This document shows, one piece after another, positions 1 to 43,482 of a stretch of 43,482 bases of DNA. Positions within the stretch are counted from its first letter, which is position 1, and every line of letters begins with the position of its first letter. Made by a program: the position numbers and the translations under genes. This DNA is from Candidatus Latescibacterota bacterium. Lineage in GTDB: Bacteria > Latescibacterota > UBA2968. The notes under the pieces are model-generated. The model was not told the origin of the DNA and made no database searches. It worked only from the letters and a program-made list of their open reading frames with translations. The stretch spans positions 1 through 43,482 of the forward strand of contig JAYODI010000051.1 in assembly GCA_038279365.1 (NCBI GenBank). Direction: 5' to 3'.

Positions 1-3000
1 TCAAAAAATGGTCGGCACCCATTTTTCGAAACATATCCACAGCCTGCCCAACCTGTGCTTCTGCAATTTCTTGATTGCCCCTTTGGAAATAAAAATTTCC
101 AGATTCAAATAAAGCTAAGGCAAAATGAAAGCCTTTAACTTTCTGCAATACAGTCCTACATTTTTCAAAATAACCTTCAGCCTTCACTACATCACCCATT
201 TTAGCATAAACTTTACCCAATACACAATAAACTTGACTCTGACGTGTAAGATTTGGACTGTTGATATTTTCAGCATAAAGTGCATATGCTAAAGCTTTCT
301 CCTGATCACCTAACTTAAGATACAATTCCGATAATCGCACATATGCTTGACAAAGCTTATGGTTATCTTTGGACAATTTAAATGGTTCGACTACTTTGAG
401 ATAACACGATTCAGCTTGATCAAGTTTATCTTGTTCAAAAAATATATAACCTAAATCAATGGTTTCATACATTTCGTATTTTAAAAGTCCAACCATTCTT
501 GCTTTGTTTATAATTTGTTTACTATATTTTTCGGCCTGCAGGAACCTTCCACGATAAGTATAAATTTCACGTAATGCAGACTGGCATCCAATAGTATAAC
601 GTCTATCTTTATGCAGTGTTTCAAATTCTCTAAGTGCTGTTTGAAAAGCAGCTTCGGCCACTCGAAATCGGCTGTTTGTTAAATGATCATGCCCCAATAC
701 ATAATACCCGAATGTCTTATAAAATGGTTCTATAGAATTTTGACACATACCAACTATGATTTCACTGCACTTTGTAGCCTCACTATACTGTCCCGTTGCC
801 CAATATAGCTGACTAAGAGATATATACAATGGTACGAGAGCATTATCACATTGAGGTTCGATAATTTTTTCTATCGCACCTTTTATTAAATTTTCAACTC
901 CATCAAATCGACCTTCGGCAATAAGCTGAATAGAATAAACACCAACCAATCGACCATAATAATAAGGGGGTAAGTTTTGTAGATCCAACATTTCGTTTAT
1001 AATCTTTTTAAGATTTTCCCAATCTCTCGTCCATCTTATCGCATCAACATAGCTACACAACACATTTAAATAAATCTCAGAGGTTGGTTCATATACTTTG
1101 CTTAGTATATCAAGAACTTGTTTGTATATTTTTTGAGCGTCTATAAATGAGTAAGCTATACAAGCCATATCTCCTGCTTGCACTAAAAAAGGCCAAGCTT
1201 CTTTTTCACACCCCGCCTGTAAAAAATGGTAAGCAATTTCACTGGCTATCTGATATTTTTTGTCTAAACTTTCTAACATCTGAGCTAATTTTAAATGCAA
1301 CGCCTCTTTTTCCTGGAGATGCAAATGCTGATAAATTGTTTGCGCAATAAGGTTGTGAAAAACAGAGTATTGATCCTCCGTGTTCTTTTTCAAAAAATGA
1401 TAATACACCAACCGTTCAAGCTGTTCATATAATTCTGCACTACTGGTATATAAGACTGAAGCCATCAAATCAAACCCAAATGGGCGATTGATAACTGTCG
1501 CATAATACAAAACCTGCCGTTCAGACTCTGATAACAATTCTACTCGTAGAGATATCGCCATTGAAACCTCGGCAGGCAATGCCTCCGAGTGGGCTTCATA
1601 AACCCACATATTTTTTTCCCACGCAATGGCCTTGTTTGAAAACAATGCTTTGGCAATCTCAAGTACCACAAAAGGATTGCCTCCCGACAGCTCAAAAATC
1701 TCATCACAGAATGTTTGAGGTATATCTGCCGTATTAAACATAGAGTTTAAAAGCTCTTGAGTCCCTTCACTTCCTAAGGGGTCCAAAACAATATGTTTAG
1801 GGTGAGATAACCATTTAGGTTCTACGTCATCCTGGGGTCTTTGTGCCAAACACAAAAAAACAGGCAACATATCCAAACGATCACACAAAAAATCAATAAA
1901 ACTATTTGTAGCTTGATCAGCCCATTGCATATCGTCAAGACAAAGCATCAATGGTGTACGATGCGATAGGTCTTTCAATAGCTGCAACAGTGCAATAAAC
2001 AAATCTTCTTGATTTAAAGCCTGATAAACGATTCTCTTCGAAATTTGCGATATATCACCCAATTCGGGAAACAGGCGAACCAATTCATTGCGATATTCAT
2101 CTCGCACCCACGCATTTAAACCACCCATTTTTTGCTCAACCGAGCGAATACAGTCTATAATCGGCTGAAACGGTGCCGTTCGATCAATAAAACACGTGCC
2201 TTGCATAATCTGCATACCACGCAAGTGTGCATCTGCTTTCAGTTCTTCCAAAAACCGCGTCTTACCTATCCCTGCAGGTCCCGACACACACAAAGCGCGT
2301 CCTTTACCAGCTTGGACATCGGCCAGTAATCCACGTGCTTGCCCCACCTCCTGAGACCGCCCCAAAAAGCGAGGGTGTTGTAGTAACAAGGGTGGTTCAG
2401 GTTCAGAAATACCTCTTCCAGCATACGATTTTGAAGGTACCAAATCGGCAAGCAAGTCATTGGCCAAGCGGTAGCGTCGTTCGGGTTCTTTTTCGAGTAG
2501 TTTCAACACCACCAATTGCAAATCGTGTGGCACATCCAAGTTATAAACACGCGGTGGCACAGGAATTTCATTTAAGTGTTTCAGCACCACTGCCGAAGAG
2601 TTTTTCCCCAAAAAGGGTTTTTGCCCTGTCAATACCTCATACAGCACAACGCCAAGCGTATACAGATCCGATCGATGATCCACATGCACCCCCCGAATTT
2701 GTTCGGGCGACATATAGTGCACCGTGCCTAACATCGTACCTTCTTCGGTCAATGGGCTGATGTCATCCCCTCGAAATTTTACCATTCCCAAATCGAGAAT
2801 TTTGACATGAGGACCATTTTGATCCGACTGCAAAAATATATTGGCAGGCTTTAAATCGCGGTGAACCAACCCATTGGCATGAATACAAGCCAATGCTTCA
2901 CATATTTGAATCAAAATTTCCCGAAACACATCACTGCCATTTTGCAACACCCGATATAAACCTGTGTCAGGTGCCTTTAAAGCCTCTTCAAGCGTCACAC

Positions 3001-3274
3001 CTTGTAAATACTCCATCGTGAAAAAACACGCAGTACCATCCGTACCCGTGTCTTTTACTTTTACAATATGGGGGTGATCCAACCGAGACAAATGCTGAAA
3101 CTCGCGCTGAAAACGACGCGTATCTAATGGACGACTTTCGTCACCCACCAAATATTTAAGGGCAAGCATTTCACCTGTATCAAGGTCTTTCACCTTAAAC
3201 ACAGAACCAAAACCACCACGCCCCAATGGTTCAAGCACCTCATATCGATTTGCAATCACTCTAAAAGTATTCAT
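1..3274 (-). CDS. Ser/Thr protein kinase fused to AAA/STAND-type NTPase and TPR-like C-terminus (partial; runs off left edge)
   Basis: Not in the ORF track, consistent with no stop inside the window. Manual translation from ATG 3274 gives MNTFRVIANRYEVLEPLGRGGFGSVFKVKD..ALK, HRDLKPAN, KILDLG and GTVHYMSPEQ (Hanks kinase motifs). Walker A GPAGIGKT lies near 2260-2285 and Walker B-like LCLDDMQWAD near 1920-1950, followed by a helical TPR-like region. Confidence 0.88.
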   Translation of the reverse strand, partial: MNTFRVIANRYEVLEPLGRGGFGSVFKVKDLDTGEMLALKYLVGDESRPLDTRRFQREFQHLSRLDHPHIVKVKDTGTDGTACFFTMEYLQGVTLEEALKAPDTGLYRVLQNGSDVFREILIQICEALACIHANGLVHRDLKPANIFLQSDQNGPHVKILDLGMVKFRGDDISPLTEEGTMLGTVHYMSPEQIRGVHVDHRSDLYTLGVVLYEVLTGQKPFLGKNSSAVVLKHLNEIPVPPRVYNLDVPHDLQLVVLKLLEKEPERRYRLANDLLADLVPSKSYAGRGISEPEPPLLLQHPRFLGRSQEVGQARGLLADVQAGKGRALCVSGPAGIGKTRFLEELKADAHLRGMQIMQGTCFIDRTAPFQPIIDCIRSVEQKMGGLNAWVRDEYRNELVRLFPELGDISQISKRIVYQALNQEDLFIALLQLLKDLSHRTPLMLCLDDMQWADQATNSFIDFLCDRLDMLPVFLCLAQRPQDDVEPKWLSHPKHIVLDPLGSEGTQELLNSMFNTADIPQTFCDEIFELSGGNPFVVLEIAKALFSNKAIAWEKNMWVYEAHSEALPAEVSMAISLRVELLSESERQVLYYATVINRPFGFDLMASVLYTSSAELYEQLERLVYYHFLKKNTEDQYSVFHNLIAQTIYQHLHLQEKEALHLKLAQMLESLDKKYQIASEIAYHFLQAGCEKEAWPFLVQAGDMACIAYSFIDAQKIYKQVLDILSKVYEPTSEIYLNVLCSYVDAIRWTRDWENLKKIINEMLDLQNLPPYYYGRLVGVYSIQLIAEGRFDGVENLIKGAIEKIIEPQCDNALVPLYISLSQLYWATGQYSEATKCSEIIVGMCQNSIEPFYKTFGYYVLGHDHLTNSRFRVAEAAFQTALREFETLHKDRRYTIGCQSALREIYTYRGRFLQAEKYSKQIINKARMVGLLKYEMYETIDLGYIFFEQDKLDQAESCYLKVVEPFKLSKDNHKLCQAYVRLSELYLKLGDQEKALAYALYAENINSPNLTRQSQVYCVLGKVYAKMGDVVKAEGYFEKCRTVLQKVKGFHFALALFESGNFYFQRGNQEIAEAQVGQAVDMFRKMGADHFL

Positions 3275-3453
3275 GGGCCATTCAACAAAATAATAGTGGA
3301 GGGTTAGCACCATAACATCAGGCATTGCCATGAAGTATAGAGTGCAGGCTTACCGATGTCAACCTATACAAAACAAACCAATACAAGATAATCACAAAAA
3401 TAAACGTATCGACCTACTTAAGATTATAAACAATGTAATTATGCGCTATATGA

Positions 3454-3482
3454 TTGACAAATCATTATTTAAGCAGTATCAT
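3454..3482 (+). promoter_or_regulatory. sigma70-type promoter for the histidine kinase
   Basis: TTGACA-17 bp-TATCAT about 60 bp upstream of ATG 3540; inverted repeat ATGATT-GACA-AATCAT overlaps the -35. Confidence 0.6.
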
Positions 3483-3539
3483 TTCAGTCACAATCCAAGA
3501 TCGTTTAACATTGTCACATAATTAACTCCCCCAATAAAT

Positions 3540-4637
3540 ATGACAATACAATCAAAACGTTCAGAATTTGACGACCAGCCACACAGGTATTGGGTCACGC
3601 AAACCCTCGAAGTCTCAAACGATGTTGCTACCCTTGTGGATATGGACGGCAGAATCAGATATGCCAACCCCATTGCAGGTGAAGTCATGGGATGCCGGCC
3701 CGACGAAATGACGGGTCGTTTTTTGTGGGATATTCTCGACAATGCAGGTCACGTGGCCCACATCATGGAAACCACTTTAGAATATGGGCAATGGCGCGGT
3801 GAAGTGGCATTGAAACACCCTCAAGAACCCGTTCCGCTCAGTTGGCACAGCACCGTCATACAATCCCGCTCGGGCAAACTGTTAGGCACAGCGCATGTTG
3901 GTGGCAAACGCATCTCTCAAAAAGAGCTATTAGATAGATTGGCCAGCACAGAACGCCAACGCCTGTTAGGTGAACTCACTGCAGGTGTGGTTCACAGCCT
4001 CAACCAAGTCTTCACAGCCATTCACGGTTATGCATCGCTCATGCAACTTGAGACGCTTCCGGCCAATATAAAAAACAACCTCGAATCCCTGCTCAATGCC
4101 ACTGAAAATGGCATCGCCTTTGTACGACGCATTCAAGGCGACCGATCTGCACAAAAACAAAGTGGTATTGACCTCAATGAAGTCGTCAACACGTGTGTCA
4201 AAACAACCCAACCCAAGTGGAAAGATGTTTTTCTCAAAAGAGGGTGCTCCGTTGACCTCCAATTAGACCTTCAGGCAAATCAAAATGTCATAGGTTCTGC
4301 ATCATTTTTAGATGAAGTACTCATGAATTTGATATTTAATGCCGCAGATGCCATGCCCAATGGAGGTACACTTTCCATTTCTACCTATGACGACAAAAAC
4401 TGGGGCTATGTTTCAATTTCAGACACGGGTGTTGGTATGGATCAAGAAACGTTGAACCGTATTGGAGAATTGTTTTTTACAACCAAAGATGGCGGTCATG
4501 GCATTGGGTTGGCCACGTGTTATCATCTCATCAACCAAATGACTGGGCAAATACAGGTTGAAAGTACAGTCGGTGAAGGCACCACATTTACCATTCAAAT
4601 CCCCATCGAACCCGTTTCCGATCTTCCATCCACATAG
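3540..4637 (+). CDS. PAS-domain sensor histidine kinase (cytoplasmic)
   Basis: PAS (DMDGRIRYANP..GQWRGE), H-box GVVHSLNQ, N-box MNLIFNAADAM, G1 DTGVGM, F-box FFTTK, G2 GHGIGL. Confidence 0.9.
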   Translation: MTIQSKRSEFDDQPHRYWVTQTLEVSNDVATLVDMDGRIRYANPIAGEVMGCRPDEMTGRFLWDILDNAGHVAHIMETTLEYGQWRGEVALKHPQEPVPLSWHSTVIQSRSGKLLGTAHVGGKRISQKELLDRLASTERQRLLGELTAGVVHSLNQVFTAIHGYASLMQLETLPANIKNNLESLLNATENGIAFVRRIQGDRSAQKQSGIDLNEVVNTCVKTTQPKWKDVFLKRGCSVDLQLDLQANQNVIGSASFLDEVLMNLIFNAADAMPNGGTLSISTYDDKNWGYVSISDTGVGMDQETLNRIGELFFTTKDGGHGIGLATCYHLINQMTGQIQVESTVGEGTTFTIQIPIEPVSDLPST

Positions 4638-4671
4638 ATTGTCTATAAGAACATCAACGATCACAACATGA

Positions 4672-4707
4672 AAAACGGCCATCCCATATACATGGGATGG
4701 CCGTTTT
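4672..4707. terminator. Bidirectional intrinsic terminator between the convergent kinase and fliN genes
   Basis: Perfect inverted repeat AAAACGGCCATCCCAT-ATAC-ATGGGATGGCCGTTTT with A/T tails on both sides. Confidence 0.85.
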
Positions 4708-4740
4708 ATTAAAACAATATCAAAAAATACATGCAGCAGT

Positions 4741-5274
4741 TTATCCAGAGTGGTGTGGCAATATCTCCGTTAATCTTACACCAAAATTTTCTGCCACAGT
4801 AACCACTTCGCCTTGTGCAAACGGTTTGCCATTGATATACACATCCACCGCTTCGCCAGACACTTTATCCAACTCTATCAAAGACCCTTCAGACCATTCA
4901 AGCAAGTTATCAATAGATGTTTCCGTGCGCCCCAGCTCTATAATAATAGATAAACTCACACCCAATAGCCGATGAATGTTTTGCGGATTAATTTTGGTGT
5001 TGGGCAACAGGGTTTGTGCCGTTGTCAGCGCGGTTTGCGCTTCGGCAGGTGATGATGCACTGGTTTCTGCCATCATCGCCTGAAGCATTTCCGCCTCTAA
5101 ATCGCCATCACCATCACTATTACCACCGCCAGCTTCAGCCTGCATAGCAGCAAGCATTTCCGCTTCAAAGTCGTTTTCGCCTTTTCCCTCGGTCTCGCCT
5201 CCCCCACCCAGCTCTTCCTCCATCATGCGAAGCATTTCATCTTCAACATTTGTATCATCATTCTCTTCAGCCAT
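4741..5274 (-). CDS. fliN: Flagellar motor switch protein FliN with acidic N-terminal extension
   Basis: C-terminal SpoA/FliN domain (ELGRT..GSLIELDK..GEAVDVYINGK.FAQGEVV.V.ENFGVRLTEI). Confidence 0.9.
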   Translation of the reverse strand: MAEENDDTNVEDEMLRMMEEELGGGGETEGKGENDFEAEMLAAMQAEAGGGNSDGDGDLEAEMLQAMMAETSASSPAEAQTALTTAQTLLPNTKINPQNIHRLLGVSLSIIIELGRTETSIDNLLEWSEGSLIELDKVSGEAVDVYINGKPFAQGEVVTVAENFGVRLTEILPHHSG

Positions 5275-5304
5275 ATCACACTCTTCTCTATGTGAATAAC
5301 ACGA

Positions 5305-6087
5305 TCACTCTATCTCACGTCCCTTAATCTGGATGTCTTTGCTTTCTACAGCTTCATAAATTTGTTTGGGAGGTGCATGAAGTTCTTTGTTGTACAAAAT
5401 GTGAATTTCTACCCGCCGATTTTTAGCCATATTTTGTTCTGAGTTATTGGGTACGATCCATCGATACTCACTATATCCCGTAAAAGAAATGCGATCAGGT
5501 GCAATGCCCGAACGATCCATAAAATAACGTGCAACTTGCAATGCACGCATGCCCGACAACTCCCAATTCGAAGCATACTGCAATGTATTAATAGGGCGAT
5601 TGTCAGTATGGCCTTGTACATTAATGGGGTTAGACAAGGGTTTCAATACGCTCCCCAATTTGTCTAAAAATGATTTTGCACTCTCTTTAAGTTCTGTATC
5701 GGCAGTGGTAAAAAACAATTTGTCTGCGATGCGAATCACAAGCCCAGTCGTGGTTTCTTCAAGCTTTACATCACCTTGTAAACCCGCTTCTTCTATCGCC
5801 GTTTCAAGTTCTTGCCCTGCTTTGGTGAGCACCTCTGCCTGTTGCAAATTTCCTTCCGACTTGGGCATCGATTGGCGAATGGGCAAACTCAACTGTGGTT
5901 CACCACTGAGCACGCCCAACGCACCTTGCAAGGCTCCCATCGCCTGTTGAAATTCCACCACTTCCATGGTTGCAAAAGACAGCAAGAGCACAAAAAAAGT
6001 CAATAAAAGTGACATGAGGTCACCAAAAGTCGCCAGCCAGCCAGGCAAACCTTCGGGACATTCATCATCTTTAATCATGCGGCCCAT
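5305..6087 (-). CDS. motB: Flagellar stator MotB/PomB family protein (second copy)
   Basis: TM segment WLATFGDLMSLLLTFFVLLLS with the catalytic Asp; OmpA-like PG-binding domain (GHTD, NWELS..RA, NRRVEI). Confidence 0.92.
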   Translation of the reverse strand: MGRMIKDDECPEGLPGWLATFGDLMSLLLTFFVLLLSFATMEVVEFQQAMGALQGALGVLSGEPQLSLPIRQSMPKSEGNLQQAEVLTKAGQELETAIEEAGLQGDVKLEETTTGLVIRIADKLFFTTADTELKESAKSFLDKLGSVLKPLSNPINVQGHTDNRPINTLQYASNWELSGMRALQVARYFMDRSGIAPDRISFTGYSEYRWIVPNNSEQNMAKNRRVEIHILYNKELHAPPKQIYEAVESKDIQIKGREIE

Positions 6088-6136
6088 AAACTATCCTTCG
6101 TGTTAGGCAATAACCCAATATGCCCGTTTCTCTTCA

Positions 6137-6967
6137 TTATTCAGGTCTTCTTCTTCGCCGTGTGTTCTGTTTAATAATAGGTGACCCATCTTCACGCGAG
6201 GCACCCATTTGAGCACCCTTAAATGCTTCTGCCAAAATTTCCAAATTGCCATCTTCTTCACCCGCATATAAAATCAAAATTTCTACCCGACGATTTGTGC
6301 GGCGGCCTTCTGGGGTTGCATTGGTAGCAATAGGGCGATATTCGCCATACCCTTCAGCCGCCAAGCGGGTGGGCATCACCAGTGTTTCTGTAATTAAAAA
6401 ACGCACCACATTCACCGCACGCTGATAAGACAATTCCCAGTTGGTCGGATATTCAGCACTGGGGTTGGCAATAGGCACATTGTCTGTATGCCCTTGTACC
6501 ACCACTTGATTGGGCAATTCACGCAACAAATTACCCAAATCCATCAACACATTGCTCACCTCTGGTTTGAGTTCTGCACCGCCCACATCGTATAAAACCG
6601 GCGCTTGAATGCGAATGACCAACCCAGAAGATGTGCCCAAAAGCGAAACATCACCTTCCAAACCTTCTTCCGACAATGTTTTTTCCAAATTTTCTGCCGA
6701 CTTACGAATGTTTTGCGATTGCCGAATGCTGCCACGCACCATAGGCAAGGTCACCCGAATCGGTTGTGACATTTCAGGCTTCGACTCAAATACGCCCAAC
6801 GAAGCTTTTAATGAACCCATCGCATTTTTAAACTTAATTTCCTCAGTTGAAGAAAAGGAAAGCAACAACACAAAAAAGGTCAGCAACAACGACATCAAAT
6901 CGCCAAATGTTGCCAACCACCCAGGCAATCCTTCTGGGCAATCATCTTCATTAATCATCTTTGCCAT
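6137..6967 (-). CDS. motB: Flagellar stator MotB/PomB family protein (first copy)
   Basis: Same TM motif WLATFGDLMSLLLTFFVLLLSFS; GHTD, NWELSYQRA, GYGEYRP, NRRVEI. Confidence 0.92.
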   Translation of the reverse strand: MAKMINEDDCPEGLPGWLATFGDLMSLLLTFFVLLLSFSSTEEIKFKNAMGSLKASLGVFESKPEMSQPIRVTLPMVRGSIRQSQNIRKSAENLEKTLSEEGLEGDVSLLGTSSGLVIRIQAPVLYDVGGAELKPEVSNVLMDLGNLLRELPNQVVVQGHTDNVPIANPSAEYPTNWELSYQRAVNVVRFLITETLVMPTRLAAEGYGEYRPIATNATPEGRRTNRRVEILILYAGEEDGNLEILAEAFKGAQMGASREDGSPIIKQNTRRRRRPE

Positions 6968-6992
6968 AAAATCAACTCTTTTTAGGCTTTAG

Positions 6993-7769
6993 TTATTCGC
7001 CACCTTCTTCATCAGCCACTTGGCGCAACTTGGGTGCAATAAAGGTATTGAGCTTTTGCTCCACAATACGCGGGTTGTCACCCGACTGAATAGACATAAT
7101 GCCTTCCATAATCATGCGTTTTGACAATATCTCTTCTGCCGAACGGATACCCAACTTACCAGCCATAGGAATAAAAATGAGGTTGGCAATCACAGCACCA
7201 TAAAATGTTGTAATCAAAGCAGTTGCCATACCAGGGCCAATGGCTGATGGATCATCTAAGTTCTGCAACATGTTCACAAGACCTACCAAAGTACCAATCA
7301 TCCCAAAAGCAGGCCCTGCTTGTCCCATGTAGTTAAAAATACTGGCACCTGCTTTATGGCGCTCTTCAATAAATGCAAGTTCGGTCTCAAGAATGGTCTG
7401 AATCAACTCGGGTTCGGTGCCATCTACGGCCAAGCGAATGCCCGTCCCCATAAAAGGATCTTCGACCTCACTGGCAGCTTGCTCAAGTGCCAAAATACCT
7501 TCACGCCGAGCGGTTTCGGCAAAACCAACTATTTTTTCAATCAACTCAGTTGGCGGCAAACTCTTATACATAAATGTTTTGAGCCCCACACTAACCATGC
7601 CCACAACGGTTTGCAAGGGGTGGTTGACCAATGTACCTGCAAGCGTTCCGCCCACAGTAATCAACAACGATGGCGTATCGATAAAGCTACTTAATACACC
7701 ACCATTCAAAATCCCCATGATGATAAGTGTAAAACCCGCAATCAAACCAACTATGGTGGTAATATCCAT
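6993..7769 (-). CDS. motA: Flagellar stator MotA/PomA family protein
   Basis: ARREGILALE, PAFGMIGTLVGLV.ML, ALITTFYG, IQSGDNPR motifs; directly upstream of motB. Confidence 0.95.
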   Translation of the reverse strand: MDITTIVGLIAGFTLIIMGILNGGVLSSFIDTPSLLITVGGTLAGTLVNHPLQTVVGMVSVGLKTFMYKSLPPTELIEKIVGFAETARREGILALEQAASEVEDPFMGTGIRLAVDGTEPELIQTILETELAFIEERHKAGASIFNYMGQAGPAFGMIGTLVGLVNMLQNLDDPSAIGPGMATALITTFYGAVIANLIFIPMAGKLGIRSAEEILSKRMIMEGIMSIQSGDNPRIVEQKLNTFIAPKLRQVADEEGGE

Positions 7770-7806
7770 AACGACAACATCCTTTTAAATCACCTTGGGT
7801 CTGTAC

Positions 7807-8016
7807 TCACAGGCGAGAACGTTCCGTAGGTCCTTGTTGCATAAAACTGCGTTTATATGCCACAACCATTTCAATCACATCATCAACCGTTTCGCGAACC
7901 ACAACTTTGCGCCCTGTTGTTAATGTAACAATGGTATCAGGCGTGGCTTCGATAAATTCGATGAGTTCGCCATTGACAACCAAAATCGTATTATTTAAAC
8001 GTGTTAATTTAACCAT
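7807..8016 (-). CDS. flbD: Flagellar protein FlbD (SwrD family)
   Basis: MVKLTRLN..VVNGELIEFIEATPDTIVTLTTGRK.VVRE; canonical position between flgE and motA. Confidence 0.92.
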   Translation of the reverse strand: MVKLTRLNNTILVVNGELIEFIEATPDTIVTLTTGRKVVVRETVDDVIEMVVAYKRSFMQQGPTERSRL

Positions 8017-8198
8017 AAATTTTCTTGGTTATAAGACGGCATACTTAAGAAATCATTTGTTTGGCCAAACTCTAAATCGAAAATGTAAGACAATTCGCCC
8101 GATTGTTCCACCTATAAATATATACAAACCAAAAACCAAAGACCATTGCCAACAGACCATAACCTGCCATAAAACACCCAAACAGAACCCATCAAAAC

Positions 8199-8244
8199 AA
8201 AAAATTGTGGTGGCGAACCCATCATCAGGCCCACCACCACAATT
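8199..8244 (-). terminator. Intrinsic terminator after flgE
   Basis: Stem AATTGTGGTGG/CCACCACAATT (8203-8213, 8234-8244) followed by a T-run on the minus strand, just after the flgE stop. Confidence 0.75.
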
Positions 8245-8252
8245 ACTAAAGC

Positions 8253-10208
8253 CTATTGTTTCAAGTTTACTGTTTCTGCCAAAATCTGATCAGTGGTCGT
8301 CACAATACGTGCATTGGCTTGAAAACCACGTTGTGAAGTAATCAATTCCGTAAACTCTTGCGCCAAGTCCACATTTGATAATTCCAATGATTCGGCAACA
8401 ATAACCGACTCAATGGTTTGACCAGCAATTTCAATCAAAGGATTTCCCGTATTTTCCGTTTCAGAAAATAGGTTGCCACCCAAACGGCGCAAACCACCTT
8501 CATTTTTAAAATTGGCCAAGTTAATACGTGCCATATTCAACGTTTCACCATTGGTAAAGCGACCCTCAATCACACCATCTGTACGAATAAACACGTTATC
8601 CAAGCGACCAGAGGCACGACCGTTTTGATCTACCACATCAGCCGTTGAAGGCGCAGAGAATTGTGTCAAACCGTTAATACCCCGTTCGGGTCTGGACAAA
8701 CCTGAAAAATCCATTCTTAAACCCTGCACATCACCATCTGGATTAAATTCGAGCAATGTCCCATCACCTTCAGTAGGTGTAAAAGAACGGATCGTTCCAT
8801 CTTCGTCAAAAACAACGATTCCCGATCCAGCAGCTGTTGGAATCTGGTTGTCAATGGTCAGGCTATATGCCCACTTATTTGCAACCGGCGATTCTGACAA
8901 GGTAATATTCATCACATGTTTACGACCTTGAGAATCGAAAATGGTCGTACTAATTTTATGTGTCTGCAAAGAATCTGCCCCCACCAAACCACTCCCCGTG
9001 GCATCATCTTCGAGGGAAACATTAATGGTAAATCCACTAACAGATGCACCTGCACTGTCTATCAACTTAATCTTACCCGTTAAATCCACACCACCAGTTA
9101 CATTATCACCAAATGCATTGGCTACCGTGTCGGTAAAATCTTGCAAGGTTGAACCCGCAGCAGCCGTAAAAGTACCATTATAGGCAGTACCATCAGCACG
9201 GGTACCCGAAAACCTTAAAACATCGCCCACTTGTAAGGAAGAACCCACTTGGGACAAGGCATTGAGTTCTATTGCACCTGTCGCCACCGCACTGGCAGTA
9301 CCTGTTGTACCAAAGCCCAATGTAGCCAAAGCTGTTCCAGCACCCACATCAACAGCATTCAGTTGCACACTGGGACCACCAAATGCTGTTCGAAACTCAA
9401 CCGTACCAGCAGCGGCAGGGTTTTCTTGCGCAATCACTTTTCCTGCCAAACGGTCATTACCCGCAATGGCAGCATTTAAACCGTCTACATATTGTTGTGT
9501 CGTTTGATAGTTGGCGGCTGGCAACGTGATAATACCACCCGTAATTCCATCAGGCGTGGTAATATTTAATTCGATCTGTTGAGCCGTAATCACGCCCGGT
9601 GCTGCCCCCCCAGCAATGGTCGAAGCTGTGGCAAACTCCGTTCCCGTATCCAAAGAGGAAACTGGACCAGGATCAATATTGCCCGAAAGATTCACACGTG
9701 TAGTAGCCACACCAGGAATTTCTTGATTCAAATCCAGTTGCAAATTTTGCAAACCCGTTGTCGCACCAAATGAACCCTCATTATTGGCCAAGTTACCTTG
9801 CACCACCAAACCGTTTGATGGGTTGATCAATTGACCCAAAGCATCAAAAGCAAATCCACCATCACGTGTATAAAACCGATTAAGCCCATCGCTCAAAATG
9901 AAAAATCCATCTCCATCAATGGCCAAGTCCGTTCCACGACCCGTGCTCTGCAAACTACCTTGTGTAAACGTTGTATCAATACTTTTGAGCCGAACACCCG
10001 TACCTGCTTGTGATGGGTTTGTTCCCGAAACACCACCTTCTGGTCCCGTAGCTTCTTTAAGCGTTTGTGCAAGCTGATCTTCAAAACTTGCACGACGCGC
10101 TTTAAATCCATTGGTGTTAATATTTGCGATATTGTCAGCAACCACATTCGTGCGCGTTTGATGCGCTTGGATACCTGACAAACCTGTAAACAAAGAGTTG
10201 AGAGCCAT
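8253..10208 (-). CDS. flgE: Flagellar hook protein FlgE (long form, ~651 aa)
   Basis: N-terminal SL.TGLSG..ADNIANINTNGFK, TGRGTDLAIDGDGFF; C-terminal LELSNVDLAQEFTELITSQRGFQANAR. Start moved to ATG 10208, 8 nt after GGAGG. Confidence 0.96.
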   Translation of the reverse strand: MALNSLFTGLSGIQAHQTRTNVVADNIANINTNGFKARRASFEDQLAQTLKEATGPEGGVSGTNPSQAGTGVRLKSIDTTFTQGSLQSTGRGTDLAIDGDGFFILSDGLNRFYTRDGGFAFDALGQLINPSNGLVVQGNLANNEGSFGATTGLQNLQLDLNQEIPGVATTRVNLSGNIDPGPVSSLDTGTEFATASTIAGGAAPGVITAQQIELNITTPDGITGGIITLPAANYQTTQQYVDGLNAAIAGNDRLAGKVIAQENPAAAGTVEFRTAFGGPSVQLNAVDVGAGTALATLGFGTTGTASAVATGAIELNALSQVGSSLQVGDVLRFSGTRADGTAYNGTFTAAAGSTLQDFTDTVANAFGDNVTGGVDLTGKIKLIDSAGASVSGFTINVSLEDDATGSGLVGADSLQTHKISTTIFDSQGRKHVMNITLSESPVANKWAYSLTIDNQIPTAAGSGIVVFDEDGTIRSFTPTEGDGTLLEFNPDGDVQGLRMDFSGLSRPERGINGLTQFSAPSTADVVDQNGRASGRLDNVFIRTDGVIEGRFTNGETLNMARINLANFKNEGGLRRLGGNLFSETENTGNPLIEIAGQTIESVIVAESLELSNVDLAQEFTELITSQRGFQANARIVTTTDQILAETVNLKQ

Positions 10209-10230
10209 TGTTGGCGCCTCCATAAGCTGT

Positions 10231-10283
10231 CCGTTGCGTCAGTCGGTCGGCAACGGTGGGGCTTCCTTCACAGGTCCAGCCCC
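10231..10283 (-). ncRNA. Candidate structured cis-regulatory RNA element in the flgE leader (two adjacent hairpins)
   Basis: GGGGCU-GGA-CCU[GUGA]AGG-A-AGCCCC, then CCGUUGC[CGACCGACUGAC]GCAACGG ending 9 nt before the flgE Shine-Dalgarno; GC-rich island in an AT-rich spacer; no U-tract. Confidence 0.55.
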
Positions 10284-10365
10284 GGGGTGGTAAAATTGAG
10301 ACGTCTCATTCCTTCCCTGGTTTGAAAACATCCACAACAATTTATGTTTTTAACTTTTCCTTTTG

Positions 10366-10761
10366 CTACTTTGCAATCACAGCACTGTCAATATTGGTAA
10401 ACACATTGTCGTTCAAACGCTCACCATCTACTGCCGTAATCACCGTGCGATTTGCCACACTAACCACAAGTGCCAAATCATCGCCACTTGCAGCACCAGG
10501 CATCAACACCAGTGCATCACGTGCTCCTTTATCTGCAGCACGGTTTACTGCATCATTTAACTTTTCAAGTGATTCTGCAGAAAGTTGTATGTCGCGATCA
10601 TTCAGACGGTTTTGAGCATGTGCCGAAAAATGTAATTTTTGATTCTTCTGCAAATGTTGCAGAATATCAGTAAACGATGCAGATCCTTTTGGCGGAATGG
10701 GCGTTTGGCGTCCCAAACTGGGGTCAATAGGAAGTCCGCCCGTATTTTGAATGCGTTCCAT
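10366..10761 (-). CDS. TIGR02530-family flagellar operon protein
   Basis: LHFSAHAQNRL..RDIQL..L..AV.RA..KGARDALVLM..ALVVSV.NRTVITA.D....NVFTNIDSAVI; typical position between flgD and flgE. Start at ATG 10761 with GGAG RBS. Confidence 0.88.
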   Translation of the reverse strand: MERIQNTGGLPIDPSLGRQTPIPPKGSASFTDILQHLQKNQKLHFSAHAQNRLNDRDIQLSAESLEKLNDAVNRAADKGARDALVLMPGAASGDDLALVVSVANRTVITAVDGERLNDNVFTNIDSAVIAK

Positions 10762-10765
10762 CGAC

Positions 10766-11452
10766 TTACTCCGTTTGAGAAATACGTGCCACACCCGACA
10801 GCGGTGCCTCACCACCATCAAGGATCATGATTGGTTTGCCCTCTGCATACCGAACACCTGTTACCTTACCTTGTATTTGTGCCTGAATCGTGACAGCATT
10901 GCCTTCACCATTTACGGCCTTAGGCACAAAATAATATGTGCCAGCAGACAAATTTTGCCCCGAATCATTCTTGCCATCCCAAGCCAAGCTGTTATTACCT
11001 TCTTCTGGCGAATGATCAACAATGGTGCGAACCACATTGCCCTCATCATCAAAAATTTCAAGATCAACACGATTCGCAGGGCCACCCAAATTATATCCAA
11101 GTGGCACATTGCCTTTCCCGGTATACGACAAGGTATCGGTAGGCACTTCAACAGATTTCCCAATGAGAGAAACAGCCGTATTGCTTTCAACCGCCAGCAT
11201 AACGCCGCCCAAAGCTTCCGTATCTTCTTTTCCAGAAACAGCTTCATTGATAGACGTCAGTTGCTCCAAAGAACTAAATTGTGACAGCTGTGCCACAAAA
11301 TCTTCGTTCTTAACCGGCTCCATAGGATCTTGGTTTTGAAGCTGAACAGTAAGCAATCGCAAAAAAGCATCGCGTCCTAAATCTTCCTTTTGAACACTTT
11401 CTGTAATGGTTGCCGTTTGTTGTGGCGTTGAAGCAATATCAGAAATATTCAT
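10766..11452 (-). CDS. flgD: Flagellar hook capping protein FlgD
   Basis: FLRLLTVQLQNQDPMEP....FVAQLSQFSSLEQ plus FlgD-Ig domain (WDGKNDSG..LSAGTY). Start at ATG 11452 after AAGGAGG. Confidence 0.96.
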   Translation of the reverse strand: MNISDIASTPQQTATITESVQKEDLGRDAFLRLLTVQLQNQDPMEPVKNEDFVAQLSQFSSLEQLTSINEAVSGKEDTEALGGVMLAVESNTAVSLIGKSVEVPTDTLSYTGKGNVPLGYNLGGPANRVDLEIFDDEGNVVRTIVDHSPEEGNNSLAWDGKNDSGQNLSAGTYYFVPKAVNGEGNAVTIQAQIQGKVTGVRYAEGKPIMILDGGEAPLSGVARISQTE

Positions 11453-11480
11453 TTTTCCCACCTCCTTTCAATCTATGATT

Positions 11481-11639
11481 CAGCAATTTTTTTCCATCTT
11501 CCCTGAAGGTACAGCTCTTCTTCCCTGATTCTAAAACCAATTGCTGTGTAACGCCTCATCCCTGAGAAAAATGATCTATCCCTGATAAATTACGTTTACG
11601 TTGAAAACGAACAAGAGACTTCCTTATCTCCTGTTTTCA
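11481..11639 (-). promoter_or_regulatory. Array of ANGGAN motifs, several in hexaloop hairpins (CsrA/RsmA-type sites), in the fliK-flgD spacer
   Basis: TCAGGGA four times on the minus strand (+ strand TCCCTGA at 11500, 11522, 11559, 11579) and an AAGGAA hexaloop on the 9-bp stem ACAGGAGAU/GUCUCUUGU. Confidence 0.6.
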
Positions 11640-11654
11640 CCTGTCTTTTTAAGA

Positions 11655-14600
11655 TTAGGCCATAAAATCAACTTGCCCATCAGATGTTTGTCTTTGCCGC
11701 TTTTCAGCCTGATCCCATCGCGACTCAGAACGTGGTTGTTGACGTTGTTCACGGTTTTGAGAGCGATCTTCTAGACCTTCACGGAAGGCTTCACGATCTG
11801 CTTGATTACCACGGTCATTCACTGATACATCAATATTTTCAATCTGAATACCTTGCCCAGCCAAAGCATCACGCAAAGTGCTCAAATGACGTTGAACAAT
11901 TTCTTGTACTTTCTGGTTCTCAACAACAATTTCGCCCGAAACCTTCTGATCATGGCTCGACAAACGAATGGTCACTTCCCCCAACTCTTGCGGGTCAATA
12001 CGCATCGTTACTTCTGTGTTACCAGCACGCATCATCACACGCGCATTGCGAACAACCTGCTCGCCCACACCGTAGTGACGGTCAATCTGCTCAGATGGCA
12101 TGGTATCCAACTGACCTCTTGCAACTTCTGTGCCAGTGCCTTCGCGATGAACCATATCAATTCGCATTTCAGGATGTTCTGGCATACGTTCTATATTTTG
12201 TAATTCTGTGTCAACACGCTGTTCGATGTTGGGCAAGGCCATTTCTGGTTCAACAACACCACCAAATGCAACAGAAGCGGTATTGTCAGAGGAGTTACTT
12301 GGCGCAACAACGGGTTGATGCGGTGCGTTGTGTTGTTCTCGACCGGCACCATCATTTGTCTGAGAATCTGAAGAAATAATTGTAGAATTTTCCAAGCCTT
12401 CGGAAAATGTTTCAACATCTCGATCCAATTCATCCACAGAACGTTGTGCCTCATCATCAACCGCAGGAGCCTGTATGGGATGTGGCAAAACAGAATCTTG
12501 GGCAACTGGTTGTTGAGATTGTGTCACAACAGGTTGCTGCAAGTCAACTTTTTCTGAAACAACTTTGTGAGAAACTGTTTCTAACGGTTGTGAAAAGACC
12601 AAACGTGAAGTCTGTTTTGTTTCCGCAGGTTGAATCTCTTTGTTTGTAATCACATTTTCTGGCATGGCAACAGAGGGTGCTTGCTCAGACACCACAGACC
12701 GTTCCGTTGTCGTTTCCTCAGGCATCATAGGCACCTGAGAAATCCCATTCTCCACAGTTTCTATGGGGGTTTGTGGCAAAACAACGGGATTTATATCTGT
12801 ACCATTTTGCATTTCAGATGACGTCATTTGCTGAGAGGTATGCAGTGCGGAAGGCAATGGTAATGTTTGCTTGTTTTGAACTTCATCAACAATTGGTGAC
12901 TGAGGTAATACAACCGATTCATTTTGCATCTCAGAAAAACGACGTTGTTGTAGATCACCATTTTGCCCAATCGAAGACATCAACCCACGTTGGGGAGATG
13001 ATGGCATTTTCACCTGTGGTTGGGCCAAACCATTTTGCTCGAACGACTGCGATGGGGTTCCGATGGCCCCTCTTTCTGAGACCAATGGACGAACGTTTTC
13101 TTGAGAACGAGCACTACTCAAGACTGCCGATTCTGATACAGACTCACGGGACACACGATTAGGCTGTGCACCCAACAACTCTTGTTCTGACGAACGTGGC
13201 ACTTCTTGAGAACGAGCACTACTCAAGACTGCCGATTCTGATACAGACTCACGGGACACACGATTAGGCTGTGCACCTAATTCTGCTTTATCAAATGAAC
13301 GAGATGTTTCAGAAGAACGTGCAATTCCCAATACATCTGATTCGGATACGGACTCGCCAGAACCTGCGTCTAATTGGGTTCCCAAATCGACCGACTCATC
13401 TGAGCGAGACACCACAGAAGTGCGCGAAGTTTTCGACATATCAGGCTCTGGTACGGCCCCACGAGGTGTAAAATTAGATACGGCAATTTCACCACTTAGA
13501 TCCATCGCCATTTTTTGCCCAACAACTTGAGAGGTCTGATCAGATACCGTTCGAGATACATTTTGTTGTGAATGAGGTTGTGAAATAGGGGTTTGGCTCG
13601 GAATGACATCATTTTCAGATGCACGTTCCTGAACATCTTCCTCTTGAGATAAAATGGGTGTTTGGGGGCGTGACAAAGCGGGTGGCATCACTTGTTTTTC
13701 GGCACGCGCAGAAGCAAAGGATGAAACATTCACCCGATCTGTTATACTTTGCCTATTAACACTTCCAGAAACACGGTTTTCTACCAAAGGTTGAGGTGTA
13801 ACTTGTGGCTGATTTTGTCGAACGTCTCGCCCAAAAAACCGAGGTGTTTGTTCTACGTCAGCAAGATCCTTTTCCACAACACCAGCATCCACCGTTTTAT
13901 CCACTTGGACCAATTGATCAGACGGCAATATAGACTGCGTCTCTATGGGCGACTGTGCCACATATAAAGAACCATCCTGTCCATTCGCATTATGGGTGTG
14001 AATTGTCTCTTTCAAGGCCACAGACAATTCCGAATCAGATGCATCCTCTTCACTTAAAAAACGTGCCTGAGATTGAGTTTCAGATACCATATTTTGAGAC
14101 GATTCAATATCTATCTCGGCATCTTCGTCTGACAAGGCATCCAATACAAAACGCGGTTGTGAAACACCTTGCCCAACCTGCGCAACACCACCATTTGAAC
14201 CAACTGTTTTAGGTGTCTCACTTTGCAATAAAACCTCTGTCGATGGCGCGTTGTCAGTGCGTCTAAAAATGGGTAATGGTGAATCGGGGTCATCAGAAGC
14301 AAGATCTTCTAATGCAACAGTTGGCAATTCTCGTCTTGCGGATGCAAGCATATTTCTACCACCTTGCAAACGTCGATCAACCGCCAACAAATCATAAGGC
14401 GATACCCCCTGACGCACTTGTTCGCCATTGGCTTTTAGCGCCGCCCCAGATGCCTCAGATGCTGAAACAGGTGTTAACGAAACCATATCTTGTGCCACAT
14501 CTTCCAAACCAGTCTCGTCTAACAATGGTTTTCCCATCAGTGCAAATTCACCCGCCCCATCCTCCTCCCCTTCAACAGAAACAACAGGTACAAATTTGGC

Positions 14601-14894
14601 ACTTTGAGCCGACAATGGTGCAACCTGCGGCCCCTCCGCTTCAGGTACCAACACAGACATAATCTGTTTGGGTGTATCGCCACCAGATTCAGCGCCATCA
14701 AGCAAGTCTGCCATTAAAGCAGCAAGCTTGGGTCGCTCTGGCATTGGTAAGGCTGGGGCACCCTCAGCATCAAATTGATGCTGAGCGTTTTGCAACATAT
14801 CCCGAAAACCAGTACCAATATCGAGCAACCCTGAATGATCTGGCAACTGAACAGATGGTGCACCAGGTAATGGTTGCAAGGGTAAAAGAAACAT
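11655..14894 (-). CDS. fliK: Flagellar hook-length control protein FliK (very long, 1079 aa)
   Basis: Long S/Q/P/E-rich low-complexity region plus C-terminal FliK_C domain (VTMRIDPQELGEVTIRL...L.TLRDALAGQGIQIENIDV); directly upstream of flgD. Confidence 0.9.
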   Translation of the reverse strand: MFLLPLQPLPGAPSVQLPDHSGLLDIGTGFRDMLQNAQHQFDAEGAPALPMPERPKLAALMADLLDGAESGGDTPKQIMSVLVPEAEGPQVAPLSAQSAKFVPVVSVEGEEDGAGEFALMGKPLLDETGLEDVAQDMVSLTPVSASEASGAALKANGEQVRQGVSPYDLLAVDRRLQGGRNMLASARRELPTVALEDLASDDPDSPLPIFRRTDNAPSTEVLLQSETPKTVGSNGGVAQVGQGVSQPRFVLDALSDEDAEIDIESSQNMVSETQSQARFLSEEDASDSELSVALKETIHTHNANGQDGSLYVAQSPIETQSILPSDQLVQVDKTVDAGVVEKDLADVEQTPRFFGRDVRQNQPQVTPQPLVENRVSGSVNRQSITDRVNVSSFASARAEKQVMPPALSRPQTPILSQEEDVQERASENDVIPSQTPISQPHSQQNVSRTVSDQTSQVVGQKMAMDLSGEIAVSNFTPRGAVPEPDMSKTSRTSVVSRSDESVDLGTQLDAGSGESVSESDVLGIARSSETSRSFDKAELGAQPNRVSRESVSESAVLSSARSQEVPRSSEQELLGAQPNRVSRESVSESAVLSSARSQENVRPLVSERGAIGTPSQSFEQNGLAQPQVKMPSSPQRGLMSSIGQNGDLQQRRFSEMQNESVVLPQSPIVDEVQNKQTLPLPSALHTSQQMTSSEMQNGTDINPVVLPQTPIETVENGISQVPMMPEETTTERSVVSEQAPSVAMPENVITNKEIQPAETKQTSRLVFSQPLETVSHKVVSEKVDLQQPVVTQSQQPVAQDSVLPHPIQAPAVDDEAQRSVDELDRDVETFSEGLENSTIISSDSQTNDGAGREQHNAPHQPVVAPSNSSDNTASVAFGGVVEPEMALPNIEQRVDTELQNIERMPEHPEMRIDMVHREGTGTEVARGQLDTMPSEQIDRHYGVGEQVVRNARVMMRAGNTEVTMRIDPQELGEVTIRLSSHDQKVSGEIVVENQKVQEIVQRHLSTLRDALAGQGIQIENIDVSVNDRGNQADREAFREGLEDRSQNREQRQQPRSESRWDQAEKRQRQTSDGQVDFMA
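13098..13277. repeat. Exact 75-bp direct repeat (105-bp period) inside fliK
   Basis: 13098-13172 is identical to 13203-13277; encodes GAQPNRVSRESVSESAVLSSARSQE twice. Confidence 0.95.
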
Positions 14895-14984
14895 GGGACA
14901 ATCTCCAATTGGGGTGATTGGGGCTACAGGATGTTATGGGATGTTTTTTTAAATTTAATCTGTCAACAATACAACTAATGATAT

Positions 14985-15563
14985 CTATGGCCGTCTTTGA
15001 GCCGTTAGTCCTTCTACAAGCTGCCGAGACAAATCAGCCTTGCGTTGGTCATTTCCTAAGCTATTCAATATGCGTGCCGCTTGTCGTTGTTTAAGTTTGG
15101 GTAAAATATCCAACACCAGCTCATCGCTTAAACCGTCCATAATGGCAGCCGCATCTGCAGGACGCATGGCATCATATAATGCAACCATTTGTTCCAAACG
15201 CTCTTGTCGAGCAGCGACCTCATCTTGAGAACCTTCTTGATTTTTTTCTTCTAACAAAGTGACATCGCCACCCAATTCCATTTTGCGCTGTTCCAAACTG
15301 TCACGTTGTGACCGTAAATCTTCTACGTCTTGTTCAATTTCTTTTTTATGCTGTTGGAGCAACAACAAAGCATCTTGAACTTGTTCAATTTCGCCCGACT
15401 TAACCAATGCACTTTCAGCTCCAGGCATTTGCCCAGTCAACAAATCCGTTACTTCATCCATGCTTGTAACAACTTTAAGCGCAAAAAGCATCACCAAAGC
15501 AATGGCGGCAAAAGACAGTGTCATACCAATTAACAACAAAAACATGAGGGCTATTTTTTTCAC
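14985..15563 (-). CDS. MotE/FlbB/YlxF-like flagellar protein (TM, coiled coil, MgtE-N-like domain)
   Basis: N-terminal TM helix, coiled coil, LYDAMRPADAAAIM..L....VLDIL..LKQRQAARIL; typical fliJ-fliK position. Confidence 0.8.
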   Translation of the reverse strand: MKKIALMFLLLIGMTLSFAAIALVMLFALKVVTSMDEVTDLLTGQMPGAESALVKSGEIEQVQDALLLLQQHKKEIEQDVEDLRSQRDSLEQRKMELGGDVTLLEEKNQEGSQDEVAARQERLEQMVALYDAMRPADAAAIMDGLSDELVLDILPKLKQRQAARILNSLGNDQRKADLSRQLVEGLTAQRRP

Positions 15564-15574
15564 ACCTAATACTC

Positions 15575-16018
15575 CTATTCATACCATTTTCGGCGTGCAG
15601 CCAATTCATCCATCATCATTTGATCACGCTTGCGTTCGGCCTTTTGAAACATCTTATAATCTTGGGCCTTTAAATTTTCAAGTACTTGCCGTTCACGCAC
15701 GGCTTGTGCCAATTTTTCTCTTGTGGCATCCACAACCTTTTGAGCGTCTTTGATCCGCTTTTCAACGCCACGACATTGCTGATCCAAAACATCCAAATGC
15801 GTATTAATTTGCACCAGATCTGTTACATTAAGGCGTCCTTTTTGCAATTGTTTCAAATCTTGACGGCATCTCATCTGGAGATCAATAATGCGATTTCGCT
15901 CAGCTTGTTGAACACTCAACTTTGCAATGGCGCGTCCCAAATCTTGTTGTCGTTGTTCTTCCATGCGTTGCTTCGATTTCAAGACCGTTTCCAGTCGCCA
16001 TACAAAACGTTTTGCCAT
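15575..16018 (-). CDS. fliJ: Flagellar export chaperone FliJ
   Basis: F.WRLETVL..K...E, coiled coil, C-terminal ER.VLENLK..DQMMMDELA; follows fliI. Confidence 0.88.
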   Translation of the reverse strand: MAKRFVWRLETVLKSKQRMEEQRQQDLGRAIAKLSVQQAERNRIIDLQMRCRQDLKQLQKGRLNVTDLVQINTHLDVLDQQCRGVEKRIKDAQKVVDATREKLAQAVRERQVLENLKAQDYKMFQKAERKRDQMMMDELAARRKWYE

Positions 16019-16042
16019 AACACAATCCCATCCCGCAATCTA

Positions 16043-17341
16043 TTATTTGGCTAACAAACTCGCCATTTTGGATATGGTTTGATCGTATGGGGCTTGGTCT
16101 TGAATACCTTGCCGCAAAAATGTATTCACAGCATCTATACGATCAATTGCAAAATCAATTTTAGGATTATTGCCCTTTTGATAGGCACCAATATTGATCA
16201 AATCTGCAGCCTCGCGATATGTTGCCATCAAATCTTTAAGCCGATTGGCACACTCTAAGTGTTGCGATGTTGCCACCTCAGTCATCACACGGCTTACACT
16301 GTCGAGTGGATCTATGGCAGGATAATGACCCTGTGATTGCAAACGGCGTGACAACACAATATGACCATCCAAAATAGAGCGCACAGAATCGGCAATAGGA
16401 TCATCCATGTCATCGCCTTCAACAAGCACCGTATACAACCCAGTAATACTGCCACGAGCTCCCATACCAGCACGTTCGAGCAAGCGTGGTAATAAGGCAA
16501 AGGTCGATGGTGTATATCCACGCGTAGTAGGTGGCTCACCTATGGCCAACCCCACTTCTCGTTGTGCCATCGCCACACGGGTGACCGAATCCATCATCAT
16601 TAAAACATCTTTTCCCAAATCGCGAAAATGTTCAGCAATCGTTGTTGCCACTTGTGCAGCCTTAATGCGCACCAAAGCGGGTTGATCTGATGTGGCCACC
16701 ACCACCACAGATCTTGCAAGTCCTTCTTCTCCCAAGTCGCGCTCTAAAAAGTCGCGTACTTCTCGACCGCGTTCACCCACCAGTGCAATCACATTGATAT
16801 CGGCTTTTGCTTGTCGAGCAAGCATGCCCAACAACACACTTTTCCCCACACCACTCCCCGCAAAAATACCAGCACGCTGTCCTTTGCCACACGTAATCAA
16901 ACTGTCAATCGCCCGAATGCCCGTGGCAAGCGGTTCTGTAATGCGTTGCCGAGACATAGGGTCGGGCGGGTTGCCAGCAATAGCGCGTTTTTGATCGGCC
17001 CATAAAGGACCTTTGCCATCTATGGGCTCACCCATCGCATTGAGCACTCGCCCCAGCAAAGCATTGCCAACACGCACTGTAATAGGCTCATCGGTTGCCA
17101 CCACGCGACTGCCTGGTGCAATGCCATCCATATTTCCCAATGGCATCATCAACACACGGTTATCGCGAAAACCAACCACCTCAGCCAAAACCGTTTTTTC
17201 ACCTTCGATACGACAGCACTCACCAATAGACACAGATGGCCCAGTTGCCTCAATAACCAAGCCCACCACCTGGCTCACACGCCCACCTAACCGAATGGAA
17301 TCGGTATTTTTTGTCGTCTCTATGAGTTGTGCCACATTCAT
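16043..17341 (-). CDS. fliI: Flagellar export ATPase FliI
   Basis: GIFAGSGVGKS Walker A, GERGREV, MDSVTR, GEPP.TRGY, ILDGHIVLSR. Confidence 0.97.
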   Translation of the reverse strand: MNVAQLIETTKNTDSIRLGGRVSQVVGLVIEATGPSVSIGECCRIEGEKTVLAEVVGFRDNRVLMMPLGNMDGIAPGSRVVATDEPITVRVGNALLGRVLNAMGEPIDGKGPLWADQKRAIAGNPPDPMSRQRITEPLATGIRAIDSLITCGKGQRAGIFAGSGVGKSVLLGMLARQAKADINVIALVGERGREVRDFLERDLGEEGLARSVVVVATSDQPALVRIKAAQVATTIAEHFRDLGKDVLMMMDSVTRVAMAQREVGLAIGEPPTTRGYTPSTFALLPRLLERAGMGARGSITGLYTVLVEGDDMDDPIADSVRSILDGHIVLSRRLQSQGHYPAIDPLDSVSRVMTEVATSQHLECANRLKDLMATYREAADLINIGAYQKGNNPKIDFAIDRIDAVNTFLRQGIQDQAPYDQTISKMASLLAK

Positions 17342-18771
17342 GATTGCTCTGCCTCTTCATCATTTCCAGATATATCATCTATTAAACCTGTCTGTTCTTC
17401 TAAACTTTCTGGCAATTCCACTTCATCTGTTGACTGTCCCACCACATCTTCGCCATCAGCAACATCAGCATCTACAGGCAAAGCATCCAGCACCTCTTCA
17501 GTGACTGTTTCAGCGGCCAAATCCCCTTCGCCCAACTGACCATCACCATCTGCTTGTGCCAGCAAATAGTTCTCAGCTTGAACATCAGCACTTTCTGCTT
17601 CCGTAGGCAAATCTGGCTCGGATTCTGCAGCCACAACACTTTCTGCTTCCGTTACATCTTCCACAGAAATCACAGGTTCAACATTTTCCATTTCAACACC
17701 AGCGGTCACCTCATCAAGGCTTTCTATATCATTTCCTGACAACGGTGCCTCTGACAACACATCTTTCGCAGAAACAATCGCATCTTTATCTTCACCAGCA
17801 GGCAAGGTAGGCGCATCTGCAACCTGAGAGGATTGTGGAACGGTTTCAACAGGTTCAATTACATTTTCATCTATAAACTCAACAGTGCCTTGACCACCCA
17901 CATTGGCAATCACATCCGACACATCGGGTGCCGTTTCTTGGGGTTCATTTTGCAAGCTTTCCAAAATAACACCACGCAATTTCTCTATCCGTGAAACAAG
18001 TTGCCCATCAATATCACCCGATGGGGTTTCAATAATACACCCACCACGTTCTATCGATGCATCGGCTTCAATAATCATAGACTCAATGCGTTCATAAGAT
18101 TCTTGCCAATGTGTTCGATTTGCACGCACAAGCACAAGATCATCGGGATTGACACAAATGGTTAACTGCTTGGTATCTTGCACATGTGCCAAACAATCGC
18201 GCACAGATTGCAAAACCAAATCTTCACGAACATCAGACACGGCACCAATAATATTTTGAGCAATGGCAAAGGCCAACTGTGTCACATCCATATCTGCCGA
18301 TTTAAAAATCCGATCCCATCGATCTGCCAAGTAACCAAGCATGGCTTGAAAACGCGCGATTTCATCTTGGCTTTGTGTTTGGCCTTCGGCCAATCCCACT
18401 TGATATCCTTCTTCATATCCTTGTGCATGCCCAGCTTCAACTCCGGCCTGATGAGCCGATTCTATTGCCTGCTCTTTTTCTTGCAAAAACTGTGCTTCGG
18501 CTTCCCGCAATCTTGCTTCAATCAATCCTTCAACTTCTTCCATCGACAACTTCGGCTCTGCTTCTGTCTCATCCACAACTTCTACTTGTTCGCCCAATGG
18601 TCGAAATGCGACAGATTCTTCGACATCTTGGTTTTGTGCTGCCTCAAAATCTTCTTCAGAAACGGTTTCTTCTTCAGATTCGAAAGGCAACTCAACCATG
18701 CCACGATCCACATGGATAGGCAATACAACAGGCTTGGAGGAAATACGGGCAGTGCGAATGACTCTGTTCAT
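17338..18771 (-). CDS. fliH: Flagellar assembly protein FliH with long acidic C-terminal tail
   Basis: GxxxG repeats (AGVEAGHAQGYEEGYQVGLAEG), VNPDDL, DASIERGGCIIET..GDIDG; overlaps the fliI start. Confidence 0.88.
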   Translation of the reverse strand: MNRVIRTARISSKPVVLPIHVDRGMVELPFESEEETVSEEDFEAAQNQDVEESVAFRPLGEQVEVVDETEAEPKLSMEEVEGLIEARLREAEAQFLQEKEQAIESAHQAGVEAGHAQGYEEGYQVGLAEGQTQSQDEIARFQAMLGYLADRWDRIFKSADMDVTQLAFAIAQNIIGAVSDVREDLVLQSVRDCLAHVQDTKQLTICVNPDDLVLVRANRTHWQESYERIESMIIEADASIERGGCIIETPSGDIDGQLVSRIEKLRGVILESLQNEPQETAPDVSDVIANVGGQGTVEFIDENVIEPVETVPQSSQVADAPTLPAGEDKDAIVSAKDVLSEAPLSGNDIESLDEVTAGVEMENVEPVISVEDVTEAESVVAAESEPDLPTEAESADVQAENYLLAQADGDGQLGEGDLAAETVTEEVLDALPVDADVADGEDVVGQSTDEVELPESLEEQTGLIDDISGNDEEAEQS

Positions 18772-18846
18772 AATATTAAATGACCAACCTTTAGAAACAA
18801 TATGTTCAACAAAGACGCTTTTTGAGCGATGAACGAAAAACCTTTT

Positions 18847-20382
18847 TTATTGACCTTGACGTTGCCGATTTGATGCGTCTTCAATAAGCATCGTACGGAT
18901 CAATTTGGCAGCATCTTCAGGACGTTCCGAAATCAATTGTGCAATACGGCCCAAGATAATCTCATGTGGCGTCTCGGGCAATTCTTCTCCAGCATCATCT
19001 TCTTCCAACTCGCGCTGGGCCTCCATTGCAATTTCTTCTTCACGTGCCACACCGCGTCCAATAGCACCAATAATGGCACGCAATACCAGCAGTGCAATGA
19101 TAATGGCAATACCCTTTGCCACATTGATCACAATATTTGTAATCAATTCATCGCGTTCATTTTCTTTTCGTTTCTTTTCTGCAACCACGCGTAAGTCTTG
19201 AATGGCAAACACAAATCGACTGACCTCCAGTCGGTCTCCTCGGCTTTCATCCATTCCCAAAGCACCACGCACCAAATTGGAAAACTGGAGCATATCATCA
19301 GCTGTACGTGTTTTATACACAGGGTTTTCTGGGTCGGTTGTTGCTTCAGCATCGGGCACCTTGTCATTCAACATCAATGAAGCCGAAATGCGACGAATGC
19401 GCCCAGGTGCACCCGTAATACGCTGAATGGTGCGGTCAATTTCATAGTTTGAAACACTGCGCTCACTTGTGCCAGCCTCAGCAGAAGATTCTTCATTGCG
19501 TTCTTCACTGCGCAACACCGTATTGGCGGGGTCATATCGTTCAACTTCTTCTTGTACTTCTCGAAAATCCAAATCGACCGAGACTTTCAATTTTGCCTGA
19601 TCGGGGCCCAGTACCAAGTCTAAAATCTCTTGTACTTCGCGTTGCATATATCGCTCAACATTGCGCTGGGCTTCAATTTGTTTGGTCGTCATTTGTGCCA
19701 AAGGATCAATTTCTTCAGACAGCATATGACCAGCATTGTCTAACACCGTTATATTCTTTGGATCAAGTCCTTCAACACTGCTGGCCACCAAATTTTGTAT
19801 GGCCTGAATTTGTTGTTTGTCCAACGTCATGCGTGGTCTAAGATTGAGTAATATAGATGCCGTTGCTGGTTTTTGCTGATCTGTAAACAAACTCGGTTTG
19901 GGTGTTACCACATGAAGACGTACATCTTCAACTTGTTCCAATGCCAAAATGGTTTTTTTAAGCTCACCTTCTAAAGCCTGCTGCATCTTTACTTGTTGCA
20001 AAAAGTCTGTCATACCCAAGGGCATGTTATCAAACACTTCGTAACCAATATATCCAGTTTTGGGAAATCCTTCAGTAGCCAATATATTGCGCAATTCGGC
20101 GCGATCACTGTCGGGCACCAAAATGAGCGAACCATCGGCACCTAAGTGAAAATCTTGATTCATCTCACGCAAACGATTAGAAATTTCGCCCGCTTCTTTC
20201 ATGTCAATATCCGTATACAATGGGCGATAAACCGTATCTTCGCCATTCCCACTGCTTGCAACAAGATAGATCAAAAAAATCAAAATGACACCGGCACCCA
20301 CACCGATACCGATTTTTTGATTGCGCCCCATTGCCTCAAACATCTCACGAGCTTTTTCTAAATATGCCCGAATGGCATCCAT
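18847..20382 (-). CDS. fliF: Flagellar MS-ring protein FliF
   Basis: Two TM segments; GYEVFD...GMTDF.Q.....ALEGEL, ATASI.L, LVASSVEGL; C-terminal PEDAAKLIR. Confidence 0.95.
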   Translation of the reverse strand: MDAIRAYLEKAREMFEAMGRNQKIGIGVGAGVILIFLIYLVASSGNGEDTVYRPLYTDIDMKEAGEISNRLREMNQDFHLGADGSLILVPDSDRAELRNILATEGFPKTGYIGYEVFDNMPLGMTDFLQQVKMQQALEGELKKTILALEQVEDVRLHVVTPKPSLFTDQQKPATASILLNLRPRMTLDKQQIQAIQNLVASSVEGLDPKNITVLDNAGHMLSEEIDPLAQMTTKQIEAQRNVERYMQREVQEILDLVLGPDQAKLKVSVDLDFREVQEEVERYDPANTVLRSEERNEESSAEAGTSERSVSNYEIDRTIQRITGAPGRIRRISASLMLNDKVPDAEATTDPENPVYKTRTADDMLQFSNLVRGALGMDESRGDRLEVSRFVFAIQDLRVVAEKKRKENERDELITNIVINVAKGIAIIIALLVLRAIIGAIGRGVAREEEIAMEAQRELEEDDAGEELPETPHEIILGRIAQLISERPEDAAKLIRTMLIEDASNRQRQGQ

Positions 20383-20473
20383 AAAACAAACTCCTTAAAA
20401 TCGGTCTCAGGTTACAAATCGAAATCATGATCTTTTAAGATTCTGACTTGTGACTTGCAGACCTGTAACCAGT

Positions 20474-20833
20474 CTATACCTGAATTCTCATAATTTCTTG
20501 AAAAGCTTCTTGTGTTCTGTTGCGCACTTCAATCATCAAATCAAGCGCCAAACCAGCCTCTTGAACAGCCACCATCACTTGATGTACATCGGTAATTTCA
20601 CCAGCAGCAAACGCGTCAATTGTTTTGCCTGCCCGAATTTGGTGGGCATTGACGTCACTTGCAAAGCCCTTTACCAAATCTGAAAAACTGGCTTCTTTGG
20701 GTGGCTCCGAAAGCGAAACAACATTTTCCTTATCTTGCGGAGAGGCTATTTTCTGTGCCACACCCTGTTCCAAACTTCGGAACGACTGGCCAGAAGGCCC
20801 AGACAGTGCAGAATAGATGCTTGAAATGGCCAT
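20474..20833 (-). CDS. fliE: Flagellar hook-basal body protein FliE
   Basis: SFSDL....V...Q..A....FAAGEITDVHQVMVA.QEA.LAL....EVRNR...AFQEIMRIQV. Confidence 0.93.
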   Translation of the reverse strand: MAISSIYSALSGPSGQSFRSLEQGVAQKIASPQDKENVVSLSEPPKEASFSDLVKGFASDVNAHQIRAGKTIDAFAAGEITDVHQVMVAVQEAGLALDLMIEVRNRTQEAFQEIMRIQV

Positions 20834-20835
20834 CT

Positions 20836-21591
20836 TCAAATGCCCTCTTGATCCAACAAATTTTTAATGCGCATCACTTTGGGAATATATCGCCGCGTTT
20901 CTAAAGGCAGTTGCTTACGTTTCACCAACTCTGGCCCAGCATTATATGCCCACAAGGCCAAGTCGGGGCTACCAAATTGTTCTAATAAACGCTTCAAATA
21001 ACGCGTACCACCAAAAATATTTTGTGCAGGATCATGTGGGCGACGCACACCCATATCACTTGCGGTTTCAGGCATCAACTGCATAAGCCCCATAGCCCCA
21101 GCAACAGAAACGGCCTCAGGATCGCCCGCTGATTCGACGTAAATAACAGCGCGAACCAAATTGGGATCCAGTTCGTGAATGCGGCTATAATGCCGGATAT
21201 AAACATCATATTGTTTAATTTTTTGCATGATGTCTGAACCAACACCCGACATCGAAGATTCATCGGCGATCACAGGCTTTAAGACAACTTTTGGAGAAGG
21301 TGCTAAAGAGGGGATTGTTTCTGCTTTGGGTTTAAACTCGGGCAAAATATCTTGTGTATTGTCATCGGGCACATCTTCTAATTGTGGCACAGCATAAGGA
21401 CGCCCCGTACTACGCGCCAAAATCATCTGTGCAAAGGTGGGGGTATAACTGCGCTTTACAAACGCATCTGGATGCATCTGTTTCGTCACTTCTTCAGCTT
21501 GAACAGAGACACTTAAAAGTAAAAAAAAGAACACGTGCATCAATTTACCCATAAATTGTTTTTTGAAAAGATGACTGATAATCGTAAACAT
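20836..21591 (-). CDS. Lytic transglycosylase (SLT domain), probably exported; true start may be further in, at MGKLM/MHVFF
   Basis: VIYVES.GDP.AVS.AGAMGLMQLMP.TA, NIFGGTRYL, AYNAGP; signal-like segment MHVFFFLLLSVSVQA. Confidence 0.9.
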   Translation of the reverse strand: MFTIISHLFKKQFMGKLMHVFFFLLLSVSVQAEEVTKQMHPDAFVKRSYTPTFAQMILARSTGRPYAVPQLEDVPDDNTQDILPEFKPKAETIPSLAPSPKVVLKPVIADESSMSGVGSDIMQKIKQYDVYIRHYSRIHELDPNLVRAVIYVESAGDPEAVSVAGAMGLMQLMPETASDMGVRRPHDPAQNIFGGTRYLKRLLEQFGSPDLALWAYNAGPELVKRKQLPLETRRYIPKVMRIKNLLDQEGI

Positions 21592-21878
21592 TATGCGTGT
21601 ACATCCAAGTGAATACCCCGCACTGCTGGGGTGGCTTGTGCTTTTGTTGCACCTTGCCCCGTATACATATTTTTGCGAGCCGTTTGAAACAAAGTTGCAA
21701 TGGCCATATTTTCTTCATCGTTCAACACACCCTTAATGCTTCCTACTTGTGGCGTGTGCTCAGGTTTACGCGTTGGTTGCATCCGATTGGGTGCAGCAGA
21801 TACATGAGATGTAATATCTAATTGTCCACCCAAACCGCGTAAGGTTGAAACAGAAGATGTTGTTGTGTTAATATTCAT
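21591..21878 (-). CDS. Hypothetical ~95-aa protein in the flagellar operon
   Basis: GGAG RBS before ATG 21878; co-oriented between flgB and the SLT gene; ends in GIHLDVHA. Confidence 0.7.
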   Translation of the reverse strand: MNINTTTSSVSTLRGLGGQLDITSHVSAAPNRMQPTRKPEHTPQVGSIKGVLNDEENMAIATLFQTARKNMYTGQGATKAQATPAVRGIHLDVHA

Positions 21879-21920
21879 CGCAAACTCCATACATTCAAAT
21901 CAGATTCAATATCTCAAAGA

Positions 21921-22340
21921 CTATGCACGAACCTGCCCAGAAATACTCTTACGTAACCCCTGAAACTGCCCAGATAACAAACGCGCACCCACATTATAAA
22001 GCAAATGATTTTGAGCCAAATTGGACATTTCCATATCCACATCTACATTATTAATACCCGTTGAGTTGGGGCCTGCATCGGGTTGATAAATACGCGGTGC
22101 CTTATGTGCATCATTGCCCAAAAGCATATGGCGTGCGTCTGTTCGGGTACCTGCAATCTTGGGTTTGACAACTTGCGAACGCAAATAGCTTGCAAAATTG
22201 ACATCTTTGCGTTTGTAATTCACCGTAGAAGCATTTGAAATGTTGTTTGACAATGCACGATGGCGCAAAGAGGTCACATTGAGTGCCTTATTGAGCAGTG
22301 GAACACGTGTTTTATCAAAAATAAGATTGCGAACAAGCAT
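21921..22340 (-). CDS. fliB-like not applicable: Flagellar basal-body rod protein FlgB
   Basis: LNKAL....LRH.ALSNNISNAST.NYKRKDVNF, NNVDVDMEM..LAQN.L.Y; AGGAG RBS. Gene symbol is flgB. Confidence 0.93.
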   Translation of the reverse strand: MLVRNLIFDKTRVPLLNKALNVTSLRHRALSNNISNASTVNYKRKDVNFASYLRSQVVKPKIAGTRTDARHMLLGNDAHKAPRIYQPDAGPNSTGINNVDVDMEMSNLAQNHLLYNVGARLLSGQFQGLRKSISGQVRA

Positions 22341-22388
22341 GTAACAACTCCTTGATAAATCCCAAGATATTGATTCGTTTTATATTTA

Positions 22389-22405
22389 AGCAACATGTAT
22401 GCCCA
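22389..22405 (-). promoter_or_regulatory. sigma-54 (-24/-12) promoter of the flgB operon
   Basis: Minus strand TGGGCATACATGTTGCT has exact GG-N10-GC spacing (GG 22403-22402, GC 22391-22390), about 50 bp before flgB. Confidence 0.75.
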
Positions 22406-22651
22406 AAACTACGCACCTAAATTAAACAATTTTAAGTTATTGTTTTTTTTAATCTTGATAAATTTCAAGAAATTTAAAAATGATCTTTTAACAGGTAAAA
22501 CCTTCCCTTACTTCGGCAGGTTTTGCGACCCCAAATTTTGTTTTCGTCCTCGTTGATCCAATCATAATTGTTATATTAAATGTCCAATTACAATTCTCTA
22601 GATGACAAAATACAACCCATACTCTGAATGGATCAGGTGGTATTTATTCCT

Positions 22652-23329
22652 ATGTTAACCCCTGAAGAATGGCATATTTTAGCATTGTCTTTACGCGTGG
22701 GTCTACTGTGCGTAGCCATCAGCTTGCCCTTTGGCATTTTTTTAGGGTGGCTTTTGGCACGCCACAATTTTCGCGGCAAGGTATTATTTGACAGCATCTT
22801 ACACTTGCCATTGGTATTGCCACCGGTCGTAACAGGTTATGTGTTGCTCGTCTTTTTTGGGCGGCGTGGATTTTTGGGTAAGGTCTTAAACGATTGGTTT
22901 GATATTCAGCTCTCATTCACCTGGAAAGGGGCCGTATTGGCTTCGGCGGTGGTCGGTTTTCCGCTTATGTTGCGCGCCATTCGCTTGGCCATCGAAAACA
23001 TCGATCCCAAGCTCGAACGTGCCGCCCGTACTTTAGGTGCCTCTCCTCTACACGTTTTTACCACCATCACATTGCGCTTGGCCACACCCGGTATTTTAAT
23101 GGGTGCCTTATTAACATTTGCACGCAGTTTGGGCGAATTTGGGGCAACCATCACGTTTGCCGCCAATATTTCAGGTGAAACCCGCACCTTGCCATTGGCT
23201 ATTTATACCTTTCTCAATCAACCAGGTGGCGAAGATCCAGCATTGCGTTTGGTCATTATCTCTGCCCTTATTTCATTGGGCGCATTAATTGGCAGTGAAT
23301 GGGTAACTCGGCGTTTACAAAAGGTTTAA
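22652..23329 (+). CDS. modB: Molybdate ABC transporter permease
   Basis: LPLVLPPVVTGY, AARTLGAS, FARSLGEFGAT..AANI.GETRTLPLAIY. Confidence 0.95.
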   Translation: MLTPEEWHILALSLRVGLLCVAISLPFGIFLGWLLARHNFRGKVLFDSILHLPLVLPPVVTGYVLLVFFGRRGFLGKVLNDWFDIQLSFTWKGAVLASAVVGFPLMLRAIRLAIENIDPKLERAARTLGASPLHVFTTITLRLATPGILMGALLTFARSLGEFGATITFAANISGETRTLPLAIYTFLNQPGGEDPALRLVIISALISLGALIGSEWVTRRLQKV

Positions 23330-23330
23330 C

Positions 23331-24392
23331 GTGCTCAAAATTCAAATTCAAAAACAACTATCAACCTTTACACTCCAAGTCGATGTGACATGCCCATACC
23401 CTGTCACAGCCATCTTTGGCCCTTCGGGTTCGGGCAAAACAACCCTACTCAACCTCATCAGTGGTTTAGATCATCCCGACACGGGCGAGATCATCCTAAA
23501 CGACACCGTTCTGTATTCCACATCGCAACACATCAATCTACCACCCGAAAAACGCCGCATCGGTTACGTCTTTCAAGACGATTTGCTTTTTCCACATCTC
23601 ACTGTTCGCCAAAATCTGCTTTATGGGTATCACCTGCAAAAGAGCCAAAATCAACGCTTTGAACCCCAAGCCATCATAGACCTGCTGGAACTTCAGCTCT
23701 TGCTCACCCGATACCCTCAAAATCTATCTGGCGGTGAAAAACAGCGCGTTGCATTGGGGCGTGCCATTTTAGCATCTCCCCAACTATTAATTATGGATGA
23801 ACCATTAGCCGCACTTGACCAATCCCTCAAAGACCGCATCATCCCCTATTTGCGCAACATTCGCACCCATCTCAATATTCCCATTTTATATGTGAGCCAC
23901 TCCGTGGCCGAAATTTTGCAACTCACCGGTCAAGTACTTGTTTTACAAAAAGGCCAAGTCTTAGCACATGGCGATTTTTTTGATATCGCCCACCAAACCC
24001 ACGTCCTGCCCCTGCTTGAAGCCCACGGGTTTGAAAATGTGCTCCCCGTTGAAGTCATTGATGATACCCATGTGTTATACAACACCCACACCCTGCGCAT
24101 CCCACCGTGCAACCGCCCACCCAAAACACCTATTTTTATTGGCATTCGTGCCAATGATATCATTTTAAGCCGCGAACACCCTTCAGGGTTGAGCATTCGC
24201 AATGCCATGCCCGGAAAAATTCTCGACATTGTCGAAACCGAAGGCCGCCAACTCGTTTACATCGACTCAGGCAAACGCTTGGCCGTTGAAGTAACACAAG
24301 AAGCCATTGACGAATTAAACCTCAAACCCAATGACCCCATCATTTGCCTCATCAAAACCCATTCGATTCGCATTGGCCCAAATGTGGAATAA
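23331..24392 (+). CDS. modC: Molybdate ABC transporter ATPase
   Basis: GPSGSGKT, LSGGEKQR, MDEPLAALD, C-terminal Mop/TOBE region with the SIRN motif. Confidence 0.95.
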   Translation: MLKIQIQKQLSTFTLQVDVTCPYPVTAIFGPSGSGKTTLLNLISGLDHPDTGEIILNDTVLYSTSQHINLPPEKRRIGYVFQDDLLFPHLTVRQNLLYGYHLQKSQNQRFEPQAIIDLLELQLLLTRYPQNLSGGEKQRVALGRAILASPQLLIMDEPLAALDQSLKDRIIPYLRNIRTHLNIPILYVSHSVAEILQLTGQVLVLQKGQVLAHGDFFDIAHQTHVLPLLEAHGFENVLPVEVIDDTHVLYNTHTLRIPPCNRPPKTPIFIGIRANDIILSREHPSGLSIRNAMPGKILDIVETEGRQLVYIDSGKRLAVEVTQEAIDELNLKPNDPIICLIKTHSIRIGPNVE

Positions 24393-24413
24393 TTAAAATG
24401 CGGCCCACAACAC

Positions 24414-24444
24414 AAAAAGCCACCCCTGAATGGAGTGGCTTTTT
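24414..24444 (+). terminator. Intrinsic terminator after modC
   Basis: AAAAAGCCAC-N11-GTGGCTTTTT. Confidence 0.75.
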
Positions 24445-24652
24445 GCTTCAACAAAATTCAACAATTTAAAATAACTCATTTTTTTAAGATTTTTTGAAAC
24501 CTACATCCCAACAGCCCTGTCTTAAGTATGACACGTGTAAAAATTGTTATATTGAATCATTTTTGATGTGCTTTTTTGTTACCTTTTGGCCAAAAGTGCA
24601 TCCTAAAACATGTAACACTGAAAAGAAAATGTGATGAAATCAAAATTCATTC

Positions 24653-24681
24653 TTGACGATCTGCAATTCATGCACTATCTT
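24653..24681 (+). promoter_or_regulatory. sigma70-type promoter reading into the structured region
   Basis: TTGACG-17 bp-TATCTT. Confidence 0.6.
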
Positions 24682-24784
24682 TTCCCATCTGTAGTTTGCA
24701 AATTCGCCCATCACTCACAATCTTTAACTTTGGAATCCATCGTGTATATCAAAGCCTGCAAAAGCGAACCATTGGGCTAATTTT

Positions 24785-25028
24785 CCTGGAGTAACTCCAG
24801 GGTAGCACATTCACGCAAGAGGTCTCAACCTTCAACACCAATTGCTCTGTATATGTTGCCTTGACTCGTTCCTTCCAGGATGCCCACAAAAGCATTCAGG
24901 TGCCCGTCTGTGCCTGGGGAGGAGAACGAGGTATATCATGTCCGAATAGGACAATACCAACCATCCTTTACCAGGGTGGTATTTTTTATGCCGCAGCGGC
25001 GCCTCGCACTGCGGCTTTTGCGTTTTTT
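24785..25028 (+). ncRNA. Candidate structured ncRNA or long leader with terminator-like hairpins
   Basis: Stems CCTGGAG/CTCCAGG (24785-24801), CTCGTTC/GAACGAG (24865-24930, multibranch), TGTCC/GGACA (24939-24953), CCATCCT/AGGGTGG plus T-run (24961-24987), GCCGCAG/CTGCGGC plus T-run (24990-25028). No credible ORF. Confidence 0.45.
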
Positions 25029-25138
25029 AGAAAGGAGGTGTACCGCGTTCCAATACATTCATAAAACACGAAATATCAGATACTTGGCATTTGAATTGTA
25101 TCAAAAAGGAAGGAGGGATGTCTGATATGAAAGCTTAT

Positions 25139-25220
25139 AAAATAGAAAGGCCCTCACGCGAGTCTTTGGCGGGACGACGTGAGGACCCCAAATCACACCG
25201 ACAGGTACATCCGGTGTTTT
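25139..25220 (-). ncRNA. Candidate ~80-nt antisense sRNA (CopA/Inc-like CGCCAA loop)
   Basis: Minus strand: weak TTGCGG-17-TAAATT promoter, hairpin ACACCG/CGGUGU, then long hairpin GGUCCUCACG..GUC[CCGCCAAA]GAC..CGUGAGGGCC followed by UUUCUAUUUU. Confidence 0.5.
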
Positions 25221-25300
25221 GCATAATTTAGGACAAATAATTGATAACCGCAACAATATAATATGGTTGTGTCAAATCCGACACACCTCAGGAGACAAAA

Positions 25301-25501
25301 ATGAGCCCATTAAACCGCTCCTCACGAAACACAGAAATACGTCAGGCACTCAAAGCACATGCCATGTGCACATTCGCAGTCTTTGCACTGGTCATCGGTG
25401 CCTATACACTGGTCTTTTTACAAGACCTGCTAACAGGTCCATCGCCAACTCCTGTTGCCCATGTAGAAACCGAACATTATTTAGCCAATTATGGCCCTTA
25501 A
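25301..25501 (+). CDS. Small single-TM membrane protein (66 aa), paralog 1
   Basis: AGGAG RBS 7 nt before ATG; hydrophobic stretch MCTFAVFALVIGAYTLVFL; clear similarity to the next ORF. Confidence 0.75.
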   Translation: MSPLNRSSRNTEIRQALKAHAMCTFAVFALVIGAYTLVFLQDLLTGPSPTPVAHVETEHYLANYGP

Positions 25502-25557
25502 CAAAAATACAACTCGGGCATCCATTTAAACACGATGCCCACGAAAAGAGGAATTTC

Positions 25558-25764
25558 ATGCAAACATGGAAAGAAGTCTTTAGCCGAGAAGAAGAACGTC
25601 AAAACTTAAAAAACATCGGATTTTGCCTGCTCGTTGTCCTGACATTGGTAGTCGGGGCCTTCGCACTCACATCATTACAAATTTTCTTTGAACAATCGCG
25701 CAACACAGCTGGCGAATGGGCCGAATCGACCCCGTCAGAGTGGGCCGATGAAGTCAGAAAATAG
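25558..25764 (+). CDS. Small single-TM membrane protein (68 aa), paralog 2
   Basis: AGAGGA RBS before ATG 25558 (MQTWKEVF...); hydrophobic stretch IGFCLLVVLTLVVGAFAL. Confidence 0.75.
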   Translation: MQTWKEVFSREEERQNLKNIGFCLLVVLTLVVGAFALTSLQIFFEQSRNTAGEWAESTPSEWADEVRK

Positions 25765-25846
25765 ATGAAGGCAAAACAGATTGAGAAAGAAAACATCCAA
25801 ACCCTCTTTCTCCTCACTTTCCACTTTTAAAATCGAGAGTTTAACC

Positions 25847-26428
25847 ATGTCTTATACAGAAGAAAAAGACCTGGTCCGCCGCACATTACGCGGAGACATC
25901 GACGCTTTTTCCAACCTCTATCAACGGCATCACGCTCGCATTTTAGCCACCCTGATCGGACGCACCAGAAACAGAGACGATGCTGAAGATCTGATGCAAA
26001 TTACTTTTTTGCGAGCCTATCGTGGTTTATCTGGTTTCCGGGGTGAAGCTGCATTTTCAACCTGGCTGATGCAAATTGCACTCAATGTGTGTACGACCCA
26101 CCTGCGCGCCAAACAAGCACGTCGCTCGTGGCAAGACACCATCGAAAGCCCCCACTTGGGCTTTCGCGATCAGTGGGAACCCGCCAAAACAGAACGCCCA
26201 GATGACGCATTAAACCGCAAAGAATACCGCGAAATGATTCAACTGGGCATTGATGACCTCCCCCAACAATATCGCGAAGCCGTTTGGATGCGCTATGTGC
26301 ATGACCGGTCTTATGCCGAAATTGCCGACGAGTTGCAAGTGCCCATGGGCACCCTTAAAACGTGGTTGTATCGGGCTCGCAACCACCTGCAAGAACGCTT
26401 TGAAGGCTCCGAACTCGCCGCAATGTAA
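25847..26428 (+). CDS. ECF sigma factor (sigma-70 family, group 4)
   Basis: GDIDAF..LY..H, DAEDLMQ.TF.RAYR.L..FRG.AAFSTWL..IA.N (region 2); LP.QYRE...MRY....SYAEIA..L.VP.GT.KT.L.RAR (region 4). Confidence 0.95.
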   Translation: MSYTEEKDLVRRTLRGDIDAFSNLYQRHHARILATLIGRTRNRDDAEDLMQITFLRAYRGLSGFRGEAAFSTWLMQIALNVCTTHLRAKQARRSWQDTIESPHLGFRDQWEPAKTERPDDALNRKEYREMIQLGIDDLPQQYREAVWMRYVHDRSYAEIADELQVPMGTLKTWLYRARNHLQERFEGSELAAM

Positions 26429-26463
26429 TCCATAAGATCTAAGAACATATGAGAAGCAATCCA

Positions 26464-26495
26464 AAGCCGTCGGTTATAACAACCGACGGCTTCTT
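26464..26495 (+). terminator. Terminator after the ECF sigma gene
   Basis: Perfect 12-bp stem AAGCCGTCGGTT-ATAAC-AACCGACGGCTT followed by CTT. Confidence 0.75.
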
Positions 26496-26552
26496 CGTGT
26501 CCGATAATGAACACCACCATATCATTAAATAACAGGTTAAAATACACCTCAA

Positions 26553-26641
26553 TATGAACAACTTCATTAAACTACGAAAAATTTCGTTGACATTACGAAA
26601 TACTTCGTATATCTTTCAAGCAAAATACGAACACCTTCGTA
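26553..26641 (+). promoter_or_regulatory. blaI promoter with four palindromic operator sites
   Basis: TTGACA (26587)-17 bp-TATCTT (26610). TACGAA-N4-TTCGTA-type sites at 26573, 26594 and 26626; variant TATGAA-N4-TTCATT at 26553. Confidence 0.85.
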
Positions 26642-26663
26642 AATAAACACCCGAGGTCTAAAC

Positions 26664-27047
26664 ATGAGCACACAACCAAAACCCACTGATTCAGAACTCA
26701 ACATTCTCAAAATACTTTGGGAAAAAGGTCCACTCACCGTACGCGAGGTCCACGAAGCGTTAAATAACACCCGTCAAACGGGTTATACCACAACACTTAA
26801 ACTGATGCAAATTATGATCGAAAAAAAACTGGTCAAACGCGATAAATCTCAACGTGCCCATATTTATGAAGCACAAATTCAACAACAAGACACCCAACAG
26901 CACCTTGTAAAAAACCTCTTAGACCAGGTCTTTAGCGGATCAACCACAAGTTTGGTCATGCAGGCCCTATCAACAAAAAAGGCATCTGCCGAAGAAATCG
27001 AGCAAATTCGCAAAATGCTCGATGACTACGAAGGAGGCACACCTTGA
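26664..27047 (+). CDS. blaI: BlaI/MecI/CopY family transcriptional repressor
   Basis: PTDSEL.ILKILWEKGP.TVREVH...GYTTTLKLMQIM.EK.LV.RD...RAHIY, F.GS...LVMQAL. Confidence 0.93.
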   Translation: MSTQPKPTDSELNILKILWEKGPLTVREVHEALNNTRQTGYTTTLKLMQIMIEKKLVKRDKSQRAHIYEAQIQQQDTQQHLVKNLLDQVFSGSTTSLVMQALSTKKASAEEIEQIRKMLDDYEGGTP

Positions 27048-30000
27048 ATACCATCCATCTTATATTCTCACAAATAGATATTAATGCATTAGGTTGGACA
27101 TTGGTGCATTTTTTGTGGCAAGGAACTGCCATTGCTCTGCTCCTCAAATGTGCCAATTTGCTATCAAACAACGCCCATGTGCGTTATGTTTTTTCTTGTT
27201 TTGCCCTTTGCTTAATGATGTCCGCTCCGATCATCACCTTCTCATTGTTGTATACCCCCAAGCCAGTTGTGCAACACATGTATGCTATACTCTCACCCAT
27301 GCCACAACCAACCCCATCTTCCGAACAGATAAATCCACCATCAATTATACAGACTCCCAAATTTCGATCTCCCAGTAATCCTCAACTCCAAATAATAACA
27401 CCAAGTCCACAACCAACATATCGACCACAACCAACTCGGTCTCAACACTTAACAAATACACTTAACCAAAACCTCTTTTGGTTTGTAAACCTATGGTTCT
27501 TTGGTGTTGCGTTCTTATCTTTGCGGCTCTTATACATCTGGTTGCACACCCAACACCTCAAACACAAACACATTCAACCCGTTCACAAAGATTGGGAAGA
27601 TCGTTTAAAACATCTCCTTCACCGTCTTAAAATACACCAAAAGGTGCGCCTTCTCGAATCTACCATTGCCCAATCACCCATGGTTATTGGTTGGTTCAAA
27701 CCAGTGATACTCATCCCCACCAGCACATTCTTAGGCCTCACACAACAACAAATCGAAACCATCCTCATTCACGAATTGGCACATATTCGTCGATACGACT
27801 ACCTCATCAACCTACTTCAAACACTTGTTGAAACTGTGCTCTTTTATCACCCAGCCGTTTGGTGGGTGTCTCGCCAAATGCGCATCGAGCGCGAACACTG
27901 TTGCGACGATCTCACCCTTGCCACCTGCGGCAACGCCATCACCTACGCACGTGCACTAACACAATTAGAAACACACCGTCAACACACCGCTATTGCAGCA
28001 AGTGGTGGCAACCTACGCCAACGTATTCAACGCATACTCTCAGCCCAACCAAAACAAACGCATCAAATGCGCACACCCTTTGGCACTGGGTTAATCATCG
28101 TAATAATGGGCATCACATTCTTATTCGCATTTAACACAACATCGTCACCCAAAATAGAAGCCGCGACTCCATTCAAAAACCTTGAGCAAATCACATCCGC
28201 AGACAGCGCCATTGCCCACGTCAAAAACAGATACATGGCCTTCGACTTTGAAGCCGGTTTTATTGAAGGCGAACAATTGCAAAAACGTTTTCCAATATCA
28301 TCCGAACTCAAAGCATGGACCATTTGGAACATGGCCAGAACGGGATCCAATTTTGCGGCTGTTGCAGATGCCGAGAAAATGATCCAAGACAATGAAAATG
28401 ACCCTTGGGGATGGTATGCTCTCACAGGTGCATTGGGTTATTCCGAACATAAAGGGGAATTACGCACACGAGCCTATCAAGCCCATAAAAAATTCTTAGC
28501 AATAAACCCTACTTATCCAGACTCGATATGGTTTATTGCCACCGCCACACATCGTCAATTTGACTTCAAAAAAGACCAAGTCATTCCCTATGTTGACGCC
28601 TATGTGCACACCGCTCCCAATCCCGATTATTTGCTCACACTCAAAGGGTTCATTTTGGGATGGATGGCCAAAAGAAAAAACATACATCCCGTGGAATCGC
28701 GGCGTCGTTTTGCAGCTGCTTTAAATGCTTTCGAAAAAGCACGTCTCATCAACCCTCAAAATGTGTGGGCCTATCATCTGCCAGGTATCATATATGCTGA
28801 AAACAACAGGCACGCGGAAGCAAGCATTTTATTTGAAAAAGCACTCAAAATTTCTCCCAAAGCGCCATATATATGCGAAATGTATCTACGTAGCTTATAT
28901 CAAAGTGCCAGACCAGAAAAATACAAAAAGCTACTTGCAGAAGCCGTCATAGATACCATGCTCCAAGGCCGAGAAACATATCCACAAACATACCATACCG
29001 CCATGCGCAACTACGGTAGATTTGGACTGCCTCAAAAAATTGAACAACTTGAAGAATATATCCTACAAAATCAACCCAACCATTCACTTGCAGAAGGAAT
29101 TCTAGACAGACGCAACAACATCAGAGTCTACGGAATCTCTCCTCACCCCATCACCTCATTAGAAGTATCACTTCACAATTTAGAACAAATGTCATTATCT
29201 ATTCTATTAAACGACACCGTTACAGATTCTGTAAAACATCCGCAATGGAAACCATTCACTGAACAGCCATTTCACAAAAAAATCTATTCCTTTTTTATTA
29301 ACACCACACTTAAAGATTCCACCGAACACCCACAATTGATACGCTCTCCAGAACCACAACTTGATCAAGTAATCGTTTCTGTAAGCGGTCAAAAAAAACA
29401 TTTCTTCTTTAAAAATGAAATGATACCACGCACACTTATAGGCCCTAACACATTCGAAGACTTCACCACAAATCTTCAAAATGCAGCCTATCAACCTCAA
29501 ATGTCACATGACAGTTTATTCACCATTGTCAAACGAACCATGACACTTAAAGTGCCCCAAGCCTATAGTTATCAATGGCGAGCCATCATTGCCTTCCTCG
29601 ACAGAAACGCATTATTGAGAGAATCCGATATAACACCTTTTGACAACCAAGTTGCCTATGACAACCAAATCGAATCCTTTGCCCAACAAATTATCGCACA
29701 GGCCCACAACCAAACAGACACCACAGAGGCAAAACACATTCAAGCTTTGGGATATGATGCGTTGGGATGGCTCCATCTCAAAGAAAGACGATGGGAAGAA
29801 GCCCAAATTGCTTTAGAAAAAGCACGTGACCTTGATTCCAATGGCACCATTTTATATCATCTGGGCAAATACCATGAAAAAATGAATGAACCAGAACGCG
29901 CAGAGCAATATTATGCACAAGGCGTTCTGGCATCACTTGGAACAGACCAGACCGAATGGGCACTTAGAAGGTTATACAATCAAAAGAATCGCAACCTTGG

Positions 30001-30085
30001 AAGTGAACCTGCACACGGCTTTTATGCCCACTTAGAACAGCTCGCCTTTGAAAAATTGGATGGCCTATTCTCTGAAACACAATAG
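27044..30085 (+). CDS. BlaR1-like M56 membrane metallopeptidase with large C-terminal TPR-containing domain
   Basis: LGWTLVHFLWQG, HELAHIRRYD, HPAVWW....RIEREHCCDD; TM near aa 347-363, then TPR-like repeats; overlaps the blaI stop. Confidence 0.9.
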   Translation: MNTIHLIFSQIDINALGWTLVHFLWQGTAIALLLKCANLLSNNAHVRYVFSCFALCLMMSAPIITFSLLYTPKPVVQHMYAILSPMPQPTPSSEQINPPSIIQTPKFRSPSNPQLQIITPSPQPTYRPQPTRSQHLTNTLNQNLFWFVNLWFFGVAFLSLRLLYIWLHTQHLKHKHIQPVHKDWEDRLKHLLHRLKIHQKVRLLESTIAQSPMVIGWFKPVILIPTSTFLGLTQQQIETILIHELAHIRRYDYLINLLQTLVETVLFYHPAVWWVSRQMRIEREHCCDDLTLATCGNAITYARALTQLETHRQHTAIAASGGNLRQRIQRILSAQPKQTHQMRTPFGTGLIIVIMGITFLFAFNTTSSPKIEAATPFKNLEQITSADSAIAHVKNRYMAFDFEAGFIEGEQLQKRFPISSELKAWTIWNMARTGSNFAAVADAEKMIQDNENDPWGWYALTGALGYSEHKGELRTRAYQAHKKFLAINPTYPDSIWFIATATHRQFDFKKDQVIPYVDAYVHTAPNPDYLLTLKGFILGWMAKRKNIHPVESRRRFAAALNAFEKARLINPQNVWAYHLPGIIYAENNRHAEASILFEKALKISPKAPYICEMYLRSLYQSARPEKYKKLLAEAVIDTMLQGRETYPQTYHTAMRNYGRFGLPQKIEQLEEYILQNQPNHSLAEGILDRRNNIRVYGISPHPITSLEVSLHNLEQMSLSILLNDTVTDSVKHPQWKPFTEQPFHKKIYSFFINTTLKDSTEHPQLIRSPEPQLDQVIVSVSGQKKHFFFKNEMIPRTLIGPNTFEDFTTNLQNAAYQPQMSHDSLFTIVKRTMTLKVPQAYSYQWRAIIAFLDRNALLRESDITPFDNQVAYDNQIESFAQQIIAQAHNQTDTTEAKHIQALGYDALGWLHLKERRWEEAQIALEKARDLDSNGTILYHLGKYHEKMNEPERAEQYYAQGVLASLGTDQTEWALRRLYNQKNRNLGSEPAHGFYAHLEQLAFEKLDGLFSETQ

Positions 30086-30093
30086 ATTTAAAC

Positions 30094-30123
30094 TTGACCC
30101 ACCCTTTTCAATCGCGGTATATT
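30094..30123 (+). promoter_or_regulatory. Possible sigma70 promoter for the PilZ gene
   Basis: TTGACC-18 bp-TATATT. Confidence 0.45.
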
Positions 30124-30164
30124 AAGGCGTTCGTTATAACCCTCCCCACAACTAGGAGCGTCTT

Positions 30165-30428
30165 ATGCTCGTTGATGATCGCCGCGAAAATGAACGTTTA
30201 CGAATGTGTTTGCCATTACAAGTCGTTGCAGACAATGGAGAACTGGTCGATTTAGAAATCATAGACATGAGCGCCGACGGCCTGCGTGTCAAAGGTGATG
30301 CGCTCTCTATTTTCTCGCAAGAAGGTGATGGCAAACAAGTGAATTTTGAATTGCGCATCTCTGCCAAACTCGCCTGGATCGAACCTCAAAAAGATGGCAC
30401 CTTTGAATTGGGATTAAAATTGAAATAA
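30165..30428 (+). CDS. Stand-alone PilZ-domain protein (c-di-GMP receptor)
   Basis: RRENER (RxxxR) and DMSADG (DxSxxG); AGGAG RBS. Confidence 0.85.
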   Translation: MLVDDRRENERLRMCLPLQVVADNGELVDLEIIDMSADGLRVKGDALSIFSQEGDGKQVNFELRISAKLAWIEPQKDGTFELGLKLK

Positions 30429-30452
30429 TCGCCCAATACCATAAACACGATC

Positions 30453-30487
30453 AAAGCCTTAGAGAACACACCCTCTAAGGCTTTTTT
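30453..30487 (+). terminator. Intrinsic terminator after the PilZ gene
   Basis: AAAGCCTTAGAG-N8-CTCTAAGGCTTTTTT. Confidence 0.85.
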
Positions 30488-30571
30488 CTTTGACATTCGG
30501 CCCATGTGAAGCAATTATATATGTGTGCTTTTAAACATTCCCACACAAAACATATTCCTCAGAGGTCTACA

Positions 30572-31063
30572 ATGTCTTTCAAAACCACCGACTTATGCGA
30601 CGCCTTTGAAACCGATCCATCTTTACAAGTCGTTGAACCACTCTTTAACGATTATGGGGGCATTACCACATTTTGTGGCCCCATTGCCACCGTCAAAGTA
30701 TTTGAAGACAATGTTCTCGCTCGCCAAATGCTCGAAACCCCTGGCGATGGCAAAGTGCTTGTCATTGATGGCGAAAACTCCACGTGGTGCGCACTCTTAG
30801 GGGATCAAGTGGCCGAAATCGCTGCCAAAAATGGCTGGGCAGGTATCGTCATAAACGGCGGCATTCGCGATGCAGAAGATGTGGCCAAATTCGAAATTGG
30901 CGTTAAAGCCCGCTTTACAGTGCCCCGTCGCAGCCGCAAAGATGGCAACGGACGACAAAACGTCCCCCTCGCATTTGCGGGTGTCACATTTTTACCTGGC
31001 AATTATCTCTATGCCGACAAAGATGGAATACTGGTTGCCAAACAAGACTTGCTCAAAAAATAA
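30572..31063 (+). CDS. rraA: RraA family protein (RNase E regulator / HMG aldolase-like)
   Basis: TTDLCDA, F.GPIATVKVFEDN, VLVIDG, ALLGD, NGWAGIVING.IRD, YADKDG. Confidence 0.88.
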   Translation: MSFKTTDLCDAFETDPSLQVVEPLFNDYGGITTFCGPIATVKVFEDNVLARQMLETPGDGKVLVIDGENSTWCALLGDQVAEIAAKNGWAGIVINGGIRDAEDVAKFEIGVKARFTVPRRSRKDGNGRQNVPLAFAGVTFLPGNYLYADKDGILVAKQDLLKK

Positions 31064-31065
31064 TC

Positions 31066-32070
31066 ATGTCAGAGCCCACGCCCGATTTATTCTTTGAAAC
31101 CGTCAAAGCCTATCAAAGTACTGCGGCACTCAAAACAGCCATCGAACTTCGTATCTTTGATGCCATAGCCAATGGCCACACCACCCCCAAACAATTGGCC
31201 CAAGCATGTGACGCGGCAAAACGGGGTATCCGTATCTTATGTGATTATCTCACCATCAAAGGTTTTTTGATTAAATCGGGCAATACCTATCAGCTCACCT
31301 TAGATACCCAAACGTATCTCAACTCACAATCACCTCAATATTTAGGATCTGCGGTCACATACTTGTTATCAGCCCCCATGCAAACCGCTTTTCAAAATCT
31401 CACCACAGCTGTTCAAAAAGGCAGTACAGCACTTTCTCAAAATGGTTTTTTGGCACCCGACCACCCCGCCTGGACAGCTTATGCAAAAAGCATGGCACCC
31501 GTCATGCGATTACCCGCAAAACAGTTGGCACAACATCTCGACCCAACAGCCGATCAACCACTTGCCATTTTAGACATTGCCGCAGGACACGGTTTGTTTG
31601 GCCTTGCCTTTGCACAACAAAATCCACACACAACCGTCACCGCATTGGACTGGCCCACTGTGCTCACCGTTGCCCAAACCCATGCGCAAGATTACGGCCT
31701 GTCGAACCAATTTAAAACACTTTCTGGCAATGCATTTGACACCCCCTTTGGCAACCCACACAACATCACCATTCTCGCCAACATCCTTCACCACTTTGCC
31801 CCAAACGCATGCATCGCACTCCTCAAAAAAGTGCACCAAAACCTGCACCCCAATGGGCGGGTGGCCATCCTTGAGTTTATACCCAACGCCAACCGTGTTT
31901 CGCCACCAGAAGAAGCAGCCTTTGCCTTGGTCATGTTGGCCACCACATTAAACGGTGATGTATACACATATGACGAACTCAACAACATGTGTTTACAAGC
32001 CGGTTTTTCTCACACCCACCTTCACGCATTGGGCCAAGGTGAACAACAAGTCGTTATTGGATTTAAATAG
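31066..32070 (+). CDS. SAM-dependent O-methyltransferase (dimerisation domain plus class I MTase)
   Basis: N-terminal ALKTAIEL.IFD.I wHTH, LDIAAGHG SAM motif, ANILHHF. Confidence 0.88.
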   Translation: MSEPTPDLFFETVKAYQSTAALKTAIELRIFDAIANGHTTPKQLAQACDAAKRGIRILCDYLTIKGFLIKSGNTYQLTLDTQTYLNSQSPQYLGSAVTYLLSAPMQTAFQNLTTAVQKGSTALSQNGFLAPDHPAWTAYAKSMAPVMRLPAKQLAQHLDPTADQPLAILDIAAGHGLFGLAFAQQNPHTTVTALDWPTVLTVAQTHAQDYGLSNQFKTLSGNAFDTPFGNPHNITILANILHHFAPNACIALLKKVHQNLHPNGRVAILEFIPNANRVSPPEEAAFALVMLATTLNGDVYTYDELNNMCLQAGFSHTHLHALGQGEQQVVIGFK

Positions 32071-32079
32071 GAGCAAGTC

Positions 32080-33447
32080 ATGGAAAAACCCAAGCGTCCC
32101 AACGTCCTCCTCATCTTAGACGATCAACACAGATTCGACTATCTGGGATGTGCGGGTGCCGAATTTGTTCGCACACCCAACCTCGACAAATTGGCCGCAC
32201 GAGGGGTTCGTTTTACACAATGCACCACCAACAGCCCCGTCTGTGCGCCCGCCCGCATTGGGCTTGCAACAGGTGTACAACCTGCTCGATTGGGATGCAT
32301 TCAAAACAACTGTTATTTACCCCTCAGCCAGGCAACATACTACCAACAACTGCGCAACCACGGCTATCGCGTCGGCTGCATTGGCAAACTCGACTTGGCC
32401 AAACCCGATCATTACAACGGTCGCTATGGCGATCGCCCCAGTGTCTATCAGTGGGGGTTTACCCATCCCGAAGAATGCGAAGGCAAAATGCACGCAGGCA
32501 GTTCACAAACACCCATTGGGCCTTATACCTATTTCCTTGAAGAACAAGGCCTGTTACAAACCTTCTACAACGATTATCGCCTGCGTCAAAAAGAAGGCTG
32601 GGAAACAGCGTGTCACGACTCACCCTTGCCAACCGAAGCATTTGAAGATGCCTACATTGGTCGGCGCGCCGCCGAATGGATCACCAACATTGCCGACGAT
32701 TTCCCATGGCATTTGTTCGTCTCTTTTGTAGGCCCACACGATCCATTTGACCCACCTGCCGAATATGGCCAAAAATATCGCAACGCTACCATGCCACCAC
32801 ACGTGCCAGATGACCTAAATGGCAAACCACAACACATCAAAAATCGCGTTGTGAATGCCTCACCTGAAAAAATAACAGAAACCCGCCGCCAATATTGTGC
32901 CGCCATTGAACTTATTGACGACCAAATTGGCGACATCATCAACGCCTTAGAACAACGCGACCAGCTCGACAACACCTACATCATCTTTGCCAGTGATCAC
33001 GGTGAAATGCTCGGCGATCATGGCCTCTATCAAAAAAGTGTGGCCTACGAACCATCGCTTCGTGTGCCCCTCATTGTTGCTGGCCCAGGCATAGAAGGAG
33101 GGCGCACATCCGATGCACTCGTTGAACTCAGTGACATCAACCCCACCATTTGCGACCTCACCCACACACCCACATTGCCCCACATCGACGCAAGATCGTT
33201 TAAACCTATCTTAGACAACAACGCCAAATCACACCGAACGGAAACCATCAGCACCCTACGTGCATTTCAGTGCATTCGCACAAGCCGCTACAAACTCATT
33301 GTCAACATCAACGACATTCCAGAACTCTATGACATCATTCAAGATCCACACGAATTAAACAACATCGCCCCCAAACAACCCAGTTTGGTCAAAGAACTCT
33401 CCAACCGCCTAAAAGACCGACTGATGGAAAACACGTGGCACCACTAA
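32080..33447 (+). CDS. Cys-type (formylglycine-dependent) sulfatase, choline-sulfatase-like
   Basis: RPNVLLILDDQHR, CAPAR (CxPxR), GPHDP, SDHGEMLGDHG. Confidence 0.93.
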   Translation: MEKPKRPNVLLILDDQHRFDYLGCAGAEFVRTPNLDKLAARGVRFTQCTTNSPVCAPARIGLATGVQPARLGCIQNNCYLPLSQATYYQQLRNHGYRVGCIGKLDLAKPDHYNGRYGDRPSVYQWGFTHPEECEGKMHAGSSQTPIGPYTYFLEEQGLLQTFYNDYRLRQKEGWETACHDSPLPTEAFEDAYIGRRAAEWITNIADDFPWHLFVSFVGPHDPFDPPAEYGQKYRNATMPPHVPDDLNGKPQHIKNRVVNASPEKITETRRQYCAAIELIDDQIGDIINALEQRDQLDNTYIIFASDHGEMLGDHGLYQKSVAYEPSLRVPLIVAGPGIEGGRTSDALVELSDINPTICDLTHTPTLPHIDARSFKPILDNNAKSHRTETISTLRAFQCIRTSRYKLIVNINDIPELYDIIQDPHELNNIAPKQPSLVKELSNRLKDRLMENTWHH

Positions 33448-33848
33448 CAAAAAAAAGACTGTGGCTCATTGGCAACATCATATTTTTAATCCCGCTCGGT
33501 ATCTTTACCAAATACTACGATGGTAGGGCCGCATTTTGGGTCAACGATCATTTTGGCGATATCTTATACGAAGTCTTCTGGTGCTTGGTAGGTGCTCTAT
33601 TTTTTCCTCAAACAACCACCAAGAAAATAATCACCATCGTCTTTATTACCACGTGTTCATTAGAAATTTTACAACTGTGGCAACCCACATTCTTAACCAT
33701 CTTGCGCAATACCTTCATCGGCCATGCCATCTTAGGTTCCAACTTTGACCCCTGGGACTTTCCCCATTATGCACTGGGGGGTTTGATTGCTTTTCAAGGT
33801 TTAAACAAAATCAATACGTCCCCAAAACCACCACATCACAGTATCTAA
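33435..33848 (+). CDS. DUF2809-like membrane protein
   Basis: GDILY, LEILQL.QP.FL..LR.T..G..ILG..FD.WD; hydrophobic. Confidence 0.75.
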   Translation: MAPLTKKRLWLIGNIIFLIPLGIFTKYYDGRAAFWVNDHFGDILYEVFWCLVGALFFPQTTTKKIITIVFITTCSLEILQLWQPTFLTILRNTFIGHAILGSNFDPWDFPHYALGGLIAFQGLNKINTSPKPPHHSI

Positions 33849-33915
33849 ACCACCCATAAATACAAAATGATTGCACGCACAAATCCAATACCCAACAGGC
33901 TTAAAGGACACATCC

Positions 33916-34905
33916 ATGATCTACAACAAACTTGGCAGCACCAACATCAACGTCTCCGTGATTGCACTGGGCTGTTGGCCTTTTGCTGGCGGAGCCGTAT
34001 GGGGCGATCAAGACGACAAGGACTCGATTGCAACCGTACACGCCGCACTTGACGCGGGTATCAATTTCTTTGACACAGCAGAAGGTTATGAAAAAGGTCA
34101 TTCCGAGCGCGTACTTGGGCAAGGTCTTAAAGGCCGTCGCAACGAAGCCATTATTGCCACCAAAGTAAGCGGGGGCAATCTCTCAGCACCAAACATTGTC
34201 AAGGCGTGTGAGCAAAGCCTTCAAAATTTACAAACCGACACCATTGACCTCTACCAAATCCATTGGCCAAACTGGAACATCCCCATCGCAGAAACCTTCA
34301 CGGCCCTCGAAAAACTTCAAGAACAAGGCAAAATACGCACCATCGGCGTCTGCAACTTTGGCCCCATAGACCTCACCGATCTCCTATCTGTTGGCACCAT
34401 TGCCACCAACCAATTGCCCTACAACCTGCTCTGGCGCGTCATTGAACACGAAATTAAACCTATTTGTAACCAACACAATATTGGCATCATTTGCTATAGT
34501 CCTCTCATGCAAGGCTTGCTCACTGGGCGTTATAAAACAGCCAACGAAGTACCCGAAGGCTTGGCACGCACACGTCTATATACAAAAACACGCGCAATGG
34601 CCAAACACGACGATCCCGGTTGTGAAACCGAAGTCTTTGAGGCGCTTAAAGAAATTCAGTCCATATCAGAAGAAATAGACCAACCCATGGCCGCCGTTGC
34701 ACTGGCTTGGGTCAAACAGCAAACCGGCATCACCTCACTCTTGGTCGGTGCACGCAAACCCGAAGAAGTGTCGTGGAACCTGCCAGCCATAGACCTAACC
34801 CTACCCGAAAACATTGTGCAACGTCTTACCTTGGCAACAGAAACAGTGAAAGATAAATTGGGCAACAATCCCGACTTTTGGATGAGTCAATCACGTATGC
34901 GTTAG
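33916..34905 (+). CDS. Aldo/keto reductase
   Basis: GINFFDTAEGY, IATK, IDLYQIHWP, GKIR.IGVCNF, YSPL.QGLLTG. Confidence 0.95.
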   Translation: MIYNKLGSTNINVSVIALGCWPFAGGAVWGDQDDKDSIATVHAALDAGINFFDTAEGYEKGHSERVLGQGLKGRRNEAIIATKVSGGNLSAPNIVKACEQSLQNLQTDTIDLYQIHWPNWNIPIAETFTALEKLQEQGKIRTIGVCNFGPIDLTDLLSVGTIATNQLPYNLLWRVIEHEIKPICNQHNIGIICYSPLMQGLLTGRYKTANEVPEGLARTRLYTKTRAMAKHDDPGCETEVFEALKEIQSISEEIDQPMAAVALAWVKQQTGITSLLVGARKPEEVSWNLPAIDLTLPENIVQRLTLATETVKDKLGNNPDFWMSQSRMR

Positions 34906-34933
34906 AAACAAAAAACACTTGTGCAACGTCCTA

Positions 34934-34962
34934 TTTACAGAACCATACAAAAGCGGTATCTT
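34934..34962 (+). promoter_or_regulatory. Possible sigma70 promoter
   Basis: TTTACA-17 bp-TATCTT upstream of ORF 35083. Confidence 0.45.
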
Positions 34963-35082
34963 TTACCATTCACCAGAACAAACACGCTAATGAGGAGATT
35001 GAGTCATGTTGATTTAAAATGTGATGTCATCCAAGCAGAAACATACCCAAGAAATTTTTTAGACATGACATAGGAGATTCAA

Positions 35083-35427
35083 ATGGCTCATTTAGATATT
35101 CCCAATGCAGAAACGTTTTTTCGCACCTTTGGCGAACTCTTGGCATCGGGCCAAGAAGACAAGCAAATTTCACGCAAATTAAGTTGCCCACGCAGCGAAG
35201 CCAAACGCTTGCGCCAAACATTTCTCGACTTTGAAATTGTTGCACAAGAGACATTCCACCCAGAAAAACTGGACGAATGGTTGGCCTCAGCAGCCGGCCA
35301 ACGCGCCCAAAAACAATGGGAAGGTCAACACCGCCAACAAACAATAGGTGCCGTTGGACGAGGCCCCAAAGGCAGTTTGGCCAAACAAGCCCCTGGCAAG
35401 AAACAATGGAATCGCCAAAAAGTGTAA
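35083..35427 (+). CDS. Hypothetical protein (114 aa, basic C-terminus)
   Basis: AGGAG RBS, own promoter candidate and terminator; no recognisable family. Confidence 0.7.
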   Translation: MAHLDIPNAETFFRTFGELLASGQEDKQISRKLSCPRSEAKRLRQTFLDFEIVAQETFHPEKLDEWLASAAGQRAQKQWEGQHRQQTIGAVGRGPKGSLAKQAPGKKQWNRQKV

Positions 35428-35459
35428 GTTAGATCTGCAACAAAATCACAACACAACGT

Positions 35460-35493
35460 AAAAGGCCAACAGCATTCAGCTGTTGGCCTTTTT
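35460..35493. terminator. Bidirectional terminator
   Basis: AAAAGGCCAACAGC-ATTCA-GCTGTTGGCCTTTTT between convergent genes. Confidence 0.88.
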
Positions 35494-35519
35494 GTGTCCA
35501 CCTTTATAAACAGTCTCCT

Positions 35520-37751
35520 CTAAAACGCATATCCCATAGATCCATAAATCGAAAGCGTGTTTCGATTGGAACCCGTTAGCTCCAAACGCATCGGCCCAGG
35601 AAACCGCCGATCCATATACACCCCCACACCCACACCATGCACCCAGTCATCAAACCCTGTCAAAGCCCGATTAAAAAGACCAGCCCGATAAAATGCCCCC
35701 ACAACCAAATCACGCAACACTGCAACAGATGGCTCTACAAAACGTTTGCGCACCAAAAAACTCCCAGAAGCCATCCGCGTAACCCGCAACGCATCGCGGT
35801 TCAAACCTGGAAAATCTACAGAAGCCACCTGAAAATGTCCTGCTCCGCCCACATACAAATAGTCATAAGCCGGTGCACGATCAGACACATATCCCCACTG
35901 ACCTTTAATACCCAATGTCCAACTGTCATGCAACCGAACAAACTGTGCCCAATCGCCAAACAAATGATAATAATCCGATGTCGCAAACACGCGTTTGGCC
36001 TTCCAACGCATCAAAAAACCATGATCAGGCAAAAAAGATTTGTCACGTGTATCCACTGTCACATCAAACCATACATTGGGTAAATTTTCGGACACCTCCG
36101 AAAACAACGGAGCACTTTTCCGAATATGTAACCGTTCAAATTGATAACCCAAGCGGGCACTGCCCCAATTGCCAAACAAACGCTGTAACCCAACCGTTGC
36201 CCGATAGCGTGATTCTTCAAAATCACCCAAACGAACATCATTTTGGAATGCCAATCGATCTTGGCTGTGCCAATGCAATTGTGCCATCAAACGCACAGAC
36301 AATGTGGGAACTGGGCGTGCATAAATGCCCGATTCAACAAACTTGAGTTTACCCAAAACCCCACGCACAAAAAAATCTGACCCACGCCCCACAACATGGC
36401 GTTGCCAAAGCTCAGCAAGTGCAAGCAACTGAAAATCTTGGTCATAATGTAACCCAAACCCCAGTTCCGACTGGCTTATTTGGCGCACCGTAAAAACCAA
36501 TGTCGTCTGATCACCTGCTCGAAGCAATTCATAACCAACTGTTTCAAACAAACCCGTTGCATAAAGCCGTGACACATCTTGATCAACAAGATGAATCGCC
36601 ACAGGTTTGCCCAAAGGCGTTTGTAATACCTTATGTAAATCAACAGCATCAGCCTGTTGGATACCCTCAAACTGAATTGCATTGACCACCACATCCAATG
36701 GCAACCCCGACCAAGTTTTTAAATGAAACGCTTCAGGCAACTGCGATATGCGCGTCGCCTGTTGTGACAGTGGAATATTCAAATGCCTTAAATCTTCTAA
36801 AATATCATCCAAATGTTGTGTGGTAGCCACATCTCCTCGCCCAATCAACTCCTGTGCCGCATCAAAATCGCCAATTTCAAAACCATCCAAGTTGGGCATA
36901 ATCAAAACATGGGCCAACTTGCGATTGGCAATCTTCTTTTCTTCAATTCGAAAACTGATGGCCTGATCAAAAATATCAATAAAATCTTTGACCTCATCTT
37001 TATGTGTACGAAGTGGTGTTGCACAATCTACAGCAATCACATAATCGGCCCCAGCCGCCAACGCAACATCCACAGGCAAATTGTTTGCAATGCCCCCATC
37101 CACCAACAACGTATTTTCCATCTCTACGGGTGTAAACAAACCTGGTACTGCAATACTGGCCCGAATGGCTTTGCTTAATGTGCCCGACTTAAAAACAAGG
37201 GTCTGCCCCGTTAACACATCTGTCGCAACCGTACGAAAAGGAATGGGCAAATGGTCAAAATTATTTTCTGCTTGATAGGTTGCAGGTGTCGTCAACAAGT
37301 CCAAAACCTGTTGAATTTTTTGACCAGCAAAAATCCCTTGTGGCAAACGCGGTGTAAAATCTTCTAAATGAACAGCAATCAACCTGCGGTCACTGCCCTG
37401 TTTGTGTGTGGTATTGAGCAACCGCCTATCGGGTCGATCATCAGAAATATCGTGCCAATCAACCGACGTCAAAATGCGGGCAACATCATCGGCAGAATAG
37501 CCTGATGCATATAACCCACCCACCAAAGCGCCATAACTTGCCCCAACAATCATATCAATAGGTACGCCCGCTTTTTCCAACACACGCAACACACCCATAT
37601 GCACAGCGCCACGCGCACCACCACCACTGAGCACCAACGCCACTTTAGGGCGATCTTCAGCAAACGCAAAATAGGGCTTCCCAAAAACAAGAAGCCCTAT
37701 TAAAAAGAGGATCACACTTCGCCTAAATGAAATCAACACCGACAACCCCAA
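35520..37751 (-). CDS. Patatin-like phospholipase with POTRA and outer-membrane beta-barrel (PlpD-like architecture)
   Basis: Signal peptide, GGGARG, GASYG nucleophile motif, DGG; POTRA-like RLYATGLFETV; amphipathic beta C-terminus ending in GYAF. Confidence 0.88.
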   Translation of the reverse strand: MGLSVLISFRRSVILFLIGLLVFGKPYFAFAEDRPKVALVLSGGGARGAVHMGVLRVLEKAGVPIDMIVGASYGALVGGLYASGYSADDVARILTSVDWHDISDDRPDRRLLNTTHKQGSDRRLIAVHLEDFTPRLPQGIFAGQKIQQVLDLLTTPATYQAENNFDHLPIPFRTVATDVLTGQTLVFKSGTLSKAIRASIAVPGLFTPVEMENTLLVDGGIANNLPVDVALAAGADYVIAVDCATPLRTHKDEVKDFIDIFDQAISFRIEEKKIANRKLAHVLIMPNLDGFEIGDFDAAQELIGRGDVATTQHLDDILEDLRHLNIPLSQQATRISQLPEAFHLKTWSGLPLDVVVNAIQFEGIQQADAVDLHKVLQTPLGKPVAIHLVDQDVSRLYATGLFETVGYELLRAGDQTTLVFTVRQISQSELGFGLHYDQDFQLLALAELWQRHVVGRGSDFFVRGVLGKLKFVESGIYARPVPTLSVRLMAQLHWHSQDRLAFQNDVRLGDFEESRYRATVGLQRLFGNWGSARLGYQFERLHIRKSAPLFSEVSENLPNVWFDVTVDTRDKSFLPDHGFLMRWKAKRVFATSDYYHLFGDWAQFVRLHDSWTLGIKGQWGYVSDRAPAYDYLYVGGAGHFQVASVDFPGLNRDALRVTRMASGSFLVRKRFVEPSVAVLRDLVVGAFYRAGLFNRALTGFDDWVHGVGVGVYMDRRFPGPMRLELTGSNRNTLSIYGSMGYAF

Positions 37752-38594
37752 TTATGATGAAGCAACCCAATCGGCTTGATATTGCGCCACAAACGCATTA
37801 AAAAAAGCCCGAGCATCTTCATTTAAACCATCCAAATATCCCGATTCTAAAAACCACGGTTGGTGTGAAAAATAATCACTCAATGGCACATCTGCACGTG
37901 TATAAGTCAACATCAATGTATGGCGTAACCGATCTGCATGATAACGACCTCGGTGTAACCCCGCAGGATTAAACCCAACGGCATCACCTGGTTCAAGTGC
38001 AATGCGAATCGCATTGGGCATCGCATCAGACGTATTGTTTTTGCCACCCTCCGCTTTGCGAATGGCATACTCTTCATCCCTATCCCATCGCAAATGAGAC
38101 CCTGGCACAAACTCCACGTCGTCACTGGCCACAAGGGCCACTTGCAATTGCACACTTGAGCCAAACCCTTGTCGCGATAAAATCTTTTCGCGCTCCTCGT
38201 CATCACTGGCCGACCGAAATTGTGTATCACGGTGCCAGTTGCCATCTCGGCTATTTTTTTGCGGATTAAAAAAAAGACTCGTACATCGAAACAAGGGATC
38301 ACCGTGCAAAATGGTGCGCACCAAATGCAACACGTTTTTATCGGCAACCGCATGCATCAAATCACGCAATTTGGCACGATCATCACCAAAGTAACCCAAG
38401 TGATTCAAATGCCGCATCACCGTCGCATCTGCCCCACCACCCGGCTCCCCTTTTTCAGGGTTGCACACGCGCCACTGAGCCAACACATCAAAACAAATGT
38501 CGTGCAAACGGGCTGTGCGGTTCGGGTTAAACAACCCCCGAACCACCACATACCCATCATTTTCCCATTGTCTTTGCAAATCTTTATCGGTCAT
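37752..38594 (-). CDS. PhyH-family Fe(II)/2-oxoglutarate dioxygenase
   Basis: DGYVVVRG, WHRD (HxD), VPGSH, PGDA..F....LHRG. Confidence 0.85.
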   Translation of the reverse strand: MTDKDLQRQWENDGYVVVRGLFNPNRTARLHDICFDVLAQWRVCNPEKGEPGGGADATVMRHLNHLGYFGDDRAKLRDLMHAVADKNVLHLVRTILHGDPLFRCTSLFFNPQKNSRDGNWHRDTQFRSASDDEEREKILSRQGFGSSVQLQVALVASDDVEFVPGSHLRWDRDEEYAIRKAEGGKNNTSDAMPNAIRIALEPGDAVGFNPAGLHRGRYHADRLRHTLMLTYTRADVPLSDYFSHQPWFLESGYLDGLNEDARAFFNAFVAQYQADWVASS

Positions 38595-39558
38595 CGCGCT
38601 TTAAATCCAACCAATCCAATTCGGTTTCACTCAGCTTCAAATTTAACGCTTCGATATTGGCCTTGCATTCATCGGGGTGAAACACACCAATCAACGAGAA
38701 AATATTCAAAGGTTGATTCAAAATAAAGGCCAACGCAATTTGTGGCACACTCAACCCTTTTTCAGCAGCCAATTCACCAGCACGATCCAATCGCTTAAAG
38801 TTTTGTTCATAACAATATGCTTCAACACAAGCCCCCGGCAAATTCTCTTTATAACTTTCAAATGTCTCGCGCGTAAACCGCCCCGAAAAGAACCCTTGCG
38901 CCAAGCTTGACCAAGTAAACAAAGGCATTTTCTGCTCGGCGTACCAAGCTCGGTTGGCATCATTCTCTGGGCCACTCAAACTGATACAATCGGCCCAAGG
39001 TTCTTTTACTTGCTCTGCCAAACTGTAATTGGGGCTGCTCACAGCAAAGGGTTCCAAATTGTGCTTATAGGCATATTCATTGGCTTCTTGAAGGCGTGGT
39101 ACCGTCCAGTTTGACCCTCCAAACACACCAATACGCCCAGCCGCTTTGTGTTCGTTCAACACCTCCACAATAGGCCCCACTTCCACATCAGGATCATCGC
39201 GATGCAACACATAAATATCAATAAAATCGGTACGACACCGTGCAAACGAATCGTGCAATTCGGAAGTAATATCATAAGGCGTCACCCGCTTGCGATCACC
39301 ACTGTGATGCGCCCCCTTGGTCAAAATCACAACCTTGTCGCGAATACCCCGCGACTCAATCCACTTGCCCAACACCCGTTCACACTGCCCACCGCCATAA
39401 ATATGGGCGCAATCAAACGCATTCACACCCAATGCATACACCCCATCCAACAGCGCAAAACCCTGCTCTTCTTCATTAGACTTCAGCATAATTGTTCCGT
39501 GCAAAATGCGCGAAATGGGTTTGTCCACCCCATCAATATGTCCATATTCCATTGGCAT
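38584..39558 (-). CDS. Aldo/keto reductase
   Basis: FDCAHIYG, ILTKG, IDIYVLHRDD, FGGSNW, WSSLAQG; start placed after GAAAGGA. Confidence 0.9.
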   Translation of the reverse strand: MPMEYGHIDGVDKPISRILHGTIMLKSNEEEQGFALLDGVYALGVNAFDCAHIYGGGQCERVLGKWIESRGIRDKVVILTKGAHHSGDRKRVTPYDITSELHDSFARCRTDFIDIYVLHRDDPDVEVGPIVEVLNEHKAAGRIGVFGGSNWTVPRLQEANEYAYKHNLEPFAVSSPNYSLAEQVKEPWADCISLSGPENDANRAWYAEQKMPLFTWSSLAQGFFSGRFTRETFESYKENLPGACVEAYCYEQNFKRLDRAGELAAEKGLSVPQIALAFILNQPLNIFSLIGVFHPDECKANIEALNLKLSETELDWLDLKRDDR

Positions 39559-39633
39559 GTTTTCAATTCCTTTCTCAATCATAACGATTCAGTGGTGTCT
39601 TTGTTGCCCGTATATCAAAACGATAAACTTCAT

Positions 39634-40617
39634 TTATTCCATCGGATATTTTAAACCCCATTGTGCCCGCACCGCATCCATCGTGCCCATCAATGCCAGC
39701 GTTTCATCGTGCGGAATCACATCACTTTCAATTTTGCCTGCACGCACACACCGCGCAACCTCTTCTGCTTCAAACTCATATCCATTGCCCTTATGAGGCA
39801 ATTCCACAACCTCTTCATTTCCTCCCACCGTCAACGTGGCTTTTTTGCCATTCCAAAAAGAAGGCATCACACTGATCATACCATCGGTACCCAAAATCTT
39901 AGCATCGTGAGGTGTCTTAATACGCACCCCACAAGACAGCAAGGCCAAAGCACCATCTTCATATCCAAAAACCATCGCGGCCTGTTCATCCACACCCGTT
40001 TCACCAATATGTGCTTGGCTGGAAATCGTTTTGGGTGGTCCACCAAACACCATCGACGCATAGGAAATAGGATAAATCCCCACATCCAGCAAACCACCAC
40101 CACCCAAGTTTAAATTAAACAAACGCCCATCAGGGTTGATGCCCGCACGAAATCCAAAATCGGCATACATCATGCGCACATCACCAATAGCCCCATCAGC
40201 CAACCACTTGCGCACTTGTACCGTAATGGGCAAAAACCGAGTCCACATCGCCTCCATCAAAAACACATTTTGGGCACGCGCCACATCCACCATTTCTTGT
40301 GCATCTTTTTGATTAATCGCAAAAGGCTTTTCACACAACACGGCCTTACCCGCTTCCAAACACAAAATGCTGTTCTCTTTGTGAAACGGATGCGGTGTTG
40401 AAACATAAATGGCGTCTACCTGGTCATCATTGGCCAATGCTTCATAAGAAGCATGGCGGGTTGGCACATCAAACTGATCGGCAAACTTGTCAGCATTTTC
40501 TTGCGTGCGTGAGCCCACAGCCACCAGCTTAGCCCCCTCGGCGGCTTGCAAACCCGTCGCAAACTTTTTTGCAATATTCCCACAACCCAAAATACCCCAA
40601 CGAAACGTATCACCCAT
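39634..40617 (-). CDS. Gfo/Idh/MocA family oxidoreductase
   Basis: WGILGCGNIA, LCEKP, MEAMWTRF, GGGLLDVGIY. Confidence 0.95.
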   Translation of the reverse strand: MGDTFRWGILGCGNIAKKFATGLQAAEGAKLVAVGSRTQENADKFADQFDVPTRHASYEALANDDQVDAIYVSTPHPFHKENSILCLEAGKAVLCEKPFAINQKDAQEMVDVARAQNVFLMEAMWTRFLPITVQVRKWLADGAIGDVRMMYADFGFRAGINPDGRLFNLNLGGGGLLDVGIYPISYASMVFGGPPKTISSQAHIGETGVDEQAAMVFGYEDGALALLSCGVRIKTPHDAKILGTDGMISVMPSFWNGKKATLTVGGNEEVVELPHKGNGYEFEAEEVARCVRAGKIESDVIPHDETLALMGTMDAVRAQWGLKYPME

Positions 40618-40628
40618 GTTGACAACTC

Positions 40629-42440
40629 CTAACCCTTGTGATTTAAAACCCGTGGCAAAATCTCTTCAAGCTGTGCCAAAGGATCGGCCATACCTCGAAT
40701 GGCTTGCACCCAAAAATCTGGTTTTTCCAAATCTTGGCCAATACTTTGCTTGGCCACATTTTCACACGTATCACTTCCCGTCAATCTCAAAAAGTCTTCA
40801 TAACGAGGTAAAAAATCTGCCCCTTCTTTTTGAAACAACGCAAACAAACCACGGCTCAACAAAAACCCAAACGTATACGGATAATTGTAAAACGTCACAC
40901 CTGTAATGTAAAAATGTAACTTCGATGCCCAAAAATAAGGATCTTCGCCACCGGCTTCCAACACATCACCAAAGATGCGCTGCTGCGTTTCCACCATCAA
41001 ATTTTTAATTTCAGACACGCTTAATTCGCCCTTTTGACGAGCTTGATAAAAAGCTTTTTCAAACTCAAACCGCACAGGAATATCCATCAAATAAATGGCC
41101 CCATGCCCCACTTCCATATCCAATGTCAATGCTTTTTGCTTGTCTGTCACATCGGGGTTTTCCAAAATGCCTTCTGTCAAAATCATCTCACCAAACGTCG
41201 ATGCCGATTCGGCCAACGTCATTGGATACCGCGAGGCAAATGATCTCTTTTCGCGCAAGATATAACTGTGAAAAGCATGACCCGCTTCATGAGCCAATGT
41301 GCGCACATCACCAATGGTATTGTTATATGTCATAAAAATGCGAGATTGCTTAATGTGCTTGGACCCCGTGCAAAAAGCCCCAGGGCGTTTGCCAGCACGT
41401 GGTTCCCACTCCACCCAATCTTTATCATACACCCCCTGAATAAAATCACCCAACTTTGGATAGGCACGTGAAAAAGATGAATGTACCAATGCTTTCCCCG
41501 TTTCCCAATCCAATGGTTCATCATCAGACAAAGGCAAAGGTGCTCCCAAATCGTACCATGCAATTTTATCACGCCCCATCACATCTGCTTTTAAGCGCAA
41601 AATGCGACGCCCCAATTCAATTTCCGAATGAATCGCTTCAAACATTGCCTCCAATGTCTTTTGCGAAATAGCCGCCTGAAAACACGCCACATCCAAAAAG
41701 TGATTTACCCCTCGGTGTCCATTTAATGTTAAACGCGTACCAGCAATGGCGTTTAATGCCGCAGCCGTTACATCGGCCACACCCGACCACGCTTCATTGC
41801 CCTTTTCAAATGCCGCCTGCCGAACCGCCCGATCGGGTTTTTCCATCAACGACCGACGTTGCGACATAGGCAACCGGGCCTTCTTCCCATCGGGATACAC
41901 CATATCAAACTCAAGCTTACCCGATACCGTATCATAAAGCCGCCCCCACGCATTGATCCCATCCACCCCCAAATCGGCCGCCAACCCTTCACGTGCGGCA
42001 TCCATCGTAAATTGCGCATCACGCCGCATCCGCCCCAATGCATAAGCCGCGTCATTTAAGGCCTCGCGCCCAACAAACGCATCAAACACATCGTCAGACG
42101 CATCTTTTAAACCACGCAATAACTCCACCGAAAGTTTAGAAGCTTCGGCACCCAAACGATCCAAAGCAGACTCTTCTTTGGCATAATCTTCATTGCGTGC
42201 ATCAACCGACGTCAAACATCCAACATACGAATTGATATGACCAAATCGCATCATCACATCTTCATACCGTACAAACACGGTTTCCCAATCGTCTTGATTG
42301 TTGGCATTCAAAACAGCAAGCTCCGATGCCTTTTTGTGCAAATCACTGAAATCTTTTTTGATGGCCTCCTTAAAAGCCACCATCTCTGGACCATTAAACG
42401 TGGGAAAATAATCTTTCAAATCCCAATTCATATCCGCCAT
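40629..42440 (-). CDS. pepF: M3B family oligoendopeptidase F
   Basis: GKRPGAFC, TLAHEAGHAFH (HExxH), AESASTFGE, FYNYPYTFG; start set at MADMNWDL after GGAG. Confidence 0.9.
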   Translation of the reverse strand: MADMNWDLKDYFPTFNGPEMVAFKEAIKKDFSDLHKKASELAVLNANNQDDWETVFVRYEDVMMRFGHINSYVGCLTSVDARNEDYAKEESALDRLGAEASKLSVELLRGLKDASDDVFDAFVGREALNDAAYALGRMRRDAQFTMDAAREGLAADLGVDGINAWGRLYDTVSGKLEFDMVYPDGKKARLPMSQRRSLMEKPDRAVRQAAFEKGNEAWSGVADVTAAALNAIAGTRLTLNGHRGVNHFLDVACFQAAISQKTLEAMFEAIHSEIELGRRILRLKADVMGRDKIAWYDLGAPLPLSDDEPLDWETGKALVHSSFSRAYPKLGDFIQGVYDKDWVEWEPRAGKRPGAFCTGSKHIKQSRIFMTYNNTIGDVRTLAHEAGHAFHSYILREKRSFASRYPMTLAESASTFGEMILTEGILENPDVTDKQKALTLDMEVGHGAIYLMDIPVRFEFEKAFYQARQKGELSVSEIKNLMVETQQRIFGDVLEAGGEDPYFWASKLHFYITGVTFYNYPYTFGFLLSRGLFALFQKEGADFLPRYEDFLRLTGSDTCENVAKQSIGQDLEKPDFWVQAIRGMADPLAQLEEILPRVLNHKG

Positions 42441-42451
42441 ATCATCTCCCA

Positions 42452-43324
42452 TCATAATGCCTTGTAAAACGGTTGGCTCCACGCACGTCGTGTACCACAA
42501 TGTACTTCAATACGAAAATACGTCAAATCAGGAATTGCATCCCATACCAAATGTGCCCCCACCTCCCGATGCAACACCTTGCCTTCTGGGCCAATAATTA
42601 ACATTTCTTGTGCAAATTTATCGCAAGACACATCCAAAGTTTTGCCATCAAATAATATCTGTTTAAATGAGGGATACGTGCTGGCAAAAAAAGCACCCTG
42701 TTTAAGCTGTGACACCAACAATTGCCAAGTCACCTCTTCAACACCTTCATCCACCTGCACACTCACCCACCCATGTCCTGGTGTGGTATATTGGCAATGA
42801 AAATCATCAGTCGCAATGGCCCAAATGTGTTTGCCCTGGCTCAACACATCATCCCAAATCTTCACATTGGCAACTTCATCGCACCCACGCCCTTCACGCA
42901 ACCCATTAAAAATCTCCACAGCATGTGCAATATCCGCCGTTTGATGCACATTGAAAGCACCATGTTCATATTGCTGGGGGTGACACACCGCTACAAAACC
43001 ACCCGCATTGCGCAAGGCCTGTGCCCGTTCGCCAATATCATCCGAAGGCATTTCCGTCACCTCATAAACACCCAACTCCAACATATGATCCGTACTGCCA
43101 TTTTCTTCACCCGGAATCAACACCAATGGTATCTGGTCTTGCCACGTGCGCCATTGTTCTTCATTAGGTGCCATATTATGATCCGTAATCGCCATAAAAT
43201 CATATCCCAAACTGGCAAACATGGGCCCACTTTCAGACACATCCATAAAACGCCCACAACACGTATGCCCATGTAAATTGCCACGCAACCAACGTTTGGA
43301 ATCGGAATAAGGATTGAGATACAA
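42452..43324 (-). CDS. PHP-domain metallohydrolase (CehA/McbA-like)
   Basis: WLRGNLHGHT, AITDHN, PGEE, CHP, EIFNG, ATDDFH; TTG start with AGGAG RBS. Confidence 0.85.
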   Translation of the reverse strand: MYLNPYSDSKRWLRGNLHGHTCCGRFMDVSESGPMFASLGYDFMAITDHNMAPNEEQWRTWQDQIPLVLIPGEENGSTDHMLELGVYEVTEMPSDDIGERAQALRNAGGFVAVCHPQQYEHGAFNVHQTADIAHAVEIFNGLREGRGCDEVANVKIWDDVLSQGKHIWAIATDDFHCQYTTPGHGWVSVQVDEGVEEVTWQLLVSQLKQGAFFASTYPSFKQILFDGKTLDVSCDKFAQEMLIIGPEGKVLHREVGAHLVWDAIPDLTYFRIEVHCGTRRAWSQPFYKAL

Positions 43325-43367
43325 ATTGAACTCCTAAGTTTAAAATTCTAAGCTGGCATTGGCTTCA

Positions 43368-43482
43368 CGTTTGCCGTTTACCGTTTGCCGTTTGCCGTTT
43401 GCCGTTTGCCGTTTGCCGTTTGCCGTTTGCCGTTTGCCGTCTGCCGTTTGCCATTTGCCGTTTGCCGTCTGCCGTTTGCCGT
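43368..43482. repeat. Heptamer tandem repeat (CGTTTGC)n, about 16 copies, open at the window end
   Basis: Units CGTTTGC with occasional CGTTTAC, CGTCTGC and CATTTGC variants. Confidence 0.95.

Follow-up and report, generated by a model that had tools for sequence, protein, structure and literature searches.

A conserved structured RNA in the flgE leader, putatively an operator for the flagellar-operon protein TIGR02530

Structured RNAs upstream of flagellar genes are represented in Rfam by families such as Termite-flg (RF01729) and flg-Rhizobiales (RF01736). RNA operators that lie beside the gene of the protein that binds them are familiar from autogenous control, both in ribosomal-protein leaders and in the phage T4 proteins RegA and RegB. 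For the hook protein itself, Bonifield et al. are said to have described in 2000 a post-transcriptional control of Salmonella FlgE that depends on the stage of assembly. FliW-CsrA exerts post-transcriptional control on flagellin leaders, namely those of hag in B. subtilis and flaA in C. jejuni (PMC4894983). TIGR02530, also called Flagellar_put, is encoded in flagellar operons and is listed as 'function unknown' in Table 2 of a 2026 survey (PMC13277936). The family comprises 2373 representative clusters at 50% identity, and a search for it in 14 control genomes, E. coli among them, found it in none. Here we describe a structured RNA that lies between the TIGR02530 gene and flgE in the window, by which is meant the whole stretch of 43,482 nucleotides analysed from a Candidatus Latescibacterota bacterium. 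Our leading interpretation, to which we give a probability of about 0.45, is that this RNA is a putative operator in the flgE leader, through which the TIGR02530 protein would bind and so regulate the making of hook protein.

The flgD-TIGR02530-flgE locus of the window

All of the window genes discussed lie on the minus strand. From flgD to flgE the features of the locus are:

10766..11461, minus strand: flgD, hook cap or scaffold protein, upstream of the module (PF03963, PF13860, PF13861; NF005176, 141.9 bits)
10366..10761, minus strand: TIGR02530 / PF12611 'Flagellar_put' open reading frame of 131 aa (TIGR02530, 108.2 bits, cut-off 83.2; PF12611, 46.1, cut-off 21.1)
10291..10365, minus strand: 5' part of the spacer, non-conserved, holding a 12-bp palindrome (10297-10308) and having no counterpart in the spacers of relatives
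10284..10290, minus strand: CCACCCC, kept within the window's order only; paired by RNAalifold with the flgE Shine-Dalgarno (SD) sequence, a possible anti-SD
10258..10283, minus strand: hairpin 1 (H1), with an outer stem, a bulged GGA that is invariant and faces one purine, an inner stem and a variable tip
10231..10256, minus strand: hairpin 2 (H2), with a 7-bp stem of free sequence and a 12-nt loop in which GA occurs three times at a spacing of 4 nt
10217..10221, minus strand: flgE SD sequence GGAGG, 9 nt after H2 and 8 nt before the ATG
8253..10208, minus strand: flgE, hook protein, whose leader holds the element (TIGR03506, 264.9 bits; NF004241, 326.5 bits; Pfam FlgE domains)

The flgE start codon occupies 10206-10208 and the gene sits inside a long flagellar operon. 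The first-pass annotation placed a TIGR02530 gene between flgD and flgE, and this is borne out by the family score and by the gene order, which is the same in the window and in the other loci inspected; in nearly all TIGR02530 loci the downstream gene has a hook-type N-terminus at its start. The same annotation described an H1 with a GGA/A internal loop and a spacing between the end of H2 and GGAGG, both of which are as given above. Its argument that the element is not a terminator also holds, there being no U-run behind either hairpin and the SD sequence and flgE coming directly after. Two further features proved more local, and neither belongs to the conserved element. The 12-bp palindrome is present at its reported position but is absent from the spacers of six relatives, and the GNRA tetraloop is specific to the lineage, with variation in both sequence and length among relatives.

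Metatranscriptome contigs from three studies cover this stretch, one of them running from flgD to flgE (9431-11144), although these are contigs only, which carry no information on transcript ends, strand or level, and carry-over of DNA is possible. A strain variant seen in the metatranscriptome differs from the window at positions 10291, 10294, 10296, 10340, 10346 and 10352 and is identical over 10231-10290.

A deeply conserved structured RNA

Both hairpins are present in the minimum free energy fold of the 169-nt spacer. The folding energy of the spacer is itself unremarkable (z = -1.69, with 11 of 200 shuffles equally stable), and it is the comparison with other sequences, not folding energy, that shows the element to be more than chance. 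Both hairpins were recovered with compensatory changes in all seven TIGR02530-flgE spacers of relatives. In alignments of 87 sequences, which were fitted to a covariance model and include kin that are not independent of one another, 95.8% of paired cells were complementary as compared with 38-51% when partners were slid, two-sided changes were seen in 341 cells as compared with 36-75 for slid partners, and double changes occurred at 16 of 17 pairs; none of 500 shuffles reached the observed values, and the pair counts obtained on 52 sequences were similar. This strong covariation of both stems upholds the earlier claim of a conserved RNA structure, and H1-H2 is a deeply conserved structured RNA that reaches well past this window. 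Conservation of sequence is concentrated in unpaired positions. G20 and G21 of the H1 bulge are present in 87/87 sequences and A22 in 77/87, the base opposite the bulge is a purine in every one of the 87, and the GA steps of the H2 loop are 91-97% conserved. The tip of H1 is variable in both sequence and length, from 3 to about 30 nt.

These observations bear on whether the signal might instead act in the DNA, as an internal promoter or as the palindromic operator of some transcription factor that binds as a dimer. H2 is an inverted repeat and its loop may bear a loose likeness to the -10 box of sigma-28 promoters. However, the sequence of the stems changes freely while complementarity is kept, G-U pairs included (19 U-G at one pair), which is unlike a DNA palindrome bound by protein, and because of the G-U pairs RNA of the sense strand is the only fit. 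The matches to both covariance models described below fall on the coding strand in every case, and the variable length of the H1 tip leaves no fixed promoter spacing. A DNA-level signal is thus considered very improbable.

Two additional pairings were considered. The anti-SD helix between CCACCCC and GGAGG is an RNAalifold prediction that could not be reliably aligned outside the order (helix 1: 84.6% paired, with many gaps), and within the order its pairs are invariant so that no covariation test is possible; this helix was excluded from the second covariance model. An alternative pairing between a strand of H1 and the flgE SD region is discussed below.

Rfam 15 holds no existing family for the element: the spacer had no match at E<=10 and 12 diverse loci had none at E<=1, and no description of the RNA was found in literature searches.

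Distribution and linkage to the TIGR02530 gene

The motif was expected by the first-pass annotation to recur in other TIGR02530-flgE spacers, and most of the loci checked carry it. A covariance model (R1) built from seven sequences of the window's order found a plus-strand match just 3' of TIGR02530 in 51/80 loci of other lineages at E<=0.01. A second model (R2), whose training set included 44 of these 80 test loci, placed a match immediately behind the TIGR02530 gene in 71/80, from many phyla, at E<=1e-5. Nine of the 80 loci gave a weak match or none. By eye alone, an H1-like stem with a GGA bulge was judged to be present in L063, L072, L090, L104 and L112; L092, L117, L121 and L127 were unreadable either way. 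In model-readable loci the TIGR02530 gene always has at least H1. Between the element and the flgE start codon that follows it there are 12-170 nt, with a median of 30. A single hit labelled as phage was to an unverified 'Bacteriophage sp.' scaffold bearing an ordinary row of fliK-size, flgD-size, TIGR02530 and flgE-size genes with the motif, and nothing is therefore learned from it about phages.

The proposed strict co-occurrence of RNA and gene was followed in two classes. In the window's own class (132 genomes) FlgD was found in 39 genomes and TIGR02530 in 10, and the RNA was found in the same 10; of the 29 loci with FlgD only, 28 were scanned with filters off and nothing above 12.7 bits was seen, giving 10/10 as against 0/29. 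The second class comprised 151 genomes, of which 111 had FlgD and 61 had TIGR02530 over its cut-off, with a diverged form in eight more, and the RNA adjoins the gene in 61/61 and 8/8 respectively (69/69), as against none of the 20 FlgD-only loci, out of 42, that were scanned with filters off (best 10.1 bits). The RNA was thus present in 0/48 fully scanned flgD loci of flagellated genomes that have no TIGR02530 gene. On all three counts that had been named beforehand as refuting the idea, namely a motif missing from other loci, stems that do not covary, or equal occurrence where TIGR02530 is lacking, the outcome favoured it. Since gene and RNA are contiguous and one deletion would remove both, however, their joint loss carries less weight than might be supposed.

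The RNA generally occurs once, with one strong copy in six of seven genomes read at locus level and a second, weak match in one genome of the 151-genome scan. Low-scoring additional matches, at 15 and 13.6 bits, in the genome that holds the window were taken as chance, the one inspected being inside a coding frame on the opposite strand, as was a 23.6-bit match in genome G217 that has no GGA and lies on a contig other than that of flgD. One genome, G291, carries four strong copies, yet has one TIGR02530 gene and one flgD. Of its extra copies, one precedes a rod gene of the FlgF/G type, one a flagellin gene and one an unassigned open reading frame of 90 aa. These copies are away from TIGR02530, which favours a reader of the motif that acts in trans and indicates that adjacency is unnecessary for the RNA to persist.

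The same data must be weighed against the idea that the element is a genuine part of the flgE leader that works without the TIGR02530 protein, either as the site of another factor (CsrA, the ribosome, or a ribonuclease, for example RNase Y, E or III) or as a 5' stabiliser left on flgE mRNA after processing, in which case co-occurrence would reflect adjacency and shared descent. The flgE gene is internal to a long operon, a setting in which differences in mRNA stability are commonly exploited; the metatranscriptome contig that spans flgD to flgE is compatible with a processable polycistronic RNA. The GGA in the H1 bulge and that at the SD resemble CsrA sites, the genome of the window has fliW and csrA side by side, and gene and RNA abut or overlap, so that they would be lost together. 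Against this, a search for CsrA in the 151-genome sample failed to find it in 10 of the 69 genomes that bear the motif, including all eight of the diverged lineage; CsrA is present in 33/82 genomes that have no TIGR02530 gene, and the invariant GGA is an internal bulge and not a hairpin loop. The constant company of gene and H1 in readable loci, and the remoteness of the extra G291 copies from TIGR02530, also argue against it. On balance we find this explanation less likely than the operator reading.

A further suggestion is that of a cis effect on translation where TIGR02530 meets flgE, the protein having a separate role, for example as a hook-assembly helper or an export chaperone. H1 near the stop codon would then couple termination to flgE initiation, or would set the yield of TIGR02530 itself. 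H1 includes the TIGR02530 stop codon in 18/73 loci and is within 10 nt of it in 13 more, UC follows the flgE SD in 23/43 loci as compared with 8/128 SDs of other genes in the same loci, and GAGGUC is perfectly complementary to the H1 strand G21-C26. However, the distance from the stop codon to the element is about 80-155 nt in the window and in its relatives, and in one class member it is about 125 nt ahead of the SD. The alternative pairing between H1 and the SD flank, enriched as that flank is, shows no compensatory change (a matching SD flank was found for 0/36 variant H1 strands), and no TIGR02530 frame precedes the extra copies in G291. A junction element of this kind therefore seems quite unlikely.

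The TIGR02530 protein and a candidate control of hook synthesis

The predicted model of the TIGR02530 protein (pLDDT 84) has about 28 N-terminal residues of low confidence, then an invariant F30-x-x-hydrophobic-L34, and a core of the order alpha-alpha-beta-beta-beta that carries the motif FSxHAxxR (residues 45-52). Within it H48, R52 and R56 are near-invariant and lie at i, i+4 and i+8 of one helix, and K78 is near-invariant also. The first-pass annotation took the motif to recall a DUF4258/RelE-like fold. The structural comparison is in keeping with this, 16 of its 20 best matches being toxins of the RelE/ParE/HigB/YafQ type (aligned over 65-79 residues), although ASKHA subdomains (CoaX, YeaZ) score nearly as well, and a Foldseek search of either model against the PDB gave nothing at E<=0.001. 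As regards sequence no link was found: Pfam at E up to 10 returned only PF12611 and a weak WCOB match, with no RelE, ParE, YoeB or DUF4258, a 148-sequence profile gave 0 hits against PDB sequences at E up to 10, and a search of the ESM Atlas retrieved the protein's own family alone. RelE, HigB and YafQ toxins act on RNA; to our knowledge the ParE-type members of the fold do not. Co-variation of protein and RNA was also sought. In records titled Solirubrobacteraceae H2 has been lost, and the conserved protein residues are kept save D112, which is G; these H2-less lineages differ at D112 and A71 (each to G) alone. Since conserved residues are kept there is no clear co-variation, and since the lineages form a single clade the test is without weight.

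Near the N-terminus of the protein, F30 is present in 148/148 sequences, position 33 is I, V, L or M in 131/148 and position 34 is L, F, V or I in 148/148; the conserved F falls at a median residue of 36 and a hydrophobic residue is found within positions 2-6 in 139/141. The export signals of FlgD are residues 2-5 and a gate-recognition motif, 36-FLTLL-40, and early substrates share a small hydrophobic extreme N-terminus with such a motif about 20-35 residues later (PMC8983047). As a pattern match only, TIGR02530 would fit the early (rod/hook-class) substrates of flagellar type III export.

The gene is inseparable from a covarying flgE-leader RNA with invariant unpaired purines, and this suggests a dedicated RNA-protein control of hook synthesis. 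We infer that the element regulates flgE and, with less assurance, that the TIGR02530 protein is its ligand; together the pair probably tunes the amount of hook protein. H1-H2 would be a cis-acting RNA in the flgE 5' leader, the operator of a dedicated post-transcriptional module whose protein half would be the product encoded immediately upstream. The protein may recognise the unpaired purines, that is the GGA bulge of H1 and the three GA steps of the H2 loop, and binding ahead of the flgE start would alter ribosome access or the fate of the mRNA. Either repression or activation could in this way set the amount of hook protein relative to FlgD and the other products of the operon. A more specific version, which we consider improbable, would make TIGR02530 a secreted translational checkpoint: a RelE/ParE-fold RNA binder and early substrate of the export gate that would silence flgE mRNA through H1-H2, and in some genomes rod and flagellin mRNAs also, until a competent gate pumped it out and so released hook-protein synthesis.

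TIGR02530 is among the most widespread flagellar-operon proteins that have so far lacked an assigned function, and a concrete hypothesis can now be offered for it alongside an RNA family that is well supported across many phyla and new relative to Rfam. The putative operator bears on how about a hundred copies of FlgE arise, at the right stage, from an operon with low-copy neighbours, and this question of hook dosage is directly testable in cultivable Bacillota and Desulfuromonadales. If true, the checkpoint would parallel FlgM/sigma-28 at the level of RNA and could account, in these phyla, for the long-known dependence of FlgE synthesis on assembly stage.

Of the described systems, FliW-CsrA resembles the putative control in that a high-copy axial flagellar protein is regulated after transcription by way of GGA purine motifs, which lie close to the SD in the leader of its mRNA, and in that the regulation depends on how far the flagellum has been assembled. 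It differs in that the target here is the hook and not the filament, in that the RNA consists of a GGA bulge and a triple-GA loop, and in that the element does not track CsrA, its companion being TIGR02530 and not CsrA or FliW. With Termite-flg and flg-Rhizobiales the element shares a conserved structured RNA ahead of a flagellar gene, but as no Rfam model matches the spacer or the 12 loci it is not a member of either. The autogenous operators likewise combine a small protein gene with a short structured RNA in which conserved unpaired bases are close to an SD; here, however, the RNA precedes the next gene, flgE, and not the protein's own start, and the TIGR02530 family is unrelated. The RelE/ParE/HigB/YafQ fold is that of a small protein with, as is predicted for TIGR02530, two helices, a three-stranded sheet and short C-terminal elements. 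Unlike these toxins, TIGR02530 has no sequence-profile similarity to the group, has an extra low-confidence N-terminal segment of about 40 residues and has flgD and flgE as neighbours with no adjoining antitoxin gene. Finally, in the FlgM/sigma-28 checkpoint and in the control of Salmonella FlgE production of an axial protein is linked to the status of the export machinery, a logic that the present system may share, and TIGR02530 has sequence features resembling those of early export substrates. The putative control described here would nevertheless fall on RNA and not on a sigma factor, and Salmonella, unlike the bacteria that carry the present system, has no TIGR02530.

Location of the flgE leader element

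The minus-strand gene order in the window is a FliK-type gene (1079 aa), flgD, the TIGR02530 frame, a spacer, flgE, flbD, motA, two motB-like genes and fliN, with fliE, fliF, fliH, fliI and fliJ upstream of the FliK-type gene/flgD block. flgE therefore forms the mid-part of a single long flagellar operon.

Features of the flgD-flgE region of the window
10766-11461, minus: flgD, upstream neighbour of the TIGR02530 frame
10366-10761, minus: TIGR02530 frame, 131 codons, 108.2 bits on TIGR02530 (cut-off 83.2), also matching PF12611
Between the TIGR02530 frame and flgE, minus: spacer, 157 nt
10258-10283, minus: hairpin H1, GGA bulge facing a single A
10231-10256, minus: hairpin H2, 12-nt loop, separated from H1 by one unpaired base
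10217-10221, minus: flgE SD (GGAGG), 9 bases past H2 and 8 bases ahead of the flgE ATG
8253-10208, minus: flgE

The spacer is laid out as described in the first-pass annotation (a GGA/A hairpin, a second hairpin and 9 nt to GGAGG), which was also right that this is not a terminator, there being no U-run after H1 or H2. Two further features that it had noted, the GNRA tip of H1 and a 12-bp palindrome at 10297-10308, do not belong to the conserved element, each being present only in the window's sequence among seven spacers from its order. The minimum free energy fold of a 169-nt stretch contains both hairpins; its folding energy is not unusual (z = -1.69) and the single sequence therefore proves nothing. 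Both hairpins, with compensatory changes in both stems, were found in the spacers of all seven TIGR02530-flgE loci in the order (window included), among which the remainder of the spacer is unalignable. Contigs of four metatranscriptome runs from three studies cover the region, these being contigs that carry no ends or strand and in which DNA carry-over is possible. One strain-variant contig spans 9431-11144 (flgE, spacer, TIGR02530 and flgD); it differs from the window at six positions within 10291-10365, where the spacer is not conserved, and at none within 10231-10290.

Other features of the genome were recorded in passing. The single motA is followed by two adjoining MotB-type genes with MotB_plug and OmpA domains (5305-6087 and 6137-6967, minus). 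The unusually long FliK-type protein (11655-14894, minus) has near-repeats inside its middle part and a Flg_hook match confined to the C-terminal ~80 residues. At 17338-20382 (minus) no FliG family match at E<=1e-5 was seen between fliF and a 477-aa frame, whose FliH match covers residues 136-265 only and whose long N-terminal part is without assignment. Besides the full flhB on contig C48, the window's own genome has another FlhB-C-like frame at G000:C62:6004-6228, which is short (104 aa) and scores 72 bits on Bac_export_2 positions 260-335.

Structure and placement of the RNA

The earliest covariation evidence came from a MAFFT alignment not fitted to a model; the pair counts that follow are from alignments of 52 and 87 sequences that were so fitted, which favours structure. 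Both stems covary across the 87 sequences, with standard pairs in 95.8% of cells (38-51% with slid partners) and double-sided changes in 341 cells (36-75 with slid partners) at 16 of the 17 pairs, including all seven of H2. None of 500 shuffles reached the observed pairing values, and the 52-sequence set gave similar statistics. G-U pairs occur (19 U-G at one of the pairs) and every copy lies in the coding-strand orientation, both of which speak for RNA and against DNA. Conservation is highest at unpaired letters. Bulge G20 and G21 are present in 87/87 sequences and A22 in 77/87, and the base opposite the bulge is a purine in all; the H1 tip is of variable length, 3 to about 30 nt. The H2 loop has the consensus N-GA-NY-GA-YN-GA-N, each GA being conserved at 91-97%; tandem sheared pairs between the first and the third GA might close a hexaloop. 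That the flgE leader contains a conserved structured RNA is near certain. Rfam 15 gave no match in the spacer (E<=10) or in 12 diverse loci (E<=1), and no description of a flgE leader motif or hook-linked structured RNA was found in the openly readable full-text literature. Neither Rfam nor the literature so covered has this RNA family.

At 73 loci the TIGR02530 stop codon could be placed; H1 and the stop overlap in 18 of these, and H1 begins within 10 nt of it in a further 13. The median distance is 13 nt, exceeding 100 nt in eight loci. The frame downstream, which has a hook-type N-terminus, starts 12-170 nt (median 30) past the end of the element, four loci ending too early to tell and the start being mis-called in two. 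The most distant member of the window's class keeps both hairpins about 125 nt before the SD. Eight Solirubrobacteraceae-titled records (L065, L080, L099, L102, L103, L108, L116, L129) have H1 only, H2 being absent. At these loci a purine-rich SD and flgE directly follow H1, and the protein has G at D112, a position otherwise 94% conserved. It is likely that the element acts post-transcriptionally on flgE.

One way in which it might do so is a switch in which an H1 strand pairs alternatively with the flgE SD. UC follows the flgE SD in 23/43 loci versus 8/128 SDs of other genes in the same loci (L052-L131), where the commonest flank is UG (27/128), and the resulting GAGGUC is the exact complement of the H1 5' strand G21-C26. 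None of 36 variant H1 strands has a matching flank, so that no compensatory change is seen and covariation lends the switch no support.

Co-occurrence with TIGR02530

Across the genus, family and order to which the window belongs, 7/41 genomes (own genome included) have TIGR02530. Named relatives of its FlhB, at 94% identity, assign the lineage to Latescibacterota. A covariance model built from the seven TIGR02530-flgE spacers of the order (R1) detected one copy in the window's genome and matched 9/53 genomes of the order and 10/132 of the class. TIGR02530 occurs in exactly those ten of the 132, FlgD in 39; the 29 flagellated genomes without gene and RNA are all members of one other family, and R1 run with filters off on the flgD loci of 28 of them gave at best 12.7 bits (E 0.63).

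The TIGR02530 protein family is large: at E<=0.001 a homologue search gave 6576 proteins, and clustering at 50% identity leaves 2373 representatives. When one genome per species was scanned, 592/600 candidate stretches were confirmed and 80 loci kept, with titles that include Bacillota (several classes), Armatimonadota, Calditrichota, Cloacimonadota, Desulfuromonadales, Solirubrobacteraceae, Eremiobacterota, Dormibacterota, Fibrobacterota, Sericytochromatia and Chlorobiota- and Bacteroidota-labelled bins; these names are record titles, and some bin labels are plainly unreliable. Four loci titled Methylocystaceae, Betaproteobacteria, Chitinophagales and Methanoregulaceae archaeon (L061, L067, L079 and L127) are Bacillota- or Armatimonadota-like, which suggests mislabelled bins or misassigned contigs. 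R1, trained on the Latescibacterota version only, matched 51/80 loci at E<=0.01, on the coding strand and immediately 3' of the gene. A model rebuilt from 52 aligned matches with the structure restricted to H1 and H2 (R2) matched 71/80 at E<=1e-5, 44 of the 80 being in its training set and 27 new finds. With filters off, seven of the nine missed loci gave weak matches (5.6-14.1 bits) and two none; by eye, a GGA-bulged stem like that of H1 is present in five of the nine. In the phage collection, a scaffold labelled 'Bacteriophage sp.' and unverified (L145, MT835480.1 34636-40965) has a TIGR02530 homologue followed by the motif, with frames around it that match fliK, flgD and flgE in size only; it resembles bacterial DNA, or the flank of a prophage, entered under phage.

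In 151 genomes drawn evenly from a second class, that of a Paenibacillus koleovorans record, FlgD was present in 111 and TIGR02530 above cut-off in 61, with a further eight below it (60-73 bits). R2 at E<=1e-4 matched 62 genomes, namely the full 61, in each of which the match abuts the gene on its contig, and one other (G217), whose match (23.6 bits, without GGA, on a contig different from flgD) was taken as chance. The element was found with filters off at all eight diverged loci (24-36 bits). Flagellated genomes lacking the gene number 42; at the flgD loci of 20 of them the best match, filters off, was 10.1 bits (E 0.13). The RNA thus tracks TIGR02530, the co-occurrence that the first-pass annotation had proposed to check, in 10/10 genomes of the window's class and 69/69 of the second, and is absent from the 28 and 20 gene-less flgD loci scanned. 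In the genomes surveyed from these two classes the gene never occurs without the RNA, nor the RNA at a flgD-flgE junction without the gene, in counts where kin are not independent and where gene and RNA abut, so that one deletion takes out both.

Candidate partners of the leader RNA

One strong copy was found in 6/7 genomes read at locus level, and the 151-genome scan gave one match in nearly every carrier, one carrier having a second, weak match. Genome G291 has four strong copies (L166; L169:80-164; L170:1501-1583; L171:1501-1588), with 55.5, 52.3, 52.2 and 43.6 bits when ranked by score, and a single TIGR02530 and a single flgD. Extra copies lie directly 5' of a FlgF/G-type rod gene, about 370 nt ahead of a flagellin gene and ahead of a 90-codon frame with no Pfam family. 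Lying away from the gene, these copies favour a trans-acting reader over a purely stop-codon-coupled device.

CsrA may be such a binder where both exist, and in the window's genome csrA adjoins fliW (G000:C194:20332-20889), on a contig other than the window's. However, among the 92/151 second-class genomes with CsrA are 33 of the 82 without TIGR02530, and 10 of the 69 bearing the element, including all eight diverged ones, gave no CsrA match. It is therefore not an obligate partner. The best single hypothesis is that the TIGR02530 protein itself is the ligand, to which we would give a little less than an even chance (about 0.45), because of the strict co-occurrence, the copies dispersed through the G291 genome and the conserved, basic face of one helix in a fold with RNA-cutting toxins among its nearest neighbours.

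Under its several names (TIGR02530, PF12611, Flagellar_put, DUF3766) the protein receives passing mentions only in the openly readable full-text literature; in Table 2 of a 2026 preprint, whose subject is ancestral flagellar genes, Flagellar_put is entered as 'function unknown' (PMC13277936), and a megaphage preprint just notes a homologue. Its structure model was weak with a 30-sequence alignment (pLDDT 65) and confident with 148 sequences (pLDDT 84, 74 residues at 90 or above). In the latter, the first ~28 residues are of low confidence; beyond them lie helices at 30-39, 47-55 and 62-77, then three strands within 82-112, and the model closes with a short helix and one more strand. Near-invariant residues include S46, H48, R52 and R56, K78-G79, N104, T106, T109 and a C-terminal F-T-N-I-D-S-A, with H48, R52 and R56 sharing one helix at i, i+4 and i+8. 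The analogy to DUF4258/RelE-like folds drawn in the first-pass annotation is a lead rather than a finding: the nearest structural neighbours include RNA-cutting toxins, but Foldseek gave nothing at E<=0.001 with either model, no sequence-level link to RelE/ParE-type families was found and there is no antitoxin gene, so that the modelled fold is best labelled 'RelE/ParE-like, unproven'.

At the N-terminus F30 is present in 148/148 sequences, with I/V/L/M at position 33 in 131/148 and L/F/V/I at position 34 in 148/148; counted from the start, the invariant F is residue 36 in the median, and 139/141 have a hydrophobic residue at positions 2-6. This pattern may simply belong to the fold. It is a short pattern that matches the layout described for early (rod/hook-class) flagellar export substrates (PMC8983047), in which residues 2-5 form a hydrophobic signal and are followed by a gate-recognition motif, which in Salmonella FlgD is 36-FLTLL-40, with an optimal separation from the signal of about 24 residues.

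Follow-up and report, generated by a model that had tools for sequence, protein, structure and literature searches.

In Campylobacter jejuni, CsrA co-purifies mainly with flagellar mRNAs, among them a hook-operon leader (356-fold) and flgE (68-fold), and it also binds between genes in polycistronic transcripts (PMC4894983). CsrA sites have been described by a SELEX consensus, by their display in 6 nt loops on short stems and by bridging distances of 10–63 nt, and leaders with multiple sites include those of glgC (4 sites) and pgaA (6 sites) (PMC7652899). In the available text of the same review, fliW and Csr small RNAs are reported to be anti-correlated, with joint action given as unknown, and the buffering of CsrA by mRNA in organisms without Csr/Rsm small RNAs is described as still undetermined (PMC7652899). 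Translational activation is illustrated by ymdA of Escherichia coli, where CsrA bound at two sites destabilizes a ribosome-blocking structure (PMC7492729).

The locus considered here lies in a stretch of 43,482 nt (the window, meaning all of the DNA analysed) from a Candidatus Latescibacterota bacterium, an uncultured bacterium of marine sediment type. It comprises an array of GGA motifs in the following setting.

11655..14894, minus strand: fliK, an ORF of 1079 aa (Pfam Flg_hook, E 1.9e-19)
11657-11655, minus strand: UAA stop codon of fliK, the gene upstream of the array
11453-11654, minus strand: fliK–flgD spacer of 202 nt, intercistronic, with two flagellar hook genes as its borders
10766..11452, minus strand: flgD, the hook-cap gene, 228 aa (Pfam FlgD, FlgD_ig and FLgD_tudor), downstream of the array
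10209..10365, minus strand: flgE leader of 157 nt, with 8 GGA, 6 of the form ANGGA, and a two-hairpin structure conserved across the order

We hypothesize on sequence grounds that the spacer is probably a cis-acting, multi-site CsrA operator on flgD mRNA. The resemblance to the hag leader of Bacillus subtilis (the Hag–FliW–CsrA system) lies in a CsrA of the FliW type that has a C-terminal extension and whose gene adjoins fliW, in the organism's own flagellin leaders, which have the layout of a hairpin GGA plus a Shine–Dalgarno (SD) GGA, and in the flgD leader, which reuses this type of site beside an AAGGAGG SD. Unlike in hag, the target is a hook-cap gene with five upstream sites rather than one, and the element is intercistronic within a hook–basal-body operon, with part of the array inside an outer stem. 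C. jejuni likewise contains FliW, its CsrA binds hook-gene transcripts and intergenic sites of polycistronic mRNAs, and an mRNA leader there is also able to titrate CsrA; enrichment, however, is found at the 5' UTR of the first gene of Cj0040-fliK-flgD-flgE2 and at flgE, with flgD at 3.6-fold, and the available part of the report describes no array of 5–6 sites (PMC4894983); phylum and operon layout also differ. The glgC and pgaA leaders of E. coli share with the spacer several GGA sites, one of them at the SD, with spacings of 10–63 nt, and offer the closest parallel for a high-affinity hairpin that tethers a dimer which then bridges to the SD (PMC7652899); in contrast, they stand at the 5' end of primary transcripts, and their system has CsrB/C sponges and no FliW. 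CsrB, RsmY and RsmZ also carry repeated A(N)GGA hairpins with neighbouring pairs of sites about 20 nt apart, but the array described here matches no Rfam family, lacks both a dedicated promoter and a terminator, and sits within an mRNA, with an SD at its end. As in ymdA, two candidate CsrA sites belong, in this species, to the strand predicted to mask the start of translation; in place of an SD hairpin, however, there is a long-range duplex of 22 pairs over the AUG and early codons, and this duplex is not conserved in the relatives with 80% and 63% FlgD identity.

Architecture of the fliK–flgD spacer

The elements of the spacer, in the direction of transcription, are as follows.

11610..11635, minus strand: site 1, hexaloop AAGGAA (11625-11620) on a 10-pair stem, read from the sequence and by folding
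11579..11585, minus strand: site 2, UCAGGGA in the context UAUCAGGGAUAG, a motif match
11554..11567, minus strand: site 3, UCUC[AGGGAU]GAGG, a hexaloop stem read from the sequence
11546-11539, minus strand: 5' arm of the outer stem, CAGCAAUU, part of inverted repeat I2 and of the minimum free energy (MFE) fold
11519..11528, minus strand: site 4, UC[AGGGAA]GA, enclosed by the outer stem
11494..11509, minus strand: site 5, CCUUC[AGGGAA]GAUGG, enclosed by the outer stem
11488-11481, minus strand: 3' arm of the outer stem, AAUUGCUG, likewise part of I2 and of the MFE fold
11459..11468, minus strand: flgD SD, AAAGGAGGUG, 13 nt past the outer stem

A preliminary description of this DNA had claimed four copies of UCAGGGA on the mRNA strand of the spacer, several GGA hexaloops on stems and an outer stem closing shortly before the flgD SD, and most of this anatomy was confirmed. 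The four copies lie at 11500-11506, 11522-11528, 11559-11565 and 11579-11585 (minus strand). The hairpin AACAGGAGAU[AAGGAA]GUCUCUUGUU of site 1 has 10 pairs including G–U, and its GGA is unpaired with a probability of 1.00 in the predicted ensemble; that of site 3 has 4 pairs with a basal U–G pair, and its core CAGGGAUG fits the CARGGAUG of the SELEX consensus (PMC7652899). Site 4, described as weak, has 2 pairs only, and the outer stem CAGCAAUU/AAUUGCUG was recovered both as inverted repeat I2 and in the MFE fold. One of the proposals held in part. The sequence of site 5 is present as described, but its stem is not a clean 5-pair stem because of an internal U–U mismatch. The fold of the spacer alone is no more stable than shuffled sequences (−44.5 vs −40.2 ± 3.9 kcal/mol, z −1.11, with 21 of 200 shuffles as good). 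For this sequence, sites 2–5 are open in just a fraction of the ensemble (unpaired probabilities of 0.13–0.55).

The GGA motifs of sites 2 and 3 are 20 nt apart, those of sites 4 and 5 are 22 nt apart, and the GGA in AAAGGAGGUG is 37 nt downstream of that in site 5. Of the five ANGGA sites ahead of the SD, sites 1 and 3 present the motif in the hexaloop of a hairpin and sites 4 and 5 are weak, and the SD-overlapping GGA is within the 10–63 nt bridging range of an upstream site, the SD sequence itself being generic in that strong AAGGAGG SDs are common in this genome. Against an operon background of 1.3 GGA per 100 nt, there are 9 GGA in the 202 nt of the spacer and 8 in the 157 nt of the flgE leader, which includes the further GGA hairpin noted previously (CCAGGGAAGG at 10320-10311); the flgE–flbD spacer (236 nt) has just 1, and the only GGA-rich leaders in the operon are those of the two hook genes.

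Clustering of the motifs is unusual on the scale of both window and genome. Apart from the four copies in the spacer, UCAGGGA is found nowhere in the window, whichever strand is read (3.33 ± 1.68 expected per 43.5 kb), and these four fall inside 86 nt; they are 4 of the 191 TCAGGGA in the genome (both strands, 6,032,124 bp), in which at least two copies within 100 nt occur elsewhere just once, as a pair on contig C114. No other cluster of hairpin-displayed ANGGA in the genome is as dense as the array, which is also the sole one with five members among 66 clusters of at least three. A scan of the genome with CANGGANG, a CsrA core motif derived from the literature, gave 1448 matches and only two triple clusters (about 0.03 expected), one of them the spacer; in the window overall the motif falls below expectation (12 vs 19.75), with 3 of the 12 inside the spacer. 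Three of the 17 doublets in the genome are flagellin leaders, an internal positive control, and the scan singles out the spacer together with these leaders. Other GGA-rich clusters, at C182:57533-57657 beside GntR, TetR and ABC genes and at C20:37851-37992 where an adenylosuccinate-lyase gene begins, showed no flagellar link.

Both csrA and fliW, whose presence the preliminary description had made a point to check, occur in the genome and are adjacent. The single PF02599 match (83.6 bits) lies beside fliW on contig C194, where flgL, fliW and csrA are grouped; this contig and that of the window (C14) are separate contigs of a metagenome-assembled genome with 7.4% estimated contamination. The best match of the CsrA among solved structures is a FliW-bound CsrA (5dmb_D), in an alignment that includes the C-terminal extension, with the arginine of VHR conserved. 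The flagellin leaders carry hag-type CsrA sites, with hairpins of the GGCA[AGGA]UGCC type and ACAAGGAGGU SDs, and the flagellin genes are preceded by TAAA-N15-CGATAA, which we take to be a sigma-28-like promoter.

In the operator model that we favour, the spacer would be a binding platform for this one FliW-type CsrA. The five upstream A(N)GGA motifs and the SD GGA would offer a capacity of about three CsrA dimers, all spacings being within the 10–63 nt bridging range; flgD translation would be set by occupancy, i.e. by free CsrA, the level of which would in turn be set by the flagellin–FliW–CsrA partner switch, and the GGA sites of the flgE leader would probably bring flgE under the same control.

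Conservation in related bacteria

The nearest orthologous spacers (FlgD identities of 80–96% and 63%) retain the array; they are represented by four distinct relatives, L125 (equal to L126 here), L124, L123 and L043, which share GGA cores amid variable flanks; the flgD start, MNISDIAS, is common to the window and L123–L125. The site cores are either invariant or altered at N alone (AGGGAU, AAGGAU, ACGGAU). In L125, the counterpart of site 1 is GGGCC[AAGGAA]GGCCC in the corresponding position, the stem wholly replaced and the loop AAGGAA kept, and that of site 2 is CUAUCAGGGAUGG. Site 3 appears as ACUC[AAGGAU]GAGG in L125, C[ACGGAU]GAGG in L124 and ACUC[ACGGAA]GAGU in L043. In alignment A2, site 4 is nearly invariant (AGGGAAGA or AAGGAAGA), the AGGGAAGA core of site 5 is invariant in all four sequences while its stem varies among relatives, and the SD AAAGGAGGUG is invariant. 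The outer stem was predicted independently in the MFE fold of each of the four sequences folded, the spacings of the sites are retained (20/37/22, 18/37/22 and 22/35/17 nt), and A2 is compatible with the structure, 88.9% of cells being paired compared with 29–64% in slid controls. As read from these alignments, a variable N beside a fixed GGA is a signature of CsrA and not of a requirement of the stem. The expectation of conserved GGA motifs was thus borne out in the closest relatives, with changes at N and in the stems, but that of covarying stems was not: 113 of 500 shuffles reached the observed covariation score and both sides had changed in just 2 of 21 pairs, the lack of significance following from the mere 3–4 sequences that cover the structure.

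The same comparison bears on a reading at the level of DNA, in which the TCAGGGA direct repeats (10–12 nt, at spacings of 20, 22 and 37 bp) would bind a transcription factor of an internal flgD–flgE promoter, for which a 202-nt gap within the operon could provide the room. Orthologs, however, alter the repeat at N yet keep strand-specific hairpins and the outer stem, a case of conservation at the level of RNA. A crude consensus scan of 10200-11900 found no sigma-70-like promoter upstream of the array, the sole minus-strand match overlapping the SD and start, and no intrinsic terminator in the spacer; by eye, the spacer had no sigma-28-like TAAA-N15-CGATAA, and a sigma-54 promoter was rejected as the single GG-N9-GC is wrongly spaced and not conserved in L123–L125. 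We consider this DNA-level reading very improbable. Two further candidates were set aside: a five-codon mini-ORF, AUGGAAAAAAAUUGCUGA, is not conserved in L123–L125, and site 1 with its U-run is not a conserved fliK terminator, since the U-run after the stem is altered in natural variants (11606-11608) and absent in L125.

Beyond these relatives the array is reduced and then lost. Sister genera have one or two sites, one GAAGGGAUG lying about 20–25 nt ahead of AAGGAGGUG in the canonical hairpin-plus-SD layout. No array is present in more distant Latescibacterota, in the csrA-positive G041 or in the spacers of family f4 (10–40 nt), and since such csrA-positive relatives lack it, the array is not a necessary part of the FliW–CsrA system. 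A DNA search for the region gave no match in the same-genus genomes G001 and G002 or in G003 and G007, all four of them csrA-positive; G001, G002 and G007 are 88–90% complete, and G003, a complete single contig, lacks both the locus and a clear FlgD. The possibility that such an array is a general trait of flgD upstream regions was rejected, as at least two CANGGANG were found in only four close relatives among 160 FlgD loci.

The predicted start-region duplex and the possible sign of regulation

Folding of the spacer together with the start of flgD brings in a second, long-range structure.

11563..11586, minus strand: 5' arm of the duplex, spanning site 2 and the 5' half of site 3
11438..11460, minus strand: 3' arm of the duplex, covering the SD–AUG spacer, the AUG (11452-11450) and flgD codons 2–5

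The two arms (11586-11563/11460-11438) form 22 pairs with predicted probabilities of about 1.0, and the duplex, at −26.5 kcal/mol, was matched by none of 300 shuffles in this species. When 30 nt of coding sequence are included, the spacer folds at −56.0 kcal/mol, compared with −44.6 ± 3.7 in shuffles, and accessibility of the start region falls to 0.22 (0.44 in shuffles, of which 2 of 100 were equally low). Start sequestration was nevertheless rejected as a conserved feature, being significant in the window and in neither L125 (−10.5 kcal/mol, equalled by 165 of 300 shuffles) nor L043 (−16.2 kcal/mol, by 138 of 300).

These figures for fold, accessibility and duplex give some weight to the view that the duplex and outer stem form a CsrA-independent structured leader, acting as a riboregulator, as a processing or stability element or as the site of another protein, with the GGA motifs as by-products of purine-rich stems. 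The flgE leader points the same way: its anti-SD and two-hairpin structure is conserved throughout the order, even in G036, which has neither csrA nor fliW, and hook-gene leaders in the order therefore use CsrA-independent RNA structure. For flgD we nonetheless think such an explanation quite unlikely, as the ANGGA cores are conserved in L125 and L043, where the duplex is not significant, as GGA is fixed while N varies, and as the flagellin leaders are marked by the same class of motif.

To return to the CsrA operator, we infer both the binding of CsrA to the array and the sign of its effect. If CsrA does bind, repression through occlusion of the SD is favoured, at roughly even confidence. It is also conceivable, if less probable, that CsrA activates flgD translation by opening the duplex that sequesters the start codon, because in this species sites 2 and 3 are predicted to pair strongly with the start of flgD. 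An effect mainly on stability or titration would be unlikely. A point against the operator model is that it is hard to see why hook genes should be repressed by the very signal that also represses flagellin.

One elaboration of the activating mode is a reciprocal switch between early and late substrates under one regulator. Free CsrA on the nascent sites 2 and 3 would prevent the 22-pair duplex from burying the flgD start codon, and synthesis of hook cap and hook would be on while CsrA represses flagellin, CsrA being free for as long as unexported flagellin holds FliW. Once the hook was complete and flagellin exported, FliW would capture CsrA and the duplex would form, turning hook-cap translation off and flagellin translation on. 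In a variant, the duplex would be cleaved and the domain of sites 4 and 5 set free, giving a FliW-type bacterium a CsrA sponge derived from an operon. We regard the switch, with or without cleavage, as unlikely.

Possible titration of CsrA and the hook transcript

The preliminary description had left the choice between a multi-site operator on hook genes and an intra-operon CsrA sponge, and had likened the array to CsrB/RsmZ. In the latter case the array would mainly titrate CsrA, within the hook–basal-body mRNA or as a processed fragment, such that transcription of the hook operon would reduce the pool of free CsrA, and flagellin translation would increase as a result. Hairpin-displayed GGA are indeed numerous, five to six sites falling within the range of small Rsm sponges, at its low end, and the spacer is the densest such cluster in a genome where no other sponge-like locus was found. 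In C. jejuni, the flaA leader is a target of CsrA and at the same time antagonizes it (PMC4894983), and few sites per mRNA could matter because the B. subtilis system operates near 1:1:1 stoichiometry (PMC6529632). Furthermore, the 22-pair duplex could be a site of double-strand-specific cleavage that frees the domain of sites 4 and 5. Against this stand the lack of a sigma-70-like promoter upstream and of an intrinsic terminator in the spacer, and the results with Rfam, which gave no match in the whole window at the gathering threshold and, at E up to 10, five matches in 11400-11720, all to unrelated families. The position of the element right next to the flgD SD, and the reduced version of one site plus SD in sister genera, look like those of an operator that expanded. 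Metatranscriptome contigs cover the spacer and span both of its borders (X8 record 25, 11070-11924); such contigs show no ends, strand, level or discrete fragment, and may include DNA carry-over. The label CsrB/RsmZ-like is not supported as family membership, nor is an independent sponge RNA, and a sponge as the main function seems rather unlikely, although the array may have a titrating side-effect. What stands of the earlier proposal is an array of CsrA-type sites on the hook transcript, for which none of the refuting conditions open to sequence analysis came true. Its operator alternative fits better because the array immediately precedes the flgD SD, a minimal form of one hairpin plus SD persists in sister genera and marks of an independent or terminated small RNA are absent.

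In bacteria with FliW, the ancestral CsrA circuit is understood almost solely as flagellin homeostasis. The conserved cluster of sites suggests that the CsrA which rations flagellin also controls synthesis of the hook cap; if this is true, the array before flgD and the GGA sites of flgE would bring hook assembly under the CsrA circuit in a phylum without cultured members. An RNA of about 230 nt would then be a compact test case for whether CsrA coordinates early and late flagellar substrates, and the same RNA bears on repression as opposed to the opening of a duplex that sequesters a start codon, and on whether operon mRNAs buffer CsrA in organisms without Csr/Rsm small RNAs.

The fliK–flgD array and its operon

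The flagellar operon lies on the minus strand of contig C14 of a 6.03 Mb assembly (199 contigs, 46% G+C). By Pfam annotation it begins, in order, with fliE, fliF, fliH, fliI, fliJ, an MgtE_N-like gene and fliK, and ends with flbD, motA, motB, motB and fliN. GGA occurs at 1.3 per 100 nt operon-wide, and the only GGA-rich leaders are those of the two hook genes.

Central part of the operon, with motif counts of the spacers
11655–14894 (-), fliK
11453–11654 (-), fliK–flgD spacer, 202 nt; GGA 9, ANGGA 7
10766–11452 (-), flgD, followed by a 'Flagellar_put' gene
between the 'Flagellar_put' gene and flgE (-), flgE leader, 157 nt; GGA 8, ANGGA 6
8253–10208 (-), flgE
8017–8252 (-), flgE–flbD spacer, 236 nt, with a terminator-like hairpin; GGA 1, ANGGA 0

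The last spacer starts, directly after flgE, with a G+C-rich hairpin (GGUGGUGG..CCACCAC) and a U-run, which look like a terminator or attenuator and, if real, would make fliK–flgD–flgE the close of a transcription unit. FliK (window 11655–14894) is unusually long, at 1079 aa, with an internal near-duplicate segment, NRVSRESVSESAVLSSARSQE, present twice upstream of the Flg_hook domain. Two motB paralogues (260 and 276 aa) stand in tandem within 5305–6967. The stretch from fliF to fliH (17338–20382) yielded no FliG domain, and the 477-aa ORF at 17338–18771 matches FliH at residues 136–265 only.

The preliminary description had reported UCAGGGA four times on the mRNA strand of the spacer, several GGA hairpins and an enclosing outer stem before the flgD Shine–Dalgarno sequence (SD), all of which are present: the four copies lie at 11585–11579, 11565–11559, 11528–11522 and 11506–11500.

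Elements of the array, 5' to 3' on the mRNA (-)
site 1, spacer, 10-pair stem, loop AAGGAA
site 3, spacer, UCUC[AGGGAU]GAGG
site 4, within the outer stem, weak 2-pair stem
site 5, within the outer stem, stem with one U–U mismatch
outer stem, CAGCAAUU/AAUUGCUG, 8 pairs around sites 4 and 5
SD, AAAGGAGGUG, 13 nt past the end of the outer stem

Folded alone, the spacer is no more stable than shuffles (z -1.11; 21 of 200 equal it), and in the ensemble the GGA of sites 2–5 is just 13–55% unpaired, that of site 1 100%.

Neither a sigma-70-like promoter upstream of the array nor a terminator-like site in the spacer was found. Among the public sequencing runs listed, 20 of 24, including six RNA libraries, contain at least part of the stretch. 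Four metatranscriptome runs have contigs over the spacer, one of which (run X8, record 25) extends from 11070 to 11924 through flgD, the spacer and the end of fliK. This contig is compatible with co-transcription, though transcript ends and levels are not visible in contigs, which may also reflect DNA carry-over. The proposal of a dedicated sponge RNA of the CsrB/RsmZ type is not supported: among the features that define such RNAs the array has only the number of sites, and its likeness to RsmZ-type sponges is one of anatomy only. It may titrate CsrA as a side-effect. The spacer differs between strains at at least 19 positions, none of those listed falling in a GGA core or the SD, which is only suggestive of these elements being spared. 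Site 1 is disfavoured as a terminator, its following U-run (11606–11608) being altered in strain variants.

The flgE leader contains a structure of its own (10217–10287, -) that is conserved across the order, being found also at ten other loci (L123, L124, L125, L004, L005, L006, L007, L008, L041 and L042). CCCC (10287–10284) pairs with the flgE SD GGAGG (10221–10217), closing two hairpins, GGGGCU..AGCCCC (10283–10258) and CCGUUGC..GCAACGG (10256–10231), the second with a conserved loop GACCGAYUGA. RNAalifold on 11 sequences gave 20 pairs, eight with compensatory changes. The structure has no Rfam match, is kept in a genome without csrA and fliW (G036), and may be a new cis-regulatory RNA motif.

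CsrA, FliW and the clustering of motifs

The genome contains csrA and fliW, both of which the preliminary description had proposed to look for, one each and adjoining, downstream of flgL. The system looks functional: the best alignment partner of its CsrA is 5dmb_D, a FliW-bound CsrA, over residues 2–79, C-terminal extension included, and the arginine of the VHR motif is retained. Seven Flagellin_N matches score 95–140 bits; an eighth, of 68 bits, sits just upstream of fliW at the position of a flgL-like gene. At least three flagellin genes (on C36, on C20 and at C194:39026) have a hag-type layout, with a GGCA[AGGA]UGCC-type hairpin, 20–40 nt and then an ACAAGGAGGU SD.

Flagellin leaders with the layout of a hag-type CsrA operator (hairpin and ACAAGGAGGU SD)
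C36:36784–36900
C20:23772–23880
C194:38900–39025

CGATAA-type boxes, which we take to resemble sigma-28 promoters, precede these leaders. The hairpin is absent from the other flagellin genes (the C46 pair, C194:37186 and C70).

UCAGGGA matches the window four times on both strands together (3.33 expected), always in the spacer, and the genome 191 times; besides the spacer, only a pair on C114 has two copies within 100 nt. Because this heptamer had been chosen after inspection, we used a literature-derived pattern, CANGGANG, the core of the CsrA SELEX consensus RUACARGGAUGU as given in a review (PMC7652899). It is rarer than expected in the window (12 matches versus 19.75 +/- 4.5); the spacer accounts for three of the 12 and the flgE leader for one. 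Genome-wide it has 1448 matches but forms only two clusters of three (~0.03 expected), one of them the spacer, and flagellin leaders make up three of its 17 doublets, so that the scan recovers a canonical CsrA target unprompted. A lax hairpin scan (ANGGA in 5–8-nt loops closed by at least 3 pairs, passed by 11,318 of 28,652 sites) gave 66 clusters of at least three, the spacer alone reaching five. Likewise, AGGGA forms five clusters of at least three, and only the spacer has four motifs.

Naive GGA-density scans are dominated by short tandem arrays, whose 8-nt units include GGACGAAU and GGAAUCAA.

Arrays of 8-nt tandem repeats in the genome
C134:33056–33207
C148:33443–33521
C187:32835–32873
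C85:16722–16742

A GGA-rich intergenic stretch at C182:57533–57657 (-) has three CANGGANG matches, no obvious hairpin display and no flagellar link; it is flanked by a gene of the TetR family and by unannotated small ORFs, beyond which come a GntR regulator gene and that of an ABC ATPase.

Conservation in a narrow clade

The distribution of FlgD is patchy: it is present in 9 of the order's 53 genomes and in 45 of the 168 from the phylum as a whole; csrA occurs in 55 of the 168. Close relatives of the locus are mostly metagenome contigs, and all four carry the GGA array, the conservation of which the preliminary description had proposed to test.

Close-relative FlgD loci
L123, FlgD identity 96%, upstream sequence 73 nt only
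L124, 82%, upstream sequence 110 nt
L125 (L126 identical here), 80%, full spacer
L043 (genome G005; the same as L004), 63%, full spacer

In L125 eight GGAs lie upstream, among them GGGCC[AAGGAA]GGCCC, in which the site 1 loop is kept on a wholly different stem. At site 3 the GGA is fixed and the N of ANGGA varies (ACUC[AAGGAU]GAGG in L125, C[ACGGAU]GAGG in L124, ACUC[ACGGAA]GAGU in L043), and (A/G)GGAAGA, corresponding to sites 4 and 5, is nearly invariant. Site spacings are conserved (20/37/22, 18/37/22 and 22/35/17 nt), and invariant columns of the leader alignment concentrate on sites 4 and 5, the 3' arm of the outer stem and the SD. The outer stem appeared independently in the minimum free energy fold of all four sequences folded, with 12 pairs in L125 (including a U–A to A–U swap and three G–U pairs), at least 10 in L124 and GUUCAGCA/UGCUGAAC in L043, its extension lying on different sides among relatives. 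In the alignment 88.9% of cells are paired, versus 29–64% with slid partners, and two pairs changed on both sides, but this covariation is not significant because, with 3–4 sequences, 113 of 500 shuffles equal the score.

The array dwindles beyond these relatives. In genera g3 and g2 there is one GAAGGGAUG ~20–25 nt upstream of AAGGAGGUG, with one or two further GGAs. In family f2, G042 has two GGGA upstream of flgD; the G041 spacer has none apart from a terminator-like hairpin; and G036 (L005, L045) has the SD region only, in a spacer of ~50 nt without an upstream GGA hairpin. The last genome, 97% complete and from the same order, carries both flgD and flgE and gives no match for csrA or fliW, a single case; it offers a natural comparison for CsrA-dependent features. 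More distant Latescibacterota have spacers of 10–40 nt, and in a set of 160 FlgD loci drawn from many lineages, two or more CANGGANG upstream of flgD are confined to the four close relatives. Four csrA-bearing genomes of the same genus or family (G001, G002, G003 and G007; G003 a complete single contig) lack FlgD matches below E 1e-20, and their DNA does not match window 10200–12000. The array is real and conserved within a narrow clade; given its fading with distance, it is a lineage-specific expansion of an apparently two-site operator.

Possible modes of action

The array is very probably CsrA-related and, judged from its anatomy, its uniqueness in the genome, its conservation and the presence of csrA and fliW, would probably act as a multi-site CsrA operator on flgD mRNA. 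When the fold is extended by 20–30 nt into the flgD coding sequence, 11586–11563 (site 2 and the 5' half of site 3) pairs with 11460–11438 (the SD–AUG spacer, the AUG and codons 2–5), with base-pair probabilities of ~1.0. This duplex, of -26.5 kcal/mol, is matched by none of 300 shuffled upstream sequences (mean -11.7 +/- 2.3); the whole fold reaches -56.0 versus -44.6 +/- 3.7 kcal/mol in shuffles, and accessibility of the start region is 0.22 versus 0.44 (2 of 100 shuffles as low). L125 has the same register but a weak duplex (-10.5; 165 of 300 shuffles as good), two pairs being broken by synonymous changes, and L043 has no significant start-region duplex; the duplex is therefore a species-level feature, not a conserved part of the array. 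Its bearing on mechanism is that binding of CsrA to sites 2–3 and formation of the duplex would exclude each other.

Our best single guess is that CsrA would repress flgD, because the SD contains a GGA within bridging distance of site 5, because sister genera have a minimal version consisting of a hairpin and the SD, and because C. jejuni CsrA represses other flagellar targets (PMC4894983). A serious alternative is that in this species CsrA would activate flgD translation by displacing the duplex, as it opens a structure blocking ribosome binding in ymdA (PMC7492729); such activation would give a sensible reciprocal logic, free CsrA turning hooks on and the filament off.

The closest known systems are the Bacillus subtilis hag leader, the CsrA regulon of flagellar genes in C. 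jejuni, which includes the hook-operon leader and sites inside polycistrons (PMC4894983), the multi-site glgC and pgaA leaders of Escherichia coli and the ymdA leader. Our literature search turned up no account of an array of CsrA sites upstream of flgD, nor of one in Latescibacterota; the C. jejuni study may record peaks close to flgD inside the operon in its supplementary tables. The array would be of greater interest still should activation, and with it a reciprocal switch between hook and filament, or titration of CsrA by an operon-derived RNA, prove true.

Follow-up and report, generated by a model that had tools for sequence, protein, structure and literature searches.

The hairpin at positions 25150-25186 of a 43,482-nt stretch of Candidatus Latescibacterota DNA (the window) is real, and it is part of a putative small regulatory RNA family that is absent from Rfam and belongs to one order of uncultured bacteria. 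The block containing it is conserved and covarying, its wobble pairs are biased towards one strand, a U-run adjoins it and its chromosomal position is syntenic. The reading that we favour, and hold to be slightly on the probable side, is that the minus strand encodes a ~79-nt sRNA antisense to the leader of an ECF sigma factor operon, and that loop-loop pairing between the two RNAs lowers expression of the operon; the two transcripts and their ends, as well as their pairing and its effect, are predictions. An initial annotation had described the site as a plasmid-style CopA/CopT antisense switch, and the features that it listed (hairpin, ORF, Shine-Dalgarno sequence, leader stem and minus-strand signals) are all found where it had placed them. 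The parts of the locus are as follows.

25150-25186, plus strand: leader hairpin with loop UUUGGCGGGAC, the proposed target of the sRNA
25152-25158 and 25178-25184, plus strand: stem of the sense hairpin, CCTCACG and CGTGAGG, around GTCTTTGGCGGGAC
25225-25253, minus strand: predicted sigma-70-like sRNA promoter (-35 TTGCGG at 25253-25248, 17-nt spacer, -10 TAAATT at 25230-25225)
25140-25218, minus strand: predicted sRNA body of ~79 nt (5' hairpin, conserved linker, terminator hairpin), with both ends inferred
25195-25217, minus strand: 5' hairpin ACACCG/CGGUGU (helix 1), whose 3' arm and the linker that follows form conserved motif 1, CCUGUCGGUGUGAUU
25148-25188, minus strand: terminator hairpin of 11+2 pairs (helix 2), with an open loop that carries motif 2, CGUCCCGCCAAAGACUCG, and CGCCAAA
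Within the terminator-hairpin loop, minus strand: the stretch CGCCAAAG
25138-25149, minus strand: U-run UUUCUAUUUUAU, directly 3' of the terminator stem
25111-25116, plus strand: Shine-Dalgarno sequence GGAGGG, preceding the short ORF
25118 or 25127 (ATG) to 25229-25231 (stop), plus strand: short ORF within the listed ORF 25091-25231, spanning the hairpin
25073-25128, plus strand: leader stem AUAUCAGAUA/UGUCUGAUAU, formed around a small hairpin and the Shine-Dalgarno sequence and extending as far as both start codons
25195-25232, plus strand: weak sense-strand hairpin with a U-run
25301-26428, plus strand: presumed controlled operon, encoding two small membrane proteins (25301-25501 and 25558-25764) and the ECF sigma factor (25847-26428)

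The element lies opposite this operon in chromosomal synteny across two families, and an ECF orthologue adjoins it at 25 of 25 ECF-linked loci (41 loci were searched). The ECF protein matches Pfam Sigma70_r2 and r4_2, and the same protein-domain search gave no match for the two small membrane proteins. The ORFs in 22000-30085 comprise modB, modC, the two small membrane proteins, the ECF sigma factor, BlaI and a BlaR1-like protein; the initial annotation had remarked on the absence of a rep gene, and there is none among the neighbours examined. The 86 nt at 25140-25225 show 92-95% identity in another genus, g6, where the ECF protein beside the element shows just 75-79%, and mean column identity is 59% in the sense leader immediately upstream of the element. 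In both paralogue types, conservation sets in and breaks off at the predicted sRNA ends.

BLAST matches to the element are present in 27 of the 31 genomes of the family. A covariance-model search of the order, which comprised 53 genomes, detected it in 29, and none was detected among 102 genomes sampled from 12 further families of the phylum; in the window, covariance model R1 assigns 105.8 bits to the minus strand of 25132-25222. With two full copies and one partial hairpin in the 6.03-Mb genome analysed here, the possibility that the hairpin is a dispersed repeat, raised when it was first described, is ruled out. A global 18-mer scan of 185,579 species genomes matched at least 118 stretches; the full element was confirmed by BLAST in 26 among the matches listed, and the 19 of these with titles are all labelled Latescibacterota or Latescibacteria. 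The remaining 18-mer matches are due to chance and spread over many phyla, so that the scan says little about distribution. A literature search on Latescibacter small RNAs found no RNA regulators reported for Candidatus Latescibacterota.

The aligned copies bear out the secondary structure. Two-sided changes occur at 10 of 19 pairs, compared with 2.6±1.4 in shuffled alignments (none of 500 reached the observed value), a significance that these controls overstate because the related sequences are close. Over both helices, 92.2% of 565 cells are paired, as against 32-59% when the partner is slid by 1-3 columns. Helix 1 accounts for 6 pairs, with two-sided changes at 3 and 91.5% of cells paired, and motif 1 is retained even in copies that have no 5' arm; helix 2 accounts for 13 pairs, with two-sided changes at 7. 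Folded singly, the minus strand gives z = -2.41 (4 of 200 shuffles fold as well) and the plus strand alone a weak z = -0.54, and the large hairpin of the window has a folding energy of -23.1 kcal/mol on the minus strand compared with -18.5 kcal/mol on the plus strand. Read on the minus strand, the 23 strong copies contain 46 G·U and 5 A·C cells (38 and 5 in helix 2 alone), so that pairing is 98% on the minus strand and 89% on the plus strand.

Every one of these strong copies has a terminator stem of 11+2 pairs, at -21.7 to -26.1 kcal/mol, and next to it a U-run of variable length and sequence, with 4 to 7 U in the first 8 bases. Upstream, promoter-like hexamers with a 17-nt spacer are found by eye at a constant distance in four different sequence versions: the layout TTGCAG or TTGCGA, 17 nt, TAAATT recurs in all 22 ECF-linked copies of family f1 when their alignment is inspected, and the hexamers found by eye at the same distance in family f2 are TTGACC-17-TGATAT, TTGGCC-17-TATCGT and TTGCCA-17-TAAATT. 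A simple promoter and terminator scan of the window listed neither the TTGCGG/TAAATT promoter nor the minus-strand terminator; TTGCGG-17-TAAATT may nevertheless be the sRNA promoter. Taken together, the strand bias of the wobbles, the U-run of all the strong copies and a promoter-like sequence at a fixed distance point to an sRNA of ~79 nt on the minus strand, running from about 25218 to 25140. The ~80-nt minus-strand RNA with promoter, two hairpins and terminator that had been proposed earlier is thus still, as a prediction from comparison, the best reading of the conserved block.

The UUGGCG target loop and CGCCAA antisense loop that the initial annotation had pointed out are present in the window, and CGCCAA (UUGGCG in the sense direction) is retained in 25 of 30 aligned copies; the others read GGCCAA (three), CGCCGG (one) and UGCAAA (one). 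With UUGGCG in the loop of the target hairpin, recognition is expected to start from loop to loop. A search for literature on UUGGCG in antisense RNA loops found no relevant open paper. Two further loop words downstream, CGCCAA at 25443 and CCCGCCAAA at 26180, had been suspected of being chance matches, and so they are: the first was rejected as a target at a genome-wide frequency of 1.09 occurrences per kb, and the second because CCCGCCAA occurs in 0 of 23 orthologous ECF genes.

On the antisense reading, the sRNA would be transcribed from the sigma-70-like promoter at 25253-25225, from ~25218 to ~25140, and end in its terminator stem-loop. Its gene would lie inside, and opposite, the 5' leader of the mRNA for the two membrane proteins and the ECF sigma factor, a leader with a short translated ORF and a mirror-image hairpin. 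The sRNA loop and the leader loop would make first contact in a loop-loop 'kiss', from which the duplex would extend over the fully complementary ~79 nt. Operon expression might then fall in one of three ways: translation of the short ORF could be blocked, the duplex could be cleaved, or stopping could be favoured at the sense hairpin and U-run at 25195-25232. The antisense, kissing-loop logic of the initial annotation is therefore plausible and partly supported by comparison; membership in the CopA or Inc RNA families, which it also implied, is a separate matter treated below.

What was said of the leader ORF stands in part. A short ORF with its own Shine-Dalgarno sequence lies opposite the predicted sRNA and 5' of the ECF operon in two families, and the Shine-Dalgarno sequence and start codon are kept across f1 at 25-35 nt 5' of the hairpin; its frame and length, however, are not conserved. 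In three g6 genomes an early TGA leaves 21 aa, and in genome G009 and in f2 both frame and start differ. The short ORF ends (25231) 70 nt before the next start codon (25301), and so is without coupling by overlap. A single-sequence fold pairs ATATCAGATA (25073-25082) with TGTCTGATAT (25119-25128), and in most of 12 folded orthologues the start region likewise pairs with a segment 45-55 nt upstream, in differing registers; RNAalifold gave no consensus for the leader stem.

Other copies of the element stand alone, one of them in this genome at C141:10338-10428. In related genomes, sense-oriented copies lie 5' of other genes, whose products are a kinase of APH(6) type, a protein of the glyoxalase family, a nucleotidyltransferase-like protein with DUF4037, and a DUF4258 protein. 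Neither the stand-alone paralogues nor these target-like copies had been foreseen in the initial annotation. The stand-alone copies are nearly perfect matches to the ECF leader, which could be their target in trans, and the sense-oriented copies may be further targets. The sRNA of genome G002 and the copy 5' of the APH(6)-like kinase gene agree at 33 of 36 motif positions and at 46 of 75 compared positions overall. No element was found upstream of the APH(6)-like orthologue of the genome analysed here (C129:39881), so that the kinase-linked copy is specific to two sister genomes.

These copies also bear on an alternative that we regard as unlikely, if one to be taken seriously, namely that the element is an independent trans-acting sRNA gene that merely diverges from the ECF operon. 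The operon mRNA would then start downstream of 25222, without antisense overlap, other mRNAs would be targeted through the two motifs, and the placement would reflect shared regulation, as it does for sRNA genes that adjoin the genes of their regulators. That stand-alone copies have promoter-like and terminator signals of their own, that weak sense-oriented copies precede unrelated genes, and that the short ORF varies in frame and length would all fit such a gene, as would the lack of any convincing candidate for a sense-strand promoter upstream of the element. Against it, conservation of the Shine-Dalgarno sequence and start codon 5' of the sense hairpin is left unexplained, and in g6 the ~68 nt between the element and the next start codon consist mostly of the sRNA promoter, leaving scant room for a separate one. 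The ECF-linked copy of genus g11 is also difficult to reconcile with it: both hairpins are kept there solely in the sense direction, through G·U pairs (-12.3 kcal/mol sense compared with -7.4 kcal/mol antisense for the hairpin), and the antisense version is broken. Despite a CC-to-UU change, this g11 copy would remain able to pair with the corresponding G's of the stand-alone sRNA encoded in its own genome, and over motif 1 leader and stand-alone sRNA would form 15 Watson-Crick and 2 G·U pairs with 0 mismatches.

Metatranscriptome contigs cut both ways. The RNA data are Logan contigs from four runs, which are unstranded and can show neither ends nor level. Contigs of run X1 at 99% identity or more cover 24539-25249, and in run X2 the intervals 24963-25133 and 25104-25269 are covered by contigs of at least 95% identity; DNA carry-over is possible in both sets. 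That they end at 25249-25269, short of the membrane-protein genes, would suit an independent sRNA gene, but they also bridge 25040-25132, the interval that separates the element from the upstream terminators, where RNA is expected neither from upstream transcription nor from the sRNA. No contig of the four runs covers 25270-25878, which makes the data uninformative on operon expression.

A second alternative, which we think improbable, assigns the function to the sense strand alone: the element would be a 5' leader that acts in cis on the ECF operon and elsewhere on the kinase, glyoxalase, nucleotidyltransferase and other genes. It would do so by binding a protein or a small molecule or as an attenuator that depends on the ribosome, and the apparent antisense gene would be a by-product. 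The seven weak copies lend it substance, being more stable in the sense direction by 2.5-7.5 kcal/mol and situated 5' of the ECF operon or of other genes, with just 2 to 5 U within the first 8 bases after the stem and no U-run proper. Short ORFs with Shine-Dalgarno sequences lie beside many copies, and the inner stem GUCU/GGAC favours the plus strand, with C-G in 11 and U·G in 7 copies at one pair and U·G in 12 and C-G in 6 at the next. In the stand-alone copies of f1 and f2 the plus-strand fold is at least as stable as the minus-strand fold, a point against the antisense reading. Set against the sense-only alternative are the excess of G·U over A·C cells (46:5) among the 23 strong copies, which favours the minus strand, and the U-run, which abuts the stem on that strand only. 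The stand-alone copy of this genome has no sense-strand gene downstream, the next gene being convergent, and no Rfam riboswitch or leader family matches.

An extension of the antisense reading, which we put forward tentatively and consider doubtful, is that the element is a portable kissing-loop module that serves in either orientation. As antisense it would be an sRNA, and as sense a hairpin with the two motifs, a landing pad copied into the ECF leader and into other 5' regions. The paralogue at the ECF locus would have a housekeeping-type promoter and another, elsewhere, one of ECF type; the sigma factor, its antisense RNA and the ECF-driven paralogue would make up a feedback loop, into which genes would be wired by acquiring the module. 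The stand-alone copies of f1 have TGAAAC-N17-CGTCAC upstream. In Bacillus subtilis, ECF promoters have a -35 element with AAC (TGAAAC) and a -10 element CGTC or CGTA, according to PMC5758882; the upstream sequence of the stand-alone copies matches this pattern and could, going by its conservation, be an ECF-type promoter. The pattern TGAAAC-N17-CGTCA occurs 4 times in this genome, compared with 0-8 times for seven versions with a scrambled -10 element, which is no enrichment; in five g6 genomes it occurs 6-10 times, compared with 1-3 times for the reversed pattern. Six other sites inspected in genomes G010 and G027 comprise five that overlap long ORFs and one that is intergenic. No ECF-type promoter regulon could be defined from the occurrences of the pattern.

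That the conserved block is instead a small protein, MSDMKAYKIERPSRESLAGRREDPKSHRQVHPVFCII, and owes its conservation to coding is very improbable. Preceded by a Shine-Dalgarno sequence, its reading frame is uninterrupted in the window and in the majority of g6 genomes, and several variable sites fall at third codon positions (TCA/TCG, CGA/CGG/CGC/CGT, CGT/CGC, GCG/GCC). But the early stop in three g6 genomes interrupts it, G009 and f2 use another frame or stop before the block, and the stand-alone copies lack a start codon and have a stop a short way upstream. The ~90% nucleotide identity between old paralogues exceeds coding constraint, and the changes in the stems are compensatory. On ORF disruption, paralogue identity and compensatory stem changes we rejected the coding hypothesis.

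The initial annotation had likened the site to CopA/CopT and Inc/RepZ control and proposed a search with the corresponding Rfam models. With an E limit of 10, cmscan placed none of all 4227 families on the element, either in 25040-25300 (261 nt) or in 23500-27000 (3.5 kb), the sole match in the shorter interval being to SAM-V (14.4 bits, E = 8), which we took as noise. Nor did any Rfam family fall on the element at three related loci at E up to 1. PK-repZ had no match in the window; on an unrelated hairpin at locus L037 it reached 22.4 bits (E = 0.19), below its gathering score of 44. CopA is presumably Rfam RF00042. With no model matching, no rep gene among the neighbours examined and no overlap coupling, membership in CopA/CopT or Inc/RepZ is not supported. 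That the element is a true homologue or remnant of such a replication-control module is hardly credible, since for all the likeness of layout (a two-hairpin antisense RNA, a short ORF in the leader and a target loop with UUGGCG) it is contradicted by the Rfam results, by the neighbours (modB/modC, ECF and BlaI/BlaR1), by the syntenic chromosomal position across two families and by the distribution of the element, found only in this order.

If the antisense reading is right, a chromosomal stress sigma factor would be under the control of an antisense RNA and of a short ORF in the leader, an arrangement familiar above all from the copy-number control of plasmids, and this RNA would have targets in trans as well, reached by way of a structured recognition loop. 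It would then be a compact and testable case of an RNA module that was duplicated and re-used as regulator and as target. Should the antisense transcript be absent, a conserved leader structure would remain, of more modest interest. The covariance model can be used for annotating these genomes.

In CopA/CopT and in Inc RNA/RepZ the target loop is 5'-UUGGCG-3' and the antisense loop CGCCAA. Both systems control a plasmid rep gene that adjoins an origin, and translation of their leader peptide ORF is coupled to that of the gene downstream, in RepZ with a pseudoknot as well. Like CopA-CopT-tap of R1/IncFII and Inc RNA-repY-repZ of ColIb-P9, the present locus would place a stem-loop antisense RNA opposite a leader with a short ORF. 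In the plasmid modules, according to PMC5304414, what counts is that the leader ORF is translated and not which peptide it yields, a rule that would fit the unconserved peptide here. Unlike in those modules, the genes controlled would be chromosomal ones, for membrane proteins and an ECF sigma factor, rather than rep, and there are trans-encoded paralogues and target-like copies.

A second comparison is with MicA and RybB, the sigma-E-dependent envelope-stress sRNAs of enterobacteria, which are likewise small, terminator-ended and tied to an ECF sigma factor (for MicA, PMC1851643). MicA and RybB, however, are not known to lie opposite the leader of the sigma factor operon or to have that leader as a perfect target. 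At oxyS/oxyR and gcvB/gcvA an sRNA gene diverges from a regulator gene. The present element resembles cis-antisense sRNAs with trans paralogues and the oxyS/oxyR and gcvB/gcvA pairs in being head-to-head with a regulator gene, in having several paralogues per genome and in its unpaired conserved seeds; it differs from this type in that the terminator loop presents the seed and in that the target carries a structured mirror image of it.

The initial annotation had proposed an antisense switch of the CopA/CopT type upstream of the ECF operon, and on re-reading the sequence we located all of the features it had named, each at its coordinates:

25152-25158 / 25178-25184, plus strand: large hairpin, CCTCACG/CGTGAGG around GTCTTTGGCGGGAC, read from the sequence
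25118 or 25127 (ATG) to 25229-25231 (stop), plus strand: short ORF within the listed ORF 25091..25231
25111-25116, plus strand: GGAGGG Shine-Dalgarno, from the sequence
25073-25082 / 25119-25128, plus strand: leader stem ATATCAGATA/TGTCTGATAT, from a single-sequence fold
25253-25225, minus strand: promoter-like TTGCGG, 17 nt, TAAATT, from the sequence
After this promoter, minus strand: small hairpin, large hairpin with CGCCAAA in its loop, then UUUCUAUUUUAU, from the sequence

The energy of folding is by itself insufficient to establish the element: z = -0.54 for the plus strand and -2.41 for the minus strand, with 4 of 200 minus-strand shuffles equally stable. A simple consensus scan listed neither the minus-strand promoter nor the terminator of the element.

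The block from 25140 to 25225 (86 nt) is 92-95% identical in all 21 genomes of a second genus, g6, whereas the adjoining ECF protein is just 75-79% identical there; mean column identity in the sense leader immediately upstream of the element is 59%. In the alignment of our minus-strand covariance model (R1; 30 sequences, close kin), standard pairs fill 92.2% of 565 cells, and pairing fell to only 32-59% of cells when the 3' partner was slid by 1-3 columns as a control. Covariation at homologous loci, which the initial annotation had suggested checking, was found as two-sided changes at 10 of 19 pairs compared with 2.6±1.4 in shuffles (the observed value was reached by 0 of 500), in sequences whose close kinship, by the tool's own warning, inflates such shuffle controls.

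Since a G·U pair on one strand is an A·C mismatch on the other, wobble pairs point to the transcribed strand. On the minus strand, the 23 strong copies have 46 G·U cells, each an A·C mismatch if read on the opposite strand, and only 5 A·C cells, for which the reverse holds; one stem pair cycles through U·G, U-A, and C-G in 12, 4, and 9 sequences, respectively. In 23 of 23 strong copies, a U-run of varying length and sequence (4-7 U within 8 nt) follows directly on the large minus-strand hairpin. The conserved block starts a few bases past promoter-like hexamers with a 17-nt spacer, of which four versions were read by eye at equal distance (TTGCRG/TTGCGA-17-TAAATT, TTGACC-17-TGATAT, TTGGCC-17-TATCGT, and TTGCCA-17-TAAATT). 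Two signals run counter to this: the inner four pairs, GUCU/GGAC, pair better on the plus strand, and several stand-alone copies have a plus-strand fold as stable as that of the minus strand, or more so. Taken together, covariation, wobble bias, U-run, and promoter-like hexamers are what a small RNA gene of ~79 nt, read from 25218 to 25140, would show, in agreement with the minus-strand RNA of ~80 nt that the initial annotation had proposed.

The initial annotation had also raised the possibility of a dispersed repeat. This was not borne out in the window's own genome (199 contigs, 6.03 Mb in total), which has one further full copy, C141:10350-10422 (95% identical over 73 nt, with a stem pair exchanged from A-U to G-C relative to the window copy). 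BLAST also identified a single partial hairpin of 23 nt at C141:10208-10230 that shares the loop; its remaining matches, of 17-18 nt, are at chance level. BLAST matched the element in 27 of the 31 genomes of the window's family, f1, and R1 detected it in 29 of 53 genomes of the order, the window's own included (without it, 25 of 30 in f1 and 3 of 22 in a second family, f2), with matches spread over 6 of 11 genera. R1 matched 0 of 102 genomes from 12 other families in an even sample of the phylum. At least 26 public records contain the full element, among at least 118 pattern matches listed, and 19 of the 19 titles listed for these records read 'Candidatus Latescibacterota' or 'uncultured Latescibacteria'. 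An Rfam search of 23500-27000 and three related loci yielded no family matching the element, which is a previously undescribed predicted sRNA family, restricted to one order and with an odd sense/antisense and cis/trans arrangement.

ECF-linked copies sit between modC and a small-membrane-protein gene plus the ECF sigma factor gene, and the predicted sRNA is directed away from the operon. Among 41 loci searched, all 25 of this type (the window, G009, 20 genomes of g6, and three of f2) have an ECF orthologue next to the element, and the 21st g6 genome has the identical flank arrangement in the alignment. The f2 copy L187, at 70.3 bits counted among the strong copies, has a sense-favoured fold like that of the weak copies described below. 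Only ~68 nt, mostly sRNA promoter, separate the element from the first gene in g6, which argues that operon transcription runs from upstream across the element. A Shine-Dalgarno and start codon are kept 25-35 nt ahead of the hairpin throughout f1. The short ORF ends after 21 codons in three g6 genomes, is in a different frame in G009 and L187, and terminates ahead of the element in the f2 loci L189 and L190; since neither frame nor length is conserved, it would be the act of translation, if it occurs, rather than the peptide that matters.

Neither of the two small single-pass membrane proteins encoded in the operon (25301-25501 and 25558-25764, plus strand) matches a Pfam entry. In f1 and f2 alike, the second (MQTWKEVF...) is conserved next to the ECF gene, and it is a candidate for a minimal anti-sigma factor; for the first, g6 gives no match and the f2 locus L187 only a weak one. 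Directly after the ECF gene (26664-30085, plus strand) are a BlaI-type repressor (Pfam Penicillinase_R) and a 1013-aa protein judged BlaR1-like by eye from its translation, a pair that may be a separate unit because other genes follow the ECF gene in g6. In one genome only (G030, locus L178), short G/A-rich repeats (GGGAGAC..., then GGCGAAAG...) are inserted between the element and the membrane-protein gene.

The predicted sRNA would display CGUCCCGCCAAAGACUCG in its open terminator loop and CCUGUCGGUGUGAUU beside its 5' hairpin, and the leader would offer exact complements of both, the first in a UUGG-containing hairpin loop. Pairing could start loop to loop and then spread, and would probably lower operon expression by blocking short-ORF translation, by cleavage of the duplex, or by a premature stop at a weak sense-strand hairpin and U-run (25195-25232).

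Other copies, for example the following, stand alone in long intergenic regions:

Window's genus: C141 in the window's own genome, L174, L182
g6: L037, L173, L175, L185
f2: L177, L179, L180, L186

The sole conserved upstream signal of the f1 stand-alone copies is TGAAAC-N17-CGTCAC, two fixed blocks around a variable spacer (TGTCAC replaces CGTCAC in the window's own genome), present at the stand-alone locus of all five g6 genomes scanned. It fits the Bacillus subtilis ECF promoter pattern as given in PMC5758882; pattern scans of the window's own and g6 genomes defined no wider regulon. The loop reads AAGAAC in stand-alone and AAAGAC in ECF-linked copies (one wobble and one mismatch), a difference maintained in both f1 genera, so the stand-alone paralogues might act on the leader at a changed affinity, or on targets of their own.

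Several further features accompany these copies. The partial hairpin on C141 (L002:1357-1383) is a 27-nt mini-hairpin, UGCGC / CGUCCCGCCAAGAACUCG / GCGCA, with the sRNA loop, also seen at L191 (G004:C158); it lies 35-105 nt past the sRNA terminator in two genera, and in G003 (L029/L182) a deletion seems to have joined it to the full copy. About 140 nt beyond the element on the sense strand of L179, L180, and L186, a conserved Shine-Dalgarno precedes a very short ORF (8, 16, and 21 codons) beginning M(R/G)IRI(K/R)L. L177 (G033) is ~420 nt from a TnpB/IS605 OrfB-like gene.

Seven weak copies (L184 and L188-L193; 35-59 bits in R1) retain the two motifs (the linker by the 5' hairpin and the terminator loop) and the hairpin only, with the stem changed by compensation, e.g. 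UCAUUCG/CGAAUGA. With 2-5 U in 8, they lack a proper U-run; their sense fold is 2.5-7.5 kcal/mol more stable than the antisense fold, and their minus strand has 21 A·C versus 12 G·U cells. Two of the seven (L189, L190) represent the ECF-linked type in genus g11; the other five lie 5' of various genes:

L192 (G002), L193 (G003): APH(6)-like kinase gene
L184 (G004): glyoxalase/bleomycin-resistance-family gene
L188 (G033): DUF4258 gene
L191 (G004): DUF4037 gene

The kinase orthologue in the window's own genome (C129:39881) has no element upstream. Sense-oriented motif copies precede a DUF4037 gene in two genera, in a set of loci that includes L175 (G026). The G002 sRNA agrees with the copy ahead of the kinase gene at 33 of 36 motif positions, against just 46 of 75 compared positions overall. 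Both g11 hairpins are preserved in the sense direction only, via G·U pairs, the antisense hairpin having three mismatches at its base. The CC-to-UU change in the first motif of the g11 copies is predicted to keep pairing with G's of the stand-alone sRNA of that genome (15 Watson-Crick pairs, 2 G·U pairs, and 0 mismatches); the loops give 18 matches and 1 mismatch. These g11 and G002 patterns, like the kept Shine-Dalgarno and the short g6 gap, count as evidence of a function for the sense leader itself.

Logan contigs from four metatranscriptome runs (X1-X4; three studies), which give no strand, ends, or level, were aligned to 24400-26500. A 714-nt X1 contig spans 24539-25249 at ≥99% identity, X2 contigs cover 24606-24988, 24963-25133, and 25104-25269, X3 and X4 cover 24719-24913 and 24741-25037, and X1 and X3 have additional pieces within the ECF gene. 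RNA libraries thus contain this region, also the stretch (25040-25132) that separates the upstream terminators from the element, with DNA carry-over possible.

Just upstream is a conserved RNA-like region of ~350 nt (24653-25040, plus strand), with no Rfam family match and covered by contigs in all four runs. Its promoter TTGACG-17-TATCTT (24653-24681), laid out identically at all 11 loci checked, precedes conserved blocks including GGGAATCCATCGTGTATAT and UCCUGG...CCAGGA, and the region closes with two tandem terminators (24960-24990 and 24991-25035); an analogous region, under a promoter of its own, occurs in f2. Right after modC, a hairpin flanked by A-runs and T-runs (24408-24445) resembles a two-way terminator; its sub-threshold Rfam match to rli61, mainly over the terminator hairpin, scores 33.2 bits where the gathering score is 50.

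The element's link to an ECF sigma factor is reminiscent of the sigma-E-dependent sRNAs; a difference is that the predicted sRNA is encoded opposite the leader of the sigma operon itself. Its regulatory logic resembles that of R1 CopA/CopT-tap and ColIb-P9 Inc/repY-repZ, and the UUGGCG/CGCCAA loop hexamer is the only tested defining feature of these systems that it shares. No CopA/CopT or Inc/RepZ family matched in the Rfam search, the examined neighbours include no rep gene, as had been noted initially, PK-repZ has no match in the window, and, unlike in those systems, the short ORF lacks overlap coupling to the next gene. The initial interpretation is partly supported, in the antisense-sRNA signature and the loop, and the element is an analogue of the plasmid CopA/CopT and Inc/RepZ systems rather than a member of the CopA or Inc families.
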